Virus record (IMG/VR): IMGVR_UViG_3300005046_000005
Location: 1,745 to 65,744 of that record
Direction: 5' to 3' (one strand)
Source: a virus
Taxonomy: Duplodnaviria; Caudoviricetes
Length of the DNA: 64,000 nucleotides
This document shows positions 1-64,000 of the stretch, piece after piece. The notes beneath the pieces are model-generated. The model was not told where the DNA came from, did no database searches, and saw only the letters and a list, made by a program, of their open reading frames with translations. The position numbers and the translations under genes are program-made. Positions within the stretch are counted from its first letter, which is position 1; the number at the start of each line of letters is the position of its first letter.

Positions 1-406
1 ATATACATTTTAGAACCTTCACTTTTAAAGATTAACGGCTGTTTTCATTTGAGAACTTTAATTCAGCTAATAAAGCTGCATCATTTTTAATAAACTGCAC
101 TTGTCCTTTGGTTTGATTGTTTACTTGATGAATCGCTATGCACCTAAGCGGCTTAGGTTGTTTGTCTTTCGATCTATCAAAAGTCTATTCGTACAAAACG
201 CTGTAAGCGATTGGAATTAAAAGCAATCCATCTATAAACAATCTTAGTTTTGAGTCTTATATGGTAACTCACCAGCCTAGGCTAGTAATTCGACAACGGA
301 CTTTGCAACTTTTCACAGTAAGGCTGTGACATTATGCTTTGATACTCACCCGCTAGGGCTTTCATAACCAGTAACCTAGAACAGCTTTTCCGTTGTTCTT
401 TGGTAT
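1..406 (-). ncRNA. Candidate large structured ncRNA, 3' end outside the window
   Basis: No ORF >=60 aa. Nested complementary segments 115-123/235-243 (9 bp), 131-137/207-213 (7 bp) and 293-300/389-396 (8 bp). Hairpins or palindromes at 142-158, 271-286 and 313-329. Promoter immediately upstream. Confidence 0.5.
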
Positions 407-412
407 GAATGC

Positions 413-441
413 AGTATATGGAATATGGTAATTAAAAGCAA
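413..441 (-). promoter_or_regulatory. sigma70-like promoter TTGCTT-17-TATACT pointing into the ORF-free structured region
   Basis: Reverse complement of 413-441 read directly. Confidence 0.6.
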
Positions 442-630
442 GCAATCTATTTAAAATAACTTGTAAATATGTCTAAGAATTTTATAAGTGTATGTTTTCA
501 AAAGAATTAAATATTCAAATTTTATTAATTATTTTCAAAATTATTTAGTCTTTAGATCAGATTCAGCCATTACTAAACTGTTTATAGCTAAAAGTAAGTT
601 AAACCTAGCTTTTATATATACGCACACGCA

Positions 631-658
631 CGTATATCAACTGGCAGTTAATTGTCAA
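631..658 (-). promoter_or_regulatory. sigma70-like promoter TTGACA-16-(TG)TATACG
   Basis: Consensus -35 with an extended -10, in an AT-rich intergenic region. Confidence 0.45.
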
Positions 659-882
659 GCTATTTGTCAATATTTTTGTAAAAATAAGGGTATTCAAAAA
701 CCCTGTAGAAAACTTATAAGAAGAATAGAATAGCAACTTTCAAAACCCCTCCCTTAAATATTTTCAAAGGCACAGGTCTGGACTCTATCAGGGTTTCGGC
801 AGAATATTTTAGAACCGACAGGTCTGGAACGAAATAACCCTCCTACAGAAAGTTCCATAGGAGGGTTTGATATTAAACTGAA

Positions 883-1722
883 TTAAAAGGCTGGGATCTC
901 TTTCATCTTAGTTAATCCAGCTTCTTCTACCTCTCGCAGCGCATCTCGGCATGTACGCAATTGCATCTTATGCTGACCGAAGAACCCAGTCGAAGGCGCA
1001 GCAATAGCATTGGAGAATAGTAAATCAAAGCTGTTATTTTTCTGCTGGACTGGAACAACTTCAAGAATGTTCCAATGATGGAAGCGCTGAAGCATTTTAG
1101 TACGGTATTTCTGCTGATAACCGTACAGATCACCTACTTGGATCAGCAAGTTCTGTTTGTTGCCAAGTTTGAACAGGCTAGTCGTCCAGATTGCAACACC
1201 ATCTGACCATGCTTGACAGATATTGTAGGCGAAGTTGTCAATGTTTAAGGTTGGTGTCTGCATTGCTATCAGCTGGAATACAAGACCACGGTGCGTAAAC
1301 TCAAACACATGCTGAACAAGCGGATTCTGTGTGTAGTTTAAGAAGGCATCATCCATAAAAGCTACATTTGCACAGGTAGGATTTAGCGGATGATTCAGCA
1401 GTTTGATCTTCATCTTCGGAAAGATTGATTCAAGTATCTTCAATGTAATCTGAGCGCTCTCTGCATTACAGCTGGCAGAAATAGGTAAATGAAAGAAGAT
1501 GTCAACATCTTTTGCTAGGGTGTTATTGAACCAGTCACGGGCAGCACCGCCTGCAATGATAGCCTTAGTATCAATACTACGAAGGGTGTCCAGAACGCCT
1601 TTAGCTAGAAACATCTGCTTCATAACAAAGCGATCTTGGTTATACGGTATTACATAAGACACATCTGGCATACCTAAAGCAACGGGTTTATGGTTTAACA
1701 AAGCTTCATTGTGCTTGTTCAT
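883..1722 (-). CDS. Class II nucleotidyltransferase (tRNA CCA-adding / poly(A) polymerase head-domain-like)
   Basis: IIAGGAARDW..TLAKDVDIFF matches the GGxxRD...DxD signature. Confidence 0.7.
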   Translation of the reverse strand: MNKHNEALLNHKPVALGMPDVSYVIPYNQDRFVMKQMFLAKGVLDTLRSIDTKAIIAGGAARDWFNNTLAKDVDIFFHLPISASCNAESAQITLKILESIFPKMKIKLLNHPLNPTCANVAFMDDAFLNYTQNPLVQHVFEFTHRGLVFQLIAMQTPTLNIDNFAYNICQAWSDGVAIWTTSLFKLGNKQNLLIQVGDLYGYQQKYRTKMLQRFHHWNILEVVPVQQKNNSFDLLFSNAIAAPSTGFFGQHKMQLRTCRDALREVEEAGLTKMKEIPAF

Positions 1723-1874
1723 GGTTTCTCCTTGGTTTATTGCAATTGTTAGCTAACATGCTTAGATAAAAGGCGCAGAAGATGTTAAATAGCTTTAAAT
1801 TCAACTATTGAAGGCAACTGCGCTTATGATTTCCAGAAAATTCGACTTTTGAAATTGAAAAGTCTATATGATTT

Positions 1875-2459
1875 TTAGGATTTTGGAGGATTTAGTGCTG
1901 AAATTTTAGATAAAAAATTAGAATCTTCAGGTAAATCTTCAACTGCTTCAACTAAAAAGTCAATCAAGCTTAAGCGGGCAACAAGATTAGCCCCTACCCA
2001 TAACGGTTCAACTGCATTTTCCTTAATTGGGTAGTTAATGTCCCCTGAAAACTCAGGCCATTGCCAGCATAATTCCTGTACCAGTCCGTAAGATACAGCA
2101 GGGTAGCTCACATGATCTGCTAATTCCTTCTTCCACTTATTACAAATGCCAAAGTTTGTGCTGCTTTGGACAGTGTAGTCTCCATTTAGAGCCTTTTCCT
2201 TAACTTGCAGTAAAGTTTTCTTCAATAACACCTTAGTTACAGGCTGCCCGACATGGTCAAACGGAGGGAAATACATCCAGTAGATGTCTTCTTCACTAAA
2301 ACCAGCTTCCTTCAGGTATAGCTTGGCGTCAGTTACACTTGGGAACAGCTTCAGAAGCCCTTCATCATCCAGCAGGTATTCGCTAGGATTGATACCGATG
2401 TTGTCAAACTTACGAGCAACACAGACTTGATTGCTATTGTTTTGCATATTGTTTTGCAT
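1875..2459 (-). CDS. Hypothetical protein; C-terminal domain paralogous to 5920..6339
   Basis: 194-aa ORF with RBS; shared FGIC..W / WP.FSG..YPI / WVG..L..RLSLID motifs. Confidence 0.75.
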   Translation of the reverse strand: MQNNMQNNSNQVCVARKFDNIGINPSEYLLDDEGLLKLFPSVTDAKLYLKEAGFSEEDIYWMYFPPFDHVGQPVTKVLLKKTLLQVKEKALNGDYTVQSSTNFGICNKWKKELADHVSYPAVSYGLVQELCWQWPEFSGDINYPIKENAVEPLWVGANLVARLSLIDFLVEAVEDLPEDSNFLSKISALNPPKS

Positions 2460-2512
2460 ATTCTTCCTTTAGATAATAAAAAGGGGCTTGCGCCCCTGTG
2501 CTTTAGTGTCGA

Positions 2513-2824
2513 TCAGTAATTGCGGTTGTCCCAGTGCAGAGCGCCGCAATCAATGCTAATAATTTGTTCAAGGTTTACGCTTTTAAACTTCTTGACAGGG
2601 TTCTTTTCATCATGATCATAAATCTTGATCAGGTGTTCAGGGTTCTTATGGCCTGTGCCTTTGATGCCTACGTGGACACCATACTGACCGCGAAGACGGC
2701 GTACACTGCCATCCGCTTTAGTGAAGTTGATGACAAAGACTTTGTTCTTAATCTGGTCTTCAATGAAAGCTTTCGCTGATTTAGCCATATCAGAAAGTTG
2801 ACTTACTTGCTCAATAGTTTGCAT
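2513..2824 (-). CDS. Hypothetical SH3/WYL-like (DUF2693-like) phage protein
   Basis: FVINFTKADGSVRRLRG motif recalled from that family. Confidence 0.5.
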   Translation of the reverse strand: MQTIEQVSQLSDMAKSAKAFIEDQIKNKVFVINFTKADGSVRRLRGQYGVHVGIKGTGHKNPEHLIKIYDHDEKNPVKKFKSVNLEQIISIDCGALHWDNRNY

Positions 2825-2893
2825 ACGTTTTGTCCTTGAATTTGGGTTTAGGTTTTCAGTTTACACTGTAATTATTCAGATTACAAGCTACTG

Positions 2894-3169
2894 TCAGACA
2901 GTAACAGCATCATTACCGTTAAACAACTCACGCAGCTCTTGCAGACGCTTCTCATTGGCCTGAGAAACCTCATCAAGCACTTGAGCTGTATGAACATGCA
3001 GGCGGAGCTTACTGCTACGGAGATTCGCCAAGAGTGAAGGCATCTCAGTCTGTTCTTGTTCAAGGACAGCAAGTTCAGCTTGCATTTGTTCTTTTGAAAC
3101 GGTTGTAACCAAGTCCTTCATATAGGCTTTAGGGCAGAAGGTTGGGGCTGGGTTGTTGTTTGAACTCAT
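2894..3169 (-). CDS. Hypothetical coiled-coil protein
   Basis: 91-aa ORF in the strand run, with RBS. Confidence 0.65.
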   Translation of the reverse strand: MSSNNNPAPTFCPKAYMKDLVTTVSKEQMQAELAVLEQEQTEMPSLLANLRSSKLRLHVHTAQVLDEVSQANEKRLQELRELFNGNDAVTV

Positions 3170-3356
3170 TGGGTGTTTCCTGTTGTTTCTTGTTGTTCCG
3201 TTTGTGTAGCGGTATTTAAACCGTTTTTTACTGCTCTGTAAAGTTATTTATCTGTTCAGTTGCATGTTTTTTAAACAATTGAATCTCAAGAAGCTGAGCT
3301 TACTGCACTCAAACAACTAAGCCCCGAACGAGTCGGGGCTATTTAAGACTAAATTA

Positions 3357-4250
3357 TTAGACAGATTGCTTTGACAGCATCTCTAGGTTATGGTAGATGT
3401 CCTTCACAAGCGCTAGACCTTCCAGAATTTCTTGAGCTATCTCCTGTGTATAAGCTTTGTTGCTGAACAGGTGAGCAAACATTGGTTCTTCACCAACCTT
3501 GAACTTTTTGAACTGAACCACTTCTTTTGTTTTACGTTCAGTCACACCGCGGTCATTGTCCATGACGTCACGGAAGTTCGCATAAGGCTTAGTGTCACCT
3601 TCATATTTCACTACACGAAGGTAGGCTTTCTCTGCTACCCCGTATAAACCTTTGTTGTAATCTAAGACGACCTGTGCAACTTCCTTCGCCGCAGACACTT
3701 CACGTTGCCATACAGCAGCAGCTTCCAGTGTATCGAATGCAGAACCGTCTTCTGCTACATATTCAATGCTTGAAGATTTCTCTGTGTACACGACAGCAGG
3801 ATCAATTACAGTCTTGTCTTCTTCAATTACAAGGCCAGTAAGTTTAGTGCCTGTGCGTTGTAAGGTGTCAAAACTGATCTCTTGGCGAGAGAACTTGCTG
3901 AGAAGCTTAATATTGTCAGGGCGGAAGCCTAGATCTGGGTTTTTCATCTCAATGATGAGGCCGCCTTTAGGTACATAGCCGTTCAGCATGAGAATAAGAG
4001 ATTTGTAGGCAATGTTTACGGCATTGAAGCCTTTACGAGCTGTAATATATACAGTGTCATTGCTTGGTTTAGGGTATTTAACATCACCCTTATCTATGAT
4101 GTAGCCTTTAGTTGAAACTTCCAAGCCATTTACACCGTCAATAGTGTAAACAAACTCGTTTCCGTTGAAGCCGTAGTTGACTTTAGCCCCTTTAAGAAGC
4201 ATGTCTTTGATGTTTTTGTTCTTAGCAACAGTGTTAGTAGAATTAGTCAT
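3357..4250 (-). CDS. Hypothetical protein, paralog of the 35197..36264 protein; possible degenerate HNH-like N-terminus
   Basis: Shared AQVVLDYN and KPYANF.DVM.N blocks; own promoter and terminator. Confidence 0.75.
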   Translation of the reverse strand: MTNSTNTVAKNKNIKDMLLKGAKVNYGFNGNEFVYTIDGVNGLEVSTKGYIIDKGDVKYPKPSNDTVYITARKGFNAVNIAYKSLILMLNGYVPKGGLIIEMKNPDLGFRPDNIKLLSKFSRQEISFDTLQRTGTKLTGLVIEEDKTVIDPAVVYTEKSSSIEYVAEDGSAFDTLEAAAVWQREVSAAKEVAQVVLDYNKGLYGVAEKAYLRVVKYEGDTKPYANFRDVMDNDRGVTERKTKEVVQFKKFKVGEEPMFAHLFSNKAYTQEIAQEILEGLALVKDIYHNLEMLSKQSV

Positions 4251-4294
4251 GGTGCAGCTCCCGTTTGATTGGATATTTATTAACCTATAACCAG

Positions 4295-4323
4295 ACTATA
4301 AAATAACCAACCAAACGTGTCAA
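4295..4323 (-). promoter_or_regulatory. sigma70-like promoter TTGACA-17-TATAGT
   Basis: Preceded by AAAAAGTTG, the same context as the promoter at 12533-12561. Confidence 0.7.
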
Positions 4324-4354
4324 CAACTTTTTAACATATTTTTAAAAATATTTA

Positions 4355-4537
4355 TTAAGGTACTACCCGAACCTCTGCATAAGCAGCGATATGTGCTATT
4401 TGCTTATCCGTATCAAAGCAGATGCTGTAAGATCCGTCTATTCTGTCAAACGTCAAGACTTCAGGAAGAAGCTCGTTTCCGTACATGATTCGGAACTTCT
4501 GGCCTTTCGTCAGCTGGTATAAAAACAACTTAGCCAT
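4355..4537 (-). CDS. Small hypothetical protein
   Basis: 60-aa ORF with RBS. Confidence 0.6.
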   Translation of the reverse strand: MAKLFLYQLTKGQKFRIMYGNELLPEVLTFDRIDGSYSICFDTDKQIAHIAAYAEVRVVP

Positions 4538-4559
4538 AACTCATATCCTTGCGACTAGC

Positions 4560-5549
4560 TTAGAGCCGCTGCAATAGAAAAGGTCGGATGAAGGTTTCAG
4601 CTGTCTTATAAAGGGCTTTATCAAAACCTTCATGATCTGGGATGATTATACCATCTCGCTTCATATCCACAAGCACATCTGCAACAAATTGCGTGGTTGC
4701 GCTGCCAATATGTTTAATCGTCAGCTCATCTGTTTTAGATTCCAAGGAAGCGAAGCGGTTATCTGTCATGTAATCCTGAGACTGAACCAAGATTTCCATT
4801 ACATCATCTGGCAAGACAACCTTTGGTTTAGGCATCTTGCTTTGCTTCTTCTCGGAGAACTTCAGTGTCTTCTTCTTAAAGTAAACACGGTCATTATCTT
4901 CATTTGGAAACCAACAAGGGATCACAGGTTCAATCACAATACCTTCAGCTTCGCGGTTGCGGAGTCCTGCAATCATGTCTGGATAGTCAGACAGCAGATT
5001 AGATTCAAACGTTTCATTCGCTTCTAAGGCTTTCTGCAAGTCCGTGTAAACACCAAGCAAAGGTACACAAGGGATGCCATGTGTGTCAAGATCAGCGCGC
5101 ATAGCTAGTTTATTAACTGGCACACCATCTAAGGCCATATCAAATGCAACCCAGTCCTGCTCTTGAGCATAGTCTACACCAGTCGCTACATTACCGCCAA
5201 ACAATTCACCCGTTACAACCAGCACATCGCAAGAGTCTGAAAGAGAACGGTACAGGTTTTCTAAGCGTGTACGGTATTTTGCTAAGACAGGGCGGAAGTT
5301 ATAGAACTTTTCCCCTTCTTCAATAAACCTGTTACGGCTTGCTGGTGTGATATTGATTGAAGAACAAAGGCCAATACCTTCCACTGCAACTTCAACTTCT
5401 TCGATCCAGAAGCTTAGGTTAGCTCCATGCACCTTTTCAGTAGCCTGCCACTGACGTTGATCGAAACCACATTCAATAGCAACCTCCAGCGGCTTTTGCT
5501 GGAAGGTGTTTACAAGAGAAGGGAAGCGGGTAAATTGCAAGGTTTTCAT
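4560..5549 (-). CDS. RNA ligase, Rnl2 family
   Basis: ATEKVHGANLSF (motif I), GELFGG, WVAFD, EGIVIEP and FKKK nucleotidyltransferase motifs. Confidence 0.9.
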   Translation of the reverse strand: MKTLQFTRFPSLVNTFQQKPLEVAIECGFDQRQWQATEKVHGANLSFWIEEVEVAVEGIGLCSSINITPASRNRFIEEGEKFYNFRPVLAKYRTRLENLYRSLSDSCDVLVVTGELFGGNVATGVDYAQEQDWVAFDMALDGVPVNKLAMRADLDTHGIPCVPLLGVYTDLQKALEANETFESNLLSDYPDMIAGLRNREAEGIVIEPVIPCWFPNEDNDRVYFKKKTLKFSEKKQSKMPKPKVVLPDDVMEILVQSQDYMTDNRFASLESKTDELTIKHIGSATTQFVADVLVDMKRDGIIIPDHEGFDKALYKTAETFIRPFLLQRL

Positions 5550-5564
5550 AAAATTTCCTATTGT

Positions 5565-5918
5565 TTAGTTTACTGCTTTAGCAGCTTTGCGTTTGTTGAT
5601 TTCTTTAGAAAAGAGCTTTTTAACTTTCTTCGCTTCTTTCACCCACTTTGAGATTTTTACTTTGGAAGCATTACCATCCCAAAGCTCGTTTGAGTCTAAA
5701 AACAGATTTCGAGTATGATCTTCAAAATAATCATTCAAACCATATAGCTGAAAATGCTGGTCTACAGCGGAAGAACTCCAATCTGTACCAGTCAACCATG
5801 CAAACATGCATGCTGTGCGACTGTGCATATTAACAGTTGCACTTTGGTTTTTAGTTTCAGCACTTTTGATCATTTGCTTTAACACTTTTCGTGTAGTTTT
5901 TAAAGCTTTAGTTTTCAT
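5565..5918 (-). CDS. Hypothetical basic protein (start moved to the ATG at 5918)
   Basis: ORF 5565..5996; the RBS-preceded internal ATG (MKTKALK) abuts the upstream stop. Confidence 0.65.
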   Translation of the reverse strand: MKTKALKTTRKVLKQMIKSAETKNQSATVNMHSRTACMFAWLTGTDWSSSAVDQHFQLYGLNDYFEDHTRNLFLDSNELWDGNASKVKISKWVKEAKKVKKLFSKEINKRKAAKAVN

Positions 5919-5919
5919 C

Positions 5920-6339
5920 TTATTTACCTTCCTTCCACTGGAAGCTAAAAACTTCTTCAGCAGTATGTGATTTAAGTTTCGCCAGAATATGATCAATCAA
6001 CGACAAACGGAGTTCTAAGGCTTCACCAACCCATTTAGGTTTATGCGTATAGTAATCAACCTTTCCTTTACCAATTGGATAAAGCGCAGCACCACTGAAC
6101 AGAGGCCAAGACGGTGCTAGTTCTAAAACCAGTGTGTAGATAGGTTCACCATCGAGAGATGCTTTAGCCCACATTCCGCAGATACCAAATTGAGCGTGAT
6201 CTGGATTTTCCTGAACGTGATCTGGATTTTCCTGAATGTGTTTAACCATATCAGAGTATTCACCGTTCAGCGCTGCTGTCTTAACGCGCTCCAAAGCTGC
6301 GATAAGGTTTTGCTTACGATCTTCTGTAATTGCTTTCAT
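5920..6339 (-). CDS. Hypothetical protein, paralog of the 1875..2459 C-terminal domain
   Basis: Shared motifs; RBS and promoter present. Confidence 0.75.
   Translation of the reverse strand: MKAITEDRKQNLIAALERVKTAALNGEYSDMVKHIQENPDHVQENPDHAQFGICGMWAKASLDGEPIYTLVLELAPSWPLFSGAALYPIGKGKVDYYTHKPKWVGEALELRLSLIDHILAKLKSHTAEEVFSFQWKEGK
6195..6236. repeat. In-frame 21-nt tandem duplication (QENPDH x2)
   Basis: cgtgatctggattttcctgaa occurs twice in tandem. Confidence 0.9.
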
Positions 6340-6364
6340 ACTTAACTCTCCTTAAGTTGAGACA

Positions 6365-6393
6365 ATATTACTAAAGGTTCTTAGCTAGTGCAA
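6365..6393 (-). promoter_or_regulatory. sigma70-like promoter TTGCAC-17-TAATAT
   Basis: Direct reading. Confidence 0.6.
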
Positions 6394-6483
6394 GCTATTT
6401 GTTAAAATAAAGGCAATAAAAAAGGATGCCGAAGCATCCTTTAGTTTCTTAAGTAAGCAGTAACATGATCACAATAAACCAAA

Positions 6484-8334
6484 TTAACCAAGCCATAAGC
6501 GATTCCGAATTGTAAACAAAGTTTCAAGATTAAAGACTTCAGAGTCTTTAAAGATCACTCGAAGCGCGCCTTGGCTTTCACTGTCACGGGTACAGCAATC
6601 AGACCAAGAAATCACCTTGTTGCCTACTGTGACAACCATTAGAAGACCGCGGGCAGACTTCTTAGAAGTGTCAGTTTTAGGTTCTTTGTAGATTGGCTTG
6701 TCTACAATGTTACCTTCAATTTCTACAATTGCATTGGTCGCTTTGATTGCCATGCCTAAGTGGTCGCGGCCTACAAGGTTCAAGCTGTAAGAACCTACAC
6801 CAAAGACAATGTTCGTGCTGGCAAAACCCTTAGCTTCCAAACGAGACAGAATCTCATGCTGGCGCTTAAGTGTAATGCCGTCACCGTAGATCATGCCGAT
6901 GTGTGAATCAAGAACCTTATAACCCAGTTCATTCACAGTACCGCCGAAGATGTCCCAAAGTGCTTCGATAGTACCTTTATGCTCTACTGAACGTTCAATT
7001 TCAGTGACAACGTGATTGTATTTTTCATACTGGTCAAGGTAATAATACTGCTTGTCATGGCGATTCCATTCAAAGTTAGTAATGCTTACATTATACAGTT
7101 TACCATTCCACTTGAAGTTCAAGCTGTGTTCGCTGTCACCGCATTCACCGTGCGGAGTGCTTTCAGCAAGGTCATCATGGATATAAGCAGATGTTGAGTT
7201 AACAAAATCATCGTAAGTAGCAGCATCTTCCAGTGAAATTTCAATGTAAGCGCTTTCTTCTGCACCGCAAATCACTTCAACTGGGTCGCCAGAGTCACCA
7301 CGGACAACAAATTTGCCATCGCGTTCCATGATTTTATCTTTCACACGCGGTAAAACAGCGCCAACCAGTGTCCAATAGTCAAAAGAGTCGCTGACGTAAG
7401 AGAAAATCCCTGTTGGGAACTTCGACAATACATAGCGGACGTACATTTCTTCTGAAATAGCAAGACCTTTCTTCAGCTTTTCAGCATAAGTTAAGATACC
7501 CATTGTAGTTACAGAGTGTTCCCCTGCACTTACAGAACCAGCTAAGACACCTGATTTGTTAGATGTTCCATAATAACGCTGAGCGTAGTCTAATGAAGGC
7601 ATGTTGTCTGTACCGCAAGACGATAACAAGAATGCACAACCATTGATTGCCGCTGACTGCCAACCTGAAGCCCCGCGTACATGGAAGTCGTGGTTCTGCC
7701 ATTCTGTACCTAACAAGTTGCCATTGGTTTTCAAGGCAAATTCATTAGTCTTCAAGCGGAAGAAGCGCGCCATTGTAGCAATGGTTAAAGGCTTCCAGAT
7801 CAAAACAGAAAGTAATGTTTCCAAATAGTTAGGAAGCCATTCAAATTCTGGAAGCGTATTGCGGATTGTCAGGAACGGACAGCCAATCGGCGCAAGCGTA
7901 CCTTCTGGCAATGCTTTGACAACGATAGGTAAATACCCAAGGTCATGCAACTTTTCAAAGTGATCGAACTTGTTCCAGCCGATGTAAGGGACGTGAACGT
8001 CTTTCATTTCCCGCATCACTTCAGATTTAAAACGGTCAAAGAAGCCAGTTTTAAACAGGTGCTGCATTTCAAGAATAGCATACTGTGTACCAAAGACAAC
8101 GTATTGATTGTCCCAAGCTGCACCAACCATGTTCTGCATGTATTTACCGAAGCGCGCAGTAAAGTTTGAGTAGATCTCTTTTACACCTTCAATTTCAAAC
8201 TCAATATGACTGACTTTGTAAGAGTCAGTTAAGAAAGTAAGCGGGTTGATTGGGCGGCCTACATCTGGGATGAAAGCGTTGTTGTTTGGGTTTTTGTAAA
8301 GTGGCGCTTCAAATACTGGGGTAAATGCGTTCAT
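6484..8334 (-). CDS. NAMPT/NadV-like protein, probably Namat of the NARP1 pathway
   Basis: LTDSYKVSH, HDFHVRG, SVSAGEHSV, VSDSFD, VRGDSGDP, IYGDGIT and VFGVGSY NAMPT-family motifs. Confidence 0.88.
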   Translation of the reverse strand: MNAFTPVFEAPLYKNPNNNAFIPDVGRPINPLTFLTDSYKVSHIEFEIEGVKEIYSNFTARFGKYMQNMVGAAWDNQYVVFGTQYAILEMQHLFKTGFFDRFKSEVMREMKDVHVPYIGWNKFDHFEKLHDLGYLPIVVKALPEGTLAPIGCPFLTIRNTLPEFEWLPNYLETLLSVLIWKPLTIATMARFFRLKTNEFALKTNGNLLGTEWQNHDFHVRGASGWQSAAINGCAFLLSSCGTDNMPSLDYAQRYYGTSNKSGVLAGSVSAGEHSVTTMGILTYAEKLKKGLAISEEMYVRYVLSKFPTGIFSYVSDSFDYWTLVGAVLPRVKDKIMERDGKFVVRGDSGDPVEVICGAEESAYIEISLEDAATYDDFVNSTSAYIHDDLAESTPHGECGDSEHSLNFKWNGKLYNVSITNFEWNRHDKQYYYLDQYEKYNHVVTEIERSVEHKGTIEALWDIFGGTVNELGYKVLDSHIGMIYGDGITLKRQHEILSRLEAKGFASTNIVFGVGSYSLNLVGRDHLGMAIKATNAIVEIEGNIVDKPIYKEPKTDTSKKSARGLLMVVTVGNKVISWSDCCTRDSESQGALRVIFKDSEVFNLETLFTIRNRLWLG

Positions 8335-8360
8335 GTAAATCTCCTTGGTTTGTTAATTGA

Positions 8361-9263
8361 TTATGCGTTTACTAGGTAAAGCACTTTGACACGTTGCTGT
8401 TCTTCGCCTGTCAGCTGTTCATGTACACTGCGCTTCATGATGTAAACGTAAATGTTTGTATAAGCCTTTAACAGCTTAGGAATGGCATCATTCGTAAATA
8501 GGCCATGTGAAACGTAAAGGTTTGGACGAGATAACTGCGGGTAGCTTTCCTGAAGAACTGAAGCCAAACCTAAGAATGTGCCACCGCCTTCACAAAGATC
8601 ATCAACAACGATATAACGCTTGTCTGGATCAATAGTGTAAGCTTTTTCAACATACTGCCCTGTAATCTTGCCATTTGTCACATCACGGGTTTTGTTCATG
8701 ACAATAGCGCCGCGCTGATTCTTCACACATGCACCTTTATCGGGTACGATTTGAAGCATGTCATCCAGTTCTGGATAAGTATTCTTCATGTGCTGGAATA
8801 AGTCGTATTGAGTTACAGTGTGCGCAGGGTGACTGTAGTCAACTAAAACTCGGCTATGGCAATCTACATAACGGATGATTGAAAACTTCATTGCGCGAAC
8901 AAAATCCCCAAATACTTTAGCGCCGAAAGAATCGCTTTGGTCATCCAGCATTACACGGTCATAGCGTGAATACATTGGTGAAGTGATAGTAAGCACAGTG
9001 GTAATTGCGTTGTTGCCAGCTAAGCGGCACACAATGTCTTTCATTTGTGCAACTTGCATCAAATCATTCATGTTTTCTAAGTAAGCTTCGATGTAAACTG
9101 AAGAACCTTTCGTAACAGCTTCAGGGTTTTTCAACTTAACAAAAACGCTTCCATCTTTAAAAGTCATTACATCGAAATCTAAATCTACTGTTTGAATACC
9201 TAGGTAAGCAAGCTGTATAGTGCTTGGAACAACTTTAGCTTGAATCTTTTCAACTACTTTCAC
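8361..9263 (-). CDS. Ribose-phosphate pyrophosphokinase-like protein, probably Adps of the NARP1 pathway
   Basis: MYSRYDR, DCHS, VPDKGA, IVVDDLCEGGGTF and VSHGLF Prs motifs; adjacent to the NAMPT-like gene. Confidence 0.85.
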   Translation of the reverse strand: MKVVEKIQAKVVPSTIQLAYLGIQTVDLDFDVMTFKDGSVFVKLKNPEAVTKGSSVYIEAYLENMNDLMQVAQMKDIVCRLAGNNAITTVLTITSPMYSRYDRVMLDDQSDSFGAKVFGDFVRAMKFSIIRYVDCHSRVLVDYSHPAHTVTQYDLFQHMKNTYPELDDMLQIVPDKGACVKNQRGAIVMNKTRDVTNGKITGQYVEKAYTIDPDKRYIVVDDLCEGGGTFLGLASVLQESYPQLSRPNLYVSHGLFTNDAIPKLLKAYTNIYVYIMKRSVHEQLTGEEQQRVKVLYLVNA

Positions 9264-9353
9264 TTGAATCTCCTTGATTCGTTGTACATAAAACGGGTGC
9301 TTCTACTTATAATGAAAAAGGGATGCAGCCTTGTGAGCTACACCCCTTCTAAT

Positions 9354-10064
9354 TTACGCTGTAATGCGTTTTCCGAACTGTTTGATCGCAGCCCGACCAA
9401 CTACAGCGGCAGTGATAATCGAAGCTGTAATGACCGCTGTGTGTTCACCATCACCTAGTACCGCCGCAATCGCAGGTTCTTTCAACAGCATCTCTGCACC
9501 GACAAAGGCAATCAGAGCGCTACCCAACCAGATGATGACTGGAAATTTGTCAATCAAAGCAACCAAACCTTTCGATGCGAAGATGATTACAGGAATTGAT
9601 AGTAAGATACCAAACACTGTGTAACCGAAAGCATGATCGCCTGTACCTTCTGCTGCGCCTACCAGAGCGACTACGTTGTCCAGAGACATCATCAAGTCAG
9701 CAAGGATAATGGTTGTCGCTGCACCCATCAAAGTAGGTTTAGCCTTAACATCTGGATCGTTGTGGTCATCGTCTGTCAGCATTGTGTAAGCAAGATACAG
9801 CAAGTAAATACCCGCAAGCATCTTAACAAACGGTAAACCAACTAACCAGAAGCCAATGAACAGGAAGGCGATCCGCGCGGCAATCGCACCAGCTGTACCA
9901 ATAACCACAGCCTTATTTCGAAGTTCAGGGGCTAAGGCCGCACATGCTAAGGCAATTACAATAGCATTGTCAAGACCAAGGATAATGTCAATACCAACAA
10001 TTTTTAATAACACATCCCAATGAAGGGTTGTAAAGAAGGCTACAATGCCTGCTAAAAATTCCAT
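9354..10064 (-). CDS. terC: TerC-family (YjbE-like) integral membrane protein
   Basis: DIILGLDNAIVIA and ADLMMSLDNVVA repeats; multiple TM helices. Confidence 0.9.
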   Translation of the reverse strand: MEFLAGIVAFFTTLHWDVLLKIVGIDIILGLDNAIVIALACAALAPELRNKAVVIGTAGAIAARIAFLFIGFWLVGLPFVKMLAGIYLLYLAYTMLTDDDHNDPDVKAKPTLMGAATTIILADLMMSLDNVVALVGAAEGTGDHAFGYTVFGILLSIPVIIFASKGLVALIDKFPVIIWLGSALIAFVGAEMLLKEPAIAAVLGDGEHTAVITASIITAAVVGRAAIKQFGKRITA

Positions 10065-10846
10065 TATTTATTCATCCAAGTTACAAGTTGTGGAGCAGCC
10101 AGCAGCTGAGCGTACAAGTCTTCATCTGAAACACGTTCAAGACTACGCAACTGGTTTGGCGTGTAGTTCAAGTACATGGTGTGCGGCGCTGTAGCAAACG
10201 TTTCCAAGAAGCTTACAGGGCGAGTGTTCACGCTGATAAACACAATGAACACATTGTCCTGCATCAATTCATCCAACTTAGCTTTCGCTTCTGAAGCGCT
10301 GTCAGGTTGACCATCTGTAACAAAGAAGAACAAATGCTTCTCTTTGCTAGGTGCAACTGGTGCAACTGGTGCTGGAGCAGGCTCTGCAATAGGCTCTGAG
10401 CGACCAAATAAACGCCCAAGGAAGCCAGCGGTCTTTTTAGAACCTTGCTGAACTGCTTGAGTAACAGCATGACCTTCTTGACAAGATTCAATCATCAAAG
10501 TAAATGCATCAGCATAGTTGGTTGAGTAACCAAGTTTGCCGTTGCTGTATGGCATGTGTTTCTTAATGTAAGCTGCATAGTTTGCTGCAGTGATCTGAGG
10601 CAACTGTTTAGCACGACTACCGAAGGCATAGCTGTCAAGCACTTTGTCTTTGTCAAACAGCATTGAGAATGGTACAAAGCGATTCATAAGCTGCTGTGTG
10701 TAACCATCGCGGTGTTCATCTTCAAATGAACCTGAAACATCCATTACCATGTGTACTTGACACGGAAGGATTTTTGCAACTTCATGCTTTTCTAAAGCAA
10801 AAGACAAAGCTTGCGTTGATTTTTGTAAGTCAAATTGTAAAGCCAT
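10064..10846 (-). CDS. vWA-domain protein of the Ter-associated type (start MALQFDLQK)
   Basis: MIDAS-like DVSGSF and FFVTDG; context between terD and terC. Confidence 0.8.
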   Translation of the reverse strand: MALQFDLQKSTQALSFALEKHEVAKILPCQVHMVMDVSGSFEDEHRDGYTQQLMNRFVPFSMLFDKDKVLDSYAFGSRAKQLPQITAANYAAYIKKHMPYSNGKLGYSTNYADAFTLMIESCQEGHAVTQAVQQGSKKTAGFLGRLFGRSEPIAEPAPAPVAPVAPSKEKHLFFFVTDGQPDSASEAKAKLDELMQDNVFIVFISVNTRPVSFLETFATAPHTMYLNYTPNQLRSLERVSDEDLYAQLLAAPQLVTWMNK

Positions 10847-10847
10847 T

Positions 10848-11045
10848 TTATTTATTCCCAAAACGTTTGTTAAATTCTTTTACTGCATCGTCAGCCCATG
10901 ATGTAGCTACTGCCAGTTTCACAACACGGCTGTCGTTAGACACTGCAACAACCATATCGCACCAAAGCTGTCGTGACTGAGATCGTATCAATTCTTCTTC
11001 TCGAAGATTGTCAACTTCCTCTTTCTTTTCCATTCCAAACTGCAT
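10848..11045 (-). CDS. Small hypothetical protein in the ter cluster (start at ATG 11045)
   Basis: AAGGAG RBS before MQFGMEKK. Confidence 0.6.
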   Translation of the reverse strand: MQFGMEKKEEVDNLREEELIRSQSRQLWCDMVVAVSNDSRVVKLAVATSWADDAVKEFNKRFGNK

Positions 11046-11098
11046 GTTACTCTCCTTAAAGGAGGACTCGTTAGCTAACAAGCCCTCCTAGCAGCATG

Positions 11099-11722
11099 TT
11101 ATGCCAGCAAGTTTAAGATGTCTTGGAACGTACCATTGATACCAACAGCCACTGGTTTGAAATCCCATGCGCCAGTTGCAGCATTTTTAACAATTGAACC
11201 CATTTGAACCATGTCATACTGATCAAAGTCATTAGTCAAATTAGCAGTCAAGAGAACTTCGCCAGCATCATCTTTGATTACGATCTTCGCATCATTGACA
11301 TCTTTGAATTTGATGCACAATGGAGGATGCGCTGTAACAAAGAAGCCAACTTCATCTACATCAGACGGAAGCTTAGACATTTCAATTGTTAAAACTTCAT
11401 CTGGCACTTGACCGTTTACAGTTAAGCCTGAGCGCTTATCGCCTTGGTGAACCATGCTACCAACTTGGTTGCGGAACGCGGCTTTACTGCCTGCAAAGTT
11501 GTTTTTGCTTGGATCATCAACCTGTACCAAAGTAGGGTTGTATGTTGACAGGCACATTTCACCGTCTTGACAATGACCTTGGCGAAGGCCAACAGCATGC
11601 GCGTCTAAGTCGTGTTTAGAATCCCAGTAAAGTTCAACGTGGAATTTGTTGTTCTTCGACATAGCAAACTGTAAAGGTTTTGCTGATTGGTCTTTAGTTA
11701 AGTCAAATTGTAAAGCTGGCAT
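11099..11722 (-). CDS. terD: TerD-family stress protein
   Basis: LYWDSKHDLDAHA, HQGDKRSG, DEVLTIEMSKLP and WDFKPV TerD pattern. Confidence 0.85.
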   Translation of the reverse strand: MPALQFDLTKDQSAKPLQFAMSKNNKFHVELYWDSKHDLDAHAVGLRQGHCQDGEMCLSTYNPTLVQVDDPSKNNFAGSKAAFRNQVGSMVHQGDKRSGLTVNGQVPDEVLTIEMSKLPSDVDEVGFFVTAHPPLCIKFKDVNDAKIVIKDDAGEVLLTANLTNDFDQYDMVQMGSIVKNAATGAWDFKPVAVGINGTFQDILNLLA

Positions 11723-11810
11723 TGTGTATCTCCTTGATACTAAAATTTGTTAGGTAGTGTGCAACTGACCTATTTCAATTACACACAAATGTCTTGCTAC
11801 TTAGGGCAGA

Positions 11811-12455
11811 TTAGCCTTTACCGTTGTTTACAGTAATGCCTGCCGCGTTGCTGCGGTGTTCTTCGATAGTAACGCGAGCTTCACGTTCTTTCTGCAAGTC
11901 TTCACGGCCTTGTTCCAGCTGAGTGCGCAACAGTTCAATTGTTGTCTTGTCAGATTTCGCGTTTGCAATGTATTCTGCAACAGTTACTTTATGCTCAGCC
12001 TGTACTTCTGCAAGTTCACGTTCAGCTTTCGCACGTTCGATACCAACAGCTTTGCCAACTTCTTTAGCAACAACGTCTTTATTGTCAGCTACAGCGCCTG
12101 CAAGGTCGTCTTTCAGATTTTGAAGGTCTTTTGGATTCACAGCAGTAAGGCCAGCTTCACGAAGCAATGTATTTAAAGTTGAGTCACGATTATCACGAAC
12201 TGCAATGCGCAAGTTGTAATTTTCAGTATCAAGCTTAGCAGCATAGTCGCCAACCAATGCATCCAGTTCAGCGCGCTTGTCTTCAGTTTGAGTTTGAAGT
12301 TTAACAAGTTCAGCTGTAGCTAGAGCAACAGAGTCGCCTAAACCTTTTAAGACTGTTTCAGAAGTTTTAACTAAAGCCGCTTCAGCAACTTGCATTGCTT
12401 TTGTTGCGCGTTCAGTATTTAAAGTTTGAGCAGTAGCTTTAGAGTTAGTAGCCAT
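11811..12455 (-). CDS. Ala/Lys/Glu-rich coiled-coil protein
   Basis: Heptad composition; own promoter. Confidence 0.75.
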   Translation of the reverse strand: MATNSKATAQTLNTERATKAMQVAEAALVKTSETVLKGLGDSVALATAELVKLQTQTEDKRAELDALVGDYAAKLDTENYNLRIAVRDNRDSTLNTLLREAGLTAVNPKDLQNLKDDLAGAVADNKDVVAKEVGKAVGIERAKAERELAEVQAEHKVTVAEYIANAKSDKTTIELLRTQLEQGREDLQKEREARVTIEEHRSNAAGITVNNGKG

Positions 12456-12532
12456 TGTGTAATTTCTCCTTGTGAGATTAAGTTTTGGTAAGTAAGCGAA
12501 ACTAATTAAGTGTTTCGTTGTTAACGTGGCGT

Positions 12533-12561
12533 ATCTTACTAAATAACTTCTACCGCGTCAA
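12533..12561 (-). promoter_or_regulatory. sigma70-like promoter TTGACG-17-TAAGAT
   Basis: Direct reading; AAAAAAGTTG upstream. Confidence 0.65.
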
Positions 12562-12580
12562 CAACTTTTTTAACTAATTT

Positions 12581-13831
12581 CTAATTTATTTCCAGCATTT
12601 GTTTAACATCTTCTGTAGCTTGTACCAGAATTGCAGACGCCTTAGCATAATCTTGCTGAGACTCAGCTTTTACTGTAGCAAGGTGGTTATTAAACTGCTG
12701 CCACTCTGCTACCAACTTGCCTGCATTCTCCGCTTCACGAAGACGCGCAGTGCTTGACATGCGTTCTGCTTTAATGGTTAGGTCTTGTGTGACTTTAGTC
12801 GCCATTGCTGCTGAATTAGCTTCAAGCTTCTGTGCTGCTTCCGTACTCAGCATGCCTTTCTGCGCTTCAATAGCTGTCCCGATTTGCATCATGTTAGAGC
12901 GAATCATTGGGAAGCTACTTGCCAAAGTATTTTCACTCTCCTTCATCAAAGTTTTACAAACTTTAATAAGGTTGGTGTTCTGCAAGACAGTAATCGGCAG
13001 CTGTAACAAGGTTTTATGCAAGATTAAGCGTTTATTCTGAATATCATCTGAAATACGCTCATAGTCCTGCATTTTCTTGTTTACGGTCAACTCAGTCAAC
13101 ATACCTGCATTGGCGGCCTTAAAGTTTTCTACTTGATTTTTGTAAGAATGCTCTAAGTAAACTGCCAGTGCAAACTGCTTCCGTAGTTGCTGGAAGGAAG
13201 TGTAGTAAACTTCAAAAGCACTTTCAAGCGTTTTGATGTTTTTTTCTTGCTTATCGCGCTGATTGGTTAAATCTCGCTCAATCTTAGTAAGTTTTGTTTC
13301 CAAAGCACTGCTTCGGCCTGTAAGAAGCTGCTGCAAATCTGTAAGCATTTCGCCTGTACGCTTCTTAGCATAGTCTGGACGGAACATAGCAAGGAATCGA
13401 ACCCATAAAGGCACTTTAGCATTAACAGCTTTCTGCCAGATTCCTTCAAGGTCTACATCCTGAACATCTTTTGACAGATCATCCAGCATTCCCAGCATGC
13501 CTGCTGTATCTACACCTTTCATTGCTGAAGTGAATTTCTTCAACTTGGTATTCAAGTCGGCAAACTCCGCCTTCCCGATGTCCTGTACAGCTGTAAATGT
13601 CACTTTATCAAGCTCATGAAAGCCTTTGTTCTGGAACACTGAATTAACATAAGTCAGTTCCGCTTCAGTTGGGATCATAAGCTTATCAAAGCCTTGGCCT
13701 TGCATGGCAGCGATGATGTCTGAATTGCGCGACTGCTGGTAACTTGATACCGCTACTGGGTGAACAGTAGGGTTTAAGTCAATTGTGCTGACATTCTTTA
13801 AGCGGTCAGCTAGTGAAGTAGGTTGTTGCAT
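12581..13831 (-). CDS. Toxic anion resistance protein TelA/KlaA-like
   Basis: Long helical protein; VQDIGK early, QLPITVLQNTNL late; ter-cluster context. Confidence 0.65.
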   Translation of the reverse strand: MQQPTSLADRLKNVSTIDLNPTVHPVAVSSYQQSRNSDIIAAMQGQGFDKLMIPTEAELTYVNSVFQNKGFHELDKVTFTAVQDIGKAEFADLNTKLKKFTSAMKGVDTAGMLGMLDDLSKDVQDVDLEGIWQKAVNAKVPLWVRFLAMFRPDYAKKRTGEMLTDLQQLLTGRSSALETKLTKIERDLTNQRDKQEKNIKTLESAFEVYYTSFQQLRKQFALAVYLEHSYKNQVENFKAANAGMLTELTVNKKMQDYERISDDIQNKRLILHKTLLQLPITVLQNTNLIKVCKTLMKESENTLASSFPMIRSNMMQIGTAIEAQKGMLSTEAAQKLEANSAAMATKVTQDLTIKAERMSSTARLREAENAGKLVAEWQQFNNHLATVKAESQQDYAKASAILVQATEDVKQMLEIN

Positions 13832-13924
13832 GGTTTCTCCTTATTTAGTGCCATGTATACAGTGAGCTGCGATATTTTCTCTTAGGTAATAAAAAAGCGC
13901 AACAACATTGCTGTCATTGCGCTT

Positions 13925-13952
13925 AGTATAGTGCTTTATTTTATAAAAGCAA
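13925..13952 (-). promoter_or_regulatory. sigma70-like promoter TTGCTT-16-TATACT whose start site falls inside the upstream gene's terminator hairpin
   Basis: Hairpin aagcgcaat...ttgcgctttttt at about 13890-13924. Confidence 0.55.
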
Positions 13953-13957
13953 CTGTT

Positions 13958-14353
13958 TTATGGGCTAACTTTTAAATCAATGTCTGGAATGATGACCTGC
14001 GGCTTGAAATCCACCTTGTAATGGTATGCACTGACGTTCTTGCTGTTCAATTGTTCGCTAAAGAACGTCACATTATCCGAAATTCCAAGAGAATGCTTCT
14101 TATACTGGCCTTCACCCGTCTTACAAGTGACATCTACCTTACGTTCTGAAGGCACATTGAAGCTGCATTTGCCTTCAATAGATAGAACATACTCGCCCGT
14201 AATGCCATTATAGAAGACAATACGACGATCCAGCTGGAAATTATCAGCGGCACTAGCTAGGTTGCGCGAAGCAACCTCTGCATCTCTAGCACAACCTGTT
14301 AAAGCAAGGGCACAAAGCAGGCCAACAAGCAGTTTTTTCATGTTATTCTCCAA
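13958..14353 (-). CDS. Conserved phage lipoprotein (beta-sandwich type)
   Basis: Lipobox LTGC; DNF...RRIVFYNGITG...IEG.CS motif. Confidence 0.75.
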   Translation of the reverse strand: MENNMKKLLVGLLCALALTGCARDAEVASRNLASAADNFQLDRRIVFYNGITGEYVLSIEGKCSFNVPSERKVDVTCKTGEGQYKKHSLGISDNVTFFSEQLNSKNVSAYHYKVDFKPQVIIPDIDLKVSP

Positions 14354-15389
14354 ATAACTTCATACGCGAATCGAAATTGAACTTCCAACAGGTGTTATCA
14401 GGTAATAAATGACGGTAGGATACCCAACCTGTCAAGTTTCCTGAGCCAAACTGCCCATCTTTACGCAAATGCGTGATTCCTTGCTGCCATGTGCTAGGCG
14501 CTTCAGGGCAGTTTACGCTGCGTTCTACATCCAAATGCCCCGTTTCTGTATAGATCCTCTGGGTTTCCAGTACAGGTGTAGCCAGATGACCAAAAGGAGA
14601 AGCATGCAGGACGTCTGCACCAATCAGCTTATCAAAAATTGTCACAGCTTTTTCTAAACTGTCGTCATTTTTACGGTAGCTTGTCTGTGCGCAGCAAGAT
14701 GCAGAGATCTGGCAAGCACTGTAAGCCGTGTACTCTTGGTATCCTGTTTCTTTACCTACACTGTCAAGACTGAGATACATGATTCCGCCTTTGTCGTCCC
14801 GATCCGTATGAATGTACGGTAAATGCCATTCATCATCTTTAAGAAGACGCGGTGTAGATGCCTGAATAGCTTTGTACATCTTGTAAGCCAGCATCAAAAT
14901 TTCAGGCTGTGCATCTGGATGAATGCGCAAGTTGAAGAAGTTGTCAAGATCCGTAGCAGTCAGCACCGTCTTCATCAACTGGAATGGCTCTAGCAAGCGG
15001 TTAGCGGTTTGTTTGTGCAAACCAATGTCACTTAATCTTATAGCATGGCGGATAGCTCGTCGTGAAGCTGAGTGCCAGTAATCCTTAGCCATTGAAAGGT
15101 TATCTTTGTCCAGTTCAGCGCCAGCTTGCATTCCCGCTTTAGCTTTACCCCAGTACACCGGCACAGCCTTGTTATCTTCAAGCTGCGCAATCATATTAAA
15201 AATTGGGATAGCGCGGCTGCTGCTTGAGTTCTTTTCAATCGCTGAATGCGTGTTCAGTTCTGCCAAGATGAAGCGCGGGTATTCAGCTTCAATGGTTACA
15301 ACGCGAGAACCAGCTGCTGTAATACTGTCTTGCAATACCACAGCTTTGATGTTCGTTTCACGTTCAAAAAATTCTTTAGTTAAAGACAT
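14343..15389 (-). CDS. thyX: Flavin-dependent thymidylate synthase (ThyX-like)
   Basis: RFILAELNTH..SSSSRAIP, HKQ.ANRLLEPF and LHASPFGH. Confidence 0.8.
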   Translation of the reverse strand: MSLTKEFFERETNIKAVVLQDSITAAGSRVVTIEAEYPRFILAELNTHSAIEKNSSSSRAIPIFNMIAQLEDNKAVPVYWGKAKAGMQAGAELDKDNLSMAKDYWHSASRRAIRHAIRLSDIGLHKQTANRLLEPFQLMKTVLTATDLDNFFNLRIHPDAQPEILMLAYKMYKAIQASTPRLLKDDEWHLPYIHTDRDDKGGIMYLSLDSVGKETGYQEYTAYSACQISASCCAQTSYRKNDDSLEKAVTIFDKLIGADVLHASPFGHLATPVLETQRIYTETGHLDVERSVNCPEAPSTWQQGITHLRKDGQFGSGNLTGWVSYRHLLPDNTCWKFNFDSRMKLFGE

Positions 15390-15399
15390 TGTATTTCCT

Positions 15400-15609
15400 T
15401 TAATCAGCTAAGTGCATGAGTTTTTCATGAATTGGTTCACGGCCACAAGGTAGGTCACAACCTACATCTGACTCTACCAGATATTTGTTTACATAACCTT
15501 CGTTGCAATCTGCCTTCTCAAGCAATTTAGCAGCTTCCTCTAAAGACTCCGCTTCAACTTTGTAAGTTGCTTCCCCAGCAAGCGGAACTGTGAATGAAAA
15601 TGCTGGCAT
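15400..15609 (-). CDS. Small hypothetical protein
   Basis: ORF coupled to the upstream gene. Confidence 0.6.
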   Translation of the reverse strand: MPAFSFTVPLAGEATYKVEAESLEEAAKLLEKADCNEGYVNKYLVESDVGCDLPCGREPIHEKLMHLAD

Positions 15610-15833
15610 TATTCAGTCACCGTAATCAGTTGCTGAGGGTAGCGCTTAACAGTAGCTGAAACAGCTTCTGCACCGCGGCGATAACGTTCTTCACGTTCGT
15701 AGTTAACATGCACAGTTTTATCTGTGATCTTTTCTACAGTTCCGATCTTAAACTTGTGATCACCTTGAACTGGAACTTGCAGAAGGTAGACTTTCATACC
15801 GACTTCCAGCTTTACACCGTTTAAACTTATCAC
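15609..15833 (-). CDS. Small hypothetical protein (GTG start at 15833)
   Basis: AGGAG 7 nt upstream of the GTG. Confidence 0.6.
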   Translation of the reverse strand: MISLNGVKLEVGMKVYLLQVPVQGDHKFKIGTVEKITDKTVHVNYEREERYRRGAEAVSATVKRYPQQLITVTE

Positions 15834-15844
15834 TAAGTTTCTCC

Positions 15845-16240
15845 TTATTTCTTGAAGGTACGGATACCTTGTTTTACATCTTTGAACTTTATGTCCGATG
15901 CAGTGTTTTGAAACAACTTCCACGCTACGCTTTTCGTAAACGTCAAGTCAATTTTAATGGCACGTTGAATGCCAGCAGGCGTCTGAACAACTTCTTGGCA
16001 AAGATTCTGAGAATATTCAAAGTGCATGCACTCAAACGTCCCTTCATAACGAATCAAAACCCAGATTGTTTCATCTACACCTTCAGATTTCCCTAAGACG
16101 CTAGGCACTTCAGGAAGCTGAGGATGCCACTTTCGGGGTTGATCAGGCTGCTTTCCATTGCCAAGGATGCAAGCCCGTACATGGCCTTTAAGATTTTCAG
16201 TTAAGAAGTCTTCAATAAAGGCTAGACTGGTCATCTTCAT
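15845..16240 (-). CDS. Hypothetical protein
   Basis: ATGA overlap with the upstream gene. Confidence 0.6.
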   Translation of the reverse strand: MKMTSLAFIEDFLTENLKGHVRACILGNGKQPDQPRKWHPQLPEVPSVLGKSEGVDETIWVLIRYEGTFECMHFEYSQNLCQEVVQTPAGIQRAIKIDLTFTKSVAWKLFQNTASDIKFKDVKQGIRTFKK

Positions 16241-16518
16241 AGTTCACACCATGCTAAGGCTTCTTCTTGGATGATATAGTAAATGTGAGTAACATCTACG
16301 ACAACAACGTCACCTCGGCTGTACATGTAGCAAGCACTTTCCCGAACTGGAGGTTTCACTGTAGCTAACAAGAAGTTCCCATCTGGCAAAACTGCCAATA
16401 CGTTTGCTGTAGGCAGCTTGGTAATATCCCAAACTTCCAGCAAGTCAGGCATCTGATCAATGCAGTGCGCCAAACTGGTTGCTTTCAAATAAGCGCGTTT
16501 ATCAGTTGTAGTTTGCAT
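16237..16518 (-). CDS. Hypothetical protein
   Basis: ORF in the operon. Confidence 0.6.
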   Translation of the reverse strand: MQTTTDKRAYLKATSLAHCIDQMPDLLEVWDITKLPTANVLAVLPDGNFLLATVKPPVRESACYMYSRGDVVVVDVTHIYYIIQEEALAWCEL

Positions 16519-16723
16519 GTGCTAAATCCCAAGCTTCGCTGCTACGGTCATCCCAACCTTCTTTTCCGTCACGATCAGACATGGAATTAAAGGAAGCTTT
16601 CGGTTCACCTGTCGCTTTGAACAGAGAAATGTTTCCGCCGCGCTTCCTCAGATCGCGGAGATGCTTTGAAGCACGTTTTGCCAAGGCTACATTTCCACCA
16701 TTCTTACGAGAAATAGTCTTCAT
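16502..16723 (-). CDS. Small basic hypothetical protein (start MKTISRK)
   Basis: AGGA RBS upstream. Confidence 0.55.
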   Translation of the reverse strand: MKTISRKNGGNVALAKRASKHLRDLRKRGGNISLFKATGEPKASFNSMSDRDGKEGWDDRSSEAWDLAHANYN

Positions 16724-16731
16724 ATTGTTTC

Positions 16732-17157
16732 CTAAACTCTTGAAGATGAAATACTGTACTGCCCTTTGCCAAAGATTGCATCGCAAATATCCTGAGCAGT
16801 CTTGTGCAACTTTGCTTTAATAAAAAGCGTATTGCCAAAGGCAGTTTTGATATGGAACTTGTGCATCTTAGGAAGGTCATAGCTGACGCCTTGGGCTTCC
16901 AGATTGTCAATGTTGTCCATAAGGTTCATGTCACTTGGCGTCAGCACGGACAGAGCATAAGACTTACCTTCAAATCTGTAAGAGTAAGCTCCACCCTTAG
17001 CTAAAACATCTTCCAATGACATTTTAGCTACAGTCTTAGGCCGATTAAGAATTGCCTGCTGCTCTGCCAGCTTTTCAGCTAGTTGCTTCTGGATTTCCTT
17101 TTCACTAAACATTGCTGCTAGGCCAGAGTCTTGCATTTTCTTAAGCGATAAATTCAT
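16732..17157 (-). CDS. Hypothetical protein
   Basis: 141-aa ORF. Confidence 0.7.
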   Translation of the reverse strand: MNLSLKKMQDSGLAAMFSEKEIQKQLAEKLAEQQAILNRPKTVAKMSLEDVLAKGGAYSYRFEGKSYALSVLTPSDMNLMDNIDNLEAQGVSYDLPKMHKFHIKTAFGNTLFIKAKLHKTAQDICDAIFGKGQYSISSSRV

Positions 17158-17203
17158 TAATAAAACCTTTGTATCATGTTAAAACAGGTGAAACGCAGAA
17201 CTG

Positions 17204-17764
17204 TTAAGCTTCGGAATGCTTAGGATGCTTAGGATCACAGCACTTGCTACAAGAGTTGCATTCACACGGAAGAACCTGCACTGTAACACCATCACCTATC
17301 AAATCTTCTGGATTCATTGAAGGGTCTTCTTTTTGATTGAAAAGCATTTCAAAATCTGCATTAAGACGCTCTATAATTGAATCAGCTGCTTGATCTAAAG
17401 TTTCAAAACCTTGCTCACGCTGAACAATGTTCATGAAACTTGGGCTTAGCTTCAGAGCTGATTCAATCATCTTAGCTGCTACAAGCTTTTGCTGAGGCAA
17501 AGTTTTCAGGAAAGGTTCTAAGTTAACGGGTGTTAAACGATCTTCTGTAAGAAGACCAATGTAAGATTTAACAATGCCTTGTTCATCCGTTTGCTGCATG
17601 TCCATTGGTTCAAAAGCAACAGACACATAACCAGTTTGTGTTAGAGCTTGGGTTTTTGAGCGAACTGGAACGGCAAATAGGATCAATACCATTTTACCTA
17701 CGTTGGCGTCAGTAACGTCACCTTTCGAGACAACAGCGATTTGGCCTGCATTAAACTTAAACAT
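17204..17764 (-). CDS. Hypothetical protein with Cys-rich C-terminus
   Basis: RBS; CECNSCSKCC tail. Confidence 0.7.
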   Translation of the reverse strand: MFKFNAGQIAVVSKGDVTDANVGKMVLILFAVPVRSKTQALTQTGYVSVAFEPMDMQQTDEQGIVKSYIGLLTEDRLTPVNLEPFLKTLPQQKLVAAKMIESALKLSPSFMNIVQREQGFETLDQAADSIIERLNADFEMLFNQKEDPSMNPEDLIGDGVTVQVLPCECNSCSKCCDPKHPKHSEA

Positions 17765-18182
17765 TTTCTTCTCCTTGAAATAATTTATCAGTCAGGATGT
17801 TAACTTCTTCCTGTAAGGTTACGTTTTTAGACTGCGCCAGCTGCAATTCTTTTCGAAATTGCTCAAGCTGTTTAGCATGTGACTCTTTCAGTTTGGCAAT
17901 GTCAACGAAAGCTTCGGTTGTCGCCTGAACAGCGCCGATTGGAGCATCTTTAGCAATGGTGATAACAACCTTGTTATCACTGCCTGAGCTTTCAAAAGAA
18001 ACTTCATCTGCAAGAACTACAGTCGCAGTCGCTGTCGCTTCTTTCAATTCAGCGTTGCTCCAGCCTGACTTCACGTATTTAACATTGTTTTTAAACATGT
18101 TAGCTACATCATTCGCATGAGTAAGGTCATCGCCTAAACCTACGACGATATTCAAATCGTCAACTTTTGCCACAATGTACAT
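17757..18182 (-). CDS. Hypothetical protein with C-terminal coiled coil (start MYIVAKV)
   Basis: AAGGAG RBS; promoter upstream. Confidence 0.65.
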   Translation of the reverse strand: MYIVAKVDDLNIVVGLGDDLTHANDVANMFKNNVKYVKSGWSNAELKEATATATVVLADEVSFESSGSDNKVVITIAKDAPIGAVQATTEAFVDIAKLKESHAKQLEQFRKELQLAQSKNVTLQEEVNILTDKLFQGEENV

Positions 18183-18225
18183 ATCTATCTCCTTAATTAA
18201 GATATTGTGTATTAAACAGGTGTGT

Positions 18226-18254
18226 ATCTTAGCACCTAGGACATCCCTGTGCAA
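18226..18254 (-). promoter_or_regulatory. sigma70-like promoter TTGCAC-17-TAAGAT
   Basis: Direct reading. Confidence 0.6.
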
Positions 18255-18255
18255 G

Positions 18256-18315
18256 AACTATTTAATAAAAAATACTAACTATTTAATAAAAAATACTAAC
18301 TCTTTAATAAAATAC
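18256..18315. repeat. 21-bp AT-rich tandem repeat, 2 perfect copies plus 1 degenerate
   Basis: aactatttaataaaaaatact x2, then aactctttaataaaatac. Confidence 0.9.
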
Positions 18316-18322
18316 GAGCTAT

Positions 18323-18793
18323 TTACGGTTTGTAGAAAACATGATCTCCGATACGGGCTGTACAGTCCATCTTATTCGCCCATTTAGGCTTCTTGATATT
18401 GTTAGCATGGAAATAAGTAGCTCCGCGGCTGACATCTGGATGTTTACCTTGTACTACCTCCTTAACTAGCGTCTTAATCGCATTGTAAGCTTCTCTGTCG
18501 CGTACTTGCTTGTTCCCGCTACTGTTAGTCCAGCTGAACTGTTTCGGCTGATACACGACCTTACAGACATCACTGGGGAAGTCTGGGTGCTTAGTTCTGT
18601 TCAGGGTGGTGAAGATCACAGCAAGCTGGCCTTTCTCTGGTTCACCTCTGCTTTCGAAGTAAGCGTTGCGGGTTAGGCAGTCAATCTGTCTGCTGTCCAG
18701 TGGTTTAGCTGTTGCCGTTCCAGCTGCAAATAGGCACACAAAGGCCAAGGCAATTCTAAGGAATATTTTCCTGATTGGTGAAAGTTGATTCAT
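18323..18793 (-). CDS. Cell wall hydrolase, SleB/Hydrolase_2 family
   Basis: CLTRNAYFESRGE, VVYQPKQFSW, GATYFHA and IGDHVFY; N-terminal signal peptide. Confidence 0.9.
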   Translation of the reverse strand: MNQLSPIRKIFLRIALAFVCLFAAGTATAKPLDSRQIDCLTRNAYFESRGEPEKGQLAVIFTTLNRTKHPDFPSDVCKVVYQPKQFSWTNSSGNKQVRDREAYNAIKTLVKEVVQGKHPDVSRGATYFHANNIKKPKWANKMDCTARIGDHVFYKP

Positions 18794-18856
18794 ATAAAAT
18801 CTCTGTTAGTTAATAAAAAAAGGGCTAGTCTCCTAGCCCTTTGCTGTTCCAAATGC

Positions 18857-19212
18857 TTACAAGATGCAGGCATTCGGATATTTGGCTTGTAGCCGTTTCA
18901 AGGTAGCTAGTTCGCGGTCACGTTCTTTGATAAAGCTCTGAGCTGCTTCGTTGACATACTGCTCATAAGCAAAGGCAGACTCCAGTTGAAGGACGTTGAT
19001 TTCAAAACTACCATCTTCATAATCACAGTGCAATTTCAACTGTGCATCTGGATACTTCTTTTGTAAAAATTCCTGTCGGTATTGCAAGGCTTCAATCACT
19101 TTGCTTAACGTTTCATTGAAGATTGAGTTGTCAACATACTGACTTTCAATCTTAACAAGTCTGCGTTCAGGTTTAACAAAACCTTGGTCTTCTAAACTTT
19201 GTTTATTTGGCA
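18857..19212 (-). CDS. Hypothetical protein (start MPNKQ)
   Basis: ORF in the strand run. Confidence 0.6.
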
Positions 19213-19595
19213 TTAAAAATATCCTGTAAAGGTTTGTAAATGTTCTTGACATATCCGTCAGGAATTGGTTTGTAGTTCTTCTCAGAGCGCTTAGGCACGG
19301 TCAAAGATTCATCTGTGTACGCTTTAAGCAACTTGCCATTAGCAAAGATTTCCAGATGAGCTAAGCGGAAGATGTCACGCTGAAAGAACCATCGAGATTT
19401 CTTAACAAGAACATACTTCCCATTAAAGAACAATTCTTCATTCAGTTCAACAGGTTTCATCTTGTTAGATATATAGCTTTCTTCAGATACAACACCACGA
19501 ACAACATGTTTCTCAATAGGATAACCCCAAATACCTAACAAGCCTAGGATAGACTTCTTAGAAATATTAGGTAGGTTGTGATTCTGATTGTACAT
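19203..19595 (-). CDS. Hypothetical protein
   Basis: First gene of the leftward block. Confidence 0.6.
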   Translation of the reverse strand: MYNQNHNLPNISKKSILGLLGIWGYPIEKHVVRGVVSEESYISNKMKPVELNEELFFNGKYVLVKKSRWFFQRDIFRLAHLEIFANGKLLKAYTDESLTVPKRSEKNYKPIPDGYVKNIYKPLQDIFNAK

Positions 19596-19605
19596 AATTT
19601 ACTCT

Positions 19606-19840
19606 CTTTAATATCTTAATAAGATTATAAACATAGTTCTTATTAAATTACAATAGTTATCTTATAATATTTAGTTATTATTTATTTAATATTATATAAG
19701 AATTAGTGATATATCACTATAAGTTATAATTAAGTATTATATATATTAATTATATTAATATGTTATTTATAATAATTTAAGTATAAGTTATATTACTTAG
19801 TAATATATAATTAATATATATATATATTATATAATAGAAC
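19606..19840. other. Extremely AT-rich palindromic region; candidate replication origin
   Basis: Almost only A/T; perfect palindrome TAGTGATATATCACTA; sits at the strand switch upstream of the primase-helicase. Confidence 0.5.
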
Positions 19841-19871
19841 CTACCTACTCAACTTGTTCGCCAGTTGCTCT

Positions 19872-19899
19872 ATCATATCACGATTTTCTGAGTTGTCAA
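19872..19899 (-). promoter_or_regulatory. Leftward sigma70-like promoter TTGACA-16-TATGAT
   Basis: Direct reading. Confidence 0.7.
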
Positions 19900-19934
19900 G
19901 CCTTTCGATGAAATAATTTAAAAATAATATTTAG

Positions 19935-19962
19935 TTGACAAGTCACGCTTCCATGTTACCAT
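19935..19962 (+). promoter_or_regulatory. Rightward sigma70-like promoter TTGACA-16-(TG)TACCAT
   Basis: Direct reading; divergent from the promoter at 19872-19899. Confidence 0.65.
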
Positions 19963-19990
19963 GTCTGCCGATCTTACTAAGGAGAATGCA

Positions 19991-20338
19991 ATGATCGAGC
20001 AATATGTGAAAGTTGGGGCTACTGTTTGCCCCCGTGTTCAAGGTATCAGCTGTGCAGTTGTGATTGCAATTGAGCAGAACGAAGACACAGGCAATCTGGA
20101 TTATTCAGTGCTGACTGATTTTGGCAATATCTTGACATTGACGGGAACTGAGTTCCGAACCATGTACCAGAACGAGAAATTCTATTCATCAATGATGATT
20201 GGCGGTCACGGTATAACCTTCTTCCAAGATCCTCACGGTTTCAGCGTAGAAGACCGCTTCATGCTACAAATTGAATTGCTCCGCGAAGCTCAGGAAGCCT
20301 TATTAGCTAAAGGCTTGTTAAAAACTAAATTTTTGTAA
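19991..20338 (+). CDS. Hypothetical protein (start MIEQY)
   Basis: AAGGAG RBS; the ORF-track start overlaps the -10 box. Confidence 0.65.
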   Translation: MIEQYVKVGATVCPRVQGISCAVVIAIEQNEDTGNLDYSVLTDFGNILTLTGTEFRTMYQNEKFYSSMMIGGHGITFFQDPHGFSVEDRFMLQIELLREAQEALLAKGLLKTKFL

Positions 20339-20348
20339 GGAGAATCAA

Positions 20349-22151
20349 ATGTCACAGAAAGAATACCAGCAAGGTACGGTGCTAGGCCATTATGCCTGCC
20401 CGCAGTGCGGCAGCAACGATAACCTTGCGGTGTATGTTAAAACCAATGAACAAGGCGAAGAAGTCTTGGATGGTTCATGCTTTACTCCAGACTGCAAGCG
20501 CTACTGGTCAGAAGCAGACCTTAGAACTGAAGGTGTCCTTGAAGAAGGCTTCTCTGCACCAAAAGTCAAACCAAGCACAAAGACTCCCATCACCAAAGCA
20601 GAGTATTTGGAGCTGACAGCTCGATGTAGCCACGATACAACTATGGCTGATGGTAGCCTATACCGCGGCATTAAAACCGAAACAGCGGAGTTCTACGGGC
20701 ATCTGTACGAACGCAATGCCAACGGTGAAATCATCAAAACATACTACCCTGAAACGAAGTTTGATTTTAACGGGGAATGCAAAAGTCTTCGCGGATATAA
20801 GACGCGGGTTCTTCCTAAAATCTTCGGTATGGGTAACATTGGTGTCACGGGTTTGTCAAGCGACTTCTCAGGTCAGCACAAGTTCCCGAACGGTGGTAAG
20901 AAGGTCGTTATCTTCGGCGGGGAAGAAGACAAGCTTGCAGCAGCTCAAATGCTCAGAGACTATCAGGTTCAGCGCGGACAGGCAGAATATGATCGTTATG
21001 CGGTAGTCAGCACAACAGCAGGTGAAGCTACGTTAGCTAGAAGCTGTCAAAATCAGTATGACTGGTTGAATTCTTTTGAAGAAATCATCATCTGTATGGA
21101 CAATGACGAAGCTGGTCAGAAAGCTGTACTGGAGGCAATCAAATACCTTCCAGAAGGTAAGACAAGCTTGATGAAAACTTCCCTGAAGGATGCAAACAAA
21201 ATGCTTCTTGACGGTAAGCAAAAGCAGTTTATCAGCAACTTCTTTGACGCGAAGCCAATGGTTGAAACTGGAATTGTAAGCTTCGGTGAAGCCACTGTAG
21301 GTATTAAAGACTTCCTTCTTGCACCAAAGATTGAATTTCCTCCGATGCTTTGGCGTTTGAATGACGCTGCGCGCGGCGGTATTCGCTCTACAGGCGCGAT
21401 TGTCAACATCATTGCAGATACTTCGGTAGGTAAGTCTTTGGTCAGTGATACTTTGCAGTTGCACTGGGGTTTCCATTCTCCGCTGATCCCAACTACACTG
21501 ACGATTGAACGGACGAAAGAAGAATTTGCAATTGACATGTTCTCAAACCATGTTAAGCAAAACTTGATCTGGATGAAGGCTGAAAATGCAGTTGATTACT
21601 TGACTACACCAGAAGCTCAGCAGATGATGTATGACCTTAGTTACGATGAAGCAGGCCAGCCGCGCTTTTATATTATTGATGACCGTACTGGTACGGTTGA
21701 TAGTTTGAAGTCGCAAGTTGAACGAGCATGGAAAATGCTTGGCAGTCGTCTATTTATCTTCGATCCATTGTCTGATCTTCTGCGTCAGCTGCCGCTTGAC
21801 CAGCAGGAAGACTTCTTGATGTGGGAGAAGCAAATGAAGAAGGAAGGTTTAGTCTTCATTAACATTCTGCATACTAGAAAACCTGCCCCTGATAAGGATG
21901 GCAAGATTCGACCAGTGACGGAATATGATGCTTTAGGATCTGGTTCTTTTGTGCAATCTGCTGATATTAACTTGGTACTTAACCGTGATAAAATGTCAAA
22001 AGATCCTGTTGAGAAGAATACAATGCGTGTTGATGCTCCGAAGCTCCGCGGCGGTACAACTGGCTTTATTACTGATTTGTATTATGATCCAGAAACACGC
22101 CAGCAATACGATAAGCTTGACTTCTTTGCCAACAAAGACAGCAACTTTTAA
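20349..22151 (+). CDS. DNA primase-helicase (T7 gp4-like fusion)
   Basis: Zn finger CPQC...C, TOPRIM GGEED / MDNDEAG / KDAN, Walker A ADTSVGKS, FDPL, and HTRK. Confidence 0.92.
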   Translation: MSQKEYQQGTVLGHYACPQCGSNDNLAVYVKTNEQGEEVLDGSCFTPDCKRYWSEADLRTEGVLEEGFSAPKVKPSTKTPITKAEYLELTARCSHDTTMADGSLYRGIKTETAEFYGHLYERNANGEIIKTYYPETKFDFNGECKSLRGYKTRVLPKIFGMGNIGVTGLSSDFSGQHKFPNGGKKVVIFGGEEDKLAAAQMLRDYQVQRGQAEYDRYAVVSTTAGEATLARSCQNQYDWLNSFEEIIICMDNDEAGQKAVLEAIKYLPEGKTSLMKTSLKDANKMLLDGKQKQFISNFFDAKPMVETGIVSFGEATVGIKDFLLAPKIEFPPMLWRLNDAARGGIRSTGAIVNIIADTSVGKSLVSDTLQLHWGFHSPLIPTTLTIERTKEEFAIDMFSNHVKQNLIWMKAENAVDYLTTPEAQQMMYDLSYDEAGQPRFYIIDDRTGTVDSLKSQVERAWKMLGSRLFIFDPLSDLLRQLPLDQQEDFLMWEKQMKKEGLVFINILHTRKPAPDKDGKIRPVTEYDALGSGSFVQSADINLVLNRDKMSKDPVEKNTMRVDAPKLRGGTTGFITDLYYDPETRQQYDKLDFFANKDSNF

Positions 22152-22175
22152 CCAATGATTCATTGAAACATAAGG

Positions 22176-22209
22176 ACGGGTGATGTAAAATATTGCATCA
22201 TCCGTTTTT
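22176..22209 (+). terminator. Intrinsic terminator after the primase-helicase
   Basis: ACGGGTGATGT/GCATCATCCGT stem followed by a T tract. Confidence 0.65.
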
Positions 22210-22232
22210 CTACATTACTAAGGAGATTTAGT

Positions 22233-25200
22233 ATGACACGTAAGGTTGTCGATATTGAATGCAACACCTTGTTAGCTAACATGCTCGACTTTTCACAATT
22301 ACCTTATCGTCTAAAACCTGATTCTAAATTGTGGTGTGTAGTTGTCCGCGATATTGACACAAAAGAAGTGACTACACTGTCAAGCTGCTTTGGCAATACA
22401 ATTACAAAAACCCAAGTTGAAAAGGCATTTGAAGGCTGTACAGAAGTTATTGCGCACAACGGCATCAAGTTTGACTTTATTACCATGAAGCTGTTTGGTG
22501 TTCTGGATTATTCAATTGGTTGGCTTGGTGAAGAAGATACCTTGTTTGGAAAGCCCGTTAAGTTCACAGATACCTTAATCCGATCTCGTCTGTTCAACCC
22601 TGACCGCTTCGGAGGCCACGGCCTAAAAGCTTGGGGTGAACGTATTGGTAATTTTAAAGACGACTTCCGCGCTCAGTGCATTGAAGCTGGGATTATTGAA
22701 AAGTCTGCACCAAAGGCAGCAGAGTTCCAAGTCTTCTCAGAGTTGATGCTGAAATACTGCCAGCAGGATACAGCGGTTACAGAAGCTGTTCACTTGAAGC
22801 TTGAGCAAGAGTTTATAGACTACCCGCGCTGGAAGCAGCCTGAGAAAATGGAAAACAAGCTTGCGGACATCGGTATTCGTCGTGAAAGCTACGGCTTCTG
22901 GTTTAACCGTGAACTGGCTTTATGGGCTTTAGATGATTTGCAAACCAAGATGAAAAATCTTGCTGATATTGTAAACCCACACCTTCCGCCTAAACGCATG
23001 AACAAAGGGACTCTGAAGGAATATACTCCGCCTAAAATACAGCTGAAGATGGATGGTACGGCTTCTGCGCACATGATGAAGTTTGCTAAGAAACATGGTG
23101 CTGAAATTGACGGTGATCTGTTTATCTACAAAGGCTTTGCCCGTCAGATGCCGTTTGAAGAACCGATTGAGACGGAAGAAGTCGCTTCAATTGATGACCT
23201 TGACCATGTGAAGATGCAGCTGATTAACTTAGGCTGGCGGCCTCTGGAGTTTAAGATCAGGGATCTTTCTAAGAACTCCAAGAAGCAAAGCATCCCGTTA
23301 GAGAAACAGCTTGAGTCCATGAACAAGTGGCTTGACCAGACGTTTGATGAAGGGAAGTACACGGAAAGCCGCTTAGATGAGTTGAACTTAGGCACGGATA
23401 AAGCTGTTGTTAAGTTTGCACTTGAGAAGAAGCTGAAAGCTGGTAAGCCTTGTAAAGTGCCTACTGCACCATCTGTCCGTACAGGGGTTGAGAAAAACCT
23501 TTGTGAAAACCTTGTCAAGCTTGGGGATAAGGTGAGTTTTGCCAAAGACTTTGCGCTTTACTTAACCTACCGTCACCGCAAATCTTCTATCGCTGGTGGT
23601 GATATTGAAGACATGGACTTTGACGAAGAAACTCCGAACACTGGTTTCTTGGCAATGTACCGACCAGAAGACGGACGGGTAGCTACACCAGCAATTGAAA
23701 TCGGAGCTTCAACCAACCGCTATAGACATATCGGTGTTTGTAATATTCCACGAGCTTCATCGGAATATGGCGACTATATGCGAAGCATGTTTGGATGCGG
23801 TGAAGGGATGGTACAGCTTGGACAGGATGCCAGCTCTCTTGAAGCTTGTATTCAAGGGCATTATATCCTTCCATTTGGCGGTGAAGAACTGGCGAAACAG
23901 CTGTTAGCTAAGAAGCCAAATGATATTCATTGTTATTCGGAGGACACTGAAATTCTTACGCAAAATGGTTGGAAGTTGTTCGGAAACTTGACTGAGTTTG
24001 ATAAGGTTGCACAGTACGATGAGGGTCTTATCAGTTTTGTAAAACCTTTAGATATTGTTTGGCAAGAGTATGAGGGTGATATGTACACTGACCCAACGAC
24101 AAACTTTAAAGTTACACCGAACCATCGTGTTTTATTTAAACGCTATACATCAGGGGCAAATGCAATTGTACGTGCTGATGAATTTAAACCGTCAAGCGAT
24201 AAACGTTATATTGTAGGCGGTTCTAAGATTGGGGGGAGTTTAAACTTGTCTGATGCGTTTATTAAGTTGTTAGTTGCTACACAAGCTGACGGTTGTTTAG
24301 CAAAAGATTGTTCTGCAATCCAATTTAGTTTCGTTAAGGATGACAAGATTGCACGTCTTGAAGGTATTTTACTGGAACTCGGAGAGAAATATAGTAAGTC
24401 TACGCACTTTCGTAAAGGTAGAGATGAAACTTCAATCCGTATAAGTTCAGGAAGTTTAACTGTACAAGTACGCAACTACCTGTCAGAGTGTAAGTCTTTC
24501 AAAGACGAGCTTCTAAACCTACCTTACAACAAGTTAAAAATACTTATTAATGAGGTAAAATATTGGGACGGTACAGAACGATCTAATGGTGATGTTGTGT
24601 TAGACACAACTGATAAAACTGCTTGTGAGTTTATTCAAACAGTTGCATCTTTAGTTGGTTACAAAACTAACTTTAATAGTTATGTTAAAAATACAAGCTT
24701 CGGAGTAGTTAGTGTTTACAGAGTTTATATTTCAACTAATACCTTAGCAGTTAAATCAGCTAACAAACCTTTAGAAGTTTCACACTACAAAGGGTTTATT
24801 GGTTGTGTATCTGTACCAAGTGGTTTAGTCCTTGTTAAGCGTAAAGGTGAGATCGTAGTTTCAGGTAATACCTTGAATGCTATTAAACTGTTCGGTACTG
24901 CGGACATGCGAGATCCTGCGAAGTCTATGTCGTATGCATTGATGTATGGTGCAGCTTACATGAAGCTTAAAGCAATGCTTGGTGTTAGTGATTCAGAAGC
25001 TCTGCGGATCTTCAATGAATACTGGGATGCCGTTATGCCGCTTAAGATGCTGAAAGAAGCTTTGACAGAATCTTGGAAGAACCGTGGCAAGACGTTCATT
25101 ATCGGTGTTGATGGTCGTAAGATTATGACTCGATCTGCGCATTCTCTGTTAAACGCTCTGTTCCAATCTGGCGGTGTTATTTGCATGAAGTATGTTGCAA

Positions 25201-25562
25201 TCTTCTTGATGGAATCTTTAGAGAAGCAAGGCTTGCGCTGGGATGTCTTCAAAGACTCTGAGCTAGATGTAGCGCCGATGATTGAATACCATGATGAACA
25301 GCAGCTTGCAGTTAATCCAAAACTTATTAGCTACAAAGTTTTTGATAACAAAGAACTTGCTAAAGAGTTTGTAAAAGACTGGAAAGGTGAACAGCTTGGA
25401 GCTATCATCGAAGGGAAGAATGACAAGGCTGTTATTGCAATGCCGAACGTTGTTTCTAAAGCGCTTATTGACAGCTACGCGAGATCTGTTGAAACAGTCA
25501 ACCTAAACGTGAAACTAAGCTGCGAATGGGTTGTTCACAAGAACTGGTACGGATGTCACTGA
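22233..25562 (+). CDS. Family A DNA polymerase with 3'-5' exonuclease and an intein
   Basis: DIE exonuclease motif, HNGIKFD, motif A QDASSLE, motif B RDPAKSMSYALMYGA, motif C YHDE. Confidence 0.93.
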   Translation: MTRKVVDIECNTLLANMLDFSQLPYRLKPDSKLWCVVVRDIDTKEVTTLSSCFGNTITKTQVEKAFEGCTEVIAHNGIKFDFITMKLFGVLDYSIGWLGEEDTLFGKPVKFTDTLIRSRLFNPDRFGGHGLKAWGERIGNFKDDFRAQCIEAGIIEKSAPKAAEFQVFSELMLKYCQQDTAVTEAVHLKLEQEFIDYPRWKQPEKMENKLADIGIRRESYGFWFNRELALWALDDLQTKMKNLADIVNPHLPPKRMNKGTLKEYTPPKIQLKMDGTASAHMMKFAKKHGAEIDGDLFIYKGFARQMPFEEPIETEEVASIDDLDHVKMQLINLGWRPLEFKIRDLSKNSKKQSIPLEKQLESMNKWLDQTFDEGKYTESRLDELNLGTDKAVVKFALEKKLKAGKPCKVPTAPSVRTGVEKNLCENLVKLGDKVSFAKDFALYLTYRHRKSSIAGGDIEDMDFDEETPNTGFLAMYRPEDGRVATPAIEIGASTNRYRHIGVCNIPRASSEYGDYMRSMFGCGEGMVQLGQDASSLEACIQGHYILPFGGEELAKQLLAKKPNDIHCYSEDTEILTQNGWKLFGNLTEFDKVAQYDEGLISFVKPLDIVWQEYEGDMYTDPTTNFKVTPNHRVLFKRYTSGANAIVRADEFKPSSDKRYIVGGSKIGGSLNLSDAFIKLLVATQADGCLAKDCSAIQFSFVKDDKIARLEGILLELGEKYSKSTHFRKGRDETSIRISSGSLTVQVRNYLSECKSFKDELLNLPYNKLKILINEVKYWDGTERSNGDVVLDTTDKTACEFIQTVASLVGYKTNFNSYVKNTSFGVVSVYRVYISTNTLAVKSANKPLEVSHYKGFIGCVSVPSGLVLVKRKGEIVVSGNTLNAIKLFGTADMRDPAKSMSYALMYGAAYMKLKAMLGVSDSEALRIFNEYWDAVMPLKMLKEALTESWKNRGKTFIIGVDGRKIMTRSAHSLLNALFQSGGVICMKYVAIFLMESLEKQGLRWDVFKDSELDVAPMIEYHDEQQLAVNPKLISYKVFDNKELAKEFVKDWKGEQLGAIIEGKNDKAVIAMPNVVSKALIDSYARSVETVNLNVKLSCEWVVHKNWYGCH
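23931..24869 (+). mobile_element. 313-aa intein with a LAGLIDADG-type endonuclease domain
   Basis: Starts CYSEDTEILTQNGWK; block B VTPNHRV; LLVATQADG; ends VVSGN before a +1 Thr; more AT-rich codon usage than the flanks. Confidence 0.9.
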
Positions 25563-25589
25563 TAACATACTTATTTTAAAGGAAATTTT

Positions 25590-25898
25590 ATGAAAGATAC
25601 ATTGTATGAAACGATTCTAAACCCTGCTCAGATTGATACCTTGCATGCTGGAACAATTGCATTGCAGCGCATGTACGGGGAAATTATCAACAAGATTGAA
25701 CGGGAAGATCCTGACGTTCAGGACTGGATGCAGAAGCATGGTTTAACATTTGAAACTGTTTACCAAATTTATGAAAATGCTAAGCAAATGGTCTATCAGT
25801 TTGATCACTTCATCTTAGGTACGGAGCTTCCAGCAGATGCAAATAAGGCATTTACTGTAAACTTCCATGAAGCTTTTGAGCAGTTTGATCAAAATTAG
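25590..25898 (+). CDS. Hypothetical protein
   Basis: ORF with RBS. Confidence 0.7.
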   Translation: MKDTLYETILNPAQIDTLHAGTIALQRMYGEIINKIEREDPDVQDWMQKHGLTFETVYQIYENAKQMVYQFDHFILGTELPADANKAFTVNFHEAFEQFDQN

Positions 25899-25941
25899 AT
25901 CAATTAGCTAATAAATTATGTGAAAAAGGTAGTAATATTGC

Positions 25942-25970
25942 TTGCATCTTATTATTACCTTCTCTATAAT
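25942..25970 (+). promoter_or_regulatory. sigma70-like promoter TTGCAT-17-TATAAT inside an inverted repeat
   Basis: Repeat arms 25926-25937 and 25950-25961. Confidence 0.7.
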
Positions 25971-26030
25971 ACCAGCTATCGTTAAACGATAAGCAACTTA
26001 ACTTAATATCAACCGAAATAAGGAAACCTC

Positions 26031-26990
26031 ATGAGCGATTTTTCATTAAAACCTGCGTACACTGGTAAAGCTGGCGAAAACACTAAACCTGATGTTGATT
26101 GGAATGCTATTAACAAACAAGTCCCTACTGACAACCACGTTGCCATCATCTCTCAAATCGTTGATCTAGGCGTACACACTCCAGAGCTTTCAGCTAACAC
26201 TGAAAAAGCAACTGAATTTGCTGTGAAAGAAGAAGCGGAAGCTTTCTTAACTCGCGTTAAAGGCATGCTTCCAGCTGCGAAAGCAAATGCACTTAAAGTT
26301 TCAGCTGTAGATGGTAAATTCGTTGTAGGCGCTCAGATCCGTCAGTCAAAAGACCGTCAAGAAGTTGCAATCTTTGCAGACCTTGTAGGTGTTATGGTTG
26401 ATTATGGCGAAGGCATTGGCAAAAAACCTTACCGTATCTTACTGAACCGTGCGTTCAAAGGCGACATCCGTGGCCTTGGCTTGACACAAGTTCCGCCAAC
26501 TAAACAAGGTGGTGCATGGACATTCCCGCCAGCTTCAATGCTGACTGAACTTGCTACTGTTACTAAACAGACTGTAATCATTGATGGTTCTGACAAAACT
26601 AAACTTAACGATATTGGCCTTTTACTTGGTCAAGCTCTGATGGTTGACGTTGTTCAAACTACAGGTGATGGTGGTGCTGTTTACGTGAATGTAAAAGGTA
26701 TCGGTTCTGTACCTTCAATGCTTGAAAAAATGGTTGACCGTAGCTTAGTACAGCCTTTTGGTATTTCGTTTACTAACGTAACTCCAGAACTGTTGAAAGC
26801 TGCGAATGTTCGCTGGAACGTCTTTAAAAAGATCAAAACTGCGAACAACTATGCAGGCTCTGCAATGCAAGCGGCGATTCAAGCAATTGAAGCGCAATCT
26901 GGTAGTTCAGAACAAGCTGAAGCGAAAGACAATCCTGCTGCACCTGCTACTCAAGCACCTGCGGATCTTGACGATAACATCCCTTTCTAA
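26031..26990 (+). CDS. Probable single-stranded DNA-binding protein
   Basis: Acidic-aromatic tail DLDDNIPF; position in the replication block; highly-expressed codon bias. Confidence 0.65.
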   Translation: MSDFSLKPAYTGKAGENTKPDVDWNAINKQVPTDNHVAIISQIVDLGVHTPELSANTEKATEFAVKEEAEAFLTRVKGMLPAAKANALKVSAVDGKFVVGAQIRQSKDRQEVAIFADLVGVMVDYGEGIGKKPYRILLNRAFKGDIRGLGLTQVPPTKQGGAWTFPPASMLTELATVTKQTVIIDGSDKTKLNDIGLLLGQALMVDVVQTTGDGGAVYVNVKGIGSVPSMLEKMVDRSLVQPFGISFTNVTPELLKAANVRWNVFKKIKTANNYAGSAMQAAIQAIEAQSGSSEQAEAKDNPAAPATQAPADLDDNIPF

Positions 26991-27065
26991 CAAAACCTGT
27001 TAGCTAGGACGTTGTAATAAGGGAGCAAAAGCTCCCTTCCTTTATTAATTGATTTGGAGAAACAA

Positions 27066-27332
27066 ATGACTGAACAAAACGAACAAGCAGAACGTAAACA
27101 GACACAAAAAGAGTTCAAAGCTCGATTTGTTCAACTGTTCCGTGAAATTGATGTGTTGACTGAAGATGTCAACCAGCTGAAAGAAGACATGAAGGTAGAT
27201 CATCCAGAAGCGGATATTGCCAACATTGTCAAAATGGCGAAGCTGGAAGCAACTCAGAAGCTAGGTGAAGCTTTAGCAAAGGCAGAGAAGTTTGCCAATC
27301 TGGTTGACGAAATGCAAGGCGAGGAAGATTAA
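27066..27332 (+). CDS. Small helical protein, possibly a GapR/DsbA-like dsDNA binder
   Basis: Pattern F..LF.EID.LTED...LKED.K......IVKMAK. Confidence 0.4.
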   Translation: MTEQNEQAERKQTQKEFKARFVQLFREIDVLTEDVNQLKEDMKVDHPEADIANIVKMAKLEATQKLGEALAKAEKFANLVDEMQGEED

Positions 27333-27377
27333 GGACAAAGGCAGCGAAAGCTGCCTCTTTTATATCAAGGAGATAAC

Positions 27378-28316
27378 ATGAAAGATTACAGTCACTATGA
27401 CTTTTCAGCTTTCGACCCTAGCATCCCTAGAACGCTTTATGTAGATGCAGACACCATCATTTATGCCAATGCAGCAGCTTGCTCAAAGGATGAATGCAAG
27501 GTGACGCATAAAGAATCAGGCCGTGAAAAGGTCTTTGCTAATTTTGAAGTGTTCATTGACTTCTTAGAAAATGATGAACGCGGTAAACGTTTTACAATTG
27601 ATGATTTCGATGTGCCAGTGCTGGGCTTTGCCTTCAGCAATATTCGCAAGAAGTTTGAAGCTCTGCAAGCCTTACCTTGGGTGAAAGAGATGAAAATCTA
27701 TGTAGGCGGGCTGGGCAACTTCCGTAAGGACTTGTACCCTGACTACAAAGGCAATAGAGCGCCTAAACCAAAACTGCACAAATACTGCCATGCTTATGTA
27801 ACTGGGAAGTATGCAGCGATGGTTGAAATCTGTGACGGACTGGAAGCGGAAGACCACTGTTTAGCAGATGCTTTAGCTGATCCAAACGGTGTCATTGGTT
27901 ATGTAGATAAAGACTTAGAAGGTCAAGCTGGATACTTCTTCAACTACAATAAAATGGAACTTGGTGTTTTCTACATTAACAAAACGCAAGCGTTCTATAA
28001 CCTGTGTGTTCAACTTATGATTGGTGACAGAAGCACAGACAACATCAAAGGTATTGATTTTGTGTCCGCTTCTCTGAAAGAGAAATACAAGATCACAACC
28101 AAGTCAATCGGTGCTGGAACAGCTGCTAAGATTCTAGCGGATGTTGAGCATGATATTCAGCTGATGAAAGAACGTATTGTAGAAGTTTACAAAATGTCTT
28201 ATCTAGGCGAATGGAAGAAGTTTTTGGACTTCACAGGCAAGCTGATTTATATCACGCCTAAGCGCTGGCAGATCTTTGAAGTTGATAAGTTCTTAGATGG
28301 TGTAGCGCATGCCTGA
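27378..28316 (+). CDS. 5'-3' exonuclease (T7 gp6 / FEN-like)
   Basis: YVDAD, NFRKDLYPDYKGNR, EAED, DKDL and GDRSTDNIKG. Confidence 0.88.
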   Translation: MKDYSHYDFSAFDPSIPRTLYVDADTIIYANAAACSKDECKVTHKESGREKVFANFEVFIDFLENDERGKRFTIDDFDVPVLGFAFSNIRKKFEALQALPWVKEMKIYVGGLGNFRKDLYPDYKGNRAPKPKLHKYCHAYVTGKYAAMVEICDGLEAEDHCLADALADPNGVIGYVDKDLEGQAGYFFNYNKMELGVFYINKTQAFYNLCVQLMIGDRSTDNIKGIDFVSASLKEKYKITTKSIGAGTAAKILADVEHDIQLMKERIVEVYKMSYLGEWKKFLDFTGKLIYITPKRWQIFEVDKFLDGVAHA

Positions 28317-28821
28317 ACTTCCTGAGCATCTGTACACAACGAAAGACGTACAGCGGACACGGGAACACTTGACTAAGCAGCAGAATGGCCTTGACCTTAT
28401 CACAGGTCTTGTCATTCCTGCTAAGCAGGCTGTTCTGGATCATGACCACAAGACACAGTTTGTCCGTGGTGTGCTGCATCGGCAGACAAACGCAGTGTTA
28501 GGTAAGCTTGAAAACATGTACACGCGCTATCTTAGTTGGTGGTACGAAGGTACATTGTCAGACTTCCTGCGTGGATGTGCTGACTATCTGGATAAAGAGC
28601 ACCCTCAAGATTTCATTCATCCAGCCCATGTCAAATACCTGCAAGTTCAGTTTAATAAACTCTCAGAAGGCCAGAAGAAAAACGTTCTGGCGCACTTCAA
28701 CTCAGAAACTGGGGTTAATGGGAAGCAACGCAAAGAACTCTTTCAGAAAGTGATTCTACGCAAAGAAACAACAATGCAGGAATTTTTAGAAGTTATTAAT
28801 AAGGAGAACTCAGTTGAGTAA
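28309..28821 (+). CDS. Recombination endonuclease VII-like protein lacking the Zn cysteines
   Basis: VLDHDHKTQFVRGVL...N..LG. Confidence 0.8.
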   Translation: MPELPEHLYTTKDVQRTREHLTKQQNGLDLITGLVIPAKQAVLDHDHKTQFVRGVLHRQTNAVLGKLENMYTRYLSWWYEGTLSDFLRGCADYLDKEHPQDFIHPAHVKYLQVQFNKLSEGQKKNVLAHFNSETGVNGKQRKELFQKVILRKETTMQEFLEVINKENSVE

Positions 28822-29836
28822 AGTTACAGAATCAGATTTTAAAAGTTACAAAAAGCTAATCGAAGGTGGCTACTCTCAGCGGTCAGCTTGCGAAGTTATT
28901 GGCGTTCCACGCAGCACAATGCAATGGTACATTAAACGTAAGATTGACTCAGAAGCGATTCAAGCAGAAATTGAACAACTTGATTCAGGCATGTTGGCGG
29001 AAGGTGCTAAGACGGTTGTAGCGTTAGCTCAGCGCGGTGCTAGAATCTTAGCCTTTGACTTGGAAACTTCCATCCCTAAAGTGGCAACATTTGGGCGTAT
29101 GAAAGTCTTCTTGAATCATGAAAACGTCATTCAGGAAGGTGGAAAGATTATTTGTGCATCTTACATCTGGATTGATGCTAACGGCGTAGGTCAAGTGCAG
29201 CTTATTAACATGACAGCTGAAGAAATTGCCAATGACGATGATAGCCGCATCTGCGCAGAACTTTGGGAACTGTTCAATCAAGCTGATGCAGTGGTTTGCC
29301 ACAATGCTTCAACCTTCGACTTCCCGATGCTGAAGACTCGCTGCATGATGCACGGTATGCCTCCACTACCTACAGTGAAAGTTCTTGATACACTGATCAT
29401 GGCGCGCAAGAACTTCCGCTTCCCAAGCAACCGCTTAGCTGATCTGGCTGCGTACCTTGGCCTTGAAGCGAAGAAAGACGCAGGTGGTGTGAAGACTTGG
29501 ATTGATTACCAAGCAGGTAAGCAAGCTGCAATTGATCACATGCATTTCTACTGTAAGCATGACACGGTGCTGCTGGTTCAAGTTTACCTGAAGCTTCGTA
29601 ACTACGGACACACAGGTTCTGACTTCAACGCAGGCTTGTATGTTAACGCAGAAGAAGGTACAATGCTTTGTACAGTATGTGCCAGCCCTGTAGCTAAGAC
29701 AGGCCGCTTTGTTTACACAAGCGTTAGTAAGTTCGAAGAACTGCGCTGCACAAGCTGTGGTAACGTAACCCGTACACGGAGAAATTTAGTTGAAGACCGA
29801 AGCCGTTTAGTAAGTAACGTAAAACTTAAGGGTTAA
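28814..29836 (+). CDS. DnaQ/RNase H-like 3'-5' exonuclease with N-terminal HTH and C-terminal Zn ribbon
   Basis: AFDLETS, HNASTFDFP, YCKHD, and CTVC...CTSC. Confidence 0.8.
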   Translation: MSKVTESDFKSYKKLIEGGYSQRSACEVIGVPRSTMQWYIKRKIDSEAIQAEIEQLDSGMLAEGAKTVVALAQRGARILAFDLETSIPKVATFGRMKVFLNHENVIQEGGKIICASYIWIDANGVGQVQLINMTAEEIANDDDSRICAELWELFNQADAVVCHNASTFDFPMLKTRCMMHGMPPLPTVKVLDTLIMARKNFRFPSNRLADLAAYLGLEAKKDAGGVKTWIDYQAGKQAAIDHMHFYCKHDTVLLVQVYLKLRNYGHTGSDFNAGLYVNAEEGTMLCTVCASPVAKTGRFVYTSVSKFEELRCTSCGNVTRTRRNLVEDRSRLVSNVKLKG

Positions 29837-29882
29837 TCCCGTTCAATAAAGCAACAAACAGAAGCCATAGCTAATATATTTA

Positions 29883-29911
29883 TTGTATTTTTACCGTAAA
29901 TAGATTACTAT
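29883..29911 (+). promoter_or_regulatory. sigma70-like promoter TTGTAT-17-TACTAT inside an inverted repeat
   Basis: Repeat arms 29862-29870 and 29908-29916. Confidence 0.5.
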
Positions 29912-29938
29912 GGCTTTACTTTTAGTAAGGAGATAATC

Positions 29939-30598
29939 ATGAATACCGCTTCACAAAACACTGCTTCACAAAACACTGCATTAAATTATCGAATCAGACA
30001 ACACATCAAAAATAGAACGAAGTTTAAATACGCAGGCTGGGACTTACCTTTATTAAAAGGTAGCAAATGGAAACCACACAAAGCTCTTATCATTGTACGC
30101 ATAGAAGGTGCGTGGGTAAGGGTTGCTCGGTTAGATAACAAAGGGATGGATTCAGCAGGTTCAAGAACTCTTACACTGCGTTACACAAGCCTTGTGCCAG
30201 TCAAAGATGAAGACATGGCAAAGCCTAAATCAAAACCTGTTAGTATTGCAGCAGCGTTAACTCCTCGCGCGATCCAACCTCAAGCAATTGTTGCTAAACA
30301 GCCATTAACTACAGGTGTTAAGTACGACCAAGACAAACCTGAGTTCAGTTTGTTACCTAAGAAGGTTTTACAGCCAATCATGCGTGTTCTTAGCTTTGGT
30401 GCTAAGAAATATACGAAGGACAACTGGCAGCGTGTTGATAATGCACAGGAACGCTATTTCAATGCAATGCAACGTCACTTGATGGCATGGTGGGAAGGCG
30501 AAAAGAAAGATCCAGAAACAGGTGAGAGCCATTTAGCCCATGCAGGGTGTTGCCTCTTGTTCTTGTTATGGTTTGAAACCAAGGAAGGAGAAGTTTAA
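29939..30598 (+). CDS. dATP/dGTP diphosphohydrolase-domain (DUF5664) protein
   Basis: GVKYDQDKP..SLLP, FGAKKY..DNW and RHL.AWWEGE..DPETGESHLAHA; N-terminal 15-nt tandem duplication (NTASQ). Confidence 0.85.
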   Translation: MNTASQNTASQNTALNYRIRQHIKNRTKFKYAGWDLPLLKGSKWKPHKALIIVRIEGAWVRVARLDNKGMDSAGSRTLTLRYTSLVPVKDEDMAKPKSKPVSIAAALTPRAIQPQAIVAKQPLTTGVKYDQDKPEFSLLPKKVLQPIMRVLSFGAKKYTKDNWQRVDNAQERYFNAMQRHLMAWWEGEKKDPETGESHLAHAGCCLLFLLWFETKEGEV

Positions 30599-30936
30599 TG
30601 ACGCCACTGGTTGTATTTACACTTAATGAATTGCAGAAGCTTGTGCCATCTTTTAAAACTGAGATGGTGATGAGTGAAAACGAAAAGGTAGTTGGCATTT
30701 TAACAGACATGTTCTGGCGCTTAGGCTGTGACTTTTCAGCTGGAGTAGAAGTCCAGACCGATGTCCTGTCGAAGAACCGCTTAGGGGAAGTTGATAGCAG
30801 CCCCCGATTCATCCTTTCAGAACGGATGGATCAAAAGTGGTTAATGTCAGGCTACGCAAGCACAGCAGCCAAGCAATATACGCCAGACCTGAGCTTGGTT
30901 GTTAATCTATGGAAACTTAAAAACAGAGGTGTTTAA
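30598..30936 (+). CDS. Conserved phage hypothetical protein upstream of RNR
   Basis: ORF coupled to its neighbours. Confidence 0.7.
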   Translation: MTPLVVFTLNELQKLVPSFKTEMVMSENEKVVGILTDMFWRLGCDFSAGVEVQTDVLSKNRLGEVDSSPRFILSERMDQKWLMSGYASTAAKQYTPDLSLVVNLWKLKNRGV

Positions 30937-30937
30937 A

Positions 30938-32005
30938 TTGGCAGAAAATAAACCTAAGCTTTCGAAATTGTCGGAAGCTACAAAGAAGTTGAAAATTACA
31001 GACCCGTACCACGGTTATGAAGTTCGTTATCCGATCCTACGGGAAATCTCAGAGAAGCAACTGGAGAAACAAATCTGGTTTGCTTCCAAGATCCGCGTGG
31101 TTGAAGAAGACCGCATGGAAATGCTTCACAGTTTGGACTTGCAGCAGCAGACGGTAGTTAAGCGTATCCTGCCTACCTTCCGAAAGTATGAGCATGACGT
31201 AGCGCATTTCTGGACAGATGTCTACAGCAAGTTCTTCGTGTCGCATGAATGCTTAGAAGGTGCTGCTGTCATTAACATGATGGAACGTGCGGTTCATGAA
31301 CGCTTCTACGATAAAGTCAACGAAGTCTTCCAAACAAACACTGACGCGCATTACCTGTCTTACTTAAATGATCCGATCTTCAAAGAGCGCGCCCGCTGGT
31401 TAGGCCAAATGCTTGCGAATGGTGATAAGAAGGCTGTCTGCCTTGTCTTTGGTTTGGTTGAAGGTGTTTCATTGTTCAGTATGTTTGCCTTGCTGCGAAG
31501 CTTCCAAGCAAACGGAATCAACAAGATTGCAACCACTGTAAAAGGTACTAAGCAGTCTGCGATTGATGAACTATTGCACAGTGACTTCTTGGCTGCTTCC
31601 TTCCGTTATTACTATGCAGAATTGAAGTCATCTTTAGATGCAGATCCTGAATATTACAAGATCCTTCTTGAACAGTGCCGTAACGTTGTAGCAATGGAAG
31701 AATTTATTCTAACCAACGTGATCAAAGTTGATGGCTTCCCAGAAGACAGTTTTAACGGTGTGCCGCTGACCAAATACTTTACGCTGATTAAAGTGCTTGC
31801 TAACATTTACTTTAACCGTTTAGGCAGTAAGCAGTTGCCATACCCTGAACTGGGCTTAACCTGTGAGCTTTATGAGTGGTTTATCACTGCGTCTAAAGCA
31901 TACGCTGAAACAGACTTCTTCGGTAAAGGGGAAGGTAAAGAATATGAACATGCTTGGAATGAAGATGGCTTCGTGAAGTGCTGGTTGAAAGGAGAAGACA
32001 AGTGA
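30938..32005 (+). CDS. nrdB: Ribonucleotide reductase class I beta subunit (TTG start at 30938)
   Basis: ERAVHERFY, VEGVSLFSMF and IDELLH di-metal ligands; GAGGT RBS. Confidence 0.88.
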   Translation: MAENKPKLSKLSEATKKLKITDPYHGYEVRYPILREISEKQLEKQIWFASKIRVVEEDRMEMLHSLDLQQQTVVKRILPTFRKYEHDVAHFWTDVYSKFFVSHECLEGAAVINMMERAVHERFYDKVNEVFQTNTDAHYLSYLNDPIFKERARWLGQMLANGDKKAVCLVFGLVEGVSLFSMFALLRSFQANGINKIATTVKGTKQSAIDELLHSDFLAASFRYYYAELKSSLDADPEYYKILLEQCRNVVAMEEFILTNVIKVDGFPEDSFNGVPLTKYFTLIKVLANIYFNRLGSKQLPYPELGLTCELYEWFITASKAYAETDFFGKGEGKEYEHAWNEDGFVKCWLKGEDK

Positions 32006-33750
32006 ATCAAGCTGTAGACTACCGAAAACTGAAAGAAGACTGGAAAGCAGCTGGAGAGATTCCTGAATGGTACTCGACCAATGCATTGCAGTTCTTTATG
32101 GACAGTTATTCATACAAAGGCGAGTCAGTCCGTAGCCGCGATATGACAATCGCTCAGTATCTTGCTAAACATGCTCCGTATGTTATGCCTGATTGGTGGG
32201 AAGATGATCCGTACACAGCTGGCAAGACCTATGCAGAAGTCTTCTTTGACCTGATCTTCACAGATGGTTATGCTGTTCTGTCAACTCCATTGAAAGCAAA
32301 TGGTGGCCTCCCTGACCGCGGCATGACAATCTCTTGCAGTGGTCAGACGCTAAGCAACTCGTTAGCTAGTAAGTCTTTCTTGAACTGTGAGCTTGAGCAG
32401 CTTCTTAAGAACGCTCATGGTTGCGCAATCTCAATGGAAGACTGGTTAGCTGAAGGGGATGTGTATGACGCTGACGGTAATATGTCAGATGGTATTATTC
32501 CACTAATCCTGAACTATCAGCAAACAACGGAAGACACAAACCAAGGCGTTCGCCGCGGCAGCACAGCATTCTATGTTTCTGTTGAGCATGGTGATTTCTG
32601 GAAGGTTGTCGATTTACTGGAAGAAATGTCAGATAAGTTGAACATTGGTTGGATCATCCGCGATTCTTTCATTAACAAATTGTTGATTAAGGATGCAGAT
32701 GCTCTTAAACGTTTGGCGCGGATCATTAAGGTTCGGGTAGCGTTCGGTAAAGGTTACATTGTTAAGCTTGACACAATGAACCGTAACAAGGCAGATGTGT
32801 TCAAGATCTTGGACATGGCTGTTAAGGGCAGTAACTTATGCTCTGAATTGAACCTGCCAGCAGATGACAAGTACACGTTCTCTTGCCCGATCATTAACTT
32901 GAACTTGACACTCTGGGATGAACTTCCTGAACATATCTTCTGGTTATTGCAGATCATGCAGGACTGTAACGTTTCAGGCTACCTTGAACAGCTGGATGCG
33001 AAGAAAGGTTATGGTCGAATCTTCTTAGATAAGATCTATAACTTTACGAAAGACTTCCGTGCAACGGGTATGGGAACATGCGGCTTTCACTCATTACTGA
33101 TGCAGAAACGTTTTACGCTGGACAGCACCGATGCAATGATGCTAAACGATGAGATCTTCTCACGTCAGCGTAAAGAGACGTATGAAGCTTCTGCATGGTT
33201 GGCTGAGGTTCTTGGTGTTCCTGAAGGGATTGCAAGAGCTGGCATCTTCCGCCGCAATGCAACGACTATGTTTGCACCGCCAACAAAGTCCAGCACAGAA
33301 CTTGCTCGTAACTCGCCATCTGAAGGTATTGGTTTGCAGACAGCAATTGCCAAGATTAAAGAGACGGTAGGTGGAGACATTTTCCGTATTGAGAAGGCTT
33401 TCTTAGACTTGATGAAGGAACGTGGCAAGTACACACCTGAAGAAGTCAACAAGATTGCTGTAGCTCGAACTGTAGCTGTCTGTGATTGGTTGACGGCCTA
33501 TGAGAAGAAAGTGTTTGCGTGTGCGTTTGAATGCAGCATGTACGCTCATTTAGACCTGTGTGTAGCTCGTCAGGTGCACTTTGACCAGCAGCAGTCAATC
33601 AACCTGTATGCGTCTTCTAGCGACTCAGAAGAAGATATTGGCGAATGGCACATGCATGCGCTTCTTAATGATATGACCAATGCCTTGTATTACTGCTACT
33701 CAAGCCGTGGTGCAAGCTATGAACGTGTAGAATGTCAAGCTTGTCAGTAA
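32002..33750 (+). CDS. nrdA: Ribonucleotide reductase class I alpha subunit, compact, no ATP cone (GTG start at 32002)
   Basis: SCS, QGVRRG, SNLCSE (NxCxE), APPTKSS and C-terminal CQACQ. Confidence 0.9.
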   Translation: MNQAVDYRKLKEDWKAAGEIPEWYSTNALQFFMDSYSYKGESVRSRDMTIAQYLAKHAPYVMPDWWEDDPYTAGKTYAEVFFDLIFTDGYAVLSTPLKANGGLPDRGMTISCSGQTLSNSLASKSFLNCELEQLLKNAHGCAISMEDWLAEGDVYDADGNMSDGIIPLILNYQQTTEDTNQGVRRGSTAFYVSVEHGDFWKVVDLLEEMSDKLNIGWIIRDSFINKLLIKDADALKRLARIIKVRVAFGKGYIVKLDTMNRNKADVFKILDMAVKGSNLCSELNLPADDKYTFSCPIINLNLTLWDELPEHIFWLLQIMQDCNVSGYLEQLDAKKGYGRIFLDKIYNFTKDFRATGMGTCGFHSLLMQKRFTLDSTDAMMLNDEIFSRQRKETYEASAWLAEVLGVPEGIARAGIFRRNATTMFAPPTKSSTELARNSPSEGIGLQTAIAKIKETVGGDIFRIEKAFLDLMKERGKYTPEEVNKIAVARTVAVCDWLTAYEKKVFACAFECSMYAHLDLCVARQVHFDQQQSINLYASSSDSEEDIGEWHMHALLNDMTNALYYCYSSRGASYERVECQACQ

Positions 33751-33791
33751 CTCATAAGGGGCGAAAGCCCCTTCTTAATAAGGAAATTTAA

Positions 33792-34019
33792 ATGAAAATC
33801 GAAATATACGGCAAGCCGATGTGCCCTGCCTGCAACACAGCTAAAGCTACGTTGGAAGCTAAAGGTTTAGCTTTTGAATACAAGGTTCTGAATAAGGACT
33901 ACAGCATTGCAGAATTTTATGAGATTGCACCCCGTACACATCGAACGTTTCCAATGCTTGCAGTAGATGGTAAATATGTAGGTACATTTACTGATTTACT
34001 TGAAAAGTTAGGGAATTAA
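33792..34019 (+). CDS. Glutaredoxin
   Basis: CPAC and RTFP. Confidence 0.88.
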   Translation: MKIEIYGKPMCPACNTAKATLEAKGLAFEYKVLNKDYSIAEFYEIAPRTHRTFPMLAVDGKYVGTFTDLLEKLGN

Positions 34020-34020
34020 G

Positions 34021-34497
34021 ATGATCGGACACACTACACTAACAAGCTCCGAAACGCATACATGGGAAACTCCCATAGATTTGTTTAACTCGGTGAACGC
34101 AGTTTATAACTTCACACTAGATGCGTGTGCAGAAGATTTAACAGCTAAAGTTGTTAACTACTATACCAAAGAACAGGATGCCTTAATACAAGATTGGAAG
34201 GGGGTTGTGTGGTGTAACCCCCCTTATGGACGACAACAAGGTAAGTTTGTTTTAAAGGCGATTGAAGAGGTTGTGAAAGGAAATGCAAAAACGGTAGTAT
34301 GCTTAATACCCTCTCGGACTGATACAAAGCTTTGGCAAGAACACATCTTTAAACATGCAAGCGAAGTGTTCTTTATAAAAGGGCGATTACGCTTTAGTGG
34401 GAGTAGTGTAAATGCGCCATTCCCAAGTGCACTTGTAGTTTTTGGAGAAGTGGGTACACCCCTAACTTTAGAAGGTTTTTCTACTCGTAAAACTTGA
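34021..34497 (+). CDS. Phage DNA N6-adenine methyltransferase (Dam-like)
   Basis: WETP, FTLDACA, WCNPPYG, PSRTDT and GRLRF. Confidence 0.88.
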   Translation: MIGHTTLTSSETHTWETPIDLFNSVNAVYNFTLDACAEDLTAKVVNYYTKEQDALIQDWKGVVWCNPPYGRQQGKFVLKAIEEVVKGNAKTVVCLIPSRTDTKLWQEHIFKHASEVFFIKGRLRFSGSSVNAPFPSALVVFGEVGTPLTLEGFSTRKT

Positions 34498-34509
34498 TAT
34501 TTAATAAGG

Positions 34510-34545
34510 AAGGGACTTGACAGCTTGTTGAGTCCCTTTTATTAT
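34510..34545 (+). terminator. Intrinsic terminator overlapping a TTGACA-17-TATTAT promoter
   Basis: GGGACTTGACA/TGTTGAGTCCC stem with G-U pairs, followed by TTTT. Confidence 0.7.
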
Positions 34546-34779
34546 GCCTGCACTTTAATAGGGAATGCAGATTTAATGGCAAAGGCTATTGAAAAATACA
34601 CAATGATCAGCCACTCGTGGAAGCTGCTTGTTGCTGGAAAGCAAGTCTGCAACACATGCGGACTGGTAGCTTTAAACAATGAATTTACACGCTGGGCTAT
34701 AGATAAAGGTTGCGATAACCATCTTCACCCAGAATATGAACGTGTTAAGAACCGATTTACAAAACTGGAGCTTAAATGA
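34525..34779 (+). CDS. Small hypothetical protein with CxxC (true start probably downstream, MAKA)
   Basis: CNTC...C..H pattern. Confidence 0.55.
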   Translation: MLSPFYYACTLIGNADLMAKAIEKYTMISHSWKLLVAGKQVCNTCGLVALNNEFTRWAIDKGCDNHLHPEYERVKNRFTKLELK

Positions 34780-35177
34780 GCAGAACTCAGAAAGGAAGTA
34801 AGAAGGCTGGTTATGATTACTGGTCTAAACGTCCGTACAGCGGTTGCGGCATTGGTGCTGTTGTTAAGAAGCTTTGTCATAAAGCAGAACGGATGCAGTA
34901 TAAAGAAGATCTTCATAAGCTTTTAAAGAATGAAGACAACCTGCAAGAGCCAGTTGCAATCGTTGTTTACCCTTTAACGGATGAACGTGTTCGCGCTCAT
35001 GCATTGAAGCAGTGGGGTAAACGGGAAGGGCTATACTTAGTAGATGCTTACACGCACTACAATCTTGAACAGGACTGGTTCTGCACTCAAGATGATGCAA
35101 TATGGAAGCTTGACAATTACTCTGTAGGTCATTATGATGATTACCTGCGTGAGCTTCATTCTACAAAATTACGTTAA
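34776..35177 (+). CDS. Hypothetical protein
   Basis: Overlap-coupled start. Confidence 0.65.
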   Translation: MSRTQKGSKKAGYDYWSKRPYSGCGIGAVVKKLCHKAERMQYKEDLHKLLKNEDNLQEPVAIVVYPLTDERVRAHALKQWGKREGLYLVDAYTHYNLEQDWFCTQDDAIWKLDNYSVGHYDDYLRELHSTKLR

Positions 35178-35196
35178 GTTGTACCAAGGAGACAAC

Positions 35197-36264
35197 ATGT
35201 TATTAAACAACATTAAACAAGAAAACACTGTAGCCTACGCTATTGGCAACGGACTTTTAGCATGGAGCAATCCTGCTATTAACGTAGTCCTTACTTCCGA
35301 TGGCAAGGTTCTGCGCTTGAATAACGGTGAAACAGTTCCGACATCACCTCATGCAAAAAATGTAGGCGGGGCGTACCGTGTAGGGATCTACTGCACTGAA
35401 GGTGTTTTGGAAGATTCAAAAGGCAGCTTGACTTACACCAGCACTTCATTCTCTGGCCTTTATGCGCGTATGGTATTAGGTGTTAAGTTGGTCGGTGCTA
35501 AGGTTGTTGAACCTAAGATCGAAACCTTGCATAAGGCTCATAACTACCACCCAGACAATGTGCATGTTGTCGTTAAGAACCGCGTACAACCGTTTGGTGA
35601 TCAGCATAAAGATGCAGAGTCTTACAATACCTTTAAACCAGCTCCGAAGTTTGCAGATTCTCTGTTGTCTTGGATGCAACCAGACGATAAATTCCCCGTT
35701 CTTCCGCTTGTTAACAACCTTTGCAAAGAGATTCCAATGCCTTCAACTGAATTAAGCCTTTTCGAACCTAAATTCTACCAAGTTACAGAAGGTGTTAAAG
35801 GCTTCCGTACAGAAGATGGCGCAATCTTCCCTACAGCTGAACTTGCTGGCTGGCATCAAGATAAGGTGTCTAAAGGTAAAGGCAATGCTCAGGTAGTTTT
35901 AGACTACAATGGCGGTTATGTAATGGCGGAAGCTCTCTTTCATCAAGAGGTGACTTATAATGTCAAGAAGCCTTATGCAAACTTTGTAGATGTCATGACA
36001 AACAATGAAGGTATTGTCTGCATCTCTGAACCTGATACTGCAAGCTTTGCTGGCTTGAGTACGGTGTTCATTAACAAAGGGATTAATGCTCAGTATATTG
36101 CTGTAGCAGCTATTGAAAAAGCAACCTTCACAATTGAAGAAGCTATCAACTTGCAACAGCAGTTGGAGACATTCTGCTTGCATGCTACAATTTATGCAGA
36201 TGCTTTGAATGCTGTTAAAGTATCAACAACAAAAGTCAACAACTGCTTACCACCTAAGCAGTAA
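35197..36264 (+). CDS. Hypothetical protein, paralog of 3357..4250 (start MLLNNIK)
   Basis: AAGGAG RBS; shared motif blocks. Confidence 0.75.
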   Translation: MLLNNIKQENTVAYAIGNGLLAWSNPAINVVLTSDGKVLRLNNGETVPTSPHAKNVGGAYRVGIYCTEGVLEDSKGSLTYTSTSFSGLYARMVLGVKLVGAKVVEPKIETLHKAHNYHPDNVHVVVKNRVQPFGDQHKDAESYNTFKPAPKFADSLLSWMQPDDKFPVLPLVNNLCKEIPMPSTELSLFEPKFYQVTEGVKGFRTEDGAIFPTAELAGWHQDKVSKGKGNAQVVLDYNGGYVMAEALFHQEVTYNVKKPYANFVDVMTNNEGIVCISEPDTASFAGLSTVFINKGINAQYIAVAAIEKATFTIEEAINLQQQLETFCLHATIYADALNAVKVSTTKVNNCLPPKQ

Positions 36265-36273
36265 GGAAGTGCA

Positions 36274-36465
36274 ATGAAACACATTATGTTAGGTAGTGCG
36301 ATGGACATGGCAGCAGCTTTGGCTATAATTGCAGCTACTGAACCTGCACGGACAGTAGAACCAATCAAGATTCCCCGCAGTATGCGCTGTTATCATACTT
36401 GGGAAGAACGTGCGCCGAATGATGATTGGCGTGGTAAAGGCAATAAAAAACGGAGAATTAAATGA
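36274..36465 (+). CDS. Small hypothetical protein
   Basis: RBS; basic C-terminus. Confidence 0.6.
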   Translation: MKHIMLGSAMDMAAALAIIAATEPARTVEPIKIPRSMRCYHTWEERAPNDDWRGKGNKKRRIK

Positions 36466-36731
36466 AATACCCTTTAATAGCAGCCTTGGCTGTAGCAGCT
36501 TTATTCGTGGTTGGTTGTGAACCTACTTCACGGGACGCAACCTATCAGTACAAGTTGCCTGATGAATTAAAAGATTGTACGGCCACACGCCTGCGCGATG
36601 ATACAGGAAATCGCGCAACAGTTTTCCGCTGTCCTAATTCAACAACTACAACAATGTCAGTGCAAGGGAAGACAACCCAAACAACCGTAGTGATTGACGG
36701 TGTGACCTTTGTAGCTAAGGAAGGTTCTTAG
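36462..36731 (+). CDS. Predicted lipoprotein
   Basis: Lipobox VVGC. Confidence 0.7.
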   Translation: MKYPLIAALAVAALFVVGCEPTSRDATYQYKLPDELKDCTATRLRDDTGNRATVFRCPNSTTTTMSVQGKTTQTTVVIDGVTFVAKEGS

Positions 36732-36732
36732 T

Positions 36733-37425
36733 ATGCTGATTAAGGTATTAACAATCCCAGAAGATAGAAACGTCTTTGTTGTAGGTGATATTCATGGAAT
36801 GTACGACCTGTTCATAACTACCTTAAAGAAGATGAACTTCAACTTTGAGAAAGACCTGTGTATCAGTGTAGGCGACTTAGTTGATCGCGGAGAGCAAAGT
36901 CAGCAGTGCGTTAGCTTACTGGATGAACCTTGGTTTGAAGCTGCTGAAGGCAATCATGAACACTTCTGTGTGCAAGGTTTTGGAAACATCCTTTATGAAA
37001 TCGCGCATAAGAAGCCACGTAACGGCGGAGCTTGGTTTTATCAACTTGAACGTCCTGTTCAGGAAATGATAATCAGTAAGTTCAAAGAGCTTCCTACTTT
37101 GATTGAATTGCATTATCGCGGTAAGAAGTATGGCTTTGTTCATGCTGACGTACCTATACTGGACTGGGACATTCTGAAAGATCTTCTTGTGAAAGGTGTT
37201 CGCTTGTTTGATGGAAGAACCATCCAGCACTATTGCCTTTGGAACAGAGGTTTGGTAAAATTACCTCAAGGTTATCCAGTGCATGTTAATGGCATTGACC
37301 ATGTTTTCCTTGGTCACACTGTTGTCCCTGAGATTACACGTATAGGGAATTGCACTTTCTTAGATACAGGCGCAGTGTTTGCCGAATCAGACGAACCGTG
37401 GCCTTTAACCGTTATTAAATTGTAG
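36733..37425 (+). CDS. Metallophosphoesterase (lambda NinI / Ser-Thr phosphatase-like)
   Basis: GDIHG, GDLVDRG, GNHE, VHAD, GHT and DTG. Confidence 0.9.
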   Translation: MLIKVLTIPEDRNVFVVGDIHGMYDLFITTLKKMNFNFEKDLCISVGDLVDRGEQSQQCVSLLDEPWFEAAEGNHEHFCVQGFGNILYEIAHKKPRNGGAWFYQLERPVQEMIISKFKELPTLIELHYRGKKYGFVHADVPILDWDILKDLLVKGVRLFDGRTIQHYCLWNRGLVKLPQGYPVHVNGIDHVFLGHTVVPEITRIGNCTFLDTGAVFAESDEPWPLTVIKL

Positions 37426-37434
37426 AGATGTAAA

Positions 37435-37851
37435 ATGCAAGTAAAGATTCAAGAGACGAAAGAGTTCTCGTTCCAAGGGTTTACCCTTAAAGTGACCTTT
37501 GCAAAACCAGAAACTACGTTTGACTGTGACCGTATGACTTGGTTAGCTGATGTTGTGGATGCAGCAGGCAATATTGATAAAATGTTTAATGCTTATGATA
37601 TTAACAATCTTTGTTATCAAGTCCAAAGTCACTTCTTAACAAAGGAGGGGCTAACCTTACAGCCATTTGCCATCTTTACTTGCGTAGAGCATGTCCGAAA
37701 CTCGTTGAACTGCTATATCTCTCAAGCGAAGTATCATGCGCAGTATCCTGACCGCAACCCAGTGCAGACAGTAGCAAATAAAATCTACGTGGAACGTTTG
37801 GGAGATGAAGATTGGGCGAAGAACGGACACAAACATCCTTGCCTTTACTAA
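37435..37851 (+). CDS. Hypothetical protein
   Basis: Last gene of the rightward block. Confidence 0.65.
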   Translation: MQVKIQETKEFSFQGFTLKVTFAKPETTFDCDRMTWLADVVDAAGNIDKMFNAYDINNLCYQVQSHFLTKEGLTLQPFAIFTCVEHVRNSLNCYISQAKYHAQYPDRNPVQTVANKIYVERLGDEDWAKNGHKHPCLY

Positions 37852-37863
37852 ACTACAGGCAAT

Positions 37864-37925
37864 AAAAAAGAGAGCCGAAGCTCTCTGAGGAAATAAGGGG
37901 GTGCAGCAATGCATTCCCTTTCTTT
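37864..37925. terminator. Pair of convergent intrinsic terminators
   Basis: AGAGAGC-CGAA-GCTCTCT preceded by an A run (minus strand); GGGGGTGCA-GCAA-TGCATTCCC followed by a T run (plus strand). Confidence 0.75.
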
Positions 37926-37929
37926 GTTT

Positions 37930-38442
37930 TTATTCTTTGTTCAATTCATCTACCAGCTTATTGTAAGACTCTACTGCTTGGCCTTCTGCGAGTCTGTGCT
38001 TGTCAGCTGTTTCTGCCATCCCTGCATATCTTGCTGAGCAATCTTCGAATAACTCTGAGACGGAGTTGGAATAGCTATCAGCTGCTTCAGGGGTATTGAC
38101 TGCTTTACTGTGCTGCTGGGCTTGCTTAAGTTGCTTGTGCAAGCTTGTAAGAGCATCACCAGACTTAGCAACATCATGCTGAAGCTCACGGATCTTTTCA
38201 TCATATTTTACCTCAATCTCATGTTGCTGTTTGACAATTTCTAAAGCCTTGGCTTTCTTAGCCGCTTCATTTTTAATATTCTGATTCTCAACATCCTGAA
38301 CATACTTGTCATATTCAAGCTTCAAGATTTCCTTTTCATTTCCTACAGTGTACAGGCCAGCTGTACAAGTCAGAAGTAAGCAAGAGAGGATAGCAATCAG
38401 AATCAGCTTCCACTCTTTTAAAGCAACGATTAAATAAATCAC
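37930..38442 (-). CDS. Inner-membrane spanin (Rz-like)
   Basis: N-terminal TM segment, periplasmic coiled coil, follows the endolysin. Confidence 0.7.
   Translation of the reverse strand: MIYLIVALKEWKLILIAILSCLLLTCTAGLYTVGNEKEILKLEYDKYVQDVENQNIKNEAAKKAKALEIVKQQHEIEVKYDEKIRELQHDVAKSGDALTSLHKQLKQAQQHSKAVNTPEAADSYSNSVSELFEDCSARYAGMAETADKHRLAEGQAVESYNKLVDELNKE
37971..38204 (-). CDS. Embedded outer-membrane spanin (Rz1-like lipoprotein)
   Basis: +1 frame inside the i-spanin; GAGGT RBS; MMKR...LLQAC signal/lipobox; Pro/Ser-rich mature part. Confidence 0.7.
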   Translation of the reverse strand: MMKRSVSFSMMLLSLVMLLQACTSNLSKPSSTVKQSIPLKQLIAIPTPSQSYSKIAQQDMQGWQKQLTSTDSQKAKQ

Positions 38443-38457
38443 TATCCTTTCCTCTTG

Positions 38458-39000
38458 TTAGTAAGACCGCAGAGCCTTCTCAAAGATCCGAGCTTCACCT
38501 GCAATCTTTTCAGCTTTATCAGAACCGTTGATAACGGCTCTAGCTGCTTCGTAGTCGCGTTTTGTCTTTGTAACGTAGTCAGATAGCTTAAGGGTAGTAA
38601 ACCAGCCCTCTAAGCTCCCTACAACGATAATCTCAGCTGCATAAGCAGGCTCTTGTGCCAAAAATGGATTCTTCAGCATTGCATCGCCTAAACCTAGCTT
38701 CTGACCAGCCTTCTTGTAATTGTAATCCCAAGTCAGCTGAACATAGCCTCTGCCGTAGTAAGGGTAATAGTGCAGATTCTTCTGACGCCACGCTTCAGAC
38801 AGCCAGTAAGCTTCAATCACTGGCAGCATGGTTCTATTTGTCTCATGCCACGCTGTAGCTAACACGTAAGCAGCTTGGTTGTATTCAAGCTTATGTTTCT
38901 CGCAAGCTTGAACCAAAGTGTTAATTGACTTTACTTGCTGAGTGCTGAGCTTCCCGAAAGCTTCTCGGAGGATGTCAAACCCTCCAGCTGTCATTTTCAT
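38458..39000 (-). CDS. Endolysin, glycoside hydrolase family 19
   Basis: YVLATAWHET, YYGRGYVQLTW..NY and AR.VING.D. Confidence 0.9.
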   Translation of the reverse strand: MKMTAGGFDILREAFGKLSTQQVKSINTLVQACEKHKLEYNQAAYVLATAWHETNRTMLPVIEAYWLSEAWRQKNLHYYPYYGRGYVQLTWDYNYKKAGQKLGLGDAMLKNPFLAQEPAYAAEIIVVGSLEGWFTTLKLSDYVTKTKRDYEAARAVINGSDKAEKIAGEARIFEKALRSY

Positions 39001-39009
39001 AGATACCTC

Positions 39010-39266
39010 TTATTTATCTAAGTTGATGCCTAGTTTGTTGCCGATCCATTTGCTGACCAGCGCTGTTCCTTTGTAACCAACCATACCGCCTACAAGGACG
39101 CCTACACCTTCTGGGATATTCATAAAGCTAAGCGAGAACCAGATGCCATAAGCAAACAGTCCGCACATTACAGCCTCCAGCCAGTCTACCTTTCCTGTAG
39201 CTTTAGCTGTTCTGAACACTGCCATAAGCACTGCCATGACCACGCATCATTTAAATTTTCTTGCAT
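39010..39266 (-). CDS. Holin; the RBS-bearing ATG at 39266 is out of frame with the TM-coding ORF 39010..39243
   Basis: TM helices, DWLEAVMCG and a basic C-terminus; directly upstream of the endolysin. Confidence 0.7.
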
Positions 39267-39279
39267 AATCGCTCCCTAA

Positions 39280-39903
39280 TTAACAAAACACAGATAAAGA
39301 ACAAATCGATGGGTCAAATACACCAATTGTGTTATCCCCCCCATATGTTGCCTGCAATGTGATCGATGTATTTGTTTGTGACACTATACCAAAGTCTGCT
39401 CCCGCTCCGATATAAGACATTGTTGTTTGTGGAGCGTAATTATCGTCAGGCATTGATACTATAAAATTTATAGTGTAATTACCAACACCATTACGTACAA
39501 CCGACATGACATTTCCTTGATTTCGGATAGCGCCTGTTGCCCCGTTAAAGTTTACCCAAGCCCTACATCCGTATACAGGAGGATTTCCTGTTATTGTAAT
39601 TGCTGATTTATCTAACTTACTATCATTCAAGATTTTAGCTTGAGCAGCTGTTGCAGCTTGGTTGGTGTTTGTAGAAGTTAATGTGTTATTAAACAAACCT
39701 GTAGCGTTGATAACACCAATAACAGTACCGTCTTTCTTAAGTAAAGCGTTAGCTCTTGCGGCTACAGGAAAACCACCTGCTGTAGTGCCATCATGCACAA
39801 CAAGCATTTTCTTATCTGTGTCCACTGTTACTTCACCGTTTGCACCTGTAAAGGTATTGTGCTGGGCGGTTGTCCCTCTACGCAGTTGTAAGCGTTTTGC
39901 CAT
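39280..39903 (-). CDS. Tail fibre / receptor-binding protein with an Mtd-N-like N-terminus
   Basis: LQLRRGTTAQH..FTG..GEVTVDTDK..LVVHDG.T.GG; C-terminal CRAWVNFNG module. Confidence 0.75.
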   Translation of the reverse strand: MAKRLQLRRGTTAQHNTFTGANGEVTVDTDKKMLVVHDGTTAGGFPVAARANALLKKDGTVIGVINATGLFNNTLTSTNTNQAATAAQAKILNDSKLDKSAITITGNPPVYGCRAWVNFNGATGAIRNQGNVMSVVRNGVGNYTINFIVSMPDDNYAPQTTMSYIGAGADFGIVSQTNTSITLQATYGGDNTIGVFDPSICSLSVFC

Positions 39904-39914
39904 AGTGTTTTCCT

Positions 39915-40523
39915 TTAATTTGTGATAGTTGCATCGGTGATTGTGTTGGCGTCAATCGTTTCAGTGATCGTTGCATCGGAGATCAGGCCACAATCGTCGT
40001 CATTGAAACAGTGCGAGTGAATTGTGCTTAAGTTTGTATTTAAGCTAGTTCCAGAAGTGATCACAGAGTTTGTGAAAGCATCTGCTGTAGTGTTGAATGC
40101 AGCGAGAGCTTGAGTCCTTGCAGGAGCTGCTGATAAGGCTGGAACTGTTGTACGGTTTGCATCTGAAGAAGAACTTCCTTGCTGTGCAATCATGGCATCT
40201 GCATAAGCCCCTACATCATTGCTAACTGAGCTGCTGCTGGTTAATGCAGCGTAGAACGTATCCACTGCACTGACATAAACAACACCTGTTCCTGTAGGTT
40301 TGGTGAACGTAGGGTTGACTGGGAGAGTCGGGTTGACTTCACCGATTAGACCGCAGTTCCATTTGTTCGGGTATTTTGTGTTAATGTAAGTTAACAGAGT
40401 GTTATGCTGAGTCCTGAACGTAGGCAGCGCTTGCAGGAACAAGGCTGCTTGGTTTACGAAGTTGACTGGGTTAGAGACTTTAGAAGGAGCATGAGGTAAG
40501 ACTGTAACTGGTGCATAAGGCAT
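39915..40523 (-). CDS. Minor tail protein (start MPYAPV)
   Basis: Position; APxR...F internal repeat. Confidence 0.6.
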   Translation of the reverse strand: MPYAPVTVLPHAPSKVSNPVNFVNQAALFLQALPTFRTQHNTLLTYINTKYPNKWNCGLIGEVNPTLPVNPTFTKPTGTGVVYVSAVDTFYAALTSSSSVSNDVGAYADAMIAQQGSSSSDANRTTVPALSAAPARTQALAAFNTTADAFTNSVITSGTSLNTNLSTIHSHCFNDDDCGLISDATITETIDANTITDATITN

Positions 40524-41416
40524 TAAATTAAACCCTCCACTCTTAATGTGCATTTACTTACTGTAGGGAAGGAGATAGTTGCTTTGAAATCATTGTAGAA
40601 GCCAAATACAACCAGTTCTTCCATCTCTGGGTTTCCGATAAACACGGAAGGAACACTGTCAATATCTGCGAAGTATCTTTGAACTTCAGCAAGCTTGTAA
40701 TTGTCAATGTCTAAATCATATTCTGCGAACTTGGAGTTCTTTCTTTTAACAATCTTAACGTTACCAAACTCGTCCACTTCCTTACGGCTGAATGATTTGA
40801 TACCAATCGCTGTTCCATAGTTGGTGCGTCCGATAACCATTTGCTGACCGTAAACCACTTCCCCAACTTCTGCTAAGGCGCTTCCGCTGTTAATGGTTAC
40901 GTCAATCGTAGCTGTCGGGTATGAAGGGAGATCCAAGAATAATGCTGAGATCTTCTTAACACCTACTGGCGCGAAGAAATAGCTGTAGTAGTCGATCACG
41001 TCATCTACACTAGACAAGACTTGTGTCTGGTCATAAACAACTCCCGCTACTGGATCTGTCATCACTACGCGGACTGAAGTTGCGTTAACGTTAAGAAACA
41101 CAATGCTGTCTACAACTTGGCTTGGTGTTAGTGTAAAGCTGATACCGCCCATTCTGCTTGATTCATTTGAAATGATGTTGTCAAACATGCGGTAGCGGTT
41201 TGTTGCCCCGATTCCCATCCAGTTGACTAGATCAAGATCAGGTGTAGTTGTTTTGCCTGAGTGTGTTACCACAGCTTCATAGATCTTGTGCTGGTAGATA
41301 ACCCGCGTTGTAGCTGTGTATGAAGCTGCGCTAACCCAAGTTGAATACTCGTTTTCAGGAATATTACTGCTTGTCAGGATCGCATCGGTTGTGGTGATGC
41401 TTTTAATAACTCTCAT
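40523..41416 (-). CDS. Minor tail protein with a CBM-like N-terminal segment (distal-tail candidate)
   Basis: Follows the tape measure; W....Y.....V...H..Y segment. Confidence 0.65.
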   Translation of the reverse strand: MRVIKSITTTDAILTSSNIPENEYSTWVSAASYTATTRVIYQHKIYEAVVTHSGKTTTPDLDLVNWMGIGATNRYRMFDNIISNESSRMGGISFTLTPSQVVDSIVFLNVNATSVRVVMTDPVAGVVYDQTQVLSSVDDVIDYYSYFFAPVGVKKISALFLDLPSYPTATIDVTINSGSALAEVGEVVYGQQMVIGRTNYGTAIGIKSFSRKEVDEFGNVKIVKRKNSKFAEYDLDIDNYKLAEVQRYFADIDSVPSVFIGNPEMEELVVFGFYNDFKATISFPTVSKCTLRVEGLI

Positions 41417-41499
41417 CTAGCTTCCTTTGTAATAATTCAAGAAACGGTTAATCGGGTAATTCTGGAGAAGGCACTGCCGAAGCAATGCCCTCTTACTTG

Positions 41500-43365
41500 T
41501 TATGGGATGACTTTAACTGGAACTGTTTCACCAGTATCTTGATCTACGCGGACATTCATTCTGTCGCCATAATCCCAACGTTCAAGTCTGTTTGCAGTGT
41601 CTTGTGTGTACTTGGCTACTGCTGTGATAGCGGTAATCATGTCTTCACGTAAAGCATCCAGCTTAGCGTCAGTTGCAGTGTTAGTTGTCGCAAGGACAGT
41701 ATCAGTTGCATTGTTGATTAATGGGTTCAGTTTCGGTGTTGTGTAGCCAAGGCCAGCTTCCTGAGCGTCTGCACTAGCAGAAGCAGCTCTTTGGATCAGA
41801 GCTAAGTCTCTTGCGTATTCGCTGCCATCTACAGAATACTGCTTGCTTAAAGACATTAAATCTTTACCAAGAGTCAGAAGCTTTTCAGCTGCTGCTGTAT
41901 CACCTTGCATAGCTAACAGAGATTGAGTGTTGAACTCGTTTCTCAGGTAGTCTAGGTTTGATGGTTGGTTTGTTTCACCTCTTGCAGCTCTTGCTTGGTC
42001 AGCAAGGTCGCGCAGAGATTTGACAAGAGCGTTTACATCTGAGTTGGCATCATTGATAGCATCTTGTAAGTCGTTAAACTCTGGAGCTAGTGCAATGATT
42101 TGACCGTAAAGTTTCTGACCAGCTTCTGTGCTGATGTCGATGCCGCTGATTAAAGCTCTGAACGCTTTGGTATCCGCTGGTAATTCCTTACCAAAGATAG
42201 AAAATTCGTTAGTCAGTCTTCTTGTCAGTTCAGCTGCTTGTTCAGCAGGAGAAAGCATTTCGAAATAAGCATCAAGGCCATTTGATAGGTTTCCAAGTCC
42301 GCCTGCACCTAAGATCATTGAAGAAGTTAAGTAGTCGGCATTCTTACCAGTCATGAACAGCTGATCTTGCAAATCACGTAGAGTGAAGATGAAGTCAGTT
42401 AATTCACCAGCTGTACCGTCAAACGCAGAGATCAGGTCGTAAACACCACCTTTGATGTCTTTTGTACCTTCAGTAAGCAGAACAGATTGTCTTACGATCT
42501 CAGCAGCTACATCACCTTGCTTGTTCAGCAGGTCAGTATAGTTGACTGTAGACACATGAAGTCTGTCTGTGTAGTAGGCCGCTTCTTCCACCCCAGTTGC
42601 TACACGTACCAATGTTTCATAGTACCCTTCACCGACTTTCTGGAAATCGTCTAACCCAGCTACTGCTTCTTTAGCTACAATATCGGCTTGTTGACCGATT
42701 ACACCTTCAAGCAGTTCTTGAATCTCTTTACCAGTCTTACCTTGAGTGTTGATCTTTCCTAACGTGATGTTAGAAGAAAGTAACTTCTCAATAGTTTGAG
42801 ATTCATCACGACCAAGCGCACCAGAAGCAGCAAGGATGCTGTCGAACACACCTCCAAAGATTAAGCTGAACTGATTTTCAAGTTCTGCGCTTGCTTCTTT
42901 GAACACTGTGCTGTTGCTTGACTTGCTTCCGAACCAAGACTTCTTAGTGGTTGTAACATCTGCGAACTCATGAAGCTGCATACCACCGCTTAGGATTGAC
43001 CCAAGGGTTTGAGTGCCACCGTAAATACCAGATCCTGTCACTTCTTGAGACACTTTACCGAAGATTCCGCCTAAAAGCTTACCGATGATATTGCTACCAA
43101 GGTTAAGTTTTAGAAGTCTTCCAGTCAGGACTTTCTCTACTGTTCCAGTGATCTTAGTGAATAAACCATGAGCTTTATCCAGTAAAGGATTAAGAGCTGC
43201 ATCTGAACCAAAGCTTGAAGCAAACCCGCTACCTGTTCCTTGACGGATTAACAGGTTGGCTACACCACCCATCGCACTCTCAATGTTTTGAACTGATCTC
43301 AACATTGCTGATGAAATTGGAAGTCCAAGTTCTGAGTTGTCAGCTAGGATGTCGATTGCATTTGC
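41500..43365 (-). CDS. C-terminal part of the tape measure protein, in a different frame from the N-terminal part
   Basis: Protein-like sequence starts at ANAIDILADNS; no RBS or plausible start of its own. Confidence 0.7.
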   Translation of the reverse strand, partial: ANAIDILADNSELGLPISSAMLRSVQNIESAMGGVANLLIRQGTGSGFASSFGSDAALNPLLDKAHGLFTKITGTVEKVLTGRLLKLNLGSNIIGKLLGGIFGKVSQEVTGSGIYGGTQTLGSILSGGMQLHEFADVTTTKKSWFGSKSSNSTVFKEASAELENQFSLIFGGVFDSILAASGALGRDESQTIEKLLSSNITLGKINTQGKTGKEIQELLEGVIGQQADIVAKEAVAGLDDFQKVGEGYYETLVRVATGVEEAAYYTDRLHVSTVNYTDLLNKQGDVAAEIVRQSVLLTEGTKDIKGGVYDLISAFDGTAGELTDFIFTLRDLQDQLFMTGKNADYLTSSMILGAGGLGNLSNGLDAYFEMLSPAEQAAELTRRLTNEFSIFGKELPADTKAFRALISGIDISTEAGQKLYGQIIALAPEFNDLQDAINDANSDVNALVKSLRDLADQARAARGETNQPSNLDYLRNEFNTQSLLAMQGDTAAAEKLLTLGKDLMSLSKQYSVDGSEYARDLALIQRAASASADAQEAGLGYTTPKLNPLINNATDTVLATTNTATDAKLDALREDMITAITAVAKYTQDTANRLERWDYGDRMNVRVDQDTGETVPVKVIP

Positions 43366-46300
43366 GAGTACCAGTGTTTTCAAAGCTTTGAGTACCACCA
43401 GAAGAACCTCCGAAGCTTCCGCTGATTGCAATACCCAGTCCTGCAACGATAGCCGCCATAGCCGCCATACGTCCGAATGCTGAGTACGGATCACCAGAAC
43501 CTTGAGTAAGGATCGCTTCTGTCCCTTTCGCTACGTTCACCGCAGATTGAGCTGCCACTTTCGTAGTTGCTCCAGTCACAAAGGCAATGGCCTCTTTAAC
43601 ATATCCGCCTAGAGTAAGCGCTAAGGTTTGGATCTTGTCTTTCTTTTCCCAGAGCATGAAGGCAATTTTCTTAGCTTGCATAGCTTGTTCTAAGATAGCG
43701 ATGGTTTTGTAACCTTTGCTGTTTTCTTTGAAGAAGCTTTTCGCAAGACCTAGACCTTGTGACCAAGCTTTATCTTGAGCGTTTGCTTTCTGATCCAGAT
43801 AGTCTTTTTCAACTGCTGCAAGGGCACTTACTTCTGCATTGATTTTCTTCACTGCTTCTTCGTTTCCGAACAGTTCAGGTGAAGCTGCTTTGGCTTTCAG
43901 AGCATCCATTTGAGATCCAATGATACCTAGGCTTTCATTCAGTTTAGTGTTGCCTGCGACAAACTCGTTAAGACCTTCTAGCGCAGTTTGGAATGGGTTT
44001 CCAAAGTCACCGAAGACAGAGAAATCAACTTTAGAGAAATCACCGAATGGCGTATCCTTTTCAGCTTCTTTCTTCTCAGCGTAGGCTTTCATGATATCTA
44101 AACGCTTACGTTCGATCTCCAGTGCCTTAGCAGCTTCTGGTTTGATGGTTGTGTAAGTGTTTTTGATGTCACGCAGAACTGCGCTTTCGCCTTCTAAGTA
44201 AGTTAGAACTCCAGCTGCATTCTGAGCAAGTTCTTTATCAAGGGCAACTTGATCCTGTTTGATCATCAAGCTTGTTGCAAGATGCAGAGACATCCCTTGA
44301 GTTGCACCAGCTAGTTCAGCCGCTGCGAGAGCAGCATTTGTATAGCCGTTTGCTGTAGCAGCTGCCAGTAAGCCACCTTCACGGTTTAGCGCGTTGATCT
44401 TAACCAGCGTATCTGCTTGAACCTGAGCAGCTTGAGCAAGCTTAACTTGCTTATCGTATTCAGCATCAAGATCATCAAGATCATCTGCCTTACCGCTTAG
44501 GCCACGAACCTTCGAAGTTTTCAGACGGAAGATTGCAGCTTCTAAATCATAACCTTGAGCTAACATTGTGTTGATAGCTGTTTGATCCTTGATCTGAGAT
44601 GCCATTGCATAATGTTGCTCGTAAGCTTCATTTGTTAATTGCAACTCTGCTGCTGCACGTCCTTTCGCATTGTCAGTGAATTTAGCTTGAACTAAAGCTC
44701 TCGCTTCATTAATGTTCAGGCCAAGGTTCATTAACGCAACCAGACGTTCTTGAGCTTCTGTTTCTTCTGCAAGAGACTTCATGTACTCTGCACGGGCTTC
44801 GATCTGAGACGCCTGACGTTGAAGTTCATACAGCTGTTTTGCTTGATCTAAGTTTGTACCAAAGGCGTTCTGATATTCTTTTTCACTTGCAATACGCGCT
44901 ACGTCAATGTTTTCAGCTTGTTCTAAAAGACTGATATACTTACTAAGTTCTTGCACTTGGTCAGTATAACGCTTCTTGTTCTTCTGCTTAGTGTTCCCAG
45001 CCTTATCAGCATCCTTCTCTGCTTTACGGAGAGACGCTGTGTAGTCAGACTGTTCTTTATCAGCTGCATCAAGTTCTTTAAAGCCTTTCGCAAGTTCCGC
45101 TGCTGTTTTCGCTTTAGCTTGTAACAGGTAGTTCTGAGCAGTTTGCAGACTGTTCGCTGCTGTTTTCCAGTTCGCTGCTGTTTTAGAATCACCACGGCCT
45201 GCCGCTTTCGCTTGCATATCTTCGTAGTAAGTCTTCTTGGCTGCTAGAGCTGTTTCTTTCGCACCGAATCGGTTAGTAAGTTCAGCTTGCAATTTAGCTG
45301 CTGACTGGATTTCAAGGCCATAAGATTTAGCAAGCTTTGTTGTTTCGCGCAGTTTCTTCGCTTGGTCTTCAAGACCTTTAGTGAAGGCATCTACACCAGT
45401 CTTAGCAAAGGCTGCTTTTTCACCTGACACTGCAATCTCTTGACGCATTTTAGCAATAAGATCTTTAGAGAAGCCTGCCTTTTCTCCAGCTTCTACAACT
45501 GACGCTGCATAGCTGCGAGTCTTCACTTTAGAGTCTTCTGACACGTAGCCTGCTTTAGAAACACTAGCAACCAGCTGTTCAACTGAAATGTTGCCTTGTT
45601 TATATTGCATTGCAAGATTAGCCATAGACTTAGCTTGCGCGCTTGTCATGTCATTGCTTCGGCTCAGGTTAAGCACGTTAGCAATCAGAGATTCTTTGCT
45701 GTCTTTGTAAGCAGCATTCAGCTCTTTTAAGTTTGCAACTTCTGAGTCTAAGGTAGACTGTTGTTTAACCTTGCTCAGTTCCTTGTATTTATCAATCGTA
45801 GCTTGGATTGATTCACCTTCCTGACGGAAAGATTCAGCTGTTGCCGCATTAGCCTTGTTGAAGAACAGGTAAGCTGCTGTTGCTGACACTACGGTTGCGA
45901 TAAGGCCAACCCATCCGCCTAAGAAAGCAAATGCTGTCTTAGCTAAGTTCCCTGCTGTTTGAGCTGCTGCACCAACTTGGATGTAAGCTGTAGTCAGGCG
46001 CTGCTGCATCACAATGCTTGTTGCTGCTGATTTGCTAACACCTAATTGAGATGCTGTTAAGGTAATGTTGGCTCTTGCTGCTTGGATAGCCGATGCTGCT
46101 GCAACAACATAGCCTGCAACTAGTTTACCACCTACAAGATAGATAAAGATCTCAAGGGCTTTACCTGCTGATTCAATCGTATCTTTGTTATCAGTAAACC
46201 ACTGTTTAACTGAGCTACCGAACTCTTTAGCTCCACCTGCTGCTGTCATCAAACCAGACGCAAGGTTCATCATCTGTGTTCCGAAGAACTGAGTGATTCC

Positions 46301-47914
46301 TGCACCTTCGTTAAACTCACCTAGCATGACAGTGAACGCAGTCTTCATGGCATTTGCACCTTGTTCTAAGGTGAAGCCAAGTTTTTCATTCTCTGCGCTT
46401 AAACGAGCATATTCTTTGATTAACGCTTTAGAGATCACTTCAGTAGTTAATGCACCAGCTGATGACATTTCTTTCAGCTTTTCAGCAGCAATACCAGAAC
46501 CATCTGCAATCGCTTTCAGGAATCGCGGAGATGCTTCAGAGATAGCTCTAAATTCATCACCGTTCAGTTTACCTGAAGCCATAGCTTGAGAGAACTGTAA
46601 AGTCGCTGATGCAGCTTCTTGAGTTGTCGCACCACCGATACGCATAGACTTACCGAAGGCATCAACTACTGTAGTTACAGCCGCTGTGTTAGCACCAATC
46701 TTCTGCATTGAAGGAGCAAGACGGGCAAACAGGGTAGATGTTTCACGAAGGCCAACGTTGTTCGCCATAGAATACTGAGCAAGCTTTTCATTCACTCGCG
46801 CAAGTTCATTGGCATCGCTGATGTACAGTTTCATACGGTTTTGAATAGATGTGTATTCATCCGCAGTCTTAACAATGGCAACACCAAGGTTAACCATCGC
46901 TGTCATCACACCGTAGATCGCTGCTGACAGTAAAGCGTACTTGACAATCCCGCCTACTTGTGTATTCCAGAATGACATGTTCTTAGCAGCCGTTACAGAC
47001 TGATCTGACAGACCTTTCATTGCATTCTGAGCGTTAAGCAGAGCTGTTTTGTAATTGTCAAGTGTAGTCTTATCTGCCCCGCTAAGCTCCATTGTAGCAA
47101 GCTTAGTTGCATTGGTTGCTGAGAACCCTTGCTGTTTGTAGCTGGTTGATTTGTTTGTAAGATCAATAGCACGTTGTTGTTGTTTCAGACGCTGAGCTTC
47201 TACATCTTTAAGACTCTGAGCGTGAGCTAAAGTCTTTTGGTAATAGTCTTGGTCAGCTTTAAACTTCTTCTGACGGGCTGTTTCAGCATCCGCTGCAAGT
47301 TTAGCTTGAGCTTTCTGTGAAGCTGCTGCACTGGCACTTTGTAAGGCCATTTGCTTTTGATAATAATCTTGCTCTGCTTTAAGTTTCTTTTGACGAGCTG
47401 ATTCTGCCGCTTGAGCTGAACTCACTTCAGCATCTTTAGCAGCCTGCATACGCTTCTGGTAATCTTGCTGTTCACGCGAGAAAGCTTGCTGACGAAGTTT
47501 TTCAGTTGTTTCAATCTGCTTGCGTTGACTAGCCTGTAAATCTTCTACATCCTTCTTAGCTTGAATCAAGGCTTTATTTTGTGTAAGCATGTTCAAGAAC
47601 CGATTAAGATCCTCTACATTATCTGACACAAGGCTAAAGCTTGTCGCTAGGTTGGCTGTCTGCTTGTCCATCTGAGGAAGGAACTTTGTTAAAAGCTCTT
47701 GCTTCTTAAGCATCTTTTCAGACGCTGATAGAACAACCTTTTCAGATTCTTTTGCACTTCCCTGTATCTTCTTCTGGCCTGACTCAAAATCAGTACCTGC
47801 TTTCTTACCTTGGCTGCCGATCTTCTCAACTTTTGCAAGTAAAGTGTCAACTTCTTGGTTGGCTTCTTTCAAGCCCTCCGCTTGAATTAGAAACCCAATT
47901 TTTACTAAATCCAT
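43340..47914 (-). CDS. Tail tape measure protein, N-terminal ~1515 aa
   Basis: Tape_meas domain (QFSQAMASGKLNGDEFRAISEASP); long Ala/Lys/Gln-rich helical sequence. Confidence 0.92.
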   Translation of the reverse strand: MDLVKIGFLIQAEGLKEANQEVDTLLAKVEKIGSQGKKAGTDFESGQKKIQGSAKESEKVVLSASEKMLKKQELLTKFLPQMDKQTANLATSFSLVSDNVEDLNRFLNMLTQNKALIQAKKDVEDLQASQRKQIETTEKLRQQAFSREQQDYQKRMQAAKDAEVSSAQAAESARQKKLKAEQDYYQKQMALQSASAAASQKAQAKLAADAETARQKKFKADQDYYQKTLAHAQSLKDVEAQRLKQQQRAIDLTNKSTSYKQQGFSATNATKLATMELSGADKTTLDNYKTALLNAQNAMKGLSDQSVTAAKNMSFWNTQVGGIVKYALLSAAIYGVMTAMVNLGVAIVKTADEYTSIQNRMKLYISDANELARVNEKLAQYSMANNVGLRETSTLFARLAPSMQKIGANTAAVTTVVDAFGKSMRIGGATTQEAASATLQFSQAMASGKLNGDEFRAISEASPRFLKAIADGSGIAAEKLKEMSSAGALTTEVISKALIKEYARLSAENEKLGFTLEQGANAMKTAFTVMLGEFNEGAGITQFFGTQMMNLASGLMTAAGGAKEFGSSVKQWFTDNKDTIESAGKALEIFIYLVGGKLVAGYVVAAASAIQAARANITLTASQLGVSKSAATSIVMQQRLTTAYIQVGAAAQTAGNLAKTAFAFLGGWVGLIATVVSATAAYLFFNKANAATAESFRQEGESIQATIDKYKELSKVKQQSTLDSEVANLKELNAAYKDSKESLIANVLNLSRSNDMTSAQAKSMANLAMQYKQGNISVEQLVASVSKAGYVSEDSKVKTRSYAASVVEAGEKAGFSKDLIAKMRQEIAVSGEKAAFAKTGVDAFTKGLEDQAKKLRETTKLAKSYGLEIQSAAKLQAELTNRFGAKETALAAKKTYYEDMQAKAAGRGDSKTAANWKTAANSLQTAQNYLLQAKAKTAAELAKGFKELDAADKEQSDYTASLRKAEKDADKAGNTKQKNKKRYTDQVQELSKYISLLEQAENIDVARIASEKEYQNAFGTNLDQAKQLYELQRQASQIEARAEYMKSLAEETEAQERLVALMNLGLNINEARALVQAKFTDNAKGRAAAELQLTNEAYEQHYAMASQIKDQTAINTMLAQGYDLEAAIFRLKTSKVRGLSGKADDLDDLDAEYDKQVKLAQAAQVQADTLVKINALNREGGLLAAATANGYTNAALAAAELAGATQGMSLHLATSLMIKQDQVALDKELAQNAAGVLTYLEGESAVLRDIKNTYTTIKPEAAKALEIERKRLDIMKAYAEKKEAEKDTPFGDFSKVDFSVFGDFGNPFQTALEGLNEFVAGNTKLNESLGIIGSQMDALKAKAASPELFGNEEAVKKINAEVSALAAVEKDYLDQKANAQDKAWSQGLGLAKSFFKENSKGYKTIAILEQAMQAKKIAFMLWEKKDKIQTLALTLGGYVKEAIAFVTGATTKVAAQSAVNVAKGTEAILTQGSGDPYSAFGRMAAMAAIVAGLGIAISGSFGGSSGGTQSFENTGTRKCNRHPS

Positions 47915-47931
47915 AGTATCCTCTGTGTGAG

Positions 47932-48761
47932 TTATTTAGCTTTACTTGCTTTCTGCTGTTCTTTGCTGTAGTAGTCGAGTACGGTTCTATCCCATACACG
48001 AATCAATTCAAGCTCATAGGGTTCTGGTGTAATCTGTTCAAGGGAGAAGTACGCTTGCATCTCTTGATAGCTAATAGCAAAAAAACCTCCGAAACCACCT
48101 GATTGACGAGTGTTGTGTAAGCGTAGGAAATACGCCCACGCATACTGCGCTGCATTAGGGAGTGTTGGAGGTTCAATATCTTGAGTGTCTTGTATCTGTT
48201 TTTTCTGTTCTTCACCAAGTAAAGCAGCAAAGGGGTTAGCCTGAGCTGCTTCAACATGTTCTTTTACAGTTGCACCGTCTGATTGTCGTTGATTAGACTC
48301 AAACTGGTACTTGCAATATTCAATACAATCTTCAAGAATACTGCTTAGATGAAATTTGCAGCGATGTCAGCTTCATCTAGGACTTGTGAACGCACCCAGT
48401 CCAGTTCACGCATAATACGGTTAGCATTATCTTCGTTGAACTCTACAACTTTGCCGTCTTCTAGCAGGCCGCGCCAGCTAACAATACGGACAGCTGCTGA
48501 TGCCACTGCCATGTCTTCTGCATCTTCAAGGGAGAAGTCGTTTTCCTTCCCTTTACGTTTCGCTTGCTGCTCTTTAATTTGCAGCTGGTTGAATACTTTC
48601 TTACTGTACGCCTTCACCTTCGGTGATTGAGTTCCGCGCACGGTAATGAAGAAATCTGTAGGAGAACCGTCTGGAAGTTTCACTTCAAATTCGAAGCCTG
48701 CTTCCGCTTTTTCTGCCAAGTTAGTTTTTACAATGTCAAAGCCCATGATGTATTTCCTCAA
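47932..48761 (-). CDS. Tail assembly chaperone GT, -1 frameshift fusion missed by the ORF track
   Basis: Slippery A_AAT_TTC at 48351-48357. The -1 frame is open to TAA at 47932 and encodes ...DIEPPTLP..QYAW.YF..L...R.SGGFG....ISYQEMQAY...IRVWD. Confidence 0.85.
48345..48761 (-). CDS. Tail assembly chaperone G
   Basis: Between the tail tube and the tape measure. Confidence 0.85.
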   Translation of the reverse strand: MRKYIMGFDIVKTNLAEKAEAGFEFEVKLPDGSPTDFFITVRGTQSPKVKAYSKKVFNQLQIKEQQAKRKGKENDFSLEDAEDMAVASAAVRIVSWRGLLEDGKVVEFNEDNANRIMRELDWVRSQVLDEADIAANFI

Positions 48762-48828
48762 AAGAATAAATTAAAAAGTTGTAAGTAGAGGGGAGCTACC
48801 CCTCCTTTAAGCTGTCAGCTAGAGCCGC

Positions 48829-50037
48829 TTATACAGCAGCGCTATCTTGGAATTGGATTGTTGTTGCTTCGAAACCGTTTGCACCAGATCCTTTCAGAGC
48901 TTGGAATGAGTTCTGAGCTACCAGACCTTTTTCACCGTCATCTTTGGTATCTGTTGAAAGTTTGATACGCGGCAGAGTGATTGTCATGAAGTCTGCTGTT
49001 GGATCTGAGCTTGCAGTTACAGCACACACAAGAGCAATTTCTGATTCGTTGTTGAAGTAATCAGAGAATGTGCGGTCTTGGAACAGAGTAGAGAAGTCAC
49101 CATCTACTGTAATACGGCCTTCGTACAGTTCAGGTTTGATGTTGCTACCTACCACTGCTTCAGCTGTCATGTTACGGTTGATGTTAATGTTCAAGCCTGT
49201 CACAAGGGCAATCGGTTTACCTTCTACGATCAGCGCACCGTTTACAGCAGCGAATACACCAGTTGTGGCCTGTGCTGTTGGGTTTGTGAAGTAGCGGGTT
49301 GCACCAGTCTGTTTAAGATCCTGACCCATGAAACCAAAGTCTGCTGTTACAAGACCAGTGGCAGGAAGGGCAAGAGAAACAGTGTTCACTTTGCAGCCTG
49401 TGTAGACTTCAGATTGTGAAATGTCTGAGAACCAAGATTCGATTGAGTAAGAGTCATCTGTATGCGCAGTTGAAGGCGCGTAAGTTAGCTTACCACCGAA
49501 TGTGTATGTCCCTGCTGACGCTACAGTTTCAGTTGTCAGTGTAGTTCCGCTTAGAGGAAGCACTGTTGCTGCTGTTGCTGTTGTCGCAATGATCAGGAAG
49601 TTACGTCCGTTGTTTGCTGCGTTGAAGCCAGTTAAACGAATCACTGTACCAACCTTCGCCCCGTCTGTGATCCAAGAACCAGTTGTACGGGTGATGTTGT
49701 ATGTGCCTGTTACAGTACCGTTGGCGATAGTTGTAGAGCCTAGAGCAGCTGGTGTACCTGCTGTCCAGTTACGCGCTACAGCTGAAGCTAAGAAGCTTGA
49801 GTATGATCCGCTAGACAGTTCGCCTGAGATTGTTCCGTCTACTGCACGAACACCATGCCGGAAGTCAACAACTTGATAGTCTGTTCGAATTTCATCTGAC
49901 TGGTATGTATCTTTCGTTAAGTTAAAGTCTGCACTGACACGTCGAACCGCTTGAGCTGATGCTGCCGCAGGTAACGTACCAAATGTAACTTCTTTCTTAT
50001 ATGCAACCTGTTTAGCAATACCTGAAGCTGTTGGCAT
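48829..50037 (-). CDS. Major tail (tube) protein
   Basis: YKKEVTFG, SDEIR.D and RHGVR; position. Confidence 0.85.
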   Translation of the reverse strand: MPTASGIAKQVAYKKEVTFGTLPAAASAQAVRRVSADFNLTKDTYQSDEIRTDYQVVDFRHGVRAVDGTISGELSSGSYSSFLASAVARNWTAGTPAALGSTTIANGTVTGTYNITRTTGSWITDGAKVGTVIRLTGFNAANNGRNFLIIATTATAATVLPLSGTTLTTETVASAGTYTFGGKLTYAPSTAHTDDSYSIESWFSDISQSEVYTGCKVNTVSLALPATGLVTADFGFMGQDLKQTGATRYFTNPTAQATTGVFAAVNGALIVEGKPIALVTGLNININRNMTAEAVVGSNIKPELYEGRITVDGDFSTLFQDRTFSDYFNNESEIALVCAVTASSDPTADFMTITLPRIKLSTDTKDDGEKGLVAQNSFQALKGSGANGFEATTIQFQDSAAV

Positions 50038-50084
50038 TATGTATTTTCTCCAATAGGATATTAGTTGTTAATTACGAACATTGA

Positions 50085-50501
50085 TTAAAACTGGTTAGCA
50101 AAATATCTAACGCGGATAGTAATCTCTGCTCTTGTATCGTTTATGTAGACGGGAGATGTTTCTGGGGTTCTGTCTACGATGACCCGATCTGTGCCTTCAT
50201 CAAGCGTTGTCCCTCTCTTGAAATAGGCTTTAACCTTGTCTGCCATTACTGCGAGATCCCCTACACCTAACCCTTTCGGATAAGATAAAACGACTTGGTA
50301 AAAACCAACTTCGCGGTGATAGTTGTCACCTAGAGTGGGGTTCTCAACTGGCAACGGAACAAGCCGAGAGAGTTGATAAGGCTGATTAGCTGATGGGGTA
50401 AAGGAGACGTTTTCATAAGCTGTTTTAGAAGAACCTAAGCCTTCTGGCATGGCAACTAAGCGCTTCTCAAAAGCCTTCCTGATGTTACTTTGCATACACA
50501 C
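50085..50501 (-). CDS. Tail terminator (DUF4128-like)
   Basis: AYENVSFTP, G.YQV...YPKG.G and YFKRG. Confidence 0.7.
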   Translation of the reverse strand: MCMQSNIRKAFEKRLVAMPEGLGSSKTAYENVSFTPSANQPYQLSRLVPLPVENPTLGDNYHREVGFYQVVLSYPKGLGVGDLAVMADKVKAYFKRGTTLDEGTDRVIVDRTPETSPVYINDTRAEITIRVRYFANQF

Positions 50502-50504
50502 CTA

Positions 50505-50978
50505 TCATAGTTGGCTGACCTTCAATGCTGTCAGTTCTAAAATTGCTTGGGCTATTCCAATATTGTTTCTGACTACGTGATAACCATCTTTGGCTTTCCA
50601 TCCGTAGACAGGGTTATCCGCCCAACCTTCTTCAACCATCGGTGCATGAGGAATACTGTTTGTGACGTAAGCTGCGCCTTGGAAGTTATACTGCTTGCTC
50701 TTAACAATTGCATCCGCTACAGCGCCTGCGCCTGACGTATCAGCAGCTCTTACTGTAGGGTTTGGAGTCCCATAGCCGACTGACCATGAGTTCTTGTAAT
50801 CCCCTGCATCATTCTGAATCTCGCCTTGCTTAGAGGTATAGAACTCAGCACCAACTGGACTGTTATCTACCAGCGTAGTCGCTACCTTTAAGGCCGACTC
50901 ACCGATAAGCATTTTGCTCTTTTGTTGCAGCTTTTCCCGCAACTGCTTGATGCCTGCTGCACCGCTGTAAACTGCCAT
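50505..50978 (-). CDS. HK97 gp10-like neck/tail-completion protein
   Basis: SPV...G.YKNSW and TNSIPHA..VEEG. Confidence 0.7.
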   Translation of the reverse strand: MAVYSGAAGIKQLREKLQQKSKMLIGESALKVATTLVDNSPVGAEFYTSKQGEIQNDAGDYKNSWSVGYGTPNPTVRAADTSGAGAVADAIVKSKQYNFQGAAYVTNSIPHAPMVEEGWADNPVYGWKAKDGYHVVRNNIGIAQAILELTALKVSQL

Positions 50979-50993
50979 AGTGCCTCGTTATGT

Positions 50994-51371
50994 TTAAGCC
51001 TTGCTACAGATCAAACGCCAAGATGCAATGTCTTCACCAGCCCAGTTTTCCTTGATCACTTCAATCATGAAGGTTTCGTCAGAGTCCAAATATGTTTCAG
51101 TGATTGTGTCTCCGACTCTAGGCCGAAAGGGTAAGGACTTGGCTGCGATTAGCATGACTGCTGTTTCCTTGTTGACCAAGTTTGGGGATTTAGTTTCCCG
51201 TTCTTTTGGATCAGTTTTGAAAACCTTGACATCATATAATTCTTCGTTATACGTTTTGACCTGATCGTTTGGATCGTAATCTTCACCTACGATTCTGCGA
51301 TAAGTTCTTGTTGCTCCGAAGTGTCTGATCAGACGTAGTGTGCTGTCTTGAAATCTTTTAGTAAGTGCCAT
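50994..51371 (-). CDS. Head-closure / stopper protein
   Basis: Position and size. Confidence 0.6.
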   Translation of the reverse strand: MALTKRFQDSTLRLIRHFGATRTYRRIVGEDYDPNDQVKTYNEELYDVKVFKTDPKERETKSPNLVNKETAVMLIAAKSLPFRPRVGDTITETYLDSDETFMIEVIKENWAGEDIASWRLICSKA

Positions 51372-51383
51372 AAAACCTCTTAA

Positions 51384-51854
51384 TTAGAAAAGGCTTTCAC
51401 TGTAGAAAGGAGCGTTCGCATTGAACACATCTTGACGAGTGTTTGGACTGTTAATGGCATCACCGTCTTTCGGAATACCAATGTCAACTTGCACTGTAAG
51501 ATTGTCAGAGTTCTCTACGTTTGCACGGATGTCTGAAATGCTGATGCCGCCTGCATACGCTTTGGCTTGCTCGATACCGATGCTGTAGTTAGGATCATTC
51601 AAGTAGAGCTTCAAGGCTTTCATGTAGTTTTCAAACCACGTATGACCCCAAATCTCCAGTTCTGTTCCTGACCGTTCATGTACGCGAGAAGACAAGATAA
51701 ACAGTAAAGTTTTGGCTGCATCTACAGCAGACTTTCTTAAGTTCATCTTGTTCTTTTCAAGGAAGTGTTCAAGCTCAGCTTCAGTCAGAAGCTCATCGTC
51801 AATGGCATTTAAGCCCAGCTCTAAGCGTAGTTGTTCGATTAAAGTTAGTGCCAT
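51384..51854 (-). CDS. Head-tail adaptor protein
   Basis: Position; helical; LRLELG...D.LL..EL. Confidence 0.6.
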   Translation of the reverse strand: MALTLIEQLRLELGLNAIDDELLTEAELEHFLEKNKMNLRKSAVDAAKTLLFILSSRVHERSGTELEIWGHTWFENYMKALKLYLNDPNYSIGIEQAKAYAGGISISDIRANVENSDNLTVQVDIGIPKDGDAINSPNTRQDVFNANAPFYSESLF

Positions 51855-51863
51855 AAATCCCTC

Positions 51864-52208
51864 TTAGAATCGCCCTGCTGCGGTGATGTATTTTGTACCT
51901 GAGATGTTGAAGATACAGAGCAAGTTTTTAGCAGATGCATCCAGCATGAAACTTTGTTCAGTCTTGAATGCTGTCGTATCTACGCTAAAGCCCTTGGTAT
52001 CTAACATGACCGTGATTGATTGGCCTGAAAACAAGTTAGCTGTTAAAGTGGCATTCGCTGCCAGCGTCACAACTTGGATACCGCCATTGGCACGATCAAG
52101 CGCAGGGTTTGCTGTGTTGTAAACTGTTTCTGCATTGGGAACTTGGATACCAAATTCTTCAATGTAGAGTTCAATGTGTTCACCATCAATAACTGTAATA
52201 TCTGCCAT
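51864..52208 (-). CDS. Small virion structural protein
   Basis: Position; beta-rich. Confidence 0.55.
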   Translation of the reverse strand: MADITVIDGEHIELYIEEFGIQVPNAETVYNTANPALDRANGGIQVVTLAANATLTANLFSGQSITVMLDTKGFSVDTTAFKTEQSFMLDASAKNLLCIFNISGTKYITAAGRF

Positions 52209-52210
52209 TC

Positions 52211-52612
52211 TTAGTTATCCTTTGTCACTTCGCGGAACACTTTCACATTACCGTAAAGTAAAGGTTGAACGTATCCAGTTGCTGATTCCATTTCCATGTC
52301 CCAGACATATTGACTTGCTGGTGCATCTTCTGATGTTGCATCCGCTTGCAATGCTGCTGTAGCGGTAGCAGTGAACCAGAAAGACAGAACACCGTTTGTA
52401 GCGTCAATGATGGCAAATGAAGCTGCTGCGCCTTCTTGCAAGGTACTTGCAGCAGTCTTCCGAATCTGGCCTCGAACTGTGTAACCGCTTAAATTGACAG
52501 GTTGCTGTGTTAGTGAGTTTTTAACCGTCATGGTAATCTCACCAAACGTAGCGCCTTGGCGAATTAAAAGGTCAAGCTGAGCGCCTTTAGTTCCTATAAT
52601 TGGTGCAGCCAT
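52211..52612 (-). CDS. BppU-N-like structural protein
   Basis: IRQGATF, NLSGY..RGQIR and YVWD.E motifs. Confidence 0.65.
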   Translation of the reverse strand: MAAPIIGTKGAQLDLLIRQGATFGEITMTVKNSLTQQPVNLSGYTVRGQIRKTAASTLQEGAAASFAIIDATNGVLSFWFTATATAALQADATSEDAPASQYVWDMEMESATGYVQPLLYGNVKVFREVTKDN

Positions 52613-52700
52613 ATTTAACCTTCTTTGCTTATTAATATTAAGAATAAGGTGAACTAGATTGCTCTAATTCACCCGATCTTAATACTGACCTTACTGTCTA

Positions 52701-53735
52701 TTAAACAGTAGCGTTCTTAGTAGCACGAACGATTGCAGCTGGGCGGTGAACCAAGTGCAGCGCGTTGTGTTCTGATTCCACTTCTACGCGAGAGCCTTTA
52801 GGATCACGGTAAGTGAACATGTAGGCTTCTTCACCAAGAGTGTTAACAAGGTCAAGCTTGTTAGCTGGTGAGTAGTAAGAGATGAAGGTGTCTTCTGTAC
52901 CTAGTGGTAGGTAGTAAGCATCACCAGCTGGGATCAGACGTTGAGAAACGCCATTCGCATCTTTGTACGAACCGATGTAACGGTACAGAGTCACGTCACC
53001 ATGAGTGAATGAAGCATAGCGTCCGAAACGCAGGCCATTACGCAGAGGTTCTTGAGTCGAGCTGTAGAACTTGTACGCTTCTTTCACGCCAGCTTGTGCA
53101 ATGTAAGCGTCGAAGTATTCTGGAGAAGCAAGGGCGATAAAGCTGCTTGGAACTTCACCTGAACCTAAGTTTTCCTGAATTGAGTCGATCACTTCGCGCT
53201 GCTTAGCTAACACATCTGTCGCTGCGTTGGCAAGGTCGAATGCAACTTCTTTACGAGTTACACCAAAGTCAGTGTAGTAGTTGCCTGCCACTGTGCCGTT
53301 TGGTGCATAAATTGTACCTGTTGTAAGGGCTTTACAACGAGCAAATTCAACTGTGATCGCGTGGCTCTTGCGGATCTTTTCGATCTTACGCATCATCACC
53401 GCAGCTTCTGTTTCAGCAGCGTCTGAACCGTAAGCACGTTTACCTTGAAGGTCTTGTGGGCTTAGGTAGTCGTCAACTGGGAAGTGAGGGATTGGGAAAG
53501 AACGCAGGTTACGAGAACCATCTGAGCTTACGTTGTTGCGTTCACCACGTACACGGTCAGGGATCAGTGTAAGAGTTTTTGAGTTCCCTTCCACTGTGAT
53601 CTGGTGCTGCGTAACTGGCTCGTTACGGAAAATGCCAAGATCGTTAATAAGGCCGTATGTGTTTGGGACTAAAAGAAGTTCTTCTGTTAAGTCTGTAAGT
53701 TCAAACGGTTTATCGTATGAGCGAGTAATTGCCAT
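52701..53735 (-). CDS. Major capsid protein (lambda E-like)
   Basis: Phage_cap_E-like pattern; position after the decoration protein. Confidence 0.88.
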   Translation of the reverse strand: MAITRSYDKPFELTDLTEELLLVPNTYGLINDLGIFRNEPVTQHQITVEGNSKTLTLIPDRVRGERNNVSSDGSRNLRSFPIPHFPVDDYLSPQDLQGKRAYGSDAAETEAAVMMRKIEKIRKSHAITVEFARCKALTTGTIYAPNGTVAGNYYTDFGVTRKEVAFDLANAATDVLAKQREVIDSIQENLGSGEVPSSFIALASPEYFDAYIAQAGVKEAYKFYSSTQEPLRNGLRFGRYASFTHGDVTLYRYIGSYKDANGVSQRLIPAGDAYYLPLGTEDTFISYYSPANKLDLVNTLGEEAYMFTYRDPKGSRVEVESEHNALHLVHRPAAIVRATKNATV

Positions 53736-53770
53736 ATTTAAATATTCTCCAAAGAATTATTATTAGATGA

Positions 53771-54163
53771 TTAAACGGTTTCGTTGACCAAGATACCTTT
53801 AGCTTCAAGGGCATCATAGATCGCTACTTTCTTCGGATCAGTGTCAACAGAAGCGTCTAACACTAAAGCACCTTTAGAGACAATAGCTTGACCACGCACC
53901 ATCACAAGGACTTTCGCGCCAGCTGCTACAGTGAAGTCTTGCAGAACAATAGCTGCTGCTGCTTTTGAACCGTCAGCTGCTGAATCTTTAGCTACAACGT
54001 ATTTGCCTGTGGCTGTAACTTTCCCAAGAACTGTACCTACTTTGTAGACAGTCCCGACTGTATCGCCTGAGTCAACAGCTGAACGGCAGTAGCCAATTGA
54101 AGGTTTGTATTCGTGTTTTACAAGGTGTGAAAAACGTGGTGTATCGGTTGCGATTAATGGCAT
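53771..54163 (-). CDS. Head decoration protein
   Basis: GTVLGKVTATGKY...A.DGS..AAAI. Confidence 0.8.
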   Translation of the reverse strand: MPLIATDTPRFSHLVKHEYKPSIGYCRSAVDSGDTVGTVYKVGTVLGKVTATGKYVVAKDSAADGSKAAAAIVLQDFTVAAGAKVLVMVRGQAIVSKGALVLDASVDTDPKKVAIYDALEAKGILVNETV

Positions 54164-54178
54164 AGAGGATTCTCCAAA

Positions 54179-55129
54179 TTATTTGTTATATTTGTTTTCT
54201 AGCTGGGCGCGTAGAGCTGACTTCTGAACTTTTTCACCTTCAGCTGGAGAGCCAGTTTCAGTGAACAATGCAGAGTCATCTGCTTTAGCTGCTAGAGCTT
54301 TTACAACTTCAATAACAGCTTGGAAGTTATCGTCTGATAATTCGCCAACCGCTTTGAACAGCTTTTCAGCTTCTTCTTGCACTTCAACAGCTGCAAGGAC
54401 TGTGTCTTGACGTGCTTTAGCAACACGTTCTTGTTCCGCTTTTTTAAACACTGCAAGAGCATCATTGGCCTTTTGCAACTCAACTTTCTGAGTGTCAAAA
54501 GCTTTCTGAACTTCGTCATACTGCGCTTTAGCGATTAATTCAGGCTGAGCTGAATCTGGCATCGGTGTATCCTCTGTGTGAATGGCTGTAGTAGCCTTAC
54601 TAACAATTGCCTGAGAAGCTGGTTCAGAACCTTCCTCAGTTTTCGTAACTGGCTTTTTACCGCCATCTTGCGCTTTAGGAGTTAAAGCTTTTTCAAACCG
54701 TTCTTGCGCTTTCAGGATGCTTAGATAGTCATCTTCTGGAAGGCCAGATAAGTATTCGATTTTATTTGGTGCTGCATGAGCAGACTTTAAGATTTCAAAC
54801 TTTTCAACTTGTTCTTCAACATAAGATTGGTAGTAAGAGTCTTCCGAGTCTTCTTCATCTTGCATTCCCAGCAGAGTAGCTAGGACTTTTGCATCTGAGT
54901 ACCACATGTCAAAGAACTTACGAAGAAATTCTTCAAAGGATAATGTGACCTTAACCTGAGCAGCTTTCTGAAGAAACTCTGGAGTGTATTTTCCAGTTGC
55001 TTTCATAACCAGTGTGCTGTAACCGTTCGCTGCACCACCTTGATCTTTATGCACTAAAGCAAGATGAGAACCTTCTTCTGAGAAGTCAAAGTTCTTTAAG
55101 CGGCGGGTTGCTTTACGTTGTTCTGTCAT
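54179..55129 (-). CDS. Scaffold protein
   Basis: SHLALV..QGGAANG N-terminus; coiled-coil C-terminus. Confidence 0.7.
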   Translation of the reverse strand: MTEQRKATRRLKNFDFSEEGSHLALVHKDQGGAANGYSTLVMKATGKYTPEFLQKAAQVKVTLSFEEFLRKFFDMWYSDAKVLATLLGMQDEEDSEDSYYQSYVEEQVEKFEILKSAHAAPNKIEYLSGLPEDDYLSILKAQERFEKALTPKAQDGGKKPVTKTEEGSEPASQAIVSKATTAIHTEDTPMPDSAQPELIAKAQYDEVQKAFDTQKVELQKANDALAVFKKAEQERVAKARQDTVLAAVEVQEEAEKLFKAVGELSDDNFQAVIEVVKALAAKADDSALFTETGSPAEGEKVQKSALRAQLENKYNK

Positions 55130-55542
55130 TCTGTTTCCTCGTCTAAGATTTCCACCTGAGCATAACCACCAATGGAAATACCTGTTAAATTCCCTTTCTT
55201 AACTTCTTCCCAGATTTCGTCATCATAGAACTGAGTAACTACGAGCCAAGAGCCTGCTTTAAGAACCTGTTCGCCTAGCTGCATCTCAACGGGTGAAATG
55301 TAACTTTCGGCAATACTAAAGGTGTCCGTTTCAACAAGATGAAGCAGATTGGCTGTCATAGAATGACTGTTGAAATTGTGGCAAGCTTTTCTGACTTCAT
55401 CGGCAGAATAGATGTCGCCGTGAAGATCAACTTCTTCAGGGGAAAGAACAAGGAATGTGGCTTGTTTCAATTCTTCGTTAACTGATTTAGCGACTCGAAT
55501 TGATTGGATTGTTTGGGGGGTTTTGTTTGAAGATGTGTCCAA
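55126..55542 (-). CDS. XkdF-like prohead protease (TTG start)
   Basis: PEEVDLHGDIYS, H, ESY, GSW and GISIGG. Confidence 0.8.
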   Translation of the reverse strand: MDTSSNKTPQTIQSIRVAKSVNEELKQATFLVLSPEEVDLHGDIYSADEVRKACHNFNSHSMTANLLHLVETDTFSIAESYISPVEMQLGEQVLKAGSWLVVTQFYDDEIWEEVKKGNLTGISIGGYAQVEILDEETE

Positions 55543-55591
55543 GTTAAATTACCTATCTAACGGTTAGATAAGTGACTTGGTAATGACTTTA

Positions 55592-55619
55592 TTATAGCAC
55601 CAAATTTCAATATGTCAAC
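55592..55619 (-). promoter_or_regulatory. Consensus sigma70 promoter TTGACA-16-(TG)TATAAT for the head operon
   Basis: Direct reading. Confidence 0.75.
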
Positions 55620-55694
55620 TTATTTTTATCGAAATACTGAAAATAAATAACCTAAAGTTATACGTTAGTTCACTTATTAACCTAATTTATGATT

Positions 55695-57140
55695 TTAAGC
55701 CTTGTTATCCAAGTTCTTTGCGGATGAATCCGTACCATCACCTTGTTTGGTTGCTGTACCTTCAAACGGTGTTGCCATGCCATCACCTGATCGGCTAGTG
55801 CTTGCTGTCAAAATATCATCCAGACTTACACCTTCTTCCAAAGCTTCAAGGCCAAGGACATCAAGTACCTTGTTGACAACTTCTGGTGTACGTGGTAGGA
55901 AGCCGATTGAACCAACACGTTGTAAGAACTTAGACACTTCTTCAAGACTAACTGCTTCTAAATCTTCAACTGCAAGAGAAGGAAGGCGAGTCATATCCCA
56001 ACCATTCAGGCGCGCCATAAGCGGAACTAAATGCTGGTTCATAACGTTGCAGATCTCTTTCAACTTAGACTCAACTGCCATTGCTGCCAGTGTGCCTTTA
56101 ATCGTACCTAGGGCGTAGCTGCCTGATGTTCCCTGACCCATTAAGAGAATGTCTGCGCTGAGAGCTGTTAGCATCGCGTTACAGTAATATTCTTTAATGC
56201 TCTTGGTATCGTAAGCTTTACCACCATCATTCTTAAGAAGCTCGAATTTGAAGGCTTGCTGCTTGGTATCTTGGTCATACATCAACGGAAGAACCATACC
56301 CGCTTGCTGGTTGTTGTGAGTATTGCGGACAATGTTTTGCCACATTAAATACTGAGCTTTTACAGCTGGTTCAGCATCATCTGCCATCACTTGCGGAGGA
56401 ATCCATGCGATAGGCACACCAGACAAGTCACGCTGCATACCAACCGATTCAAGTTCTTCAACTGACGTTTTGTATTTCCAAGAGTAGTAGCAGCCTTTAA
56501 GCGGGCTTTCACCGATTGGACTGTCTTTCTTTTTACCAAGACGGAAAAGAAGGAACTTCTCCCGTGGTAAAGTGATCTTGTTGCCTCTTGAAGTTAGAAG
56601 GACACGCCCTGACTTCCCAACTTTAGCAACTGTCTGCGTTACGCCTACAAGCTTCTGGTTATCGTCATAGTTCCATTCTGAGATGCTGTCTTGTGAACGG
56701 ATCGGCAGTTTGTGAATACCAATTTTACCGTCATTGTATTTTGAGCCTTTAGACTGCAAACGCTTACGAAGGACAATTTCATTGACACAGAACCCGTAGG
56801 TGTTCATGCTTGACACTTCTTGAATGAAGTCCTGCCATGAATGTTCCATGTCGTCTAGGCACTCTTGCAGGAACTCTGCATACTTTGCCTGCGTTTCGTT
56901 AGCTAACGGGTGAGCTTTGAAGTTGAAGCGAGTCTTCAGCATCATGTGTTCGTAGTAGCTTAAAGCTGCCGCGATAACGCTGTCGTAAGACATTTGCTTA
57001 TAAGTGACAATACTCATTGGGAATTGAAGCTCTCGCTTCATTTCTTCATGGATAATGCCTGCACTGATCTTCAAGCCATTATACCCCATTTCACTTAACT
57101 GGAAGCGGGGCATTTCAGCTGAGTTCGCTGTTGTATTCAT
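55695..57140 (-). CDS. Portal protein (DUF935-like)
   Basis: GESPLKGCYYSWKYK; position after terL. Confidence 0.85.
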   Translation of the reverse strand: MNTTANSAEMPRFQLSEMGYNGLKISAGIIHEEMKRELQFPMSIVTYKQMSYDSVIAAALSYYEHMMLKTRFNFKAHPLANETQAKYAEFLQECLDDMEHSWQDFIQEVSSMNTYGFCVNEIVLRKRLQSKGSKYNDGKIGIHKLPIRSQDSISEWNYDDNQKLVGVTQTVAKVGKSGRVLLTSRGNKITLPREKFLLFRLGKKKDSPIGESPLKGCYYSWKYKTSVEELESVGMQRDLSGVPIAWIPPQVMADDAEPAVKAQYLMWQNIVRNTHNNQQAGMVLPLMYDQDTKQQAFKFELLKNDGGKAYDTKSIKEYYCNAMLTALSADILLMGQGTSGSYALGTIKGTLAAMAVESKLKEICNVMNQHLVPLMARLNGWDMTRLPSLAVEDLEAVSLEEVSKFLQRVGSIGFLPRTPEVVNKVLDVLGLEALEEGVSLDDILTASTSRSGDGMATPFEGTATKQGDGTDSSAKNLDNKA

Positions 57141-57156
57141 AAAAATCTATTACCTG

Positions 57157-58575
57157 TTAATCTCTTGCGAATGGGTTTTCTTGCGTATATGACGCGATTG
57201 TAAAGAGAGGAATTGCCAAAGACACTCGCAGGTAGTTGAAGGCGTCAGAGGTTGCGTCCACCTGATCGTCCTTGTTCTTTCTGCTGCCGTCGAAGATCTC
57301 AAGTTCATTGAAATAAGCTTTGTTCCATTCACCTTCTACATAACGCACATGGCCTGCTTCTGAGATCGCTGCAAATGCTCCAAAGCGCGTCACCTTGTCA
57401 GTTTTAGGCTTGACTAAGCGTACCTTAAAGCCATGCTCCGCTAACTTAGCCTGTAGGCTTCTAGCGTAGCTTGAGGCGCTTGCTCCAACGTCTTCTGGAA
57501 TGATGATTGTGGTATTGAAACCATCTTCATACGCTTGTTCGATGATCTTCTGCTCTACACCCATAAAGCGATCTCGGAATCGAGTCACATGTTCAATGGT
57601 GTAGATTTTGTCCTTGTCTTTTGACATGAGAACGCCAGCTGTCCAGTCAGGGTTTTTGTATGTTTCTGAAGGAATACTGCTTGCCAAGTCCCAAGCTCTT
57701 GTTCTAGCTACAGCACGGCCATTTAGATAGACCACACCTTGCAGCCAGCTTTGCTTGAAATAGCCTGACTTTTCTTCTTTCGCTGTCCATGAACCATACA
57801 GAAGACGGTCACGTTCTACGCGGGATTGGTTCTTTAACTGTGTGATGTACGAAGGAGGAATGAATGGGTTGTCAAGGCAGGTGCTTCCGATAACCATCAT
57901 AGACATCACGCCGTTATCTTCTGCTGTACCGTGAACTGCTTCCGCTTCTTCTTTCGTTTCGTACCAGATCATGTTGCCAGCTTCATCTTTCGAGAAGTAG
58001 CGGATATTGCCGCGCTTCGCTGGATCTGGAATACCTGTCTCTGGATCTAACCAACCCCAAACCCAATCTTTTAAGAAGGACTCGTTGTGAGGGTTAGTCG
58101 CCATACAGACGGTGCATTTATGCTTTACCTTAGTGTTACGGTTACGACCAATAAGGTAGGTAATCATTTCTTCAGTAAATTCTGTTGCTTCGTCGAACCC
58201 GATGAAGTCTGCTTGCAAACCTTTAAACTTTTCCTTCGCAGCTTCGTTTTCATAGTGTGAGAACTTCAGTGAAGCTCCGTTAGAAAAGATCAGCTTTTTG
58301 TCCCGAAGGCGGACTTTTAATTTCTTGTCAATCTTTGAGTAAAGCGCAATAGCTTCTTCCCATAGACCACCTTGAGTCTCGATCTGAGTTAAGGTTCTAC
58401 GGAAGATAATTCCACGGGTTTCTGGGTCGTCAATAAACCGCAAGAAACGTAAAAGGATTGAGTATGATTTACTGCTCCCTGCCGAACCACTTGCGATAGT
58501 AATATCTGCATCTGAGTGAATAAACAACTCTTGTGGTACGCTGGCAGGGGCAATAATCTCAGGTGTTCTAGTCAT
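57157..58575 (-). CDS. terL: Terminase large subunit
   Basis: SGSAGSSKS, FDEATEF, NPH, AWDLA and DDQVDATS. Confidence 0.92.
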   Translation of the reverse strand: MTRTPEIIAPASVPQELFIHSDADITIASGSAGSSKSYSILLRFLRFIDDPETRGIIFRRTLTQIETQGGLWEEAIALYSKIDKKLKVRLRDKKLIFSNGASLKFSHYENEAAKEKFKGLQADFIGFDEATEFTEEMITYLIGRNRNTKVKHKCTVCMATNPHNESFLKDWVWGWLDPETGIPDPAKRGNIRYFSKDEAGNMIWYETKEEAEAVHGTAEDNGVMSMMVIGSTCLDNPFIPPSYITQLKNQSRVERDRLLYGSWTAKEEKSGYFKQSWLQGVVYLNGRAVARTRAWDLASSIPSETYKNPDWTAGVLMSKDKDKIYTIEHVTRFRDRFMGVEQKIIEQAYEDGFNTTIIIPEDVGASASSYARSLQAKLAEHGFKVRLVKPKTDKVTRFGAFAAISEAGHVRYVEGEWNKAYFNELEIFDGSRKNKDDQVDATSDAFNYLRVSLAIPLFTIASYTQENPFARD

Positions 58576-58587
58576 TACCCCTCCTAG

Positions 58588-58938
58588 TTATTTGACTACA
58601 CGCAATGACACGATTGGTGCAGGTTCAAGTTCATCCCGATCTACGTCATCATCATTGTTTCTAGTGTTTTCTGGTTTATAAACTTCATTCATAAGGATTT
58701 CATATTCTTTAAGAATGAAGGCGATTGCTTTCATTTTTGTAGCTTCTGAGGTTGAGTCTGCATCCAGCAGATTCTCAAGCTTGAGCATGGCCTTCTTAGT
58801 AAGAGGCTTCAGCCGTCTTAAGATCTGCTTAAATTCTGCATCCCTCAGCTGCACACCAGAAACAGACTTGGGATTAACCAGTCTGTCTGCTGTAGGTCTA
58901 CCATCTGGATTACCAGACTGGCCTTTTGGGAATGGCAT
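58588..58938 (-). CDS. terS: Terminase small subunit
   Basis: FPKGQSGNP.GRP (DUF5681) N-terminus, immediately upstream of terL. Confidence 0.75.
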   Translation of the reverse strand: MPFPKGQSGNPDGRPTADRLVNPKSVSGVQLRDAEFKQILRRLKPLTKKAMLKLENLLDADSTSEATKMKAIAFILKEYEILMNEVYKPENTRNNDDDVDRDELEPAPIVSLRVVK

Positions 58939-59279
58939 TAAGCAACCCCCTCATCCACGTACAGCTGGAGTTCCGCTAAAGCCGCTTTCCAGTTGGTCTG
59001 CGTATCACCATCAAGAACAAGGCGTTCGTAAAGGTCTGCCAGATATGGCTGCAATTCAGCTGGTACAATCTGCTGACGTAAATCTGGATCACTAAAGGCA
59101 GCATAGTCTTCTGGTTTCCAAAACGCATGACAACCGTAGAAGCTGTTGCCGTTGGCGTCTTTTAGTAAGACACTTAAGTTGTTATCCCCGCAGCCATACA
59201 AAGCTGCAATCTGATTGATTTTTGGCGTTGCAGCTTCAGAGGCAATGTTTACAACTGATAAATTGAATGAACTAGACAC
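58938..59279 (-). CDS. Hypothetical protein, probable partner of the upstream fibre-like protein
   Basis: Overlap-coupled ORF. Confidence 0.6.
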   Translation of the reverse strand: MSSSFNLSVVNIASEAATPKINQIAALYGCGDNNLSVLLKDANGNSFYGCHAFWKPEDYAAFSDPDLRQQIVPAELQPYLADLYERLVLDGDTQTNWKAALAELQLYVDEGVA

Positions 59280-62200
59280 TTAAGGTTACTCCCGTGTTTT
59301 TAGCTATAAGTTTTTCAAAGGCTAAGGTATCTGGATCACTGATCAGCTTACCTACACAGACCAAGTTATAAAGTTGACCTGAGAACGATAAACCTGTCCC
59401 TGCGCGTCTTCCGATGTACAGTGGATATTTGCCAAATGAACCTGTCCCTTGATCAAGGGTTGATGAAGATGCACTGGTTGCGTTTACACGCAGTCTAACG
59501 CTGTCGTTTGGGATATCATCTGCTGCACTCATAACAAAGCTTGTTGGTGACGCTAAGCTTGTGTTCGTTGCCGATGCGTTTGACGTCCCTCTGAACAGTG
59601 CTGCAACAGCTGGTGATGCTGCTACGTTTGGCGCTGCCAAGTAGAATGCACCTTTGGAAGTGTTAGCGTTTGTGCTAAGTTCTGCAACAATACCTACAGT
59701 GGCGTCAGATAGCTTTCGAATACCTGCAAAGAGGCTCAGCTTATCCGTTGCTGTCAGATCAATATCACCAGTCTGTAAGAAGTCGTCGATACCATCAAAC
59801 TTCAAATACCAGCAGTCAGGTTGACCAGCTTCAGTCACATCAAGAGCCGTTACCGTTTTCTGGTATGTAGTGGCTGTTAAGCCTACTTCCTGCTGAGGCT
59901 GCCAGATATGGATTGACGCCTGATCTGCTGTTGCAAATGTCCCGCGTAAACTAAGACACATAACTGCGGATGTTGAAGTCGAACTGGCGATCTTGATGGT
60001 GAACTTTTGCCATGTACCTGTGACGGTCAAGATACTTGATGTACCGCTGTCTGGTGTTGCACCGTTAAAGTCCATGCGGAACTGTTTAGTTGAACTGTCT
60101 GAAGTTCGAAGCCAAATAGTTGCTGTGTAACTTGAACCTACGCTTGTTGGGTTTGAAGCTGGCGGGATGAAGAACAGGTTGCTGCTGTCGCCGATAGCTG
60201 TTCCAGCACCTTTGTCAAAAGTAGCTAGTGTAGCTGTACTCGTACCATCTGGAGCTAAAACTCCGTAAGTAAGAACTGGCGTTGTCCCTGTACCTACAGC
60301 TGTCCCTTGCCATTTTGTAGGATCTTCAGAGTACGGTAGAAGGTTTCTTATACCGATGAAAGGGTGCCGGCCTAGTGTTGGGCGGGAAGCTGAAATAGCC
60401 TGACTTGCGTGGTTTCCTGCAAGCTCTTTAGCAGAAGCTGCTGTAATAGTTGCTGAACATACGAAACCAACACCTGAGTTGCGGAGATAGTAGTTACCTC
60501 TCCCTGAAGCGATTGTAGTATATGTCCCAGCTTGTGTAATTGGAAGGGCTTTCCCCGCCGCGCCATTTTCTAATGAAAGTGTCCCAGTTATTGCTGAAAT
60601 GGTGATCGAGAATAGGTAAAACTTCTTAGGATCTAGTGTACCTGACTCACAACTAAGAATACCATTACCATTAGCCGAGAATACAAGTGAGCTTCCATTT
60701 GAGGTCACTGTTCCATTACCAGTTTGCCCTGCTGTAATCCAGCCAGTCATACTTGACACTGGAGATAGCTTTTCAGAACTTAGAGCCAAACCTTTCGATT
60801 TATCTAAGAGCAACCCAACTGGCTGTCCAGCTGCTGCTGGAATTGTCCCTGCTGAATCTTGGTACATTGAAGATAAATCGCTTGGTTCAAATGAAAACCC
60901 ATTCGCGTCTGCAAAAGACTTGTAATTTAAACTGTCTAAGCTTGCTGCTCCAGCTCGTCGATCAAGGTTATCAACTAGCTCAACTTTTTCACGAACAGTC
61001 AAATCCCGATCAATAACAACCAGTCCTGCATGTGATGTATTGTCTACATAGTTTGCTGGGATTGTTTGGTTGAATGAAATCTTTGTCCCTAGGTTTGGAA
61101 TAGCTCGGAAAACTGTACAACCAGTCAGTTGACTTGGCAAGGTTGTCGTCAAGTTGTCATCAATACCGTCAAAGATGATCTTCCCGTTCTGGTAAAGAGG
61201 CCGCTGTGCAGATGTAGATTGGTAAGCGTGAACACCATTTAGCTTCTTAACACTTAGTTCAGAAACTGTCAGTGTTCCTGTTTGTGTCCCATCTGCTAAG
61301 ACGTTGATAACAGGTGCTGTTGCAATCTGGATGCCACTAAACACACCAGTAAGCGGATCATAGTTCAACTGGTTGACTCCGCCAGATGTTGCAAGGCGCA
61401 GGCCATTGACTTTACCGTTTCCTGTAATCTTCCCTTGTACAAGGTAATGCTCACCTGTCACAAGGCCAAGGTTTACGCTTAAGCGTGGATACCCGTTGAC
61501 AGTACCAGCGGTTGTAATTGTAACTGAACGTGTTGCTGCGTTATGCGTATAAACAGCTCCACCTGTACCCGCTTCAATAGTTGAAGGTTGGTTGGCAAAG
61601 AGTTCAGCACCAAGAGAAAGGCCACGGCTTTTATCAAGCATTAAACCTACAGGTTGACTTGAACCTGAAAGCGGAAATGCTCCCGATGAATCTTGATAAA
61701 GAGTAAGGGCTGGATATTCTAAAGGGATTGTTCGGAAAGGTTGATATTCTGAAACTGCGCTTGCCTTCTCAAGCTGGAAGCCTGAAACAACAATCGGTTT
61801 TACCGAGTTGCCTACATATTTCTTTACACCAAAATTAGTCGTTGCAGCTGCCCCAACAGGTACAATACCTATAGCACGGTAGAGACCATTTCCCATGGAA
61901 ATTAGGGAAGTATTTGCGCTTGTAATCACAGTTCCCTTAGCTACAAGGCAAAAGTCCGTTGTTGCAGAACTGCTTGAATCTCCAAGGACAGGGACTGTTC
62001 CATCAAGTGTCCGTACAAAACATGAGAACACATAGGGACTGTCAGCTGCAAAACTAATTTCTTTGTAAACAACAGTTCCAACAGCATTGTTGTCTATACG
62101 AATACCCGTACCTTCATTTAATCCCGCGAAGGTAGTGGCAGAGATTGTTCCAAATCTTGTGTTTACATCTGAAATGCCATTGCGGAACTCGGTTTCAGTT

Positions 62201-62391
62201 AGAAGATTTCTGCGCAAGGCCACTTTAGCTACAGTAGAGTCTAAAGGATCGTATGCAAAGCCTTTTTCATTATTTGCATACAGTTTTTTAAGCAGCTGGC
62301 TAAGGCTGCGGTCTTTTGATCCTAAGACATTTGCACTGAGAGTGCTTAGGTTAAAACCACCGATATTGACAACTTTAGATGATTGCAGCAT
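59272..62391 (-). CDS. 1039-aa repeat-containing virion fibre/spike-like protein with LamG/CBM-like domains
   Basis: Two copies of YQDS.G...QPVGL.LDKS.GL and FDGIDD.L; Ser/Thr/Gly-rich. Confidence 0.65.
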   Translation of the reverse strand: MLQSSKVVNIGGFNLSTLSANVLGSKDRSLSQLLKKLYANNEKGFAYDPLDSTVAKVALRRNLLTETEFRNGISDVNTRFGTISATTFAGLNEGTGIRIDNNAVGTVVYKEISFAADSPYVFSCFVRTLDGTVPVLGDSSSSATTDFCLVAKGTVITSANTSLISMGNGLYRAIGIVPVGAAATTNFGVKKYVGNSVKPIVVSGFQLEKASAVSEYQPFRTIPLEYPALTLYQDSSGAFPLSGSSQPVGLMLDKSRGLSLGAELFANQPSTIEAGTGGAVYTHNAATRSVTITTAGTVNGYPRLSVNLGLVTGEHYLVQGKITGNGKVNGLRLATSGGVNQLNYDPLTGVFSGIQIATAPVINVLADGTQTGTLTVSELSVKKLNGVHAYQSTSAQRPLYQNGKIIFDGIDDNLTTTLPSQLTGCTVFRAIPNLGTKISFNQTIPANYVDNTSHAGLVVIDRDLTVREKVELVDNLDRRAGAASLDSLNYKSFADANGFSFEPSDLSSMYQDSAGTIPAAAGQPVGLLLDKSKGLALSSEKLSPVSSMTGWITAGQTGNGTVTSNGSSLVFSANGNGILSCESGTLDPKKFYLFSITISAITGTLSLENGAAGKALPITQAGTYTTIASGRGNYYLRNSGVGFVCSATITAASAKELAGNHASQAISASRPTLGRHPFIGIRNLLPYSEDPTKWQGTAVGTGTTPVLTYGVLAPDGTSTATLATFDKGAGTAIGDSSNLFFIPPASNPTSVGSSYTATIWLRTSDSSTKQFRMDFNGATPDSGTSSILTVTGTWQKFTIKIASSTSTSAVMCLSLRGTFATADQASIHIWQPQQEVGLTATTYQKTVTALDVTEAGQPDCWYLKFDGIDDFLQTGDIDLTATDKLSLFAGIRKLSDATVGIVAELSTNANTSKGAFYLAAPNVAASPAVAALFRGTSNASATNTSLASPTSFVMSAADDIPNDSVRLRVNATSASSSTLDQGTGSFGKYPLYIGRRAGTGLSFSGQLYNLVCVGKLISDPDTLAFEKLIAKNTGVTLSV

Positions 62392-62421
62392 AGCCCCTCC
62401 GTTTAATTAAATAGTTCATGA

Positions 62422-62670
62422 TTATTCTTCTTCCAATACAACCAGTTCAATCGGGTCTTCTGTAGGCGACCAAGCCCATAGAGCAAAGCCAGCTGTGACC
62501 GAAAGATCACCATGAAGAATCTGGCAATAAGGTGTAGTGCTGGTGTTTGGAGCTGTAGGGGATAATGTGAAACGAGTAAAACGTCCACGAATTTCTTGAA
62601 TGTAAGCGGATTTAAGGCCACTTAAAATTTTGACTGGTGTTGGTGTTAATGTGTATTTTATTGAAGCCAT
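62422..62670 (-). CDS. Small hypothetical protein
   Basis: ORF with RBS. Confidence 0.6.
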   Translation of the reverse strand: MASIKYTLTPTPVKILSGLKSAYIQEIRGRFTRFTLSPTAPNTSTTPYCQILHGDLSVTAGFALWAWSPTEDPIELVVLEEE

Positions 62671-62687
62671 TTAAATTACCGTTTCGG

Positions 62688-62915
62688 TTAGTAAGGTGGA
62701 TTTCTGGAAGGGGTTACATTTCCGAAGTAAAGTCGCTGGGCTACAAATTCCTCTAACTGATAGGTTTTCATATCGTAGTCGTCAGTATTGCGCAGATCTT
62801 TGTTCACTTCGTTTCTGCAGGTGTTGCAGAAAGTTTCTTCGATCTTCGTGCCATCGGGGAGAGTTCTGTATCCTGTAGTTCTAACAAGGATTCTGTTGCA
62901 GCAAGCACATCTCAT
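62688..62915 (-). CDS. Small Zn-ribbon protein
   Basis: CACC...CNTC. Confidence 0.6.
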   Translation of the reverse strand: MRCACCNRILVRTTGYRTLPDGTKIEETFCNTCRNEVNKDLRNTDDYDMKTYQLEEFVAQRLYFGNVTPSRNPPY

Positions 62916-62929
62916 AAAATACCTGAATG

Positions 62930-63019
62930 TGGTACTTCCGACAGGGATCGAACCTGAATCAAGCCGTTATCTACGGTAAGCGGTTATAAATCGCCTTGCT
63001 TTCCATAAGCTACGGAAGT
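62930..63019 (-). tRNA. tRNA-Ile(UAU)-like with a long variable arm and encoded CCA
   Basis: Acceptor stem ACTTCCG/CGGAAGT, then A-CCA; D stem GCT/AGC; anticodon loop TT-TAT-AA; variable stem CCGT/ACGG; T loop GGTTCGATCCC. Confidence 0.85.
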
Positions 63020-63062
63020 AGGTTAAGTTGAATGAAGCTTGCATTGCACAAGCAGATTATAA

Positions 63063-63182
63063 TGTTGACTAGGTGCGTACAAATAGCTTCCTATGACTCG
63101 TGTCGATTTAGGCCGAAGGCTCTATTACAGGCTTGCGGGTCACTACCGCTGATTACCATGTTGTCGCATGGATTTAGTCAAC
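63063..63182 (-). ncRNA. Candidate ~125-nt structured RNA closed by an 8-bp stem
   Basis: GTTGACTA/TAGTCAAC terminal stem; internal stems CCATG/CATGG, GCGG/CCGC and CCTGT/ATAGG. Confidence 0.5.
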
Positions 63183-63289
63183 AAAGAGGGGAAATTTTAG
63201 ATAAAAAAAATTTACTAAGTCTAAGAACGTTATTGGAATGTTTTCTGAATCCCCGTTGCTAGACTTAGTAAATTTAAATTTTAAAGGGC

Positions 63290-64000
63290 TGAGATTAAAC
63301 CCTTTATTAACCGTCTTGAGAGGATTATTGCTTCCCTCCTTATCCACAAGCTTTTAACTTGTCTCGGTCAGTGCTAGTCAGTTGAGCTAACCACCCTATA
63401 ACATTAAAACTACTCTCCTACTAATCACTCTGCGCTAGTATGCCTACCAAACACAAAACTTTCATAGAAATATCTAAAACCTTTCGAGCCTTAGATGCAG
63501 CTGACAACCAGCTACTATGTAAGCACTTTTCATTTTAATGTGCGAAACACTTTTGAAAAAGATTACCTTTAATCGAAAGTTAGTTTAATTGGTTATACCT
63601 AGTGGTTTCGCTGTAGTTAACAAACCTTTTGAGTCCATCAATCCTACACTAGATATTGTGCTTTATCATGCACGTTGTTTTAAGCTTGCACCGCAGATGT
63701 TGGTACATCTAGCATCTAGGCTCAGCACCACCTGATTACCTAACTTGCATCTTTTAACAATACAGTAAAGCGTTCCTGTTTGACGACAAGCTTCGCTCTA
63801 AAGCTACAAGTTCTCTTATTGTCTCTCGACTCAAAAGCATTACGCCTTCAACCTCTACCGCACCGATTAGCTCTGGCTTCAGTTGATACCTTGTTTGCAT
63901 ACTCAATAGCGCAGGCATTGCACCTGAACTACGCCCCAGATACCATCTGGAACTTTATCCTGTTTTGCAGTTTATCTAAGACTATATGCAGCCTATTAAA
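63290..64000 (-). ncRNA. GOLLD-like large structured RNA candidate (5' end probably outside the window)
   Basis: No ORF >=60 aa; long-range helices 63828-63837/63626-63635 and 63712-63718/63492-63498; several hairpins; adjacent to a tRNA; short motifs recalled from GOLLD occur in order. Confidence 0.6.

Follow-up and report, generated by a model that had tools for sequence, protein, structure and literature searches.

The small stable RNAs rnaC and rnaD of phage T4 (species 1 and 2) are structured and arise from a longer transcript. In phage HK022, putL and putR specify an antiterminator RNA, and in phage P4 the CI RNA arises by processing of its own operon's leader. These promoter-proximal leader RNAs are about 70 nt long and form two stem-loops. 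Among uncultured viruses, IMG/VR has yielded about 10,000 structured-RNA candidates, with motifs of 29–151 nt and at least three unique sequences required of each (PMC10690425).

We analysed a 64,000-nt stretch of phage DNA (the window), which corresponds to positions 1745–65744 of IMGVR_UViG_3300005046_000005 (G000), a linear record of 65,744 bp without end repeats and with an estimated completeness of 82%. We propose, with modest confidence, that window positions 115–370, read on the minus strand, are the core of a non-coding RNA that is structured and conserved, lies outside the described families and is likeliest to be a discrete early RNA. An earlier note, made from the window alone, had seen at its left edge a large, ornate phage RNA that could not be assigned. 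The leftward, promoter-driven, multi-helix character of the RNA and its lack of a family hold, but the core is smaller than was thought, at 256 nt, or about 290 nt when counted from the probable start.

The core lies in an ORF-free gap (window 9–882) between two minus-strand genes (Table 1). The promoter that the note had placed here, TTGCTT-17-TATACT on the minus strand (441–413), is exactly as described, and window 1–441 contains no ORF of 60 aa or more, as claimed. The note had also named an ORF spanning the region, once the flank was seen, as something that would count against the RNA. The record continues for 1,744 nt to the left of window position 1 with co-oriented minus-strand ORFs, none of which spans the candidate: the nearest, of 81 aa, starts at window position 8, and beyond it come a 242-aa ORF, a 147-aa ORF and a truncated one.

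Table 1. Features at the left edge of the window. Coordinates are window positions unless prefixed with G000; the two arms of a helix are separated by a slash, and changes refer to base pairs compared with the relative G001.
Feature	Coordinates	Strand	Basis or remarks
Pol-beta-type nucleotidyltransferase, 279 aa	883-1722	minus	phrog_10174 and phrog_1614
Intrinsic terminator, 14-bp stem	836..867	minus	ends upstream nucleotidyltransferase gene; equivalent in G001
AT-rich spacer upstream of promoter	445..835	minus	composition, G001 alignment, repeats
-35-like hexamer TTGCTT	436..441	minus	read directly and by pattern match; TTGTAT aligned in G001
-10 hexamer TATACT	413..418	minus	identical in G001, then shared ...TCATACC
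5' hairpin just after inferred start	374..404	minus	-7.9 kcal/mol (z -2.5)
Domain 1	245..370	minus	helices H1-H6
H1	370-363/252-245	minus	invariant
H2	337-335/307-305	minus	invariant
H3 hairpin	329-324/318-313	minus	2 double changes; UC...GA to CU...AG
H4	302-299/256-253	minus	invariant
H5	295-291/264-260	minus	2 double changes
H6	288-283/274-269	minus	2 double changes
Domain 2	115..243	minus	helices H7-H10
H7, 21-bp long-range helix enclosing H8-H10	243-222/137-115	minus	5 double changes, 1 single, 0 broken
H8	214-204/155-143	minus	2 double changes
H9	199-193/165-160	minus	1 double change
H10	185-182/175-171	minus	1 double change
Linker to next gene	9..114	minus	unstructured (fold z +0.48), not alignable with G001
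81-aa ORF	G000:1507-1752 (ATG at window 8-6; first 8 nt are window 1..8)	minus	ORF call

Annotation searches on the neighbouring genes gave nothing informative on the role of the RNA. The GGxxRD...DxD head of the upstream nucleotidyltransferase weakly matches class II CCA-adding enzymes (PDB and NCBIfam; E 0.004–0.06); the protein has no match in a local copy of Pfam, and its AlphaFold model (pLDDT 43.8) is too poor for a fold search. Its homologues include P0001 (97% identical) and P0002 (43%; on a contig of 12.9 kb). Downstream, the 81-aa protein belongs to a small basic family, for which the ESM Atlas returned nothing. The 147-aa protein (G000:164–607, minus strand; phrog_17696) carries a RWDDxCGNGxNSFAIT motif and has homologues, 38–43% identical, in Shewanella phage KASIA, Achromobacter phage JWF, Pseudomonas phage Lana and Providencia phage Stilesk; these occupy early or terminal-repeat regions of their phages, as in KASIA.

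Comparison was made with a relative reached through the large terminase, IMGVR_UViG_3300036944_000627 (G001; 43.9 kb), whose terminase is 81% identical in amino acid sequence. G001 matches window 121–343 at 78% nucleotide identity over 225 nt (E 1e-46) and has the same gene order: nucleotidyltransferase, terminator, long gap, RNA block, 81-aa homologue and 147-aa homologue. In two further relatives, G002 (L004:1001–2735) and G003 (L005:933–2667), the match to the terminase gene covers 1,735 nt rather than about 1,400, with 17 stops in its straight translation, which suggests an insertion (an intron or homing element) or frameshifts in that gene. Whole-genome blastn of G000 against G001 gives ten alignable stretches in all. 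The best two are a block around a GOLLD RNA near the right edge of the window (63198–64000; 78.6%) and the RNA block (77.8%), with head, tail and terminase genes at 64–75%. The flanking proteins are 39%, 41% and 52% identical; the 41% belongs to the homologue of the 81-aa protein, which is 103 aa long and stands at the same position. The RNA is non-coding and is conserved as well as GOLLD, while the neighbouring proteins have fallen to around 40% identity. Past the ends of the closing helices, conservation drops off abruptly.

Measured against the consensus the promoter is weak, TTGCTT matching TTGACA at three of six positions. Taken by itself it is within chance, such a site occurring in 43 of 100 shuffles, and it is absent from the list of an automated sequence scan. 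Its weight comes from its conservation in G001, where it reads TTGTAT-16-TATACT. An A at window 406, about 7 nt past the -10 hexamer in both phages, is the inferred start. The hairpin that follows has an unrelated sequence in the two phages and is present in both; in G001 it has 7+2 bp (-11.7 kcal/mol) and is not significant alone (z -1.2). We envisage that a host σ70 polymerase would start near 406, past the terminator of the upstream gene, which insulates the transcription unit of the RNA from the nucleotidyltransferase gene. The RNA would then lead an early gene block from its own host-type promoter.

The RNAalifold consensus of the two minus-sense sequences contains 70 pairs in ten helices, arranged in two closed domains. 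Fifteen of these pairs are changed on both sides, four on one side and none is broken; every substitution in paired columns keeps pairing. The covariation that the note had asked of homologues is therefore present, in two sequences, G000 and G001, a sample that rules out phylogeny-aware covariation statistics (R-scape). Helices H1, H2 and H4 never vary and are thus predicted pairs without support from covariation; H1 has an alternative partner, in which GUUAUG would pair with CAUAAU at 336–331. Domain 1 also contains a 19-nt variable stretch (362–344).

Several local pairings had been proposed from the window alone. The complements 115–123/235–243 turn out to be the outer part of H7, and the hairpin at 313–329 exists and carries two compensatory changes in G001, where the hairpin at 271–286 is roughly kept. 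A pairing given as 131–137/207–213 is really 131–137/206–212 and is broken in G001, where 127–137 pairs with 222–232 (C–G to U–A). The hairpin at 142–158, the pairing of 389–396 with 293–300 and the GGTGAGT repeat (ACTCACC at 267–273 and 344–350 on the plus strand) occur in this phage only.

Because RNAalifold itself rewards covariation, controls were run. Column shuffles gave 4.4±1.8 compensated pairs (maximum 10 in one set of 300 and 9 in another of 200) compared with the 15 observed, and none of 500 reached the observed compensation. Their consensus energies were -19 to -21 kcal/mol, against -47.6 kcal/mol for the real alignment (z -6.5 to -7.9). When the 3' partners were slid by one to three columns, pairing fell to 32–40% with zero to two compensated pairs, whereas in the unslid alignment all are paired. 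The fold of each single sequence, transferred to the other phage, kept 58 of 80 and 62 of 77 pairs, with 9–10 compensated (0–3 when slid). Compensation thus goes beyond the shuffled null, the generic test of a structured RNA, on two sequences. H3 and H7 are common to the two single-sequence folds, which diverge elsewhere within both domains and leave the fine structure provisional. Window 1–441 as a whole folds at -107.3 kcal/mol on the minus strand (z -3.4; plus strand, z -1.9). Together, the comparative data indicate a predicted ten-helix, two-domain fold that has been kept by compensatory substitutions under purifying selection.

The strand is well defined. In the minus sense the consensus reaches -47.6 kcal/mol, z -7.9 and 15 compensated pairs, compared with -34.2 kcal/mol, z -4.0 and nine pairs in the plus sense; the minimum free energy of the G000 sequence is -73.5 on the minus strand and -59.4 on the plus strand. 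In H7, three invariant G–U pairs, which would be A–C on the plus strand, precede a covarying C–G/U–A pair. Fold and G–U pairs fit the minus strand, the one on which the conserved promoter and all neighbouring genes also lie.

No coding signal was found in any of the six frames, each of which has at least four stops per sequence, and the substitutions show no third-position excess. A conserved AUG at 365–363 on the minus strand, inside H1, opens a frame of 27 codons (23 in G001). We rejected it as a gene: all seven differences in its conserved part fall at codon positions 1 or 2, four of the seven constitute the two H3 compensatory pairs, and the stop codons are differently placed. It is very improbable that the block is such a short ORF, or that it has no function and is an exchanged or decaying segment with chance structure, even though two sequences represent it and the AUG-started frame is open in both. 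The preservation of pairing by all substitutions in paired columns, matched by none of the shuffles, speaks against the absence of function, and the codon positions of the changes against the peptide.

The DNA upstream of the promoter has features of its own. Window 451–600 has a GC content of 14–19%, and within this region the sub-block 453–515 shows 77% identity to G001. The stretch may serve as an UP element, as a site for a regulator or in unwinding. Further upstream, but short of the nucleotidyltransferase terminator, there are two exact 11-nt copies of TCCAGACCTGT (772–782 and 818–828, minus strand, 46 nt apart), which could be operator sites for a DNA-binding protein; the matching place in G001 holds three CCAGACC-like copies. 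An AT-rich stretch and paired repeats next to a promoter and a structured transcript recall the layout of transcription-primed origins, and the locus might be a DNA or replication element, either an origin in the style of ColE1 RNA II or of T7/T4, or a protein-binding region. We regard this as improbable. Cumulative GC skew turns elsewhere, near 20 kb and 38 kb; the promoter has the AT-rich part on its upstream side rather than its downstream side; and strand-specific G–U pairs together with compensatory changes are signs that an RNA fold is under selection, which would still allow a primer RNA.

A terminator scan found no minus-strand intrinsic terminator after the core, that is after H7, in either phage; transcription therefore probably continues into the downstream genes. 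In our proposal the transcript would open with the 5' hairpin, followed by both domains (about 290 nt together), and run on into the 81-aa gene and later genes. Such an arrangement raises the main alternative to a discrete RNA, a structured 5' leader that acts in cis on the early operon of the 81-aa, 242-aa and 147-aa genes. By analogy, a leader might work through processive antitermination, as the HK022 put RNA does, through stabilisation of the mRNA, or through autoregulatory binding by a protein encoded downstream. In favour of a leader, the fold directly follows the promoter and no terminator separates it from the co-oriented genes; a member of the same family of small basic proteins comes next in both phages; and eight relatives have neither that protein nor the RNA. 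Yet the distance from the core to the next start codon is 107 nt here and about 263 nt in G001, across a linker that is unstructured and unalignable, and no expression platform was found: no Shine–Dalgarno-sequestering element adjoins the fold, and the platform and fixed distance to the start codon by which a riboswitch or cis-leader would be recognised are both lacking. At 256 nt and ten helices the RNA is also far larger than known antiterminator and leader elements. The co-occurrences of the RNA with GOLLD and with the flanking proteins all come from one lineage and so count as a single observation. We consider the leader a serious alternative but a less likely one.

A discrete, stable early RNA, used directly or cut from the operon transcript, is the reading of the folded block that we tentatively adopt, with roughly even chances of being right. 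It is favoured by the abrupt limits of conservation at the closing helices, by the two closed domains and the 5' hairpin, by the lack of an expression platform and by a linker that is variable in length and unstructured; the missing terminator fits a 5' leader at least as well. A discrete RNA would use its many invariant unpaired stretches to bind a protein or some other macromolecule, rather than sense a ligand for the next gene.

We also considered whether the RNA belongs to one of the giant phage RNAs. At gathering thresholds, Rfam 15 reports a single RNA in the entire window, GOLLD (RF02032) at 63286–63656 on the minus strand (201.5 bits). The conserved block around it runs to the contig end, so the 5' part of GOLLD may be cut off. 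Besides a new class, the earlier note had entertained two possibilities: that the left-edge RNA is an upstream part of the right-edge locus in a circularly permuted genome, or that it is ROOL-like. GOLLD lies on the same strand, and both phages that carry the new RNA carry GOLLD as well. Nevertheless, the left flank is occupied by protein genes over its 1,744 nt, and on the single contig of G001 GOLLD (15449–15818; 206 bits) and the new RNA (38455–38721) are 22.6 kb apart. The circular order of the two RNAs is the same in both genomes, and in G000 they are therefore separated by 1.9 kb at the left end plus the missing part of the genome. A permissive Rfam 15 scan (E up to 10) of window 1–900 and of the G001 copy found no family common to both copies. 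The matches on one copy were noise (shuA_thermo and UCA1, E 3.6–5.7), the other copy had none, and neither copy matched GOLLD or ROOL (RF03087) even at that threshold. A model of the new RNA (R1) finds exactly one copy in each of the two genomes and nothing inside their GOLLD loci, and three GOLLD-bearing Acinetobacter phages contain no match to it. Contiguity with GOLLD and membership of an Rfam family are refuted, and the chance that the RNA is part or a relative of a giant RNA is negligible.

The GOLLD of G000 is 67–72% identical to unannotated copies inside the tRNA clusters of Acinetobacter phages (vB_AciJM_313, Ab15, YMC13/03/R2096, Bestia, Herod, AM24 and P577), a likeness that gives a hint of a Moraxellaceae-like host. 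The annotation of Ab15 has small 'hypothetical protein' CDSs across its GOLLD. The one tRNA gene that ARAGORN finds in the window, tRNA-Ile(UAU), lies at 62930–63019. Neither RNA copy contains a tRNA-like module (ARAGORN at the lowered threshold ps85) or a Y-RNA-like match in Rfam, such as a substrate of the adjacent CCA-type nucleotidyltransferase might show, and no conserved antisense target 9-mer was found for the RNA; the RNA and GOLLD have a 9-mer in common, but it has the same sense in both and is no more than chance would give.

Searches of viral, metagenome, genome and GenBank phage collections gave no third member. In GenBank phages, blastn of window 1–900 found nothing, and single-protein scans of IMG/VR with two flanking proteins were equally empty. 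Alignment-based scans that used the nucleotidyltransferase and the 147-aa protein as queries returned only G001 and the complete relative G005, which has the enzyme without the RNA; in G001, as here, the enzyme stands next to the RNA. Exact-motif scans of IMG/VR returned G001 only. A two-block motif scan of JGI metagenomes gave three chance matches with no further similarity, and a motif scan of 185,579 prokaryote genomes gave three, in Bacteroidota MAGs. Model R1 found no copy in 12 further terminase relatives (45–70% amino acid identity, four of them complete) or in four phages with a homologue of the 147-aa protein. The terminase relatives also have no 81-aa or 147-aa protein, GOLLD or nucleotidyltransferase, with G005 (enzyme) as the exception. 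With two members, the RNA is a candidate rather than a characterised class.

An uncultured phage lineage thus carries a second RNA beside GOLLD, held as tightly while the adjacent early genes diverged. At about 290 nt it is compact and hence a tractable target. The pair could be the founding members of a new RNA class that partners the nucleotidyltransferase, as substrate, guide or regulator, or GOLLD, as a second RNA component of its activity, and that acts early in infection on host RNA metabolism or defence. We hold this unlikely; if the RNA does act with either, it would offer a handle on the long-standing problem of what GOLLD and ROOL do.

The RNA resembles the candidates of the IMG/VR catalogue (PMC10690425) in coming from an IMG/VR intergenic region and in its evidence from covariation; set against the description of that catalogue, not its sequences, it is longer and has two known copies. 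Given the motif lengths and the three-sequence rule, it is unlikely to be included there.

The T4 RNAs rnaC and rnaD are likewise small structured phage RNAs. Model R1, run with filters off over T4 69000–74000, scored at most 5.5 bits, with no match on rnaC or rnaD, and unlike the new RNA these two lie in a tRNA cluster. With HK022 put and P4 CI the analogy is one of layout: an operon opens with an early promoter that a structured RNA follows immediately, and no terminator intervenes. In a comparison made by description only, the new RNA is distinguished by its ten helices in 256 nt, and a terminator scan of the genes downstream of it showed no terminators to override.

ROOL is, like the new RNA, a structured RNA of phages and prophages, but the new RNA is much smaller and outside RF03087. 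GOLLD is multi-helix, phage-borne and strongly conserved, and it is found in the same two phages as the new RNA. The two differ in size (about 700–800 nt for GOLLD against the 256-nt core), in their separate loci and in the lack of a covariance-model match, and while GOLLD, here and in the Acinetobacter phages, lies beside or within tRNA clusters, the new RNA stands away from tRNA genes.

Follow-up and report, generated by a model that had tools for sequence, protein, structure and literature searches.

A very probable compact-type GOLLD RNA gene upstream of a tRNA gene in an uncultured tailed phage

GOLLD RNAs are among the largest non-coding RNAs of bacteria and phages. Their 3′ domain (P13–P27) is the universally conserved half of the molecule, and the Rfam model RF02032 spans that half only. 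To our knowledge, no GOLLD has a known function, despite the atomic structures of their cages. Cryo-EM has shown that 14 copies of the env-38 GOLLD (833 nt) assemble, without protein, into a cage of D7 symmetry (PDB 9MEE; Kretsch et al. 2025, PMC12286853). In this cage, the 5′ domains constitute the caps and the 3′ domains the rings, with the variable linker in the interior, the subunits being held together by ten classes of inter-subunit bridges (PMC12286853). The GOLLD of Streptococcus agalactiae (700 nt) is a dodecamer (PDB 9L0R) that is devoid of P9, P11a-c and P21b and shows a single L21-L21 kissing contact (PMC12990946). ROOL RNAs are also large phage RNAs found near tRNAs and forming RNA-only cages, which are octameric (PMC12286853), but their sequence and fold are unrelated to those of GOLLD.

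The DNA analyzed here (the window) is a stretch of 64,000 nt corresponding to positions 1745–65744 of an IMG/VR virus record of 65,744 nt, listed as linear and ~82% complete. Position 64000 of the window is the end of the contig, and every gene between 57 and 64 kb is encoded on the minus strand. A preliminary description of the right end of this window, made from the letters alone, had proposed a GOLLD-like giant RNA in a stretch of more than 700 nt devoid of any ORF of at least 60 aa. Our analysis shows that this stretch is a genuine, essentially full-length GOLLD. The segment from 63283 to ~63997 (minus strand, ~712 nt) is very probably the gene for a compact-type GOLLD RNA, carried by an uncultured tailed phage on the same strand as a tRNA gene and a terminase gene and upstream of both. 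It is a diverged member of a known family, from a lineage already on record, and not a new kind of RNA. The main features of the locus are as follows:

57157–58575, minus strand: terminase large subunit (Terminase_6N and 6C), 4.7 kb downstream of GOLLD
62930–63019, minus strand: tRNA of 90 nt (anticodon UAU; tRNA-Ile according to ARAGORN) with an encoded CCA and a long variable arm
63063–63182, minus strand: 120-nt element with a closed multi-stem fold (z −2.2, 6 of 200 shuffles as stable)
63203–63275, minus strand: long A+U-rich hairpin (67 nt) followed by eight U's, separated from the 3′ end of GOLLD by ~10 nt
63286–63656, minus strand: GOLLD 3′ domain (P13–P27), RF02032 match of 201.5 bits, E 2.2e-55, model positions 1–416 of 416
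63657–64000, minus strand: GOLLD 5′ domain (344 nt), alignable throughout with that of seven other GOLLD copies

A cmscan of the whole window against all Rfam families at gathering thresholds retrieved GOLLD (RF02032) as its sole match. The proposal that the Rfam GOLLD model would recognize this region is therefore borne out: the full model is matched on the minus strand with 201.5 bits, compared to a curated gathering cut-off of 150 bits, only eight non-standard pairs are flagged, and chance is excluded since the covariance-model E-value is 2e-55. The ROOL model had been suggested as a second one to search with. A more sensitive scan of 62850–64000 (E up to 1) retrieved GOLLD and tRNA only, and hence neither ROOL nor any other family at E ≤ 1. 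The sequence motifs that had been proposed to follow the GOLLD order are found on the plus strand as reverse complements only, and therefore fit an RNA transcribed from the minus strand. Their order is a family feature in part only: GGUGGUUAGC and GUUUGUU do belong to conserved helices of the 3′ domain, whereas the segment of the 5′ domain that contains AAGUUAGGUAAU is variable.

A blastn search of 62900–64000 against GenBank phages returned eight records, all from Acinetobacter phages of 97–106 kb and with 67–72% identity: AM24, Bestia, Herod, YMC13/03/R2096 (two records), P577, Ab15 and vB_AciJM_313, the match with the latter extending to the last bases of the window. In the three Acinetobacter phage loci that were examined, a full GOLLD match (207–219 bits) is found on the tRNA strand, in a gap of 730–985 nt within the tRNA array. 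The IMG/VR relatives score 209–262 bits and include L005, L006 (= L009), L007 (the YMC13/03/R2096 record) and L030, which is a more canonical and distant copy (261.5 bits). The scan of IMG/VR with the 15-mer GGTGCTTACATAGTA yielded 33 loci; Rfam, applied to 18 IMG/VR loci including 15 from this set, found GOLLD only in L005, L006, L009 and L030, the rest of the set (18 loci) being covered by nhmmer only. Another scan with GACAATAAGARAACTTG yielded 18 loci and no new GOLLD by nhmmer, and L008, retrieved by a 16-mer scan, carries no GOLLD. The three matches of a gapped pattern (L054–L056) were attributed to chance. The published GOLLD alignment lists the 3′ domains of P577, YMC13/03/R2096, Bestia, Herod, AM24 and many other phages of Proteobacteria (PMC12286853, supplementary file 3), and a full-text search for GOLLD and Acinetobacter found no paper discussing the Acinetobacter copies.

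Since the RNA runs from right to left, its 5′ half was expected at 63657–64000, possibly clipped by the contig end. The full-length alignment, in which the window copy is 68–72% identical to the copies of this clade and 55% identical to L030, starts from the first base. The start of L030 matches that of env-38 base for base (Supplementary Table 4 of PMC12286853, compared by eye), and alignment to nucleotide 1 of env-38 via L030 places the 5′ end of the RNA at ~63996. Upstream of this end, the relatives carry one small UUCG-capped hairpin and then the preceding tRNA; the counterpart of this hairpin would fall past the contig end. Judged from the alignment, the window copy is essentially complete (~712 nt), with at most ~25 nt of uncertain membership absent.

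The claim of more than 700 nt without an ORF of at least 60 aa also stands: no closed ORF of this length occurs in 63290–64000, the longest reaching 57, 54 and 48 aa, and a 73-aa frame with a TTG start (63780–63998, plus strand) is open at the contig end. In GenBank records, the GOLLD locus is unannotated or, in Ab15 (PP763259.1), overlain by two small 'hypothetical protein' CDSs, FECEXHZU_CDS0071 and CDS0072 (positions 3122–3492 of the extracted locus, L003). One could therefore read the whole region as encoding small proteins, as the Ab15 record does under its match and as frames of 48–73 aa would allow. However, neither the length nor the position of these frames is conserved in the relatives, indels are frequent, the substitutions are patterned as paired RNA helices and the covariance model is matched in full, so that the probability of such coding is practically negligible. 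The two CDSs of Ab15 probably do not correspond to real genes. No tRNA feature is listed for this region of the record either, although ARAGORN finds 14 tRNAs within the 6.5-kb locus.

Covariation, which had been put forward as a check, is strong in both domains. For the 5′ domain, it was evaluated on an alignment of seven sequences from five diverged lineages, with a consensus computed by RNAalifold. This consensus comprises 69 pairs, 35 of which are still paired through changes on both sides. Standard pairs occupy 92.7% of the cells compared to 78.4% in shuffles, the 35 double-change pairs compare to 16.9 in shuffles, and none of 500 shuffles reached either value. When the partners are slid by 1–3 columns, pairing falls to 31–42% and double changes to 4–11. 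The helices of the 3′ domain show one to nine double-change pairs each (seven sequences) and, over the whole RNA, most consensus helices show several double changes. Two sets of long-range pairs suggested by RNAalifold (63991–63994/63370–63374 and 63601–63611/63542–63551) conflict with the Rfam structure and were not adopted.

All the helices and hairpins of the preliminary description exist in the sequence, some of them displaced by one base, but they do not have the same value. The pairing of CTAGTG (63599) with CACTAG (63647) is real and closes the first 3′-domain hairpin as its outer stem, paired at five or six of its six positions in all sequences; the hairpins at 63936–63950 and 63499–63513 are likewise conserved and covarying. 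The terminal hairpin, reported at 63284–63306, is conserved with covariation but spans 63283–63305. That at 63912–63926 caps a conserved hairpin, which in the window is 10 nt longer through an extension specific to this copy. By contrast, the hairpin at 63695–63710, although present in the window, is weak (zero to four of five positions paired in relatives), and TAGATGC (63492)/GCATCTA (63712), complementary at 7/7 positions in the window, retains 1–3/7 in relatives and conflicts with P19/P20, a local hairpin in the Rfam structure.

The most prominent of these helices, a long-range pairing of 10 bp between 63626–63635 and 63828–63837, is perfect in the window but is not conserved: 8/10 positions are paired in the AM24 type, 7/10 in L006, 6/10 in L030 and 5/10 in vB_AciJM_313 and L005. 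It could in principle be a real helix that locks L14 and makes the RNA alternate between the cage and a closed monomeric form; the A-run of bridge B6 would then be masked, and 7–8 of the 10 helix positions are paired in three relatives, compared to all 10 in the window. Nevertheless, no compensatory change was found among the relatives compared, U-to-C changes on one strand are unmatched on the other, pairing drops to half in vB_AciJM_313 and L005, and both strands are engaged in local helices with five and nine double changes. The 5′ strand of the complement combines the 3′ side of a covarying, GUAAU-capped hairpin (63831–63851, five double changes) with the beginning of the following stem, whereas the 3′ strand comprises the stem P14 and its loop L14. 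Such a switch is thus highly improbable. The 10-bp complement is best read, from the aligned copies, as a coincidence of motifs: the relatives match in part because GAGUC and UCAAAAG are both conserved.

The window copy shares with env-38 the two-domain layout and, in the same order, the 5′ start, GGAUAAAGU, UUGAGUA..GCAA..AUAUCA, CAAUAAGA and GGUGGUGC, as well as the L14 A-run, the J13/15-L20 pair, the GGCA loop of L21b and the L27 loop. It differs from env-38 by being ~120 nt shorter, with a linker of ~40 nt and without P21a (B8) and the GAAA-capped P11a. This comparison was made by eye on OCR text missing ~18 nt, so that residue numbers are approximate, and bridges were mapped by motif and not by residue number, B2, B3 and B5 being left unmapped. 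The elements that were located, all on the minus strand, are:

~63963–63967, minus strand: A-rich loop CAAAA of bridge B1, kept
63626–63632, minus strand: L14 loop UCAAAAG (B6), loop of the first hairpin of the model, whose P14 stem covaries in relatives
63557–63598, minus strand: variable linker J13/15 of ~40 nt, an unpaired stretch of low confidence in the model
63555–63556, minus strand: UC dinucleotide of J13/15, 5′ of the conserved AAAAGUG, predicted partner of the GA of L20 (B7, inter-subunit kissing)
63481–63486, minus strand: L20 loop CGAAAG with GA at 63484–63485, a hairpin of the Rfam model that covaries with J13/15
63441–63444, minus strand: GGCA loop of the single P21 hairpin (B9), matching L21b of env-38
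63351–63357, minus strand: loop UUAAAAG (B10) of a hairpin of the Rfam model, with a covarying stem and an A-run kept in all relatives
63283–63305, minus strand: terminal hairpin P27 with the L27 loop UUUAAUCUCAG, model positions 401–416

Four motifs indicative of membership, i.e., the L14 A-run, the J13/15-L20 pairing, the self-complementary loop of L21 and the L27 loop, are all present in the window copy. In env-38, the A-run of L14 acts as donor in B6, an A-minor bridge between subunits (PMC12286853, supplement), the loop equivalent to 63351–63357 donates A763/A764 to bridge B10, and L27 ties together several elements of the 3′ domain (PMC12286853). The L27 loop is invariant in the clade, and the P27 stem is paired at five or six of six positions in the seven close relatives, with a change from GC to AU or CG. 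The linker, which is directed into the interior of the solved cage (PMC12286853), contains no embedded tRNA detectable by ARAGORN at 63557–63598.

Among the inter-subunit contacts, B7 joins the dinucleotide preceding AAAAGUG with positions 2–3 of the L20 hexaloop. The pairs 63556:63484 and 63555:63485 of the window are UA and CG. This contact reads UC/GA in the window and in the AM24 type, GU/AC in vB_AciJM_313 and L005, and GC/GC in L030; in env-38, GA pairs with UC through G546-C618 and A547-U617 (PMC12286853). On the aligned sequences, B7 is thus a case of clean covariation for a contact seen as intermolecular in a solved structure. A second contact, similar to B4, could join UGAU (63665–63668) and GUCA (63781–63784) of the 5′ domain. 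This contact becomes UGAU/AUCA in vB_AciJM_313; the AM24 type has UGGU/GUCA and L030 has GGAU/AUCC. Support is weaker than for B7, as the changes within the clade are only wobble-compatible and the L030 sequence was read by eye.

The GGCA loop is identical in the eight sequences including L030, and the stem of its hairpin is identical in the seven close relatives. In env-38, L21b forms the self-kissing bridge B9 between half-shells, in which G675-C676 pair and A677 is stacked (PMC12286853). P21a, the hairpin of bridge B8, is absent from the whole clade, which shows a gap at model positions ~233–248 (16 nt compared to L030), so that the canonical env-38-type pair of P21a and P21b is not found in the window copy. 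This loss is not disqualifying, since the solved GOLLD of S. agalactiae also has a single P21 hairpin. Similarly, the GAAA-capped hairpin of L030, which corresponds to P11a of env-38, falls in a ~30-nt gap of the window copy. As described (PMC12990946), S. agalactiae GOLLD resembles the window copy by its similar size, its single P21 hairpin and the loss of P11a; it differs by its Gram-positive host and perhaps by which P21 hairpin is retained, the window copy keeping the GGCA of the L21b type.

The absence of P11a and P21a, together with a score below that of L030 (201 compared to 262 bits), might suggest that the window copy is a decaying, non-functional remnant. However, the same reduced form is found in five diverged lineages (66–74% identity) with compensatory changes throughout, and only eight pairs of the model are non-standard. 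Furthermore, PMC12990946 describes a solved GOLLD with similar losses that nevertheless forms a cage. Decay is therefore very unlikely, and a complete RNA of compact type is the reading retained here.

The GOLLDs of Acinetobacter phages share this compact architecture over their whole length (no P21a and no P11a), their location on the tRNA strand and their position upstream of the terminase gene. They differ by their immediate surroundings, as they are wedged between tRNAs with gaps of ~10–35 nt, whereas in the window a terminator-like hairpin and the 120-nt element come before the tRNA. The order GOLLD, tRNA(s), a few genes and terminase is also found in AM24 and vB_AciJM_313. Despite this, the terminase of the window is only 34–38% identical to those of AM24, vB_AciJM_313, L005 and L009, and its closest relatives (45–48% identity) come from Pakpunavirus phages of Limnohabitans and Pseudomonas. 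RF02032 had no match in Limnohabitans phage DC31 and Pseudomonas phage EM, a blank that is weak evidence although the same search found the window copy. Considering GOLLD identities of 68–72% against terminase identities of 34–38%, and the lack of match in two Pakpunavirus phages, GOLLD similarity therefore does not track terminase similarity. To judge from these comparisons, the discordance would fit either a very strong constraint combined with patchy loss or an exchange of tRNA/GOLLD modules. We tentatively consider it possible that the compact GOLLDs of this phage and of the AM24 and vB_AciJM_313 types form a distinct subfamily from phages of Gram-negative hosts (no P11a, a single P21 with an invariant GGCA and a 5′ domain ~50 nt shorter), that they assemble into a cage other than a 14-mer, probably of 12 copies, and that a mobile tRNA/GOLLD module passes between distant phages.

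The adjacent tRNA of the preliminary description is real, downstream and on the same strand, although it lies 267 nt from the GOLLD 3′ end. GOLLD is thus found in a phage setting next to a same-strand tRNA gene, and a single tRNA is visible beside it because the contig ends. In Rfam, this tRNA was detected by the sensitive scan only (38.4 bits at 62933–63019). An A-C mismatch closes its anticodon loop, and a TATAAT hexamer is located ~40 nt upstream (63057–63062). Between GOLLD and the tRNA, the hairpin at 63203–63275 with its U8 is probably an intrinsic terminator: the fold of 63185–63300 (minus strand) reaches −24.3 kcal/mol (z −5.2) and none of 200 shuffles is as stable. A simple terminator scan missed this hairpin, the loop limit of the scan being 8 nt. 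In relatives, this terminator-like hairpin is absent and a tRNA lies within ~10 nt, so that tRNA processing would define the ends of GOLLD. Since the GOLLD of the window is followed by the hairpin and the 120-nt element, and not by an abutting tRNA, its processing may be different.

It had also been suggested that GOLLD works within a joint RNA-centred system comprising the 120-nt element, the long-arm tRNA(UAU), an RNA at the left edge and RNA-repair enzymes. GOLLD, the 120-nt element and the tRNA(UAU) are indeed co-oriented within 1.1 kb, and GOLLDs are generally tied to tRNA arrays (PMC12286853). However, the fold of the 120-nt element is only modestly more stable than those of shuffles and this element has no Rfam match, the first 2400 nt at the left end of the contig gave neither an Rfam match nor a tRNA (Rfam, ARAGORN), and the terminator-like hairpin parts GOLLD from the other two RNAs. 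Furthermore, 63020–63285 is unlike the loci surrounding related GOLLD copies: in a blastn search against all the fetched ones, it matched only its own contig (L001). Such a joint system is thus unlikely. The interval between tRNA and terminase contains a 1039-aa ORF (59272–62391, minus strand) with a weak, sub-threshold C-terminal match to Laminin_G_3 (concanavalin-like); from this match, its product may be a receptor-binding or tail fibre protein.

The compact GOLLD would be transcribed from a promoter located past the contig end, together with the tRNA region, and its transcript would end at the hairpin and U8 of 63203–63275. By analogy with the solved cages, the RNA would fold into two domains, and its copies would self-assemble without protein into a closed dihedral cage with the short linker inside. 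The predicted contacts are the L14 A-minor interaction, the J13/15-L20 kissing pair, the loop-loop pairing of UGAU (63665–63668) with GUCA (63781–63784), and the self-kissing of GGCA that would join the two halves. Because P11a and one P21 hairpin are missing, as in the 700-nt GOLLD of S. agalactiae, 12 copies would be expected more than 14. This leads to the prediction of a 12-mer cage whose equator is held by a single GGCA kissing loop. As to its role, our best guess, which is speculative, would be a container or scaffold acting with the tRNA/translation module of the phage during infection and holding tRNAs, ribosomes or a host factor. The copy adds a diverged member to the compact subfamily, whose close relatives are found in Acinetobacter phages that are lytic and can be cultivated (AM24, Bestia, Herod and Ab15), and the alignment provides compensatory-change support for the 5′ domain of this subfamily and for the inter-subunit J13/15-L20 contact.

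The related loci carry several other RNA features. L030 encodes a tmRNA (5080–5453, Rfam 82.7 bits, full model) ~350 nt downstream of GOLLD, on the same strand and beside the tRNA array. L005, a 97-kb relative of vB_AciJM_313, carries a group I intron (1020–1236, Rfam 85.1 bits, full model). In its terminase match (G001:C1:71942-73315), an open span of 813 aa contains two TAA stops in frame, so that this gene may be interrupted. In vB_AciJM_313 (PX050566.1), ARAGORN finds a tRNA with the amber-reading anticodon CUA at 4716–4789 of the extracted locus (L002; Rfam tRNA 60.7 bits), and this tRNA-CUA, a tRNA-Ser and a tRNA-Met, all unannotated, lie inside or just before a feature recorded as 'putative replication origin'.
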